A stretch of DNA of 64,000 nt from Eledone cirrhosa. Lineage: Eukaryota. Below the pieces are notes generated by a model. That model was not told where the DNA came from. It saw nothing but the letters and a program-made list of their open reading frames with translations, and did no database searches. The stretch spans positions 196,602,001 through 196,666,000 of the forward strand of contig OZ024740.1 in the NCBI GenBank assembly GCA_964016885.1, read 5' to 3'. Positions 1 to 64,000 of the stretch are shown piece after piece. Position 1 is the first letter of the stretch, and every line of letters starts with the position of its first letter. The position numbers were made by a program, and so were the translations under genes.

Positions 1-13599: not shown

Positions 13600-14030
13600 A
13601 ATGTTCTTCGTATACGGTGATTACAGACTATGATCAGTTCCTGCCTTTTATTTAATAAATCATTCTTAGATTTAGTAATTTCCAAGATCTCCCCTGAACA
13701 TAATCTGCATTCCCTCCTGTTCCCAAGATATGGAGTTCTTTGTAGAATGGTGTTCCACGATAACTTGAAATCTATTTTTTTCTTTTATTACTTATTTACC
13801 GCTTCAGCTAAAGATGTGGTATTAGCTAGTTTAGTATTGTTGAAACTACTAGAGCGTGCGTAAAATCTTTTCTTAAATGTGTTTGATGTAGATCCTATAT
13901 ATGTTTTGTTGGAGTCTGTAGTGGACACAGTGCATTTATATATTACATTATTAATCAAACAGTTGCCATTTAAGGGGCAAATGCTTCTATTTCTGCAATT
14001 ACAGCCATACATAAGATGGTTGTTGGGGGT
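13600..14030 (-). mobile_element. Penelope-like element fragment: GIY-YIG endonuclease with a CxCx5C linker (Naiad-like)
   Basis: CNCRNRSICPLNGNCLINNVIYKCTVSTTDSNKTYIGSTSNTFKKRFY. Confidence 0.8.
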
Positions 14031-14257
14031 GCCTATACTATTCTCATTAATCCTTGAGCTGTTCCTATTGTAATTAATGATAGCAGGAGAATGAAGGTTG
14101 CTTTGTAGGTGGTTTGGTGCTAGGGTTGTATTGTGATTTTGTGTTCTCTAGGTTGAAGGATTGTATTATTTGCCTTTTTAAAAGGTGCAGTCCTATTTAA
14201 ATTATGTTGTGGTGGTGTAGTCATATTATTTTTAAGTTTATAAATGTTGTAGTTGCT

Positions 14258-14332
<75 letters not shown>

Positions 14333-14377
14333 AGGAAATTGTAATTCACTTGAAGTATTGCGTAATGAGGTATAAAC

Positions 14378-14778
14378 GTTTGGAGTTAGAAGGCTAAAAA
14401 CAATGCAGGTATGGATATAGAATATAAATACAAATGCAAAAGATATTGCTGACAATTAGTCTTTTACCTTAAATTTATTTGAATATCCTTAATTTTCGAG
14501 ATAATATCTCTTCTTCGGAGGGAAGTAAAGGGGTTAATCCCGTGTTCTAATTAGCTTGCCAAGTCTAATTAGAACACGGGATTAACCCCTTTACTTGGCA
14601 AGCTAATTAGAACACTGGATTAACCCCTTTACTTCCCTCCGGAGAAGAGATATTATCTCGAAAATTAAGGATATTCAAATAAATTTAAGGTAAAAGACTA
14701 ATTGTCAGCAATATCTTTTGCATTTGTATTTATATTCTATAACCATACCTGCATTGTTTTGGCCTTCTAACTCCAAAC
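14378..14778. repeat. ~400 bp palindrome of PLE-like terminal repeat between (TA)n tracts, each arm with a minimal hammerhead-like motif
   Basis: Arms are 14378-14564 and 14593-14778, with a short duplicated segment at the pivot. The motif CCT CCGAAGA A GAGAT ATT ATCTC GAAA ATTA AGG is at 14487-14522 (-), with a mutated copy at ~14636-14670 (+). Confidence 0.85.
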
Positions 14779-14779
14779 C

Positions 14780-14868
<89 letters not shown>

Positions 14869-15038
14869 ATATATATATAAACACACATATTCATATGATT
14901 ATGAATAAAACATTTTAAATTTATACTTCGTTCTCTCTTAACTAATATAAACACTCTGCCTATTATGTGAATAACAAACCGAGTACAATACACGTCTTAC
15001 ACACCAACAGTTTACACACACACACGCGCGCGCGCACG

Positions 15039-15141
<103 letters not shown>

Positions 15142-15190
15142 TATATATAATATATATATATATAATATATTTAGCAGCATGGTGTATAAA

Positions 15191-15568
15191 TGTTATTGAG
15201 ACACGAGTAACATAATAATGATGTCAACAGCAGAAATTAGAGATGAAATGTATGTTTATTTTTGTTGTAGCACAAATAATGTTTGTTAACTTGTATGGTT
15301 GAAGTTACACATAAAATGTGGTTACAAAAGGGAATGTGCCATTGTGCCGGAAAGCCGGCAGGCCAAAGTGCAAAATCTCACCGTCACATGTTGTACGTGT
15401 TGCTGGTTCGAAGTTCCTGGTGCGAGAGAGAGATTCTTCAAATTTCGCGGGGAATTTCTCCCCCAGGGCGCGTAGGGATACATGCTCTTCTACTGGCGTT
15501 GATTGGCTGAGCTGAGCCAAATCACGCACAGAGAATCTATGCGAGCCCGCGGAATGTAGGTCACTACA
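15191..15568 (-). mobile_element. Possible solo LTR of an unrelated family
   Basis: TGT...ACA termini (the minus strand begins TGTAGTGACC), a GC-rich body and a minus-strand AATAAA. The left boundary and TSD are uncertain. Confidence 0.35.
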
Positions 15569-15669
15569 TATATATATATATATATATGTGAATGAAGTAA
15601 TTAAGTGAATGAAAAAATTAAGAAACCACTGGTAAACGAAATAATTGCCTTATGTTGTTTATTACATAA

Positions 15670-15796
<127 letters not shown>

Positions 15797-15879
15797 TTAC
15801 ACACACATATAAAGGTATATACACACTATGTAACGTCGAATATAAATCCTAGAACAGGCACTGAAAGAATACATACACA

Positions 15880-16328
15880 TGTAGTAAGACGCCTTCCGCC
15901 CCCTGGCGGATAATGGAGCAGGCCTAGTTGTCTCCCCCTGGTTGAGAACCCCTTTTTTAAGTAAGCAGCAGACAGCCAAGGCAGACAACAAACAGCAGAC
16001 GGCCCCTGTACCACGAATTAACAGACAGCCACGGGAACAGCAAATAGCACACGGCCTTTGTTATTGTAATACGTTCCCTTCACTACAACTGGATCACGTA
16101 AATATTGGTATGTTGGTTCATTTGTAATATAATAAACACATGATAAACAAAATAAACATCACCATTATTTACATTGTTGAATATAACTCTCGTTGTGGTT
16201 ATTGTCTTGTTTACGCACACACCCACTCACTTGTTATAATTCTCACTTACGAAAATGGTAAATAGACGAGGGACTTTCCCTCACGTCTTATTAACAAACA
16301 ATCCAACTAGGATACATCAATTACCACA
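15880..16328 (+). mobile_element. Solo LTR related to the gypsy element at 20738-26548
   Basis: TGTAGTAAGACGCC...ATTACCACA is a diverged reverse complement of the LTRs of the full element. It is flanked by CACA/CACA (4-bp TSD). Confidence 0.85.
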
Positions 16329-17573
16329 CACACACATACACACTCACACACTCACACACATACACACTCACACACATACACACACTCACACACTCACAGA
16401 ACATGATGGTACTATAGAATCTATATTCACCGAAGACGACAAAGAGCGGGATCGAACCTTGAATCGTGCACTTGAAAAAAGAAAACTTATATCGGATAAG
16501 TATTGTTGCCCTCGCGTATCCTACAGTTTCAAGGGAGATAATAAGAAAATCATAAAAGCAAGAGTTGCCTCCTTTAAAAGCTTTTTGTTGCTTTTTCTTT
16601 TAGCATTTTATTGAACAAACATAAATCAAGGGATATAATAGTTGCAATACAAAGAAAAAAAAAAGGAGAAAGAAATTCACTAACGACAGTAAGGAGATAA
16701 TTGTGGCTCTGAGCTAATGTTCATGGAGCTTTTTGGTTGAGAAACAATCGATATATATATTTCATATATATAGATCAAACCTAAATATAGTATATTACTA
16801 GCGTATATACTCGAGTAATAGTCGATCTCATGTAAAAGTCGACTCCCCATTTTTGGCCGAAACATCTGGAATTTTCTATAGACCTAGTATAAATGTCGAC
16901 CCTCGTGTTTCACGGATAACATGTTAACATTTGTGGGTCAATGTATCATCCTGTACGTAGAAATAACACTGTTACAAAATTGTCATGAATTTATATTATT
17001 GCAAATACATGTCTGAGGAAAAGATATTTTATTACAATTGCATAAATTTATAGTAGAATAACGTTGCTGATATGTTTTAAATATATACATAAATAACATA
17101 ACAAATGTGTAAATAACATTATAAATTGCTCACAATTCGTCCAGAAGGACAAATATAATGTCTAAACCGTGTATAATAAACACAATAATATAAATCCATG
17201 AACAAAAATGGTAAAGGAAAGAAAGAAAGAAGGAAAAAGGGTGCGGGGCAATTAACCACCGAGTGTAATAATTGGCCGCACCTCATACATTAAGAGTTAA
17301 CTGTACACTTTCAGGCAAACCAACACACTAGCAGCATTACCACGAGTGATGGCGAGGCTAAGGCGCTGAAATAACCAGGCCTCGCTCACGGGCATCACCT
17401 GACACCCCAGTAAGGCGATTCGATATCTGAAACTAAAAATTTACTGAAACGGGTCCTAACCTTACTGTAGACTGTGATTGGATAGTAGTGATGCAAAACA
17501 CAGCGAGCAGGTATCGGCCATGTACACAGTATTATGGTAGACGGTGGCATACCGGTAGATATATTAGACATAA

Positions 17574-17755
17574 TAATTGTTTCTGCTTTGGGCACAAGAC
17601 CAGCAATTATCCCAGTGTATTACTGGTACTTTATTTTATCGACCCCGTAATGATGAAAAGTAAAGTTAAACTCGGCTGGATTTGAACTCAGACCATAAAG
17701 GGGCGTAACTCTATGCTACAAAGCATGGCGTCCGACCCTCTACTGATACTGCCAC
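17574..17755 (-). mobile_element. tRNA-derived SINE
   Basis: Reverse complement of the 10244 family. Confidence 0.8.
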
Positions 17756-17899
17756 AGTAATTATGAGATATAAATTGGTTGCACTAAGGTAGTCTGTTAA
17801 GTTTAATGGATACGAGTCAAAGAACAAGTGTAAATATTTATAAGATCTACGCGGCCTTGTTAATGGATTTTGTTATTTACTAGGACGTGTGTTTTGGTG

Positions 17900-18385
17900 T
17901 ACAAGATCTTGATGGTGTTACGTACCTGCTTCTTAAACGTGGTGGGTAATTCCTTCTGCACCAGTTATCACGCTTCTTCCAATTCTGTCTGAACAACAGT
18001 GCTAGTCCAGAACAGTGGAAAACTGCCAGTGTCATTCCTCTGTTCGAAAAGGGTGACCGCACATCACCTGTGAACTACCGTCCAGTCAGTCTTACTAGTT
18101 GCATCGCCAAACTGATGGAATCCTGTGTCAGAGAAACACTTTGGAACTTCTGGAGCTCTCACAGTCTTATCCGGCCCTCGCAATTTGGATTTATCCCCAA
18201 CTCCAGCTGCTGTGATCAACTTATAGAGTTTCTTGAGGACATCACCCGGATCACGGATGGCGGCTCATGGGTGGATGTTGTTTACCTTGACTTTGCGAAA
18301 GCCTTCAATTCTGTGCCACACAAAAGGCTTATGGCAAAACTCTCTGCAATGGGTGTGAAGGATGGTCTTTTAAACTGGCTTTCGA
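17900..18385 (+). mobile_element. CR1/L2-type LINE reverse transcriptase fragment
   Basis: WKTASVIPLFEKGD...NYRPVSLTSCIAKLME...QFGF...VDVVYLDFAKAFNSVPH. Confidence 0.85.
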
Positions 18386-18660
18386 AACGTTTGGGGGAGT
18401 CGGGCCGCTGACTGCGAGGTTCCTCTCTTTACTGGCGGCTCGCCTAATAGAGGTAACTGGCGAATCTCGCGAGAGCGCTTGGCTGTTCCAGCGCATTAGC
18501 CTCGCCATCACCGGAGGCAACGCTGCGAGTGTGCTGGCTTGCCTCAAAAATCATTAGAGAGGTTGCCCAGTACTCCTCGCGACGTTGTTCTCTTTTGCTC
18601 TGGTGTTGGCTCGGTTGTTCACCCCTTCCTTTACATTTTCTTTAATATTGTAACATAAAA
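18386..18660 (+). mobile_element. 3' end of a restriction-like-endonuclease (CRE/NeSL-type) LINE
   Basis: Translation RLIEVTGESRESAWLFQRISLAITGGNAASVLACL*. Homologous copies lie at 17325-17400 (-), 32845-33060, 47380-47530 and 51618-51810. Confidence 0.65.
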
Positions 18661-18877
18661 AGAATATATCTTTCTGAATGAATCGCGAGCAATTTATAAT
18701 GTTATCTAAGCATTTGTAATGTTATTTATGTATATATTTCAAACATATTTGTTATGTTATTCTACTGTAAATTTATTTATATGCTATGGTTTATATTTTC
18801 ATTCTGAAAGAATTGCAAACGATTTGTAATATAATTTATATGATACAACTATGAATAAATCATCAAGTATGAACGAA

Positions 18878-18928
<51 letters not shown>

Positions 18929-18959
18929 AAAATTCTGTTGTCATTATATACAAGTCATG

Positions 18960-19620
18960 GGCATTGGTTAAGTTTAACGTCCTCGAAATTGAAAGTGGAT
19001 TTTTTGACAAGTGAATGTGTTTTTTTTTTTTTTACAATGAAATTTACGATACACTCTTTGTTTATTTACAACAGGTCTCTATAGGGATATGGTGTTAATT
19101 AGTATTGCGTGTGTGATTATTTTCTCTTATATATATATGTGTGGGTGTGTATATGTGTGTATATATATGTGTGTCTGTATGTATATATATGTGTGTTTGT
19201 ATATATATATGTGTTTGTGTCATCATCATCATCGTTTAGATGTTTTTGTAATATCTTGCCAAAGTTGGCACCAACTATAAACAAATTAAGGCCGGGTCAT
19301 AAGAAGGACAGAGAATGATAAGGGATTTGGGTAAAAACATCTAAACGATGATGATGACACAAACACATATATATATACAAACACACATATATATATACAT
19401 ACAGACACACATATATATACACACATATACACACCCACACATATATATATAAAAGAAAATAATCACACACGCAATACTAATTAACACCATATCACTATAG
19501 AGACCTGTTGTAAATAAACAAAGAGTGTATTGTAAATTTCACTGTAAAAAAAACAAAAAACACATTCACTTGTCAAAAAATCCACTTTCAATTTCGAGGA
19601 CGTTAAACTTAACCAATGCC
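18960..19620. mobile_element. Foldback/Mutator-like non-autonomous element with ~288-bp TIRs and a 9-bp TSD
   Basis: Arms 18960-19247 and 19333-19620 are near-perfect reverse complements. CAAGTCATG is directly repeated at 18951-18959 and 19621-19629. Confidence 0.85.
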
Positions 19621-19714
19621 CAAGTCATGTATTGTCAGTTAATAATTGACTTTATTTAAGTATTCATTGTTGCATAAAAAAAATAATGATACAATGTTTA
19701 CACACACACATATA

Positions 19715-19842
<128 letters not shown>

Positions 19843-19843
19843 C

Positions 19844-19874
<31 letters not shown>

Positions 19875-20177
19875 TGTGTGTGTTTATTTATTTATTTATT
19901 TATTTATATATATCCGTATGTAGTTGATTGACGAGAATATATATATATATATATATGAAAATAGGAGAAAAAGACGATTATTAGGAAGAAATATTTTTTT
20001 TTTTCCTTTCATTTTTTTCTCCTTTTTCTGGGTTAGAAAATGTTTAAAACAAAATATTTTACTTTGTGTGAAGTCTTAAGGTATTATTTATTAATTAACA
20101 ATGGCATATATTTATTTAGTAGCTGAACTGTTAAGGTCTGATTCCTGGGTGTGTCACTATTTATAAAACAAATTTTG

Positions 20178-20238
20178 TATTTTATCTGATGAGAGCGTAC
20201 CAAAGTTTAGGTACCCTTGAAATATATATAATAGAATA
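20178..20238 (+). ncRNA. Type I hammerhead ribozyme in a PLE-like terminal repeat
   Basis: TATTTTAT CTGATGA GAGcGTACC aaagttta GGTACcCTT GAAA TATATATA ATAGAATA: 8-bp stem I, palindromic stem III, AUA triplet. Homologous to 37301-37365. Confidence 0.8.
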
Positions 20239-20365
20239 AATATGTTTTTTAAAATATAGTTTACATTTATTAATACCTTATACTCCAGAAAACTTGTCGA
20301 GTGCTTAGAATTTGTTATAAATATATTTGTGGAATTAAATTACCAACAAATTAAATATCTCTTTG

Positions 20366-20422
<57 letters not shown>

Positions 20423-20737
20423 TAAAAAAACGAAAAATCAGTGATGCATCTGGACAGTTTTTTGCGTGTTACAATTGTTTCTCCGGCAGGTAGCTCGAGA
20501 CACGATCACTGTATGGATCTGGCTGATTATACGGCTGCAGGTTCCTTCGGACACGGGCAGTTCGTTCGGAGCAAATTTTCTCACTGGGGTGTTATCGTCA
20601 CAAAACACCTTCAAAATACATCTTCCACTCTTGTCATGCCATTGGCTGTTGTTATTCTACGTCATCTTAAGTTCTGGTCACTATTTACTGTTACACGGGT
20701 CATCAGCCATTTTCCGTCCGACACACTTCAATGGAGT

Positions 20738-21258
20738 TGTGGTAATGAAGAATCCTTGTTGGATAGTTTATCAATATAGACGTGAGGGAAAGTCCCTCGT
20801 CTATTTAACATTTTCGTGAGAGGATAGGTACTCCATAGAATTATAACAAGTGAGTGGGTATGTGTGTAGACAAGATAATAACCACAACGAGAGTTCTATT
20901 CAACAATGTAAATAAGGATGATGTTTATTTTGCCTATTATGTGCTGGTTATATTACAAATGAAACAACATACCAATATAGACGTGATCAGTTGAAATGAA
21001 GGCAACGTATTACAATTGTCGTGGGTCACCAATGTAACGGGACCAGTGGTGAAATCAGTTATGAGCCAGTGCTCAGCCAACACTATCCTTGTGGCTTGTC
21101 TGCTGTTTCGTGGTACAAAAGCCGTCTGCTGTTTGCTGTCTCCGTGGCTTGTCTCCGGGGAAGTAATACTGCTGCTTACCTAAATAGTGTTCTCAACCAG
21201 GGGGAGACAACTAGGCCTGGTCCATTATCCGACAGGGGGCGTAAGGCGTCTTACTACA
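20738..21258 (-). repeat. 3' LTR
   Basis: Direct repeat of 26024-26548. A purine-rich GGCAGGGGATAC lies just upstream on the minus strand (PPT-like). Confidence 0.95.
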
Positions 21259-21484
21259 GTATCCCCTGCCAGATTATCAAATCATCGAAAATCGATGTTA
21301 TTACTCACACGTGGAGTAAGATGGCGAACAATGCAACAAGGGGGAGCTATTCGCTCTACCAATCGTTAAATCCAGAATAAGGATTTGAAAAATGTTAAAA
21401 ACACATGCATGCATTAAAAAAAAGACAAAAAAAAGGTGCAGCTAACACAGTCTAAATATAGACGGTGCTGCAAAATTTTTTGGG

Positions 21485-24400
21485 CTAGTGGACCCTACGA
21501 CCTGAACGGGTCGTGGTCTTGTGACGTGGCGATGGTGGTGGTGTAGGGACAGGCGATGATGGTGGTTCAGGAACAGGCGTTCGCTCAACAGGCAAATACG
21601 AAGGGGTTCGTGGATCAGGAACCACAGCGTCCGTGTCCAGATGTGCCTGCTTAAGTCTGTCTATTGTAACTGTCTCCCTGGACCCTTTAATATCTAGAGT
21701 GAAATGCTTAGCCGAGCGCGCTAAGACACGGTAAGGTCCAGTGTAAGGCTGTGTGAGCGGGGGCTTCACAGAATCTTTCCTTACAAAGACATGCGTCCAC
21801 GAAGCAACATCCCTCGGGACAGCAGTATTGACAGTTTGTTTCCTAGTGTCCATTGGTGGCAAATCCTGGAAATAGGAGCGCAAACGGGACACGTAGGAAG
21901 CGTGATCTTGGGCATCAAGATCGATAGGGGTAAGCATTTGCCCGGGCAACGTCAGAGGGGCACCGTACAGTACTTCGGCCGGTGAAAATCCAAAGTCGAC
22001 CTTCACCGTTGACCGAATCCCCAATAGCACAATAGGGAGGTACTCGCTCCAACGCGCCGAGTCCATTGAGGCTATTAAGGAGGCCTTCAGTTGTCGGTGA
22101 AAACGCTCCACCATACCATTCGAAGCGGGATGGTACGCCGTAGTTCTGATGCGTTTAGCACCAATTAATTTTGACAGTTCGAGCAAAAGGCTCGACTCGA
22201 ACTGTCGTCCACGGTCGGTAGTTACTGTGCATGGAACTGCATAACGAGAGATCCATCCAGACACAAGAGCACGCACTGTTGTCTCAGCGGTGATGTTTTT
22301 CAAGGGGATGGCTTCAGGCCATCTCGAAAAACGGTCAACTATAGTCAGCAGATAAGAGTAACCGTCGCTGACAGGCCAAGGTCCCACTATATCAATGTGA
22401 ATGTGCGAAAAACGCGCATCTGGGTTAGTAAAGGTACCCAGGGGAGCCTTGACGTGTCGATGGACCTTTGATCTCTGGCAAGCGACGCAGGAACGGCACC
22501 AAGCAGCAATTTCACGCCTCATATTTGGCCAGAAAAATCTAGCTGATATGAGCTTTACTGTGGCAGCCGATCCTGGATGTGAGAAACTATGTAAAGCCAG
22601 AAACACGGTCCGACGATGATTCTCTGGAACGAAGGGCCTAGGCACGTCCAAAGAGACGTCGCAGATAATTTGGCCAACTGCAGTCGACAGAGGCAAGTAT
22701 TTCATCTCGCAATTCGCAAACTCAGGCGATGTAACATCCAATGACTCAAGGGGAGGCTGATCCGCAGCCAAACGAGTCAGATCTATGTCAGTGGGTGACG
22801 AGATCGCTGTCACGGGTAAGCGGGACAAAGCATCGGCCGCTGTATTCAGTGAACCCGGAATGTATTGGATATCATTCGTATATTGCGAGATGAAATCAAG
22901 GTGCCTCGTCTGTCTGGGCGAGTATTTATCAGCCTTCGCTCTCAACGCAAAAGTTAATGGTTTATGGTCAGTGAGGATAGTAAACAGTCTACCCTCTAGC
23001 ATATGTGAAAAATGTTTCACGGCTAAATAGATGGCTAAAAGCTCCCTTCCAAAGGTGCTGTAGCGCGTCTCAGCAGGTTTCATTTTTCTGGAAGAAAACT
23101 CCAGCGGTTTCTGGTAACCATTGATGTTTTGCTGTAGAACTGCGCCCACAGCGATATCCGATGCATCAACACAAAGCGTTAGCTTTGCACCGGGTACCGG
23201 GTGAGCCAGTAAAGAAGCATTAGCCAAAGCAGTTTTGGCGTGCTGAAAATCAGCAAGTTGAGTCTCGGTTAAAGAAATGTCTGTATTCTTCTTCCGACAA
23301 TTTTTTAAAATTTCTGTCAGGGAGAAAAGCAATCTTGCACAATTTGGCACGAAACGCCTATAAAAGTTGATCAGGCCTAAGAACTGGCGTAACTGACGTA
23401 GTGAGGTCGGTGGAGGCAAATCCTCTATGACCTTAACTCGCTCAGGCCGGGATCGAATACCGTCAGCATCGATGACGTGACCCAAGAAAGTCAGTGTCTC
23501 AGCACCAAAAACACATTTGGGTGCATTAATCTGCACGTTATACGCCTTCAATCGGCGGAAAAGAAGATTCAAATGGTGCGTATGTTGTTCTTGAGAAGAA
23601 CTAGCAATGAGCAGGTCGTCAATATAGGTATAGACGAAATCGAGGCCACGAGTAACCTCATCCATAAACCGCTGAAACGTACTAGCGGCATTCCTTAATC
23701 CGAACGGCATGGTCAAAAACTCAAATGACCCAAATGGCGTAACTATAGCCGTTTTTGGAATGTCATTTTTATGGACAGGAATTTGATGGTACGCACGAAT
23801 TAAATCTAGTTTGGAGAATATCTTGCATCCCTGCAACGAAGACGCAAAGTCTTGCAGATGAGGGATAGGATAACGGTCCGATTCCGTTATTGAATTTAAG
23901 CGTCGATAATCTCCAGTAGGTCTCCAATCGCCAGTCGCTTTCGGTACCATGTGTAATGGGGACGCCCACGGGCTCGTGGACGGACGAATAATCCCCAACT
24001 GCAGCATATGATCAAACTCTGATCGTGCTGCTTTGAGTTTGTCCGGAGGCAAGCGACGAGGACGAGAAAAAACGGGAGCACCAGTTGTAGTTATGAAGTG
24101 CTCCGTGGTATGAGTTGGCTCATCAACTCGAAAATTTCCCTGAGTCAGTTGCGGGAACGAGTTCAACAACACATGGTAAGTATCACCGGTGTTAACAAGA
24201 AAAAAGGTCGGGCTAACCGTTGGAACTCCTGCTGCCTTGCCAACAACAGTTAAACCAGTGATGTCATCAATTAGGCGTTTACGACGGAGGTCCACCGTCA
24301 ATGAAAAATGGTGGAGAAAATCCGCGCCTAGAATCGGATACGGCAAGGCAGCGACAGTAAAAATCCATTTAAACTCACGCCGCAGATTACGGAACTGCAA

Positions 24401-24646
24401 AGGTAGCGAGATTTGTCCGAAGGTTCGAATCGGCGAACAATTTACTGCCTGCAACTCAATAGGTGACTCAGGGGGAGTCTCCTTCATACAACACACAGGC
24501 CATATTGAACAAACTGCACCTGTGTCAACCAGAAAAGCTCTACCTGATAGCAGGTCCTCAATGAAAAAGTGGCGGTTGGATGATGTTTCGCAGAGCGCAC
24601 TATCCGCCGTTAGTGACTTTGGTCGTCGTTGCCCTTGTAAGCACAA
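21485..24646 (-). CDS. pol: Gypsy Pol polyprotein (protease, RT, RNase H, integrase), open reading frame intact
   Basis: 1053-aa ORF with LVDTGA, YIDD, RNase H (VDAS...RELLAI...TDHKPL), integrase HHCC and DDE motifs, and a GPY-like motif. Confidence 0.96.
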
Positions 24647-25361
24647 GGAGGCCTACAACGGGCGGCTTTGTCACCATATTTGTCATGGTAATAACAATAT
24701 GGTGGATTTGAAGATTTGGTAAGGCTACGGTGGCGAGGAGTTGAATAAGATCGTGAGCGGCTCCTCTGCCGTCCAAAAGACCTAAGTTCCTGGCACAACT
24801 CCGCCATTTGACGAGTCATGGCTTCCATAGTTTTGGCCACCTTCTCATCACTGAGCGTGATTGAGGAAGAGAAGAGGAAGCAACGTACTTTTGCTTCAAA
24901 GTGTCTCTCTTCGTCACTTCTACTATTTTGTCGGCAGAGACAGCAATGTGGTCGAGTGTGTTTACTTCTAGCATATGGGCTAGGATCGCCTGTACCTCTT
25001 GAGGTAGGCGAGAGAAGAACAATTGCTTCAGGAAAGGGCTATCCTGATCTTGGGAATCACTCAATTCCCGCAAATGCCGGAGAAAAGCGGTAGGGGTTCT
25101 GTCACCTAGTCGTTCGTCCTCGATCAATGACCGAAAACGACTCTGCCGATTTACAGTTCCTTCTCAAGATCTCGCCCTTTAAAGAATCATACGTTAAGTC
25201 AGAGGAGGAGGGGGGCTGTAATTAGGTCTTGGACAGAATCCGCTAATCAAGACAGCGAGGCGCTGGTCAGACTCGGTCTTACAGACCGTAAAATACGCCT
25301 GTAGCTGGGCGAACCACAACTTAGGGTTTCCGTTAAAGGCGGGCAAATGTGGCGTATTCAT
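24610..25361 (-). pseudogene. gag: Gag, frameshifted
   Basis: Pieces MNTPHLPAFNGNPKLWFAQL..., LGDRTPTAFLRHLREL... and ...[18 protein letters not shown] (C-x2-H-x9-C-x3-C) lie in different frames. Confidence 0.85.
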
Positions 25362-26009
25362 TGTGAAACGACTAAAAAAAAAATGAAACAGCAATTAATG
25401 TTCCCTCGTACAGGGAAAAGTAAACACCCAAAATGGAAAAAAAAATCAAAGGTCAAAAAGAAACAGACATTCAAAACATTAGGAAATAGGAAAAATACAT
25501 AAAGTACATATATATTTAAAAAAAAAAAAATTTTTTTTTCCTTCAACGTCTGTCCCCTTGTGTTGCTTCAACGGGCAAGCCAAATCATATAACCTGAGAA
25601 AAAGAGAAGAAAAAAAATGTTTGTTTTAGAATATATCCACGTTGGATATCAACAGTAGGTAGCCTGTGGCTAAAAATCTCTTAGAAAAAAAGTAAGTCAT
25701 GTGTATCCTCTGCGGGGCAGTAATGTTCACAAAAACAGTTTTTCTCTTGATCAAATATGGAACACACACAAGCAATTCAAAATGTCCCTGTCCTGGCGGA
25801 AAATTGCAAAACGGAGAAGAAAAGCAACGCCATATTGGAAACACTTTTGGCTGGTTTGTATACCTTGTCAATATCGTATAAACACTTTATTATTTCTCTG
25901 TCTTTTTTTTTTTTTGTGTATTTTTGTAAGTTGCAAAAAGGTTGGCAACGTGGTAATAACAGTGAAATATTTAAGTTCAAATGAATAAAAGGCTGCGTAA
26001 AATTCTTTA

Positions 26010-26022
26010 GTCGGGGTTACCA
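26010..26022 (-). promoter_or_regulatory. Primer-binding site, tRNA-Trp type
   Basis: TGGTAACCCCGAC sits 1 nt inside the 5' LTR boundary, one mismatch from TGGTGACCCCGAC. Confidence 0.75.
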
Positions 26023-26023
26023 G

Positions 26024-26548
26024 TGTGGTAATGAAGAATCCTTGTTGGATAGTTTATCAATATAGACGTGAGGGAAAGTCCCTCGTCTATTTACCATTTT
26101 CGTAAGTGAGAGGATAGATACTCCATAGAATTATAACAAGTGAGTGGGTGTGTGTGTAGACAAGATAATAACCACAACGAGAGTTCTATTCAACAATGTA
26201 AATAAGGATGATGTTTATTTTGCCTATTATGTGCTGGTTATATTACAAATGAAACAACATACCAATATAGACGTGATCAGTTGAAATGAAGGCAACGTAT
26301 TACAATTGTCGTGGGTCACCAATGTAACGGGACCAGTGGTGAAATCAGTTATGAGCCAGTGCTCAGCCAACACTATCCTTGTGGCTTGTCTGCTGTTTCG
26401 TGGTACAAAAGCCGTCTGCTGTTTGCTGTCTCCGTGGCTTGTCTCTGGGGAAGTAATACTGCTGCTTACCTAAATAGTGTTCTCAACCAGGAGGAGACAA
26501 CTAGGCCTGGTCCATTATCCGACAGGGGGCGTAAGGCGTCTTACAACA
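26024..26548 (-). repeat. 5' LTR
   Basis: Differs from the 3' LTR by about six substitutions and one 4-bp indel (counted by eye). Confidence 0.95.
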
Positions 26549-27377
26549 GAGTCATGGTGGGTTTGGTATCTCACACGTCTGTTCACACTCCAGAGTATGT
26601 ACCCACACATACGCACACACACATATACACACACACGAGCAGGCACAGACACATACATGCATACACATATGTACGCATACATGTGTAGACACACATACCC
26701 CCATGCACTTATATACACGCACACACTCTCCCTCTCTTCCACAAATCCAGGCACACCCGCTTCTAGATACCGACCGCCACAAGCCTATTAGCGCCTGCCT
26801 AAACAGCGCCATACATCCGGTCCCACACGCACGCAAACGCGCACACACGCGCAGACACACACGTCCACGCATACAAAAACACATATCAGCGTTCAGGTAC
26901 ATCAGCACATATATACACAAACACTCTCATACACATACATGGATACACACGCACATACATGCATATCCTTATTGATAGGCATCAGACACACTTCCAAAGA
27001 CATAGGCACACATACACACATATACACACACCTGTACATATATCTACACACAAGTACATGTACCCGTATATAAACACATAGACAAACCCTGTCCTATGTG
27101 GGTGTACGTACGCGCCCACACACACCCACTGACAGATACTCACACCATATATATATATATTTATTTATATGTGTGTGTACATAGACACACATACACGCAC
27201 GCATGCAGACACACACGTATACACATATACATATATGTATACGCACACATACATACACATACACATGTATACACGCACATATACATACATACTTATACGC
27301 ACATATGTCCATATGTGCACACACACGTAACCATACACATATACACACACATACGCGCGCACACATACCTACGCACA

Positions 27378-27441
<64 letters not shown>

Positions 27442-27466
27442 TGTAATAAACAACATAAGATAATTA

Positions 27467-27527
27467 TTTCATTTACCAGTGGTTTCTTGAAAGCAAGCAA
27501 AATTTGCTTTCAGTCATCAGAATGAAA
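27467..27527 (-). ncRNA. Type I hammerhead ribozyme in a PLE-like terminus next to (TA)n
   Basis: TTTCATT CTGATGA cTGAAAGCAA attttgc TTGCTTTCAa GAAA CCACTGGTA AATGAAA: perfect 7-bp stem I, 9-bp stem II, GUA triplet. The 3' half also occurs at 15620-15672 (+). Confidence 0.85.
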
Positions 27528-27615
27528 AAATCCTGGTGTATTTATTGACAGTGGATTTTAAAAAAGTAACCTACATAGAGCACTCTTTTTTCCTGGACCT
27601 TTCCGACGGAATTAC

Positions 27616-27723
<108 letters not shown>

Positions 27724-28065
27724 CATACACATACATACAAAATACACATACGTACACATAACTACATACACACATACATACACACACATATATATATAAA
27801 AAACTACATGCATACGCACACCCACATATATACATACATATATACATGCACACATATATACATTTACATACATATACATACGCACACGGACGGCCACATG
27901 CAAACACATGCACATATGCATATTTGCTTATACACACATGCTTCCACATATACATATATAAACAAAACCGTAAAATAAAAATACAATATATAATAAAAAA
28001 CACAATATACAATAAAATAACAATAAAATAACATAACATAAAATAACAATATAGTATACAATATA

Positions 28066-28109
<44 letters not shown>

Positions 28110-28828
28110 GCATACATATTCATACATACATATACACATATATACAATGGATATATGATAAAATAATAATAATAATAAAATGAATATATAATCCATCCGT
28201 ACACATTCCTGTGAGATGCACACATATATATATATACACATAAATACACATACATAATGGGACCCACATATACATACATACGCACGCACACATATATATA
28301 CATACACACCCACATACTCATACGCAGCTATACGTACATATATATACATATATATACATATATATACATATATATATATACTCAGCCACATATGTACATG
28401 CATGCACACACACGTATAAGCTCATGCATATACGTACACATGCACACATACACACCCCCATACACACCCATGTATATATATATATCTACATACACACACA
28501 CATACATATACCTACGCACAGGTCTACACATATAAATACAATAGGATAATAAAATAAAATAAATTTATAATATGTTAAAATACATTAAAATCTGAATGTA
28601 ACTTCACAAGGAGATAAATAAAAAAGGGGTAAATAAAAAAAGGGGGAGGTACAGGAGCAGGTACGTGTACTCATGTGATATCCTACACACAGGTAGTATG
28701 AGATGCAAACTTAGGTCCGTATATGGAACAAGTAACAATAACAAAACAATAATAACAGTAATAATAATTGTTCCAAAGTAGAACATGTGGAGAGTATATA
28801 TTCACGATTGACGGGGTTCACATTCACC

Positions 28829-29260
28829 CGTGTGTGTGTATATGTGTGTGTGTGTATGTGTGGGTACATACTCTGGAGTGTGAACAGACGTGTGAGATAC
28901 CGAACCCACCATGACGCCATTGAAGTGTGTCGGACGGAAAAGGGCTGATGACCTGCGTAGCAGTAAATAGTGACCAGAACTTAAGATGACGTAGAATAAC
29001 AACAGCCAATGGCATGACAAGAGTGGAAGATATTTTTTGAAGGTGTTTTGTGACGATAACACCCCAGTGAGAAAATTTGCTCCGAACGAACTGCCCGTGT
29101 CCGAAGGAACCTGCAGCCGTAGAATCAGCCAGATCCATACAGTGATCATGTCTCGAGTTACCTGCCGGCGAAACAATTGTAACACGCAAAAAACTGAGTC
29201 CAGATGCATCACTGATTTTTCGTTTTTTATACTATCCACACTCTGCTCTGTATGAATATT
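28829..29260 (-). repeat. Uninterrupted copy of the repeat into which the gypsy element inserted
   Basis: Reverse complement of 20420-20737 joined to 26553-26637. Related pieces lie at 36180-36430. Confidence 0.9.
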
Positions 29261-29316
29261 GAGTGATTATTTTGGCATACCGCCTATGGAAGCACCATAG
29301 CTACCATTATACAGAA

Positions 29317-29370
<54 letters not shown>

Positions 29371-29372
<2 letters not shown>

Positions 29373-29588
29373 CGAAGGAAATGTGGTAAGGAACCAGGTG
29401 GACCATAACGCACCAAAGTACTCAATACTTAGGGTAGTAGAGTGGGTAATAGGAACAAGTAAGACCCCGACGGCTGAGCTCAAGCCGTTTCGACGGCTAA
29501 TTCTGTACTGCTAATTCTGTACTAATACAGTACAGAATTAGCCGTCGAAACGGCTTGAGCTCAGCCGTCGGGGTCTTACTTGTTCCTA
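29371..29588. mobile_element. PLE-like terminal repeat with fold-back (palindrome 29450-29588) between (TA)n tracts
   Basis: Both arms carry the 3' half of a hammerhead (GAAACGGCT tgagctc AGCCGTC-GGGGTC). There is a short duplication at the pivot. Confidence 0.8.
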
Positions 29589-30086
29589 TATATATATATA
29601 TATATATATGTAAATGGAAAAGAAAATGCTGACAAATTGTTCACAGTGAAAAATAGTTTAATTAGGAATAAGTGAGAATTAGTAATAGTATTGGTTAGTA
29701 TTCAGTTTTGGTTTTAGGTTTTACCGGTTGCGCATTTCTAATGCTTTTCAAAAATAATTTTGAGATAGAGCGTCCGTGATGTTTGCTCTGATCTATCTAT
29801 CTATATATATATATGACTTATTATCTTCGTTTTTTCCTTCATTGCCAGAGAACGTCTCTATGCACCACCTAAGAGAACATTAGTCTACGACCTCTTTTAT
29901 ACCATAAACGTGGTTCTGTCTTTGCGCGTAATTGTTTTTCACCGCTCCTATTAATGACGTATTATTCGTTTTTTCCCGTTCTTTGCCAGCGAACGTTACC
30001 ACGAACCAAAGTATCGTCTTCCTGTCTTCCTCCGGTTGCAACGTTTTTTTAAATATCCAGTTCTGCGTTTACAGATTGACTTTGTT

Positions 30087-30137
30087 AGTTTCAGAAGATC
30101 CCGTTAAGGGTGAAAGCAGCGATTCTTTGCTTAAACT
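30087..30137 (+). ncRNA. Variant hammerhead motif (CAGAAGA core)
   Basis: AGTTT CAGAAGA TCCC gttaa GGGT GAAA GCAG...TTGCTT AAACT, followed by a short tail and (TA)n. Confidence 0.5.
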
Positions 30138-30148
30138 TTAATCTGTTA

Positions 30149-30239
<91 letters not shown>

Positions 30240-30279
30240 TTATTAAAATAACAGATTAAAGTTTTTTTTATTATTACTA

Positions 30280-30312
<33 letters not shown>

Positions 30313-30600
30313 CATAAAGTATGTCCATAGAATCATTTGATAAAATATATACACCATTTCCTCTCCCAATTAGCATAATTAACCACATAAAAAATAAATC
30401 AGACTAGGCTATAAGAATAAAGGCTCCTATGAAGAAATATTTGATAAATAAACGACAGCAGCCTCTTCGCAGCCGGCCGCAATAGAATATTTACCCAACA
30501 TTTCAACAGCATGTAGAAATCGACTAAATATACCGTCAACCATACATAATTAGGTATAAAATTAAAGTTAGAAGAAATGCGTACACTCTTACCATGATTA

Positions 30601-30682
30601 TGTCCCTACCCTGGGGTTTCGTTCGCGTTTTGAGATATCCTATTAAGGATAAAATCTCGAGTTTCGAACTCATCAGGAGACA
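30601..30682 (-). ncRNA. Type I hammerhead ribozyme with extended stem II
   Basis: TGTCTC CTGATGA GTTCG [aaactc GAGAT ttt ATCCT taat AGGAT ATCTC aaaacg] CGAAC GAAA CCCCAGGGTA GGGACA: canonical core, G10.1-C11.1 pair, GUA triplet. Confidence 0.88.
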
Positions 30683-30873
30683 AACTCATAGGACAGGTAA
30701 TTTTCCAAAGCGATCCCCGCCAGAAACAGATTAAAAAATGGCTAAGAATCGTGACGTGGCAGTGGTCAAGTTAGAAAGAATGTGATTGGTTGCTTACGGC
30801 GAGTGGGCTGGTTGCTAGAAAGCGCAGCCCAATATTGCCCAAATTGCATCTCAACCTAATGGGAGATTATTAA

Positions 30874-31178
30874 ATATAAAGATTTACATATACACAAACT
30901 AAACAAAGTCACAGATATATATGTGGCAACCATTCACGATGTGGTTCAATGAAGAATTAATAAATTAAATAATCAGAGCAATATATCAAAAGTATGTCCA
31001 TAGAATCATTGGGAGAGGAAATGGTGTATATATTTTATCAAATGATTCTATGGACATACTTTATGATATATTGCTCTGATTATTTAATTTATTAATTCTT
31101 CATTGAGCCACATCGTCAATGGTTGCCACATATATATCTGTGACTTTGTTTAGTTTGTGTATATGTAAATCTTTATAT
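30874..31178. repeat. Fold-back inverted repeat adjoining (TA)n
   Basis: Arms are ~30874-31010 and ~31040-31178. The pivot region is also present inverted at 30308-30369. Confidence 0.85.
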
Positions 31179-31183
31179 ATATA

Positions 31184-31273
<90 letters not shown>

Positions 31274-31287
31274 ATATATAATAAAAT

Positions 31288-31394
<107 letters not shown>

Positions 31395-31406
31395 ATATAA
31401 TAAAAT

Positions 31407-31527
<121 letters not shown>

Positions 31528-31539
31528 TCAAGGAAACAA

Positions 31540-32800
31540 CAAACAGAGGTACAGCAGGTTTTATTAGTTTCACGTTTTATATGGAAAAGGGGAATGAAAG
31601 TTCGACGTTTCGGGCTTAAGGACTTCTTCAGGAGAACAAATGTAACAACAGTTACAGACGGCACGCCGTTCGAAGCTCTCAATGCTGTTACGAGGTCCAT
31701 TTTGTTTGGGTTGTATTCTAGTGTTACGGCTGTAGTGTGCAGAGTGTAAATATATATATACATGTTTTTTTAACGAAGGGTTAAAATTAATGAAAAGTTA
31801 GAATGGTTATATGTGGTTATTAGAAATGTTTATAACAAAGTTGTTAGATGTAATAATATGAATATAAAGAATATAAGAATTAATGATTTGGTTATATATA
31901 GTTTACTTCACGTGAATCAATTAAAAAGTACATATAAAACAGTTACCAAGAGTTGTTAATGTAGTTATTGTTTCAAATGTGAGGCTGTTGTTGTTGCTGG
32001 TGTGAAAGCAGCGAGCGACAGATAATTGTTGTTGATGTTGGAATTTGGAGACCGTGATAGTAGTTGTTAGACCGTGTTAGTAAGAAATAGAGAGATATGA
32101 CTTGTATATCTCTGAATGGTCTGTAATTAGTTGAGACCACTGTGGCTTGTACATGGTCTGTAGGAGTAGGGTTCCAATCGCTCTGGGTGTATCTGTAGAC
32201 CTCATGGGGTCTGTTGAATAGTGGTGAATCTTCACATAGTTGTGTATCCTAGCGTTTCGATATCTCTGTGTCTGTAGACCCTTGGGGGTCTATTGATAGC
32301 AGTTAATCCTTACATAGCTTGTTTTCGGCGTAAATGCTCCGATGTATCTCCTTAAGTGGGATGATAGCACAGGCTTTATATAACTATCGCTTCCTGTCCC
32401 CCACCTTGAGGGGACAGTCAAAACATCAACCTGTTTGCACCAAAAGGAGGTTGACCTAGAATTTAACCTTTAGGTATTACCCAAAGTTCAAGGCGCGGAC
32501 AGATTCCGCTACATTTTTAAGGCGTGAAATATCTGTAATGTTGCTTTCCCTCACAAACCCGCGCACACGTTTAAACCTACATACATATTCACAACTACCC
32601 AGGGCCCGCAAGAGAAATTTTGCAAGGTGGTACAAGAGCCCTTTGGGACTCAAAGCAGCAAAGATTTTTCTCAAAATGGATGTTGCAGGGCTGTTGTGGG
32701 GCCTTCTTAGCTCTTGGACTCCGGAACAAAGTACCGGCTAGAGCCCCCTCTCACAGGACCTGCAGCTACCGCAGTAACACATATACGCACCCAACAACTA
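31540..32800 (-). mobile_element. Highly degenerate Penelope-like element 3' part
   Basis: A frameshifted DCPL...VIYKAC...YIG remnant lies near 32330-32425, and a decayed HHR (CTGAAGAAGTCCTTAAGCCCGAAACGTC) at 31604-31631. Confidence 0.45.
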
Positions 32801-33299
32801 TTCTCACTCTATCATACTGACTGCGAGATTATTATTTTCACTGGGGACTCGCCTAACAGAGGTAACTGGTGAAGCTCGTGAGGGCGCTTGCTTGTTCCAG
32901 TGCATCAGCCTCGCCATCACCCGAAGTAACGCCGCGAGCATGCTGGCTTGCCTCAAAATTCATTAGAGAGGTTTCCCAGGGCTCCTCGCGATACTGTTAT
33001 CTTTTACTCTGGTAGCGGCTCGGTTGTCCACCCCTTTCGCCTGCCTTTTGTTATATGTGGTCCCAGATGTGTGTACTAACCGATTCTGTGTTTTTTTTCT
33101 TTATTCTTTTTCTCTTTCTTTTATTTTTGGTTTTCCCTTTCCCTTTCCTTTATTTTTGGTTTTCCCTTTCCCTTTCCTTTATATTATGTTTGTTTGTCCG
33201 CCCCCACCTGCCGTCACCAACCATACTATCACCTCCAACCCTAACCCCTCTATCCCGTCACCTACAACCCCCTTTCCTCTCCCCACCACTGAATCTGCA

Positions 33300-36128
33300 C
33301 ATGCTTTACCCAACCACCTTAACCCCTCCGCCTCTTTCACATCTTCACGTCCCTGCACTGTAGTCACCATACCCCAGGACCTACCACTCTCCGAAGCTGA
33401 GCGCTCCTTCCTCGCCCGTGGTTTGCGTTTTATACCAACCACATCTACCTTCGACGAGTTCCGCACACGTGCCGATATTGAAAGGTTCTTCCGTCGACTA
33501 AAGCTCAAAGCTTTTATCCCGACACGCCATCATCAACACAGACGGGTGACTTCACTCGTCTCAGTCGCCGGCACATTGGACGCCAAGCTCTGGCCAGTTC
33601 AGCACCCTCGGCTCCTTTGTCGATACTTGCCGGCGTACTGTGAATCGGTTCCGTTTCCACCAGCATTCTCGTCGCTCTAACATCACGCGGTCTGAGCTCT
33701 CCGCTCTTCGCAACCTTCGGCGTCGCGATGATATTGTCATCAAACCCGCTGACAAAGGTGGCGCTGTGGCGGTTTGGAGCGCTGACCTCTATAGGGCTGA
33801 GGCTCTCCGCCAGCTTCACAATACCCTTTTTTACCATCCATTATCCTCCGACCCCACTCCTGACTACCAACAACTCGTGTCCTCCACCATCCACGAGCTC
33901 ATCTCCTCCTCTATCCTACACCCCACAGCCACCAACCTTATTGTACGCACCCCTCGTACACCCACCATCTACTTTCTCCCCAAAATACACAAACAAAATA
34001 ATCCTGGCCGTCCTATCGTTTCTGCGTGCAACTGCCTCACCGAGATAATTTCTGAATATTTAGACACCATCCTCGCCCTGTTGGTCGGCAATCTCCCCTC
34101 CCACATCCACAATACAAATCATGTCCTTAGACTCTCCAACTCTTCCTCCTTCCCTCCTGGTCCCTCTTTCCTTCTCTTTACCCTGGGCATCACCTCCCTT
34201 TATACCGTCATGATGACAGCCTCCGCGCTCTCCAACATTTTTTAGACTTATGCCCTACCCTTACCTCAGCACTACCACTCTTCTCCGTCTGGCTGAGCTT
34301 GTTCTCACCCTCAATGGCTTTTCTTTTTCGGGTGAATTCTATCAGCAGGTTTCTGGGGTAGCGATGGAAACCAGAATGGGTCCAAACTATGCCAACTTGT
34401 TTGTTGGCTACGTCGAAGCCCAGATCTTCTCCCAGTACGCTGGACCGACTCCTAAGCTATACGGTCGTTATATCGACGACCGTATCGGCGTCACCTCTCT
34501 ATTACGAGAACAGCTCGACTGCTTTCTTTCTTTTGTCCTATCTTTCCATCCTGCTCTCAATTTCACCGCCTCCGTCTCCGATTCTTCTGTCGCTTTTCTA
34601 GATATCTCTCTATCTATTCATCACTCTCGCCACTCGGTCTCTACTTCCATCTACATTAACCCAACAGATTCCCAATCTTACCTCGACTTCACCTCCTCCC
34701 ATCAAACCCACACCAAACACTACATAGCCTATTCCCAATTCCTCCGTCTTCGTCGGCTCTGTAGCCAGGACCACAATTTCGAAACCCATTCCCTACGCAT
34801 GGCTTCCTGCTTTATCCAGCGTGGATATCTCCCCACCCTGATCCAAGCTTCTTTCACCCGCGCCGTGAAACAGACCGCACCACAGCCCTCTCACCTCACC
34901 CTTGCCCTCCCAACACCCGCGTTCCTTTCCCTCTCACCTACCACCCCATCACCCAACCACTCCGGCGACGTATCCTCTGTTCCATCCGCATCTTCTCTTC
35001 CGACCCCGTCACTTCTCGCTCTTCTCCAAACCCACCCATTACTGCTTTTAAGCGCACCCGCAACCTCCGCGATCTCCTGATTCGCAGTTCCTTCTCGTCC
35101 TCTCCTACGACTCCACCCGGCTCTCATCCTTGTTCCCGCTGCAACACTTGTCCCTTCATTTCCACCCGCACCACTCTTAGAGGCCCTAACAGGTTTTTCC
35201 GTATCCGCCACTCTTTCACCTGCACACCCACCCACGTTGTCTATGCCCTCCGGTGTTCCCTTTGCGGGTCTTTATACATCGGACAAACGGGACGCCGTAT
35301 GGCGGACCGTTTTGGTGAGCATTTGAGGGACATACGACTCGGTTTGGATACTCCTGTCGCCCATCATTTCTGTTCTCCTGGTCATTCTTCCCTACATGTT
35401 TCAGTCCTGGGTGTCCTTTTACATCATGGATCACAGGCCTCGCGCACCAGGACTGAACAAAGTCCTATTCCCCTCTTGGACTCAACTCACCTCCCCAATT
35501 TCTCTAATACCCCGTCCATTATCACACCTCTAGATTCCTATCGCTTTCTCTTGATGGTTAACATCTTCTCTTACAACTAATACAGGTCGACTATATATGC
35601 TCACTCCACTTTTCCCTTCACTGCTCTGTACACACCCTTATATTAACATACTTTTGCTCATAGCTTCGTGCTTACATACACACACAATCTTTTTACCCAC
35701 ATATATACACACATTTCTTCTTAGCTTCGTACGGACGTGTAATAACACACACACGCGTGCGCGCGCGCGTGCACTTACGCACGTGCACAAGTATAGCTCT
35801 TTTTACAAAACATTTTTTTTTCCATTTCAGGAAGACGCGCTCCATCATCCACTTTTCTAAAAAAATAAATCATACACAACACGCCAGCACCAACAGTTTT
35901 GCAAGAGATGTCAACATGAATGGACCTGTTATTTTTATCTAAAGACTTTTTTTCCAATTCCAACCCACCCGTCCCCTCAATCTATCTTTTTTCTCATTCT
36001 TTCTTCTGATGAAGGACTAGCGTCCGAAACGTTACGGCCCTCTTCCTGCTATATCAAGCGTTAACCTAATATATACCTTCCATATACTGTACCGATTGTG
36101 TTGTTATTTCTGTTTACCTTTTACTTAC
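33300..36128 (+). mobile_element. Penelope-like retroelement (RT + GIY-YIG endonuclease), frameshifted, with a 3' hammerhead
   Basis: Motifs LSEAERSFLARGLRFIPT, DDIVIKPADKGG, PKIHK...GRPIVS, GVAM..RMGPNYANLF, RYIDD, SQFLRLRRLCS, and VVYALRCSLCGSLYIGQTGR...RFGEH. Confidence 0.93.
36002..36037 (+). ncRNA. Minimal PLE-type hammerhead ribozyme
   Basis: TCTT CTGATGA A GGAC tagc GTCC GAAACGTT ACGG. Stem I is partly mutated relative to the copy at 47182. Confidence 0.75.
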
Positions 36129-36424
36129 ATATATATATGTGTGTGTGTGTGTGTGTTTTGTGTGTGTGTGTATGTCTGATGGTAGCTAAGATGCTTCCAT
36201 AGGCGGTATGCGGATTGAGCACTCTATGCTCTTACAGAGCAGAGTATGATAGAATAGAAAACGAAAGAAATATGCTGCTCCGAAATCATTAGACGTGTCC
36301 GTCGAACCTGCGGGCCAGAATCAGACAGATCCACACAATGATCGCGTCTCGAGCTGTCAGCCGGCGAAACAATTGTAACGCACAATAAATTGAGTTGAGA
36401 TGCATAACTGATTTTTCGTTTTGT

Positions 36425-36479
<55 letters not shown>

Positions 36480-36486
<7 letters not shown>

Positions 36487-37095
36487 AAGAAGAAAGAATA
36501 CTGCGTGGTTGCACATGGGTTACATATGATAAAAATAGTCCTTCGTCAGTGATATTCCAACCTTCATTGGTATATCATCGCTTTAAAAATCATATACCTC
36601 CGGTTGGTGCGAGCAATAGCTAAATAAAGCTATTGGGACAAGTAAATCACGTAAAGCGAGCGAGACAAGTAAACAAACATAGAAGGATGATAACAACGCA
36701 AAGATAGGAAAAACAAGCAACATGGGAATCCGGTCAGCTTAAACTGGGTGGATTTCATGAGCGAGCGACATACAGACCATCCGACGTGAGTGAGATGTGA
36801 GCAAGAAGAGAACCCACTACAGGCCAAACGGGAGGAAGTGAGAAGGCGAGAAATAGAGAGTGAGTGAGTGGAAGTGCGAGGAAGAGGCCAGTCGAGAGAA
36901 AGTGTAACTGACAGAGGGGGCGAAAGAAGGTGAGAGAAACAGAGAGAGCGGGGAAGCAGTAAGAGAGAAACAGACAAACGTAGCCGAGGAAAATATATAT
37001 AAAAAACATGAGAAGAAAGAATACTGCGTGGTTGCACATGGGTTACATATGATAAAAATAGTTCTTTGTCAGTGATTTTAAAATCATATACCTCC
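36480..37095 (-). repeat. Partial-tandem terminal repeat of a probable PLE-like family between (TA)n tracts
   Basis: 36480-36600 is directly repeated (with a deletion) at 37000-37095. It is a diverged homolog of 37551-37863 and 38061-38380. Confidence 0.7.
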
Positions 37096-37300
37096 ATATA
37101 TATATTAAAACTCATTCTTTGACATAATCATTGAATATCGTTTAACACTTTAATATATATATATATATGTAGAAGTTCTATTTAAATTGTTGGGATACAA
37201 CAAGCAAATATTTTTATAACTGATATAAAGCACTCAACAACTTATTGGAGTAAAAATACGATATATTAACAAATGGAAACTATATTTATAAAACCATATT

Positions 37301-37365
37301 TATTTCATTATACATATTTCAAGGACACCAAAGCAAATTATGGTGCGCTTTCATCAGATAAAATA
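37301..37365 (-). ncRNA. Type I hammerhead ribozyme (same family as 20178)
   Basis: TATTTTAT CTGATGA AAGcGCACCA taatttgctt TGGTGTcCTT GAAA TATGTATA ATGAAATA. An inverted partial copy at 37437-37523 starts inside stem II. Confidence 0.82.
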
Positions 37366-37520
37366 TAATATAGATCAGTTTTATAAATAAATATTGACAT
37401 ACCCTTGAAGAATGCGACCATTTCTGTTGGAAGCTCCCATAATTTGCTTTGGTGTCCTTGAAATATGTATAATGAAATAAATATGGTTTTATAAATATAG
37501 TTTCCATTTGTTAATATATC

Positions 37521-37550
<30 letters not shown>

Positions 37551-37556
<6 letters not shown>

Positions 37557-38370
37557 AAGTTTGTCCTCATCAGTGGCATTCCAACCGTCGTAGGCATTTC
37601 GTCGCATTAAAGGCCATATACCTCAGGTTGGTGCGAGCAACGGCTAAAAAAAGTCGTTGGGACACGTAAATAAGGGGGACGCTAGGGTAAACAAACAAAA
37701 TGGTTTAAGCAACAGAAAGTGATGAAGAAGAAACAAGTCCCAGATTTCTATGAATATAAATTCGGTGGAATCGTGAACGAGAGAATAAAGACCATCAAAC
37801 CTGGTTGAAATGTGAGCAAGGAAGGAATTTCGCACAGGTCTAACGGGAGGAAGAAGGGGTAGTCTCTCTCTCTCTGTTAGCCTCTTCCTCACCTTTCACT
37901 CACTCACTCTCTGTCACTACCTCTCCTCCTCCCCTTTCTTCCCGTTTGACCTGTCCGTAATCCTTTTCTCGCGGGCACTTGGCCAAGCCGGTATGAATTT
38001 TTTTTCTCTCTCTCTCGTCTGCGACTTCACAGAACTTATGTTTACCGAATTCGCAGACCAGACCCCTTCTTCCTCCCGTTAGACCTGTGCGAAATTCCTT
38101 CCTTGCTCACATTTCAACCAGGTTTGATGGTCTTTATTCTCTCGTTCACGATTCCACCGAATTTATATTCATAGAAATCTGGGATTTGTTTCTTCTTCAT
38201 CACTTTCTGTTGCTTAAACCATTTTGTTTGTTTACTCTAGCGTCCCCCTTATTTACGTGTCCCAACGACCTTTTTTAGCCGTTGCTCGCACCAACCTGAG
38301 GTATATGGCCTTTAATGCGACGAAATGCCTACGGCGGTTGAAGGCCACTGATGAGGACAAACTTTTTCAT
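37551..38370. repeat. Inverted repeat with ~310-bp arms and a ~200-bp spacer
   Basis: 37551-37863 and 38061-38370 are near-identical reverse complements. The ORF track also shows the same spurious peptide on both strands. Confidence 0.92.
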
Positions 38371-38819
38371 ATGTAACCCATTTGCAGCGCTGCAGCTCCA
38401 TTATTATCATACATATATATATATATATAACATTGTTCATACAAACTTTCTCTTTGTGTTTCGCTTCAATTCCGTCTGACACAGAAAAGCAAAGCAAAAA
38501 GCCGTCCACCAGCTTTCTGTTTTTCTCACGCAAACCATGCATGTCAACGCTCTCTCTCGCATGCATGTATTCACACAAACAAATAAGGATTTCCTCACAT
38601 AAGCACAAGGTCACACAATTTGTGAGAGGGAACAATCGATTAAATCAATACATCGATATAGTATTTAATGCGCACTTGATAAGACAAGAAAGTTGAGATG
38701 GGTGAAAATTCTATTCATTGTTGTCATTAGTTCACTTATTCACTTAATCACAACTGATTTGTCGATTTCAGACGGATAAATAGGCGAAGTTGATCTAGAG
38801 TTAAGGGTGGTAACTCAAC

Positions 38820-38995
38820 CAGGGCCGTCTTAACAGCATTATAGGCTTCCGGGCAAAGCAGAGCACTGGGGCCCCTACCTCCTACCTACACAACCACTCA
38901 CAGGAATAAAAATACAAATGGGCCCCCTATTCTCCTGGGGCCCCCTGGCAACTGCCCAACGTGCCCAGCGTGCCCAATGCGTTAAGACGGCCCTG
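38820..38995. mobile_element. hAT-type MITE
   Basis: TIR CAGGGCCGTCTTAAC / GTTAAGACGGCCCTG and an 8-bp TSD AACTCAAC / AACTCACC. Confidence 0.88.
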
Positions 38996-39045
38996 AACTC
39001 ACCACCTCAGTATTTTCTGGGACATAGTTGCATAGTCACGAAGAC

Positions 39046-39212
39046 CAATACCGGATTTAGGACAAATGAGGCCCCTTGCTATTTAAGTTATGAGACCCCA
39101 TACTTGGGCCCTGAAGGAGGTAAAGATTTTTTGGGCAGGATAATAGTCCCCCTCCTAGCCAACGGGGCCCTGTGCTTAAGCATACCTAAGCACAATGGTG
39201 AATCTAACACTG
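39046..39212. mobile_element. hAT-type MITE, diverged inverted copy of the 42584 family
   Basis: Shares GTGCTTAAGCACAGGGCCC and ATTTGTCCTAAA in reverse orientation. Confidence 0.7.
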
Positions 39213-39910
39213 CCAGCACTTCTTCCAACATAACGCGCACACACACACATGGCGGCTGACATTGACTTGTTTTTATCCTGACTGGTGAACAAACTAAGGT
39301 CGTTTGGCTTTCTGAATGACATGCCTAATTTCAGAATTGCCTTGAATTTTTTAGTAGTGCGGCCCGACTTAATGTGAGCCACATCCTATGCGGCCCACAT
39401 CTCGAAAACGGTTGCCCATGTCTGCGCTATAACAATGGTGAGGAGCACCTCGCCCACATTAAAATTTGAAACGAATAGGCTATGTAGCCGGTAAACCCTA
39501 AAGGGACGCAACACACTATAGCGTTTCACCAGCCCCTTCCTTCTATTGTCTGTTTATGTATTTACGTGTAGATGTGTGCGTATGTAACTAAAGCGTAACG
39601 TACGTTACGAATGGACGACTAAATGATTTTAACTTGTTTTTAACAATTGATGGTGGAAAAGGTTTCAAATTGTCTTAACAATTGTCTTAATTTGGGTCGC
39701 AACTCATGATATCTGACACTCTTACCGGCTATGATATCTGACATTCTTCCAATTTGAAATTGTCTGCTGACGAAAATATAACAAACGGATTTTCATCAGT
39801 TTCGACGAGGAGCATTCAATTGTTCGATCAACTGAACTATCAGATCATTGAATTGGATTAATGTACAAGTGACTGGCTGGGTATTCCTTAGATAGGTGTG
39901 TGTCAAGCAG

Positions 39911-39962
<52 letters not shown>

Positions 39963-40313
39963 TTATTTTCATTACTAATATTAGTATTAGGGCGGTGGCT
40001 TGGCAGAATCTGTAGAGCGTCGGACCCTTTACCGTATGAGTTCAAATCCTACCGAGGTTAGTTTTGCCTTTCATCAATGCGAGGTCGATAAAATAAAGTA
40101 CCAGTAACGCACTGAGGTTGATTTATTAGACTTTATCCTCCCTCCAAATTGTTGGACCAGAAACCATAATTAGTCTTATTTTTATTGCCCATGTGCAGTA
40201 TTATGTTTGGTATTGTTATTCCTATTGCATTGAAAGTGCTCTTCGTAATATGCGTGCAATGTAGCGTGTCTATTTTCTGTATGCTATATATTCGTAAGAC
40301 CTAGGGTTATGTG

Positions 40314-40916
40314 CAGACCTGCCAACCTCTAAAAACCCAAACGGGGGAGTACTATGAAAACGGGGAGAAATGAGGCAAAATGGGGAGATTTTACATAATA
40401 AAAGCTATACCCATTTTCAGAAGAGAAGACATCTCTCACCCACCCCAAAGTGGGTGGGAGATCTCCCTGTTGGACAGGGAGAGTTGACAGGTCTGTTATG
40501 TGTCTGTCTGTCTCTGCTTGTCTGTCTATCGGTTTGTCTCTCTGTTTTATCATTCCCAGAGCAGTTATTATAGAGATTGTTTCTGTTTTCATCACCCACA
40601 TTACCATTGCTATTGAGCTTCTCTTACCCAGCCCAATGATTCTTGCTTTAGATTTACAGCTTTTGGGAATTTTCTTTGCGACCATATTTCACCCTCTCAA
40701 CTGTTAACCTTATAACAGATATACAATTGAAAATAGTTGCCTTTAACCACACACATCTAGTACTATCACTGTTACAGCGAGGCGGCCTGACGAGTTGCGT
40801 GATTTTTTTGTGGAAGGAAACTACAAGTAGTTATCTATGATATCGTTTATTGCTTTATATTGATTTCATACGGATGACGCCATCTGGCTCCCATTATTTA
40901 GAGGTTGGCAGGTCTG
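40314..40916. mobile_element. Non-autonomous hAT-like DNA transposon
   Basis: Perfect 20-bp TIR CAGACCTGCCAACCTCTAAA / TTTAGAGGTTGGCAGGTCTG. Confidence 0.8.
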
Positions 40917-42035
40917 GTACTATACCACATCAATTATTTCTTTTAGTTCCATATAGGAATCCATCACTCCAACCGCTTTTCTCGTGTTGCATGTCCTTTT
41001 GTCAAGACTATTTGCTATGTCACACAGCTAATAGAGTCTACAAAGCCGTTAGCATTATGAGGAAACGGGCTCTTGTTAGCTTAAACTTAACATCAGCACT
41101 GTTAAAGGCAGCTAGAGTTTTGCAGTAGTATACATTTTACAATCAAATTATCGTGAAGAATGGAGGAAGACCAAACCACTTTCGTAGGAACCTGATACTA
41201 CACTTTTTCTTTCGTTCAACTCTCGTTAATGGTATTTTGTGCATTCCTAGTCTCAGTAAATGGCAATTTTGATAACACTATACCCTAAATTCCTTTCCAA
41301 ATCTCAGTTAGTCCCAATCTCGATGTGATTTCATAAAGAAGGGGAAAGTAAAAGGTAGAATCAGAGGAAAAAACGCGAGAGGACGGAGTACAAGGTACAG
41401 AGGAGAAGAGAGGGACAGGGGGAAAACCCGATGCTACAAGCAAGAACAGCTTTGAAAATCAAGAGACAAGAGAGGATTTCAACATTTAGGGACTCATTAG
41501 CCGCGATATCCTCTAACATTTAATGTCTTCGGCGTTCTTTAGTTCAAGTTTCTCTACTGGAAGAAATAATTAATTGTACGGAAACATTCTATGTTGCACC
41601 TAACTATACATATATTAGTAAGAAAAATACAAGTGAAGGAGGATATCTACGGACTGTTGGTAAGGAGTTTGCAGATCTAGGTCCCTAGATACATGTTCAG
41701 CTTCATACCTATTGTTATTGGAGCTACAAGTTACATACCAACCCACCTAAACCAAAATATAACTAAATTTGGATTTGTGGAAAGAGAACGCAGCTCCTTA
41801 ATTCATAAGCTGCAAATGGCTACGATAGTTGAAATCTTCAAAATCTGTAAAACATTCTTATGATTTAAAGGATGAACGATTGCATAAGGGACGGCGACAA
41901 TTTCCCTTCCTTTACAACCTTACTATCGAGAAGGTGGCCGGTCAAAAATAAACTCAAAATTAAGAGGAAATAACACACACACACAAATCATGCTTGTATG
42001 TATGCATGGATACATGCATACACACACACACACGC

Positions 42036-42129
<94 letters not shown>

Positions 42130-42583
42130 GTAGTAAGCAAATGCACTACTTACTGCGACGGAACAATTGGGTTACGCTTGGTCAGTCGCCAGGCCGGTAA
42201 GTCGGCAGCGTAGAAATACCAAGTAGTGACTTCCGCCCAACCTCTAGTTGACCAGTTTCTCCAGGCATATTGGTCACTAAAAAACCGATTCACAATGGAA
42301 ACTTATTTATGAAGCCACCAGGGTCAGCTTCATGGTGACCACTTGACAGTCTGAAAGAACCTATTGATGATAATATCAAATTATTACTACACATACAAAG
42401 ATAGGCGACGAATTGGCAGAGTCATTAGAGCATATGACAAGCAGTTTTGTGGTATTTGTTCTGGCTCTCTGCGTTCTGAGTTCAAATTCCGCGGAGTTCA
42501 ACTTTCGGGGGTGAATAAAATAAATCAACCATTGGCAGTTGATTGGTAGAATAGTTGGAGCATTGGGTGAAATGCCTTGCAGT

Positions 42584-42732
42584 CAGTGCCGGATTTACCA
42601 CTGTGCTTAGGTGTGCTTAAGCACAGGGCCCAATCTTCTTGCCCTAAAAAATGTTTTACCTCCTTCGGGGCCCAAGTAAGCGGCCTCATGACTAATTAGC
42701 ACAGGGCCTCATTTGTCCTAAATTCAGCACTG
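42584..42732. mobile_element. hAT-type MITE inserted in a SINE
   Basis: TIR CAGTGCCGGATTTA / TAAATTCAGCACTG and an 8-bp TSD CTTGCAGT / CTTGTAGT. Confidence 0.82.
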
Positions 42733-45700
42733 CTTGTAGTATTTGTTCCGGCTTTTTGGTCTGAGTTCAAATATTCAATTCGGTTCTCTAGTCCGAGGAT
42801 ACCTTTCTCTCCCTCCAACCATCCTCGGAGACCGTGAAATTGGTCATAAGAACAAGCCTACCTTCTCTGACTAAACAGTAAAAAAAAAATAAATAAATAA
42901 CCTTACACACAAATTTACTCTTCCTCGGGTTAAGTTCTTTTCAATTTATTCGTAAAGTCATTTCGTTACTCGAAATAATGCCAAAGGACAACCCAATGCT
43001 TCTGTGTGTGAATGTTTGAGTATGTCACGGGATGGGGGTAGGTGATGTATGTCAGTATCGTATGGTATGGCCCCGTAACTCCTGATAGAGCCGTAGGGGT
43101 GCCGAATTGAGATACCGCGTTTCTTGGACATTTTAAGCCTGGCGGAGCCCATCCCTCTCCAAGCCTGAGTACAGCAGATTTCCTCCCGGCAAAGATGGAA
43201 AGTGAGAGAGAGAGAAAATGAGAAAGAGATATAGAGGAAGAAGAGATATAGAGGAAGAATCGAAAACCCTGTACTAGACTGGTACTTTTTTATTGACCTC
43301 GAAAGGGTGAAATGCAAAGTTGACCTCGGTCGGATTTGAACTCCGAGAGGAGAGAGCCGGGACAAATACCATAAAACATTCTATCTGACGTTCTAACGAC
43401 TGTCAATCCACTGACTTTGTATAAAAGCCAAAACTGCTAACAATTGAAATAAAGACAACATTGTATTTACATAACACCACACACGTACACACATACATAC
43501 ATTTATGCATATACAGACACTGTTTGATAACATGGGAAAATACTGTGTAAAATATCTTCGTTGTATTACGAAGTGTTACGATTTTATTATAGACCGTAAC
43601 ACTTGACTTTTGAGGTAATTCACTTTTCGTAATTTCTTCCTTTACCCTATTTTACCCATGTGAGTTTTTTTTATCTACAATAATGCATTTAATTGTCAGA
43701 AACACTACACAGAGACACATCACATATGTAAATATAAGTGTTTTAATGTGTGTATAGTTGTTTCAAATCACACAAACAAATATAAAAGTCATTTCCTTCT
43801 ATCAGAAGTGCTTACACTCACACATAACAACAACAAACAATACTCATTAGTGTACTTTAAACACTCACTTATAAACAGGTAGTTATTCAAACCACCATTA
43901 TCACAACTAGCAAGTTTTCGAACAGTATATACAGTATATGTGTGTTTGTACGAGAATTTGCGTACTGAAATGCATATGTTAGTCGGTTCTTTCCAATGCT
44001 CGGCAGTGTACCAACTTTTTCATGTAAATATTTTGGATTTTATGTAATACAGGACAGGATTAGCAACGAGGGCAGCAGCAGCAGCAGCAATAAGAACTAC
44101 AGTAACAACAAAAGCCGGTTCTTTCTCATGTCATTTTAAGGCTAACCAACAAACTATTCTGTAACCAGCTAGAGGGAAGTATAATCCATGTTTCACCTTA
44201 ATGATAACTATGGAAATAGAAGAAAATCTCAAACAGAGAGAAGGAAATTTATACAAAGTTTGCTGTTCGTTAACTTCATTCAATCCTGGTATACTTCTTA
44301 TATTACACAGGTATCGTGAGAAGCTTGAACTATTTTTTATTCAATCGCTGATTCATTCTCCCGTCTCTTCCCCTCTCTGTCTTTATCTATCCGAGTCGCT
44401 CTATATGTTGCATTCTGTCACATGAATGCATATGCACGCTTTTTATACACACACATACATGTGTGATGCTTAATATGTTTATATGTGTATCATAACCAGA
44501 TGTATGCGCACACTTGTGCGTGTATGTGTAATGTTCGCGCGCGTGATTGATATACTTTTATTGGAAAACTTTGCTAACAGGGCGAGGGTGGTCAAGCAAA
44601 TACCCTCTCCGTGGTTACTAAGTAACCCTATATCAATGAGGTGTTGTAATTGTGTTGTCGTTTACCCATCCCACACACAGTATTCAACTCTGATTCAGCA
44701 TACCTATATTCAAAATCATTACGACCATCACTCCCGTTTTTTTCTTTTTTTTTAGAGTATTTACTACTACATTATTTAATATGTCCATCCATTCTTTGTA
44801 AGACAGTTTAGTGTGGTTTTTAAGAATATTTGGCTGCTATTTCTAGCTGGTTGAGCGACATCATATATAAGTTCTCTCGTTGGTTCTGGACATCTGCAAT
44901 GTTACACAATTATTATTGGTTATTTTTGCGTTTTAACTTAAGAAAGTGAGTTTTAAACTACAAGACATCCATTTAGTATTTTTGAATTACCTGTTACTCA
45001 GGAATATAAACAGGTTGACCCAGATCGATCACACACGAAACACTGTCAAACGTATCCCCCTCTTTCTGAGTACTTATATAATTATACACAACCCACTTCT
45101 ATCCGTCAATATATTGCTAGATATTTCGTAATATGCCATGTCCGTCATTGAATGAGGGTTAGTTCTGTCGAGTAAGAGATGTAAATGGGAAGAATGAAAA
45201 GTAAGCAATACAACTGTTTGTTCAAGAACTTTTCCAAAGGGTTTAGTAGCGACGTAAGTTAAATGATATGATATTAAACAGCTCCGATCAGATACCTACA
45301 CAGAGGACCGGATTCGGCATGCCACACCCTTATGTATGTGTATATGAATATATATGTGAGTGTGTGTAGGTATATATATATATATATATATACGTTATTC
45401 CGGGTTGAATCGGAGGTAACCACAGTAAGTAAGGTACTCAATACACATATTATATTGATGAGAAATTGAATTGCATGTTTTCGTTTATTTTTGTATGTTT
45501 TATGAAGTCTCTGAAGATACAGGGTTGAGTGAAATTAATGGTTAATAACAAATTCCTTGAGTCAATGCTCAGGTTGTTATTTATAGACATCTATGGTTTT
45601 TGATTTAGGCTCAAGGCCAACAATTTGAGGGGAGGGGAAAGGCGATTAAATCGACCTCAGTGCGTTACTGGTACTTTATTTTATCAACCCCGTAAGGATG

Positions 45701-46052
45701 AAAGACGAAGCTAACCTCGGCGAGATTTGAACTTAGAACGTGGACCTTGTAACGTTTCCATTTTCCATTTCGTTATTTTTGAAATATGTGTAATACAAAT
45801 GAAATGTCTTGGATTTCTTTACCTCTGTTTTCTCTGCACTATAATGTATGTGCTCCATACATCTGCAATCATACAACACGTTGGATCTGTTTACTCAATA
45901 GATAGGAAATGAGACTTAACATTTTGGACATTAGTTCTTCATCAGAAGGAACAGAAAAACAATGTTTTGGAGATAATGTGTGTGTGTGTTCAGTCAGCTA
46001 TTTGGGGTATACATACATACATATCATATATATATATATATATATGTGTGTG

Positions 46053-46098
<46 letters not shown>

Positions 46099-47181
46099 TG
46101 ATTTTAGTAAACGCATTTTTAGCTTTGTTATAGTTTCAGTTATTATTATTGTTTCATCAGTGATCAGTTTCTCAGTTTCCTGTGCACAGAGAGAATAGTA
46201 ACTTCTAGCTATTCATAGGATACACAAACTTGGAGAGAACCAAATAGACTGAGCAGATCAGTGAACAAAGTCATTCCATCTTTGGCAATCCTGTCTGTCT
46301 TCCTGAGTATTCAATATACTCTTTTCTCAACATGCTACTTGAGAGAGATTTGGTTGTTATTTCTAGTTAGTTGAATGCCTACATAGTCTCCTGCCTATGC
46401 AACCTGATGGAGCCAACCTATGATCCAACCATAACTATACTGTCTTTAGGATGGAGATTTTTAAGACTACATTAATCTGTATCATTTCCATTTTATGTTT
46501 GTAAAGTGTGATTTGAGGAAATTTTTGCTGCTATTTCTATTAAATCAGATGACCACATAAAACCTCTCTCATGCATGTATATTATTGTTGAGCCTCAGGG
46601 CAACCTTAATCAAAGATAACTAATATCAGATGTATTCCAGCTGTAACACCCAGTCTTATTGCGATATCTAGGGCTACATTAACTAATGTGTATGCTTTCA
46701 AAGCCCTCTGTTATGTTCCAGACAATAGTTTAATCATGGAAAACTTAGTTATTTTATCGTGTGGCAGTAATATGGTTGTGCTTTCCTGTACTTGGTGAGA
46801 ATGTTAGTGTTTTGGGGATGGTTTTAGAGTTGTTGTTTTGTCTCAGGTCAGCCCTGATGAAGATCTATAACTAAAAGATCTTAGTTGGTTAGCCAGTACT
46901 TTATCAACTTGACCACTGCTGCAACACTGACAAAATATCACTAACCTTTCAGATAGTTGTCCAGTACCCTATCAATTTGACCCCTCCTTAACTGTTACCC
47001 TATCTGCTCAGTTATCTATAATTTATTGATAAGGATAAGGAGTGTAGTAACACCTTATGAGTCTGTAACCAACTAAAATATACCAAGATGTATTTAAAAG
47101 TAATAACAAAAATAACAAAACATACAGAACAGTACATAGAAGAAATATATTAGTTTAACGCTTGAAATAGCAGGAAGAGAG

Positions 47182-47217
47182 TCTTAACGTTTCGGACACT
47201 AGTCCTTCATCAGAAGA
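47182..47217 (-). ncRNA. Minimal PLE-type hammerhead ribozyme in a solo 3' terminus (~47100-47310)
   Basis: TCTT CTGATGA A GGAC tagt GTCC GAAACGTT AAGA. The flanks are homologous to 35990-36120. Confidence 0.8.
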
Positions 47218-48627
47218 TAGTTATAAATAGAAGATAAATAGAAAGTAAAGAGTGATGAGAGGAAGGAATGGGGAAAATGAGAAAAAAATTGGGGAGAAAA
47301 AAGAAACGCGTGTGTATTCAGTCGGTCATCTTTAAGATGGGTTAGTTCAGCAGCAACAGGAAGCAGCTTGAATACCTTTGATCATAAGTCTGCTGGCATC
47401 AGTGCCAAAATTGGAAAAATGGCTGCCCGCCTAAGGAAAGAGCCCTGTAAGGCAGAGTGGCTGTTGCAGCGGGTTTCATTTGCTATTCTCCATGGCAATG
47501 CTTTCACCATTTTGTCTGCAGGACAAAGCTGAGAGATACCACTCAGACTGAGGTGTAGAGTCTGTTAATCTTTCCCTTCTACCCGTCCTTTCATTATTTA
47601 ATTTCTTCTGTCATTTTATCTGTTATCTTTTTCTTCCATTCTTCATTTCTTTATTGCTTTGAATAAATTTTTCTGTAAATAAAAATTAGTTGTTCCCTTA
47701 AAAAACCCCAAAAACCTGGAGATAAACTACAATGAAGAAATAGGTGTTGACTGCAGGAGATATATTTGCTAAAATATTAAATCAAATTTACAGTATTTCT
47801 TTACAAATATTATTTTAGCTTTTGCCCAATAATATACCGCCTTAGAAATATTGCTCATCATCAGCTCACAGTAGTGTATCTAGGCAGGAGCAAGAAGTGG
47901 GGGCAGTCCACCATGAGTGACACTTCTTGGAGCACAATTCAAAGACTGATTTGGGTAGCACAAACTCCAGCTATTCATTGCTCAACTTGCTAGAAATAGT
48001 AGCCAAGCCTCTCTCAGATCTAACCCTACAATAACTTTTGTTTAAATGGACACACTTAATAATGGTGTCTGATTTAGGTACAAGGCCAACAATTTTGGGC
48101 AGGAAGTTGATTAGATCAACCCCAGTGTATTACTGGTACTTTATTTTATCAACCTTGTAACGATGAAAAGCAAAGCTAACATCGGCAGGGATTTGAACTC
48201 AGAATGTAAAATTCTATGTTGCTAAGCATGTTGTCCGACGCTCTACCGATTCTGCCAATCCACATAGTCTGAAAAGATAAGATGGTTATGGCTAGAATAC
48301 CTGAACAAGGTCAACAACATTCATACCTTTTATGTAGAACATAATGGAGAAATTCATGTTTCAACTGTGACTCTTTTGACTTTAATATATTTTAAGAACT
48401 GTGCTAGCAGTTGAAGTATATGATATGTATATCTTAATTAATTACCAACATTAGCACTAATTATATACAAATTAGTATATTCAGAATAATACTGAGTGAA
48501 TGGGTATATATTCCCATCAAATACATATTTCCTTGTGGTTGATTAGATGATATGAACACCTGCTGATGAGGGTCCTATTAGATCTGGAAATCGTCTAAAG
48601 GTGTCTATCATTATTTCAATTTAGCAA

Positions 48628-49020
48628 CGGGTGTGGATTGGCAGTATCGGTAGAGAGTCGGACGCCATGCTTTCCAGCATAGTTACGTCCCTTTACGGTC
48701 TGAGTTCAAATCCCGCCGAGGTTAACTTTCCTTTCATCCTTACGGGGTCGATAAAATAAAGTACCAGTAATGTACTGGGTAATTGATGGCCTTGTGCCAA
48801 AAGTAGAAACAATTATTTCAATTTAGCAATATAAGTAGAGTACCGGACAAAATGCTTTATGGCATAAAGTTACGGCCCTTTACAATCTGAGTTCAAATCC
48901 TGCCGTTCAACCTTACAGGGCTGATAAAACAAAGTACCAGTAATGCACTGGGATCGATTTAGTTGACTTTCCCTTCCCCAAAATTTGTTGGCCATGTGCC
49001 TAAATCAGAAACCATTATTT
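48628..49020 (+). mobile_element. Two tandem tRNA-derived SINE copies
   Basis: Same family as 10244, with B-box GAGTTCAAATCC in each copy. Confidence 0.8.
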
Positions 49021-49227
49021 CAATTTACAGGGAAATTTATATTTTCTGGCATGTTTACATATTAAAAACATGTATATATTCATATACACATTGTTGCAGT
49101 CTTAGTTACATACTTTGTATTTATACAGATATAACTTTTATTTATTTTAATCTCTGTTTTAATGTTTCAGACAGTCACAGCATAATGCAATATTTCTTTG
49201 ATAGAAGTAGATATTTAATATTCCAAA

Positions 49228-49326
49228 ATGGATGAAAGGAAGCTGAAACTGATAAATAGTTTTGTTGAAATGATGTTATTAGTTGGTATGGATGAGAATA
49301 CGGGATTGTGTCCGTACAACACCCAG
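49228..49326 (+). CDS. DENND3: DENN domain-containing protein 3-like, first coding exon (exon begins at 49171)
   Basis: Acceptor tttcAG at 49170, peptide MDERKLKLINSFVEMMLLVGMDENTGLCPYNTQ, donor CAG|gtagga (phase 0). Confidence 0.72.
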
Positions 49327-50279
49327 GTAGGATGTTATTTATATATATATATATATATATATTTTTTTCAATCCTTTCCTTACAATATTTCTAACAACTG
49401 TCTGTTTGTTGCTATTGGTTTACATCATTAGAATTGCAAGGGTTTATTAAAATAAGTGCTGAGAATGTTTGAAATTTGAAAATGTTAGAGGACCAACTTT
49501 TGTTCTCTATCTATAAGTAATTTATCCAATTTCTTCAACTATTATAATACATACAGTGCATAATAAAATAGGGATGTGCGATAGAATGAAATCCTGATGT
49601 GCTGGGGGGAAATGGATGCCATATTTGAAATCAGCACCTCAAAATTAGCTAAAAACAACAACAAAACCTAAGTTAGCAAAAAGTGTGTTGACCAGTGCTA
49701 TCTATAAAGAGTCTCCATTCATGAGGACCGTACTGTAGATCATCCACCGCTTTTAACAGTCCTGCCACATGATAGAAACAAAGTATTGTCATTTTTAAAC
49801 TCAGTGGCTCCAAATTACTCAAAAACAGGTCTCAAACTTAGGTCAGCATAAAAATGCAAAATTTTATTAAATTTTATTTTCTGTATTTGGAACTCTCACA
49901 TTTTCAACTATAGCTTATGTTTGGTTATTAAGAAGTAAGAACAATACCCAATTACCCTTTTTAGAATCTCTGAGACTGGTGAGAAGAAAGAGAAAGTTAT
50001 CTTTAGGGTGCAGATATGGCCTAAATGTTTACAAGAAAGTGGACATCACCAAAGGTACCCAAATGTCAGGTAGTGGTGTTAAAGTGATCAACACGTAAGT
50101 CTACCTTCTAAAAAACAAAAACAATCCCACCAGACAGACTTCCACACAATTTCTGTCTATCAAATTTCAACCAAAAGCTAAAGTAGAAGACATTTGTCCA
50201 GCATTCTTTACAGTGGATCAAACCTGACACTTCTTTACTACGCATCCATTTTATTGATATCACCAGGAAAAGGATCACT

Positions 50280-50900
50280 ATGGACTATTTAAATGCAACT
50301 TCAAAGGAAGTTCTACCCAAGGCAAAGAATGAATTTGAAAGACTTGGAGTGGTGAAGGAGAGCACTGCAGCCATACAAAAAGTTTTAAAACTGGTAGAAG
50401 CAGCTGGACTAGATGTAGTTACAGAAGATGACATCTTATTATTGATTGTCAACAGGAAAAGTGAAGAAAAGGGCTTTTCTACTGAAGAATTATGAGCTTT
50501 GGCAGAACACCTGGATACTCAAAAAGAGTAGAATGTTGATAAATCTGAATGTGTTGTGAAGATAATAAAAACTGATACTCTTAACCCTTTAGCATTTAAA
50601 CCGGTTGTATCTGGCCAGAATTCTCTCACCTCTTTCTGTTCAAACTGACTGTAACCAACTACGCATATTTATGATAAGGTACTGTTCTCAAAATAAATAG
50701 TATCAAAATCTCAGAGATTCGATATTATGTGAGATAATTATGAGAGATAGCCTTTACCATGAAAATATAATAGTATATATAGAGTAATGTAAATGGTAAA
50801 GGGTTAAACAATTTCTTGTTAATGCTAATTCTTTGATTGAAGAGTGTCATGAAATAGACCATGATTATAAGTAAAGTAACTTTGTAAAGAGGAGTTTAAA
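50280..50900 (+). mobile_element. Pogo/Tigger-like transposase C-terminal remnant interrupted by a MITE
   Basis: The AAGLDVVTEDDILLL...FSTEEL acidic motif resembles Tigger C-termini. Confidence 0.35.
50585..50803. mobile_element. piggyBac-type MITE
   Basis: TTAA|CCCTTTAGCATTTA ... TAAATGGTAAAGGG|TTAA. Confidence 0.75.
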
Positions 50901-51286
50901 TATAGCAGATCTAAAGTTGATTCCAATGCCACTGTCTAACAAGATCAATACAGGGGCGCTATAAAATTTGCATCATCTTCAAACAAAATCACTTGGTGAG
51001 TACATTCCATATTTGGCATGGTTTCTAGAACTGAATTACCATAAAGCCTAAGGTTGCACTATAGTTTTCATGTGTACAATTCATAATATAAGGGATATTT
51101 ACGAATATAAGCCAACTGCCTATTTTATGTCTGAAAAATAGGCCAAAGTCCAAATCCCATTTATAAGCCAAGGCAGGTAATCAACTCTTGTTTAGATGGC
51201 ACGGTTTTGAAATTCTCATGTGTGTAGAATATATTTATGAAGTTTTAATATTTTGATATTTATAATGTTCTAAATGTTGTTTAGAG

Positions 51287-51511
51287 CAGGGCCGGATTTA
51301 ATGGGGTGCAAAGGGGGCAATTGCTCCATTCTCCCGATGGCCATAACAATTTAATACCTGTATGTATAACTTTTCAATTCCAATTATTCGCGCCAAGCTA
51401 ACTTTGATATGTAAAATTTGGGAGTTTGCTGTGTATTCTAATTTTTTTGTGTATGAGGAGCCCCCCAAACCTGATGTGCTCCTGGCCCCCCAAGGTTTAA
51501 ATCCAGCCCTG
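51287..51511. mobile_element. hAT-type MITE
   Basis: TIR CAGGGCCGGATTTAA / TTAAATCCAGCCCTG and a degenerate 8-bp TSD GTTTAGAG / GTTCAAAG. Confidence 0.8.
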
Positions 51512-52077
51512 GTTCAAAGTATAGTTTTTGTTTCACAACTCCATTACGTAATGATTTTTTACCAATTTCTAACTGTTTTGAAGGCCATATTTACTCAAAA
51601 CATATAAAAAACAATAGGTGGCATTCAAGATGTTTGGAGGAGCTGGGCCATTGACAATTAAGTTCTTGTCATCATTGGTGGTTTGCCTTATTGAGGTATC
51701 AAGTGATGCCTGTGGGAGTGCTTGGTTGTACCAATGCCTTAGCCTCGCTATCACTTGCGGTAACACTGCCAGTGTGTTGGCTTGCCTCAAAAAGTACTAG
51801 AGGGACACACACTTAGTGTTGACTTAATATTTTTTTTTTATATATTTTCATGTGAAATATTTATGTAATTAAGTAATAGAGATATACATATGTGTTGAAT
51901 TTTGACAGTTATTGAATAGAGGTCCCTTAGCTCAATGGCTAGAGCACTCAGCTGGTATCTGAGATATATGAAGTTCAATCCCTCATAGTAGGCATTGGCA
52001 ACTTCTTTTTCCGTCTTTAAGGGTCTTCACCCTATTTTATAGCAACTGACTATACTGACAGTTATTTTCTGAACCTA

Positions 52078-52142
<65 letters not shown>

Positions 52143-52458
52143 ATGACAAAAAGCACCCACTCCATGCCGTAAAGTGGTTGTGTAGGTGTCATGATAAAAA
52201 GCACCCAGTCCACACTGTATATGTGGTTGGCATTATTAGATATCAAGACAAAATCAGTTCTGTATGAGCAAGATACAGTCATCTCATCTGGCTTGTCTTA
52301 CAATGAGACTACTCATCTCACCCATGCTAGCATGGAAAAATGGACATTAAGTGGTAATGATGATGATACACACACACATATAATATAGCAATAGAATAAA
52401 AGATTTGTCATTATTGCTTTTTTTTTTAGATTACAATCTTGTAGGTTCTCTGTTTCAG

Positions 52459-52750
52459 ACATACCCAAAGAAAAGTATCTCTGGTTTCCGTGATGCATTC
52501 TCAATGATATATGAACCAAAACTCCTTAGTTGTTTTGCGTCCAATGTTGTTACACATTTTTATCCATTCCTACTCGAAGAAATCCTCACAGACAATACGG
52601 TATCGGACCCCAAATTACAACAAATACTTTCCCAAAAGAATGACCATTCAAACCTGGAGACGAGATCTGTAGGAAGTGACCCAGACTCCGATATCAGTCA
52701 GAGTAGTATGCTCTCTGATATCCGAACTATTGCCCACTTTTGCTTCCCAG
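52459..52750 (+). CDS. DENND3: DENND3-like coding exon 2 (uDENN)
   Basis: Phase-0 acceptor tttcAG, peptide TYPKKSISGF...YEPKLLSCF...IAHFCFP, donor G|gtaagt (phase 1). Alternative phase-1 acceptors exist just upstream. Confidence 0.85.
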
Positions 52751-52985
52751 GTAAGTGTTAAAAATCATCCTGGTTTGTTATACTTCTCACATTTTCTGTT
52801 TTTTTTAGGCAGGGATTAGGGTGAAAGCATAACCCTTTCATTACCATATTTCTGATGAAACACATTGCTTATGGTTTTCAAATAATTTTTAAAATAATAA
52901 AGAATTTGAAGGAATTTAGTAATATAACTGACTTTCTCATTAAGTTGGTGTTTGGAATGTAACTTATGACCAATTCCTACATAAA

Positions 52986-53172
52986 ATAATTGTTTCTACT
53001 TTAGGCACAAGGCCAGCAATTACCCAGTGCATTACTGGTACTTTATTTTATCGACCCCCGTAAGGATGAAAGGCAAAGTTAACCTCGGCGAGATTTGAAC
53101 TCAGATCGTAAAGGGACGTAACTATGCTGGAAAGCATGGCGTCCGACCCTCTACCGATACTGCCAATCCACC
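52986..53172 (-). mobile_element. tRNA-derived SINE (intronic)
   Basis: Reverse complement of the 48628 copy. Confidence 0.85.
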
Positions 53173-53705
53173 GGATGGAAGGTGTGGTTGGTGTTATGAA
53201 GGGCATCCAGTTGTAAAAATCCCAGCCAAAATACAGTTCCATCTGAGGAAGGTACGGCATGGCCAGCTGGCCAGATTTGTCACATGATGTGGGCATCCAT
53301 CTAACCCATGCAAGCATGGAAAATTAGATGTTAAATGGTGATGGTGATAAACATTTTAAAACAAAGTTTTTTATCATAGAGCCAATAGAGGTTTCAGATA
53401 GTTTGGTATGAAAAAGGTTGAATAGATATATGGATAGATGTGTAGTTAAGAACTTTACTTTTCAATTATGTGCTTCAGATTTTGATCTGACAATGTGGAA
53501 CTTTGAGTAAGTGTCATCTAACATAGCCTTAGGTTGACCATCCTATGTCAGCATGGAAAAATAGATAGAAAATGATGATGATGATAGTGGTGTGTGTGTG
53601 TTTTATGCATCTTTTGCTGGTAGAACTTGGCAAAGTATGTAAACATTAGTGAGAAAATCAATAAACTGATGTTTTTGAACAAAAATATCTTGTCATATTT
53701 ATATA

Positions 53706-54621
53706 CAGGGTGCGGACGATATTTGTTTGCAAGATTACTGTCTAGGAAAAAGTAACACAGTAGGCGCGGATTCGAAGAAGAACTCTGTGTCTCTTCCACA
53801 AATTTGGATGTTCAAAATTATTCATAATCACTTATTCTAAAAATAAATAATGGAAATATAGTCACTGCTTTTATGAAGACAAGAGTGACAACGGAAGTAA
53901 AAAAAAAATTTGCATAAAATTAGCAGTTGAAAATTGCGAACAAATATCGTCCACACCCTGTGAGTTCTTCTTTTCTCAGCGTCAGCAGGAGAATGGTGTC
54001 TCATCCAAATACGTGCCCAGAGTCATGTAGACAAAGTTTCCAGCGACAACATTGGTCTTAGGTGTCGTCAGCAGTCATGGTGACATCATGCCACCTCACT
54101 TCTTCCCCGAGGGCCTCAAGCTGAACACCGATGGCTACATCCGCGTTCTGAGTGAGGTAGTAAAGCCCTGGATTGACCAGGTAGCTGCAGGTAGGCCGTA
54201 CGTGTGGCAGCAAGACTCAGTGCCCTGCCATACCAACCGAAAGACCCAAGCCTGGCTGTCAGAGAACTTTGTCGACCACACTTCACCTGACATCTGGCCT
54301 CCCAGCTCGCCTGACTGCAACCCCCTTGACTTCTTTGTGTGGGGCGCAGTGGAACGAGACACCAACAGATCTAGCAGCAATATGAAAGACGATCTGAAGG
54401 CCAGGATCACAAGTGCCTTTAGGTGACGAAGGCCTGTAGCTGGTTCCGAGGCGGCCTTGAGGCCATCATCAAAGCCAATGGCAGGTTTATCGAGTGAGAT
54501 CGAAAGAACAAGTCATGAAGACAAACTGACCCAAGTTTGATAAATATATCTTAAAAAATAAAACTACTGTATTATTTTTTCCTAGACAGTAATCTTGCGA
54601 ACAGATATCATCTGCACCTTG
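53706..54621 (+). mobile_element. Tc1/mariner DD37D (maT) transposon remnant with three TIRs
   Basis: TA|CAGGGTGCGGACGATATTTG... and ...GATATCATCTGCACCTTG|TA termini. ORF 54052-54426 reads WQQD-x37-D (WPPSSPDCNPLDFFVW). An internal inverted TIR ends at 53960. Confidence 0.88.
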
Positions 54622-55274
54622 TATATACATATGTATATATTCAATATTATTAAGGCTAAAAAGTGAGTCTTGTCTGACGACCCTGTGATAAACAGGCGAA
54701 ACTCCAGAGTAACAAGATTCACATTTTAGCCTAAATAATATTGAATATTAAAACTCTGCTTCGGTATTGAGTATTCCTTTCTCTCAGATGTCAACCACAT
54801 ACAGATATCTTGAATGGAATACTTTTGATTATAGGTTAGTTCAAACAGGTTTGTTGAAAAAAAAAGATAAAACTCTTTCTTGAGACAAGAGACACATTAA
54901 GCCAGAACTTATCTCAGTTTCATGTGATGTTCAGTGACTGAGGGGTAAGATTGTCCTAGACAGAATGGGATGCCAGTCTGTTTCAAGGTCAACCCCCAAC
55001 TGTTGCTGGTACTCCTTTGTCAGCTAAGTGGACTGGAGCAATGGGATGTGCCCATGACCTCAGGATCAAAATCTCAACACTCTAACTTCTAGGCTGTATG
55101 CCTTCACACCATGCATGTGTGTGTATATTCTTTCTGTGTTTGTTTGTGTATATATGAGCTATCATCTAATCCATGCTAGCATGGAAAAATGGACGTAAAA
55201 CAGCAATGATGATGATGATGATGATATGTATATTTGTGTTTTATTGACATTTTTTTCTATAATCTATATTTAAG

Positions 55275-55402
55275 ATGGATCAAAAATATATAAGAAAAAA
55301 CCGAATGAGAACAAGGTCCATTTTTTGGTTTTAACTAATTTTACTGGTGAAAGGTCATATGCAACATGCCTGACATTCTTCCGAGAGTACCAAGCTACTT
55401 TG
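55275..55402 (+). CDS. DENND3: DENND3-like coding exon 3
   Basis: DGSKIYKKKPNENKVHFLVLTNFTGERSYATCLTFFREYQATL with AG/GT boundaries, phase 1 to 0. Contains the uDENN HFLVLT..G.R.Y motif. Confidence 0.92.
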
Positions 55403-56417
55403 GTAAGTTACCTTTGTCAAAGTCTGCAAAAATATTTCTACATTCTGCATAAATCAGTCATATTCTTGGCTAATTAAAGCCATTTAAAAAAAGTAATTGT
55501 CATGACAGAATCTCTTCCTCTAATTATTATTATTATTATTTGAAACTAAGAGCAGTGGATTGGCAGTATTGGTAGAACATCAGACAACATGCTTTGCATA
55601 TAGCATATAGCTATGTTTCTTTATGTTCTAATTTCAAATCCTGCCAAGGTTAATTTAGCCTTTCATCCTTACAGAGGCAATAAGATAAAGTACCAGTAAT
55701 ACACCAGGTAATGCACAGCACCATTTATAAGCAAGATGCAGGCCCCAGCCTGTCAGAGCAATCGATCAAGTATGGGAATGTTTGTGAGATGCAGTTTCCC
55801 TCCTTGCCTATCTTGGAGGTCAGTAGCTTCACTTAAGTACTGACCAGTCTGTGATGACACATCTGACACATGCTAACAAAAAAAAAAAAGCACATTAAAT
55901 GATGACGTTATAGGCACATGCATGGCTGTGTGTTTAAGTAATTCACTTTTATCCCACTGTGTGGCACCTTGGGGAAAGTGTCTTCTAGAACCTTTGGTTA
56001 ATAAAATCTTTTTGAGTGAATTTGGTAGACGAAACTGTGAGGAAGCCCCTTGTATATGTGTATTTCTATGTGTCTGGATATCGTTACCATTTAAAGTAAG
56101 GGGTGATATAAAAAACAACACATCCCACAAATTGGTGGTTCAATGGATGTTGATAGTATATATATACTTAAACATATATTTTAGCATCAAGAAAGACTGT
56201 AGAAAAACTATAACAAAAAGTTTCATCCATTCCATGACAGCATGGAAAAGTAGACATAAAAAAACATAAAAACAGTCATACTTTTAGCATGAACTATGTT
56301 CAGGTAAAGTGATGGAACTACCAATAAATGTCATGATTCTTTACTAAATATTGGATTCCTTTAAGCCATAACACCAATCTAACTATACTACTAATATACT
56401 ATTATTGTCTATTGTAG

Positions 56418-56599
56418 AATGCTGATGGCTCAATATCTCTGGAACAAAAACAAGAGCAGCAGGAAATGGAGTCAGATGCATGTTCTTCCAACTCAGAAAG
56501 CTCCTCCATGTTTTCATCTCTCATAGTCTACATACCACAATGTTGTACCTTAGTCTCCAAACAGCCTTATTTCACTGTAATGAAAGAATGCTTGTCATT
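56418..56599 (+). CDS. DENND3: DENND3-like coding exon 4
   Basis: NADGSISLEQ...VYIPQCCTLVSKQPYFTVMKECLS, phase 0 to 2 (donor gttagt). Confidence 0.9.
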
Positions 56600-57272
56600 G
56601 TTAGTCAACTTTTATACTTATCATTTCTATTATTAACATTTCTCTTGTAGAACAGTGGATTGACAGAATCTTTAATGTCAGATATGATACATTTACATAT
56701 TTGTACTGGCTATTTATGATCTAAGTTCAAATCTTGCCAAAATCGATTTTGCCTTTCATCCTTGCGGAATTGATAAATAAAATATCTACCAACTACTGAG
56801 GTTTATAGTCGGCTTATAACCTTCTCCAAATTGCTGGCCTTGTACCAAAATTAGAAACCAGAAAGGCCAAGTTAATCCCTTTAAGGTTAACTTTGCCTTC
56901 ATCCTTCAAAGGTTAATAAAATATAGTATCATTCATGTACTGGGGTCAATTTATACAAATTAAACTGGTCATTTCAGTTGAGTCGTGATCTGTGTCTAAT
57001 ATAAACAGCCATAAACTACCAAATCTTCTGCAGGCAGACAACATGGCTACTTTTTCACTAATGAATTGCCAGAACAAGATGAAACTAGTCAGGACAATCT
57101 TGAAACTTCTCTTCCCATGGAGGGATATAAACATTTGTTTACACTTTTTTATATTTCATAGCCAGACTAAAAGCTTAGGTTTGCCTGCACTAAATTTCAT
57201 AACCCATGCAAACATGGAAAAAGATGTTAAACAGTGATGATGATACATGCAACAAGCATTTTAAAGCTATTT

Positions 57273-57567
57273 AAGGGAAGTAGCTGGAATTACTTCCTGT
57301 TGAATTCTAGAGGATTCCTTTAACTTCCGGTCTTGGGATTATCACGTTGGGTCACCACTTTAGTGAAGCTGGTCGCAGGGTTATTTACTTTGGTAAACAC
57401 CACTGCAGGCCAACCACTAATATAATAAGATTAACAAACTCGCTCATGAGTGAACTGTCCGAGAGCCCGGCGCCAAATAAGCCAAGATGTCTCTTTTCTC
57501 CCTCCTAGACCGGAAGTTAAAGGAATCCTCTAGAATTCAACGGGAAATAACTCCAGCTACTTCCCTT
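57273..57567. mobile_element. MITE with ~60-bp TIRs (intronic)
   Basis: AAGGGAAGTAGCTGG...CTTCCGGTCT at 57273-57333 is inverted at 57507-57567. Confidence 0.8.
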
Positions 57568-58205
57568 TGTCTAGAAAACGCTACACTATCAAAAAAGGGT
57601 GTCCTTTTTGAGGCAGCATTTTATTATTGAATGCACTTACTGACACCAACCCTTTTTATAGCCTCTTACAACACACAGGGATATGGTGAACCTATTCTAA
57701 ACCAGACACATCCCCTCCACAGAGAGAGATAGAGATAGAAAGATACAGACAGAGATAGAGATAAACAGACAGATATGTAATGTTCAACCTTCACTAGCAA
57801 TCAAATTCCACTATTAATGGAATCTATTAAAAAACCCATTATATATAGATAGTGAAAAGTCTATATTTATAAGTAAAATCTTAGATTCATGACAAAATAA
57901 CAGCCAATAGTTGTTGAAATTACACTTGAATTTTAAAACATAAATTTCTGAGCTGAGAAACTTTCTCTTTTAAAGACAAAATGTTTTATGAACTCAGTAC
58001 ATACCTTACTTTAGAAAGGATAAAAATCTATTGTAGATTAATATTCTCAAGAGTACTTGAGTTGACACAAATAATATTAAGATACAATATAATGTTTGTA
58101 GTAGAATATAGTCACTTGAAATCAAGTACATAGATATGTTTTGTGTGTGTATGGTTCTTTATGTCAGAAATATCAAAGTAGATATGAAATTTTGTTTCAT
58201 TTCAG

Positions 58206-58320
58206 GCTGATCAACAAAGTAGAAGTCCTACATGATCACACAGTTCAAACTCGAGAATTCCAGAAATATATTCGACAGCTCAGTCTGACACCAATACCTC
58301 CTGTTGGGCCATTATCTGTG
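58206..58320 (+). CDS. DENND3: DENND3-like coding exon 5
   Basis: LINKVEVLHDHTVQTREFQKYIRQLSLTPIPPVGPLSV, phase 2 to 0. Confidence 0.92.
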
Positions 58321-58804
58321 GTAATTTTTCCATATTGTTTTTATGATTAAATGATTGATTGATGAGCAAGTTTATAGCCTATCATTAACTCTTAGCAAGC
58401 TCAATAAACTAGTAAATTTTTAACTACCCAGTACACTCTGTAAAGCAGTTGGTGGTAGGACGGGCATCTAGCCATCGAAAATCTGTCAAACAAAGGGTCA
58501 GGGGCACTCTCTTCAGCTATATCAAGGACATGACAACTTCCCTAGTGCTGGTGCCAAGATAAAATACACTCAGTATAGTGTAGGAATGTATGTAAGTGAG
58601 ATGCAGGCCCCTGGCCTATCTGAGCATTCAGCGGAATGCAGGAACTATGGTCATTAGCTTCTCCCACCTACTTCACCAGTCATGGAGACCCTAAAAAGGT
58701 AATAACTAATTCTGTCCTGATTGAAACACAAAAATAATCTATATTCCCTATCCAGTGCCTTGAATTAATTTTTTTTTCTTAAAATACAATAAAATTTATT
58801 AGTA

Positions 58805-59030
58805 GAGGCATGTGGCCTAGTGGTAAAGGTGTTGAACTCACAATCATAATGTCATGGGTTCAATTCCTGGCCTGGGTTATGTCTTGTGTTCTTAAGCAAA
58901 ACTCTTCGTTTCACATTGCTCCAGCATACTCAGCTGAAAATGAGTACCAGCAATAACTCAGTCACTTCACACCATGAAAACCGAGATAAGCACCAGCCTG
59001 TTGAGCTTCCAGGCTTGAGATAGACTTTAG
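58805..59030 (+). mobile_element. tRNA-headed CORE-like SINE
   Basis: GTGGCCTAGTGG A-box, GGTTCAATTCC B-box and a TGTGTTCTTAAGCAA core-like segment. An inverted copy lies at 63395-63530. Confidence 0.7.
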
Positions 59031-59107
59031 ACTTTTTAACATTTATTCAGTCATTGATATGTATAAATACAATATTGGAAGTAAATCACACGTTCTTTCA
59101 TTACTAG

Positions 59108-59305
59108 AGTCTATATTTGTTTGGTCACAAGATAACCATCCACCCTCCCAGGCATTCCAGTTTATCAGTCTTTGATCTACCTTACAACTTGGTATTCATC
59201 TGTTTCTCATTAGAAACAATCATCAAGATTTTAACATGTATTCTCACAGAAAAACAGATTGTCTTCGTATCATCCAGTTTTGGTCTGCTGACAATTATCA
59301 CTGAG
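59108..59305 (+). CDS. DENND3: DENND3-like coding exon 6 (cDENN)
   Basis: SLYLFGHKIT...CFSLETIIKILTCILTEKQIVFVSSSFGLLTIITE, phase 0 to 0. ILTCILTE is DENND3-like. Confidence 0.95.
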
Positions 59306-59869
59306 GTAAGATAGATATATTGTTATATTTGAGGAAGGTCATGTTGTTATAATATTGCCAGAAAAATATAGTAAAACACACTCACTGTTTGGTTTGGGTT
59401 GATTTTCACTTCAGTATATTTTTTTAAAATAATTTCATAATTAATTCAGCTGCCAATCAATGTTTATCATTGATTGACCAACAGTTAAAAATATAGATAT
59501 AAATATACTTTCTGATTACTGCAATCTTCCAGAAAATTCTGAAAATGTTTCATTCCATTAAAAGAAAAAGAAATGACAAACAAACAAAAATGTTGTTGTA
59601 AATCTCTTTTTCTGAAGGAAATGGAATGTGAAAGATAACAAGAGAAAAATACAAAAACAAAAGACTCCTAAATGAAAAATCAATTCAAATAATATTGCTT
59701 AGACTATTTGGAAGTAATGACATTAGGGAAACAAACATAGGCTGAGTAGAACCTCATACATTCATGGGCATGGTTTTTGGTGAGTTTGCTGGATGTGTCA
59801 GTTGTTGTCAGGCACCCAGTGTGTGAGGTGCTGTACTATTTATGTATTGCATTTTCATTTCACTCGATC

Positions 59870-60135
59870 CTGCCAGCAAGGATCCTGAGTTCCTGAATAC
59901 TGTGATAACTGGAGATGAGACATAGGTGTATATGTATGACCTAGAAATCAAAGCTGAATCATCACAGTGGAAACATTAATTGTCATCGAGGCCCATGACA
60001 GCATGTCAGGTGCAGAGCAAAATCAAGATGTTGCTGATTGCTTTCTAAGACTATGCAGGTGTTGTACATCATGAATACACACCAAAAAGACAAACAGTTA
60101 CAAAGGAGTACTAGCAGGAAGTTATCCTGAGAGGA
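59870..60135 (+). mobile_element. Mariner transposase fragment
   Basis: DPEFLNTVITGDET*VYMYDLEIKAESSQWK motif. Confidence 0.75.
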
Positions 60136-61404
60136 AGTCATCCTGTGACCACCACCCCTCACCAACAAGGATGAAAAGCAAAGTCAACCTTGGCAGGGTT
60201 TGAATTCAAAACAAAAGTGAGATAACTAAAAACTACAAGACATTTTGTAGATGACTCTACTTACTCTACCAATTTTGTACTAAATGTTCTGAAGTTCTTT
60301 GTTGGTAAAAAGATACCCCACCATCGAAAAAAAAACTCTTTTTATCAAATGAACATGATAAAATCCAATGTATATGTACATCTTTTGCTGTTATATATCA
60401 ACAAAAGTTATACACATCACTGAGAAATAACGATAAACTGGTGCTTTAATAAAAACAAAAACAACAAAAAAAACCTTTATAGTATTTGTTCTGCCCAAGT
60501 TGTACACATGCTCCCTTGATACTTCTGGATGCACAAATGCAGCAAACCAGTGATTGGCCCCATTGGAAATGTGTAACCAATGTTCATAAAATGTAAAATG
60601 TTTCATTTTAAATAAGCCATTTAAAAAAAAAAAAACCTCTATGTACTTGAGCAATTGGGTACAGATACATTGAATAATGTATTCCTTGATAAACTATATA
60701 TAAAAAAAAAAGACAGGCTGGTCACACCTGGAACACCTTTGACAGTAGGTCTGCTAGATCAGGACTGACTATTAAGAAATGAAATATATTTTCAATTTTA
60801 GTTCTTTATTATATTTATGTATTTTATTTTATTTATTATTATTTATTGTATTTGATATTTATTATTTTATCATATTTATTAATTTTAATTTTATTTATTT
60901 TTTCACTCTTTATATTTTAATTATTTTTTTTAAATGTTATCCATTTGTTATTTATCATATTTATTAATTTATATTTTATAGATTTTTTATTCTATTTGAT
61001 TATTATTTTATCTTTTTTTTAATTTTATTTATTAGTTTTTATTTTATTTACTGTATTTATATTATCATTGGCAGAGCGTCAGACACTATGCTTTTCAGCA
61101 TAGAGTTATGGCCCTTTACGTTCTGAGTTCAAATCCCACTGAGGTTAACTTTGCTTTTCATCCTTATGGGATCAATAAAATAAAGTACCAGTAATGGCCT
61201 TGAGCTAAAAGTAGAAACAATTATTTTTTATTTTATTTGATTATTATTTTATCTATTTTTTATTAGTTTTTATTTTAGTTACTGTATTTATATTTATTTT
61301 GTATTTCATTTATTGTTTTTTTATTTTATTACTTTATATATTTACCTATTTCTTCCTTTTATTTTATTTATCTATTCATTTTATAAATATTTCTTTTTTC
61401 ACAG

Positions 61405-61545
61405 ACATTCTGTTCGTTTATCCACCCATTCAAGTGGGAACATGCTTACGTACCAATTGTTCCTCATTTATGTTTAGAACTGTTAGATGCACCAGTTCCA
61501 TTTATCATGGGTTGTCATGTGAAACATCTCAACACAGTCAAAAAG
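61405..61545 (+). CDS. DENND3: DENND3-like coding exon 7
   Basis: TFCSFIHPFKWEHAYVPIVPHLCLELLDAPVPFIMGCHVKHLNTVKK, containing the cDENN PF.W.H.YVP...AP.PF.MG motif; phase 0 to 0. Confidence 0.95.
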
Positions 61546-62263
61546 GTATACAATACATTAAGTACACTAGTGATAACATCCTTTGCTGTTCCCGCACCTC
61601 CTCTACAGCTATGTATGGTCCCTTAGACTGGGCATCCACGCAAAATTACAGAAATATATTGTCTGTCAATATTGAAGGATCAATCGACAAGATCTCAGAC
61701 CTTGCCAAATGGGGTGGACCTTGTCAAATCGGACCAAGGAAACAAGGTTTCCATTTCTGATACTATCTACCGGTTGCAACTCCTGGCAGAAGGAGCAACA
61801 GGAAATAAAGTATCTTGCTCAGGGACACAACATATCACCAGGTCCGAGAATTGAACTCACAACATCACTGTCAATTAACTCTTAACATCTTGTATTGATT
61901 TAGCAGAAAATGTCAAATATGTGTTTGTTTCCTAATTCAAGTGTTTATAGTATCTTCACTAGTGGACAAATTGTTTGAATATTTGCAGTATTAAAATAAA
62001 GATTTTTATTTTTAATGTGATGTTGTCATAATACGGTTTTATACTTTTCAAAAATATCTTGCTAATGTGGTTTCATGTGGTACAGGACTTGACGCAATAA
62101 TGGAGAGAGTATGTGCTGTATAGAACAGAAAAGTGACAATTTTAAACAAAACAGGTTGTTCTGTAAATCAACTGTGTACCTTGGCATCTTCTATGTCTTT
62201 TATATACATGAGAGCTCATAACATATAATATTTGCCTAACCTTTATGATGGGTGCGTCCAACA

Positions 62264-62437
62264 AAAATATATATATGTATATATTTATGTGTGTGTGTAT
62301 ATATACGTGTGTGTTTGTATATATATATGTGTGTGTGTGTATAAGTGTATGTGTGTGTGTGTGCATATATGTATAAATATATATGTGTGTGTGTGTGTGT
62401 TTGTGCGTACATGTGTATATGTGTGTGTGCATATATG

Positions 62438-62476
<39 letters not shown>

Positions 62477-62872
62477 ATGTATATATGTGTGTGTGTGTGT
62501 GTATGTATATATGTGTGTGTGTGTGTGTATGTATATATGTGTGTGTGTGTGTGTATGTATATATGTGTGTGTGTGTATGTATATATGTGTGTGTGTGTGT
62601 ATGTATATATGTGTGTGTGTGTATGTATATATGTGTGTGTGTGTGTATGTATATATGTGTGTGTGTGTGTATGTATATATGTGTGTGTGTGTGTGTGTGT
62701 GTATGTATATATGTGTGTGTGTGTGTGTGTGTATGTATATATGTGTGTGTGTGTGTGTGTGTGTATGTATATATGTGTGTGTGTGTGTGTGTATGTATAT
62801 ATGTGTGTGTGTGTATGTATGTGTGTGTGTGTGTGTGTGTGTGTATGTATATGTGTGTGTGTGTGTGTATGT

Positions 62873-62904
<32 letters not shown>

Positions 62905-62931
62905 GTGTGTGTATGTATATGTGTGTGTGTA

Positions 62932-62962
<31 letters not shown>

Positions 62963-63035
62963 ATGTATATGTGTGTGTGTGTGTGTGTGTGTATGTATAT
63001 GTGTGTGTGTGTGTGTGTGTGTATGTATATATGTG

Positions 63036-63070
<35 letters not shown>

Positions 63071-63096
63071 ATGTGCATATATAGATATAGATATAT
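62264..63096. repeat. Compound (TG)n/(TA)n higher-order minisatellite
   Basis: Repeated unit GTATGTATATAT(GT)n. Confidence 0.95.
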
Positions 63097-63806
63097 CATC
63101 ATCACCGTTTTACGTCCGTTCTTCCACGCTAGCATGGGTTAGACCGGTTGTCCTGTTGTGGGCAGTGTCTGGTCGGCTGACCTTGTCTTGCTCATACGGG
63201 AACTGATTCTGGCTTGATTTCTACAGCTGGATGCCCTTCCTAACACCAACCTCATTTACAGTGACTGCTGGGTGCTTTTTTTTTTTTTTTTGTGGCGCCT
63301 ACACGTCCACTTTAAAGTGAGTGCTGGGTGCTTTTTTGCCGTGGTACCTCCACGACCACTTTGCAGTGGAATGATAGGGACTCCAGTCCTATCATCTCAT
63401 TTCTACAGCTGAGTAAACTGGAGTAATGTGAAATAGTGTCTTGCTCAAGGAAACAACACAACAGCCGGTCCGAGAATTGAACTCACAACCTTTTGATTGC
63501 AAGCCCAATACTCTAACCACTAAGCCATGCGTATATATATATATATGATGGTGTGTGTATATATGTATATATATATATATATGATGGTGTGTGTATATAT
63601 GTATATATATATATATATATATGATGGTGTGTGTATATATGTATATATATATATATGTGCATGTATTTTCCCTATACACACTGTGTATATATATATATAT
63701 ATATATATATTTCATATTCATAATTAGAATGTGGAAGGAGGTGAAGTAGCAATTATATTGCCTGTGTGTATACATTTCTGTCATTTCTTTCTTATTACAA
63801 CTTTAG

Positions 63807-63961
63807 ATTGAGAACGTAATTGTTGTGAACATTGATGAAGGATCAGTTAACCTGGACAATGCTACAACCATAATCCCTGAAATGCCACAGGAACCAGTCA
63901 AACTACTAAAAAGTGTCTATGAGAAAATTCACTTTAACTTTGACTTGATGGAAGCAGTAAC
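63807..63961 (+). CDS. DENND3: DENND3-like coding exon 8 (gene continues beyond the window)
   Basis: IENVIVVNIDEGSVNL...IPEMPQEPVKLLKSVYEKIHFNFDLMEAV, acceptor ctttAG, donor gtaagt (phase 2). Confidence 0.92.
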
Positions 63962-64000
63962 GTAAGTGAAATAGTATGTGTAGTATTGTAATTGTTGGTG

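Follow-up and report, generated by a model that had tools for sequence, protein, structure and literature searches.

A rewired S-G-C hammerhead fold, likely a self-cutting RNA, in non-coding repeats and a probable HERO-type LINE of Eledone cirrhosa

The window analyzed here is a stretch of 64,000 nucleotides of the Eledone cirrhosa genome (assembly GCA_964016885.1, contig OZ024740.1, positions 196,602,001 to 196,666,000, forward strand), and all positions below refer to it. An insertion at 37546-38410 has the shape of an inverted pair with a one-sided tail. Its + strand part is a 5'-truncated, non-coding unit of a repeat family termed family A (37863-38410; unit ~622 bp), which ends ~60 nt past CTGA in (TA)n with a 40-nt tail, and its inverted arm (37546-37860, - strand) ends ~20 nt past CTGA without the tail. 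A predicted ribozyme lies at 38258-38359 in the + strand unit, with a second copy in the inverted arm (37562-37664, - strand; one stem I mismatch). A separate family B insertion (36481-37097, - strand; unit ~520 bp) holds a further copy at 36538-36640 (-), and a second, internally deleted partial family B unit lies near 36993-37097 (-). The neighbor of the 37546-38410 insertion is a separate, broken and frameshifted Penelope-type element (RT and GIY-YIG) at about 33300-36130 (+); near 36006-36035 it carries a canonical minimal type I hammerhead of its own. At 31600-31635 (-) and near 47213 (-) lie another two minimal hammerhead motifs of Penelope type, one of them with CUGAAGA and stem II mismatches. 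The window also contains a 1055-aa open frame at 21485-24652 (-) that resembles Gypsy pol, with motifs of protease, RT, RNase H, and integrase recognized by eye; nested MITE-like terminal inverted repeats at 38820-38998 and 39046-42732; and an inverted repeat element of 93 nt (37251-37529) that is set in (TA)n between the insertions of families A and B and holds CTGATGA on the minus strand.

Read from the sequence, the full motif at 38258-38359 (+) comprises seven helices and all 13 hammerhead core bases, with the core blocks in the order S (cleavage site), G (GAAA), and C (CUGAUGA). Block S (38300-38312) consists of the stem III strand GGTAT, H17 (A38305), and the stem I strand TGGCCTT. The 3-nt linker TAA (38313-15) directly precedes Block G (38316-38329), made up of the stem II strand TGCGA, C11.1, GAAA, and the stem III strand TGCC, and Block C (38341-38359) contains the stem I strand AAGGCCA, CTGATGA, and then the 3' strand of a helix termed Px. 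The remaining partners lie upstream: the Px 5' strand TGTCC (38258-38262), which pairs with GGACA (38355-38359) in the domain-closing helix; the Py hairpin (38263-38284; 38263-69 with 38278-84), an arm of the four-way junction described below; the upstream stem II strand TCGCA (38286-38290), which pairs with TGCGA (38316-38320); and the Pb 5' strand CCAACC (38291-38296), which pairs with 38336-38340 (family sequence GGTTGG). Px thus encloses the Py hairpin and the strands TCGCA and CCAACC. Stem III is joined to Pb, the helix bridging stems I and II, by a predicted kink-turn, whose non-bulged strand is at 38297-38299 (3n U, 2n G, 1n A) and whose bulge TAC and positions 1b/2b/3b (GGC here, GAC in the family) precede the Pb 3' strand within 38330-38340. 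The predicted cut site is 3' of A38305. Compared with other family A copies (L002-L030), the copy at 38258-38359 has two private lesions, a G in place of kink-turn A2b at 38334 and the loss of one G from the Pb 3' strand, and would therefore be a poor test construct. In the minimum-energy fold computed for family A, the Py 3' strand forms a competing long helix with the linker.

An earlier note on this DNA had described a hammerhead core from AGGTAT-A (38299-38305), TGGCCTT (38306-12), C-GAAA-TGCCT (38321-30), AAGGCCA (38341-47), and CTGATGAG (38348-55), and each segment is found at these positions; the extent it gave, 38286-38358, was too short, as the motif takes in two more helices. It had also read TCGCA:TGCGA as an extension of stem II. 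Since TGCGA finds no partner in the bases that follow CTGATGAG, this pairing instead makes up the greater part of stem II. The bases after CTGATGA pair with TGTCC at 38258-62 (Px) rather than with the Block G stem II strand, and only 1 of 99 distinct descriptor matches has at least three contiguous stem II pairs after CTGATGA. The recurrence of the layout on the minus strand was confirmed in the copies at 37562-37664 and 36538-36640. The latter, regarded in the note as a diverged copy (36542-36612), has the same layout and belongs to the separate, high-copy family B; its GATA is present as described and is private, the family having GAAA.

The CUGANGA, GAAA, and UH core bases of a hammerhead are all present, and the core is flanked by covarying stems I and III. 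Hammerhead types I, II, and III share the circular order C-G-S, whereas the order here is S-G-C. The earlier note was thus right to place the motif outside these three types, but the order had been described: Eckert et al. 2023 named it type SGC (HRIMA-1) and validated it, the RNAs cleaving co-transcriptionally where predicted, at rates of 0.007-0.13 per minute (PMC10085705). Their rearranged ribozymes derive from metatranscriptomes (Supplementary Note 1). In type SGC, a linker of ~3 nt connects stems I and II on one side and a helix joins the other sides of both stems; Pb is the counterpart of this helix. The S-G-C order, the ~3-nt linker (TAA), a 6-bp stem I-II helix that covaries here, and the full core are common to both. 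The same paper assumes a stem II strand directly after CUGAnGA and a block C that cannot be interrupted, whereas block C is interrupted here. SGC-1 as published has a free 5' end, with its stem II and bridging strands placed after CUGAUGA; in the present motif both strands lie on the 5' side and the chain exits via a new helix after A9, with hairpin Py and the kink-turn as further additions. Because the chain enters and exits via the extra helix just after CUGAUGA, stem II would be completed by the upstream strand, and an SGC ring closed at its usual ends and opened after A9 would place core, Px, Py, and stem II in a four-way junction.

The published descriptor needs at least two contiguous stem II pairs after CUGAUGAG and would miss the present form (PMC10085705). 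The Rfam models gave no hammerhead match on the window stretch or on five loci, in line with the earlier note's expectation that standard models would miss the motif; since Rfam also missed the canonical hammerhead near 36006 (E up to 5), it is insensitive here. The word "kink" has no match in the available text and supplement of PMC10085705, and "type-SGC" was found only in that paper within the literature searched. In that literature, which lay outside most subscription journals and Repbase, we came across neither this wiring nor a natural hammerhead with a kink-turn, nor any report that the LINE clade discussed below carries a hammerhead. While the S-G-C order is already known, the connectivity and retrotransposon setting are new, and the context is apparently unreported.

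To follow the conservation of the motif, genome-wide copies were aligned, and the repeat family with covariation proposed in the earlier note was recovered. Alignment A1 contains 24 rows that we picked across families A-E and H; 92% of its cells are paired, double changes occur in 17 of 36 pairs, and every one of the seven helices has at least one double-changed pair. None of 500 shuffles reached the real value, and slid controls paired at 27-47%. Alignment A2, with 14 HERO-type rows (family G, below), has 94.5% of cells paired and double changes in 12 of 39 pairs (0/500 shuffles). As the rows are related and chosen by us, the shuffle and pair counts are not probabilities. Double changes affect 4/7 pairs of stem I in A1, 4/7 (A1) and 4/8 (A2) pairs of Py, and 5/6 (A1) and 4/6 (A2) pairs of Pb, the helix that the earlier note had offered as a possible CAACC/GGTTG pairing. 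Px changes from G-C to A-U in 7 of 24 A1 rows, and the upstream stem II strand has a double change in one of five pairs, in family H only (A1). Between the copies in the window, the stem I changes put forward in the note are truly compensatory, but the stem III change from ATGCC to ATACC is one-sided (G.U to A-U); A38299:T38330, which it had counted as a stem III pair, is part of the kink-turn and is broken in 8/24 rows. Helix sequences differ largely between the A1 and A2 groups (stem II, for example, is GGGTC:GACCC in the HERO-type form, where Px reaches 9-10 bp), while the core and its spacing are kept.

Across core positions, only N7 and H17 vary, bar one U4C row. In 38 rows, H17 takes A, C, or U without a single G, although the patterns and row filters also barred G for part of these. 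The patterns used to collect families C, E, and H and the metagenome rows already included the core. A young HERO-type family came from a protein search that made no demand on its core, and it has the core bases all the same. The 10.1-11.1 pair uses the base after CUGAUGA in the non-coding families, where it is weak and paired in 19/24 rows (G-C, A-U, U-A, or G.U); A.A and C.A also occur, and two A1 rows are misaligned at this column. In the HERO-type rows it is formed via the upstream strand, which supplies G10.1, and is paired in 13/14 (G-C 11, G-U 2); Px can there begin directly after A9.

Between stem III and Pb, the predicted kink-turn consists of a bulge of 3 nt and, after it, tandem G.A and A.G. 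This layout is that of standard kink-turns (PMC5061560, PMC4382518), and 3b.3n is mostly of the ion-folding type; what differs is that it is placed in a hammerhead, where it would join stem III to the stem I-II helix, and that the young HERO-type family has A at 2n. G2n, A1n, and A2b are fixed in 24/24 A1 rows and G1b in 23/24, with the bulge and the 3b.3n pair varying among rows. Among 106 distinct copies, 82 have the standard kink-turn, 12 have A at 2n, and 12 lack it; GA at 1b/2b is kept in 15,308 of 15,695 genome matches, a share inflated by young copies. According to PMC4382518, folding with ions only goes with G at 3n or C at 3b, a pattern found, as a rule of sequence only, in 27 of 38 rows, and eight rows have U.U.

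The 15,695 matches come from a fixed-spacing core pattern applied to the 3-Gb genome; the reversed control gave 1. A descriptor for the S-G-C order finds the 38258-38359 copy within the window and, in 60 Mb of Markov-control sequence, gave one core match and 0 full matches. DNA searches returned 2487 candidates for family A and 2015 for family B, and pattern searches returned 1292 matches for families C and D (control 0) and 375 for families E and H (control 22). A loose pattern (133 matches versus 36 in the control) added no new family, the one locus of note among 30 (L092) being a family B variant, and the tight pattern had 0 matches in viral contigs. Separately, three loci (L102, L117, and L119) contain a small hammerhead-like match in G-S-C order within a coding region that looks like an RTE-type LINE; this may be chance.

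The non-coding units are 513-745 bp long, mutually homologous at 65-97% identity, and have a GC content of 0.39-0.45; their longest ATG-ORF is 39-152 aa and unequal in length between copies. They are often in tandem, with one hammerhead motif each and at least 16 units in one array. Copies are 5'-truncated and 3'-aligned and often include an inverted arm; (TA)n marks their end, and the motif lies 20-65 nt from the 3' end. In all 14 distinct inverted pairs with both ends readable, one arm is ~40 nt longer, the arm ends lying at ~+21 and ~+61 from CTGA in families A-D. A one-sided tail of 30-40 nt is a hallmark of Penelope-like elements (PMC8557442), and the 513-745 bp families have Penelope-type insertion anatomy and are retrozyme-like. 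The PLE-like terminus suggested in the earlier note was thus apt as to anatomy, although the motif is not the terminus of the neighboring Penelope element. The array with at least 16 units (L290, family C) alternates between haplotypes of ~627 and ~633 bp, as if a dimeric template had been copied or a duplication had followed later.

No autonomous Penelope partner sharing the 3' end was found in 50 GIY-YIG loci (of 10,596 candidates) or in four PLE UTRs; three rewired-motif matches in the GIY-YIG loci fall in non-coding units, of which (TA)n delimits at least two. Five of the GIY-YIG loci (L307, L320, L324, L330, and L340) have hammerhead cores with a longer stem II, some with CUGAAGA, and L330 has a 1096-aa open frame. 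A limited text search of the Naiad consensus supplement of PMC8557442 for CA-CTGANGA gave no such motif, though line breaks can hide matches there. The same supplement marks eight Naiad elements as "HHR_half_core", their second half lying 35-50 nt off on either side, and further permuted hammerheads may be concealed among them. Five loci showed no tRNA head, and the self-pairing of one 622-nt family A monomer is not strong, with a z of -1.44. Computed 5' ends of truncated copies fall at the predicted cut in 4 of 30 cases, with no enrichment, but the TATA there matches the (TA)n target, so that these ends do not discriminate; by eye, ~15 of the 100 listed (of 171) end at the cut, versus ~14 at another TA microhomology. 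Most copies read through the predicted cut site, which fits a circular template and equally an uncut RNA.

Non-LTR retrozymes of animals are defined by a type I hammerhead (PMC7229834; Li et al. 2026 bioRxiv 10.64898/2026.07.22.740005). The present families share with them non-coding tandem units, one hammerhead per unit, GC below 50%, thousands of copies, and Penelope-type anatomy; unlike them, the 513-745 bp units have the rewired motif instead of type I and are here known from DNA. Contigs of three sequencing runs of unrecorded type showed neither RNA ends nor circles. The pseudo-LTR hammerheads of Penelope-like elements (Craig et al. 2021, PMC8557442) likewise lie near the 3' end of elements with partial tandems, an inverted 5'-truncated copy, a one-sided 30-40 nt tail, and (TA)n targets, but they are minimal type I, and 0 of the 50 GIY-YIG loci examined here has the rewired motif in its own UTR. 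The motif would thus work like type SGC but with an interrupted block C, in units that look like non-LTR retrozymes without a type I motif.

A second carrier is coding. Family G has the same architecture as families A-E and H with other helix sequences; its assignment to strict type SGC was rejected after alignment, its stem II partner lying upstream. The search beyond this genome proposed in the earlier note, a metagenome scan, recovered the family G motif in 19 of 28 loci, all from one set of records with fish-like DNA; the remaining 9, in different DNA of mostly bacterial appearance, were excluded as chance matches. Two of the metagenome copies lie 3.6 kb apart on one contig and flank a single-ORF element with RT, a zinc knuckle, and a restriction-like endonuclease motif (the endonuclease read by eye). 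Its protein is 91-92% identical to fish proteins and has relatives in lancelet and mussel, and a protein search of the window's genome returns homologous LINE ORFs. In 25 of the best 30 loci, the motif, lesioned in some, starts ~10-25 nt past the stop codon; of the other five, one is degenerate, one is short of the C-terminus, and three, which belong to a more distant HERO-like family (L281, L283, and L284), are without the motif. This LINE carries one motif copy per 3.6 kb; one locus contains a HERO-type partial tandem with a period of 3599 bp, and the ribozyme-bearing 3' UTR precedes 4 of 6 HERO-type 5' UTRs. At the protein level, 17 of 120 homologs read on into the motif, covering its 5' half only and stopping at the predicted cleavage site; 16 of the 17 are from named teleosts (scores 56-87 versus at most 44 for shuffles), and the lancelet match is weak. 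At one locus (L225, G000:C1061), the HERO-type ribozyme region has turned into a tandem satellite that repeats an 85-bp unit more than 30 times and lacks Px and Py. The protein of the young HERO-type family (L258-L287) is 56-65% identical to that of the fish-like element, which is high for possibly distant hosts.

The coding carrier is an RLE-type non-LTR retrotransposon, probably of the HERO/Zebulon kind, its homologs Q76IN2 and Q7T1J8 being, we presume, HERO and Zebulon. R2-group LINEs, likewise with a single ORF, a restriction-like endonuclease, and a self-cleaving ribozyme motif, are said to have 5' HDV-like ribozymes (a finding attributed to Eickbush, 2010); the HERO-type carrier differs from them in that its motif is a hammerhead at the 3' end and its elements form partial tandems. 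HERO has a restriction-like endonuclease and occurs in fish, lancelet, and sea urchin (PMC9004415). The single-ORF LINE with a restriction-like endonuclease found here agrees with the HERO clade as described (PMC9004415, PMC4640811), with the hammerhead motif at the 3' end as the difference.

We consider it probable that these motifs are covarying S-G-C hammerheads with a split stem II that cut in cis, in the window's copy 3' of A38305, and so release unit-length RNAs from tandem transcripts. The case for catalysis comes from the fixed catalytic bases, with N7 and H17 free, in two unrelated carriers and from the validated SGC precedent. In the proposed mechanism, stem II would stack under the A9.G12 pair as an arm of the four-way junction with core, Px, and Py; the kink-turn would bend Pb back and so tie the distal ends of stems I and II, in place of a loop-loop contact; and Px would lead out to the remaining RNA. 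Self-cutting of tandem transcripts would give unit-length monomers, which could be ligated into circles, as RtcB did with other retrozymes in vitro (PMC7229834). A nick in (TA)n, 20-60 nt downstream of the core, might then prime reverse transcription, which would run round the template and leave 5'-truncated tandem and inverted copies. The non-coding families would likely be copied by a Penelope-type enzyme, and the HERO-type LINE would copy itself.

The strongest competitor, which we nevertheless regard as unlikely, is a hammerhead-derived fold with little or no cutting that serves as a structured 3' signal, bound by the retrotransposon protein to start reverse transcription. The position of the motif, 20-65 nt from copy 3' ends and directly past the ORF stop, would suit such a signal, as would the reading of copies through the site without a pile-up of 5' ends and the 10.1-11.1 mismatches in the successful families D and E. 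However, natural hammerheads also have weak or mismatched 10.1-11.1 pairs (PMC3088659), and the catalytic bases are fixed, with only N7 and H17 varying, in two unrelated element types that likely use different enzymes. Somewhat less likely still is cleavage only as a dimer or strand-swapped pair, with block S bound by a neighbor's blocks G and C, which would avoid pseudoknots. Units are indeed often in tandem, at least 16 in a row, and amphibian retrozyme hammerheads work better as dimers (PMC7229834). The dimer dependence raised in the earlier note is nonetheless without support here, because stem III is a full 5-6 bp rather than the short helix that forces dimers and there is no conserved palindrome; the kink-turn and the closing helix Px would make a compact monomer, the published type SGC RNAs cleaved from single-copy templates (PMC10085705), and the LINE has a single copy per 3.6 kb.

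It is also conceivable, if very improbable, that cleavage occurs in cis but with Px (GGAC:GTCC) as the real stem II and Py and TCGCA:TGCGA as an insertion between 11.1 and G12. Px does covary, and CTGATGA-A-GGAC matches the start of the neighboring Penelope-type hammerhead over 14 nt; yet G12 is covalently continuous with the TGCGA strand, the HERO-type 10.1-11.1 pair comes from the upstream strand (G-C in 11 of 14 rows, G-U in 2), and the SGC-1 geometry is matched only with the upstream strand as stem II. That short motifs fell into this arrangement by chance in a young repeat, with no structure under selection, is hardly credible: conservation inside a family is in itself little evidence, its copies being 95-98% identical, but double changes occur in all seven helices across families, the same architecture recurs in a separate element type and a second organism, and the 60 Mb of control sequence had no full match.

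Returning to the reading of an S-G-C hammerhead that cuts in cis, a wider view can be offered tentatively, and we would put it slightly below an even chance: the motif may be a seventh natural hammerhead wiring, with the ring opened at A9|10.1, a four-way junction, and a kink-turn that perhaps recruits a host L7Ae-family protein. It might be ancient in the 3' ends of HERO-type LINEs across animals, give a circular-RNA, rolling-circle cycle behind the tandem copies, and have been taken over by Penelope-driven retrozymes.

If the predicted cutting is true, non-circularly permuted hammerheads are no metatranscriptome rarity, with more than 15,000 in one animal genome that Rfam and published descriptors missed, and the stated rule of an uninterruptible block C would be broken. 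The route from the far end of stem III to the stem I-II helix is called not obvious in PMC10085705, and the kink-turn would then be a concrete answer to how it is bridged. A restriction-endonuclease LINE present across fishes would likewise have a hammerhead at its 3' end, one could test directly for circular intermediates of a LINE, and the two carriers would suggest that ribozyme modules move between unrelated retrotransposon classes.
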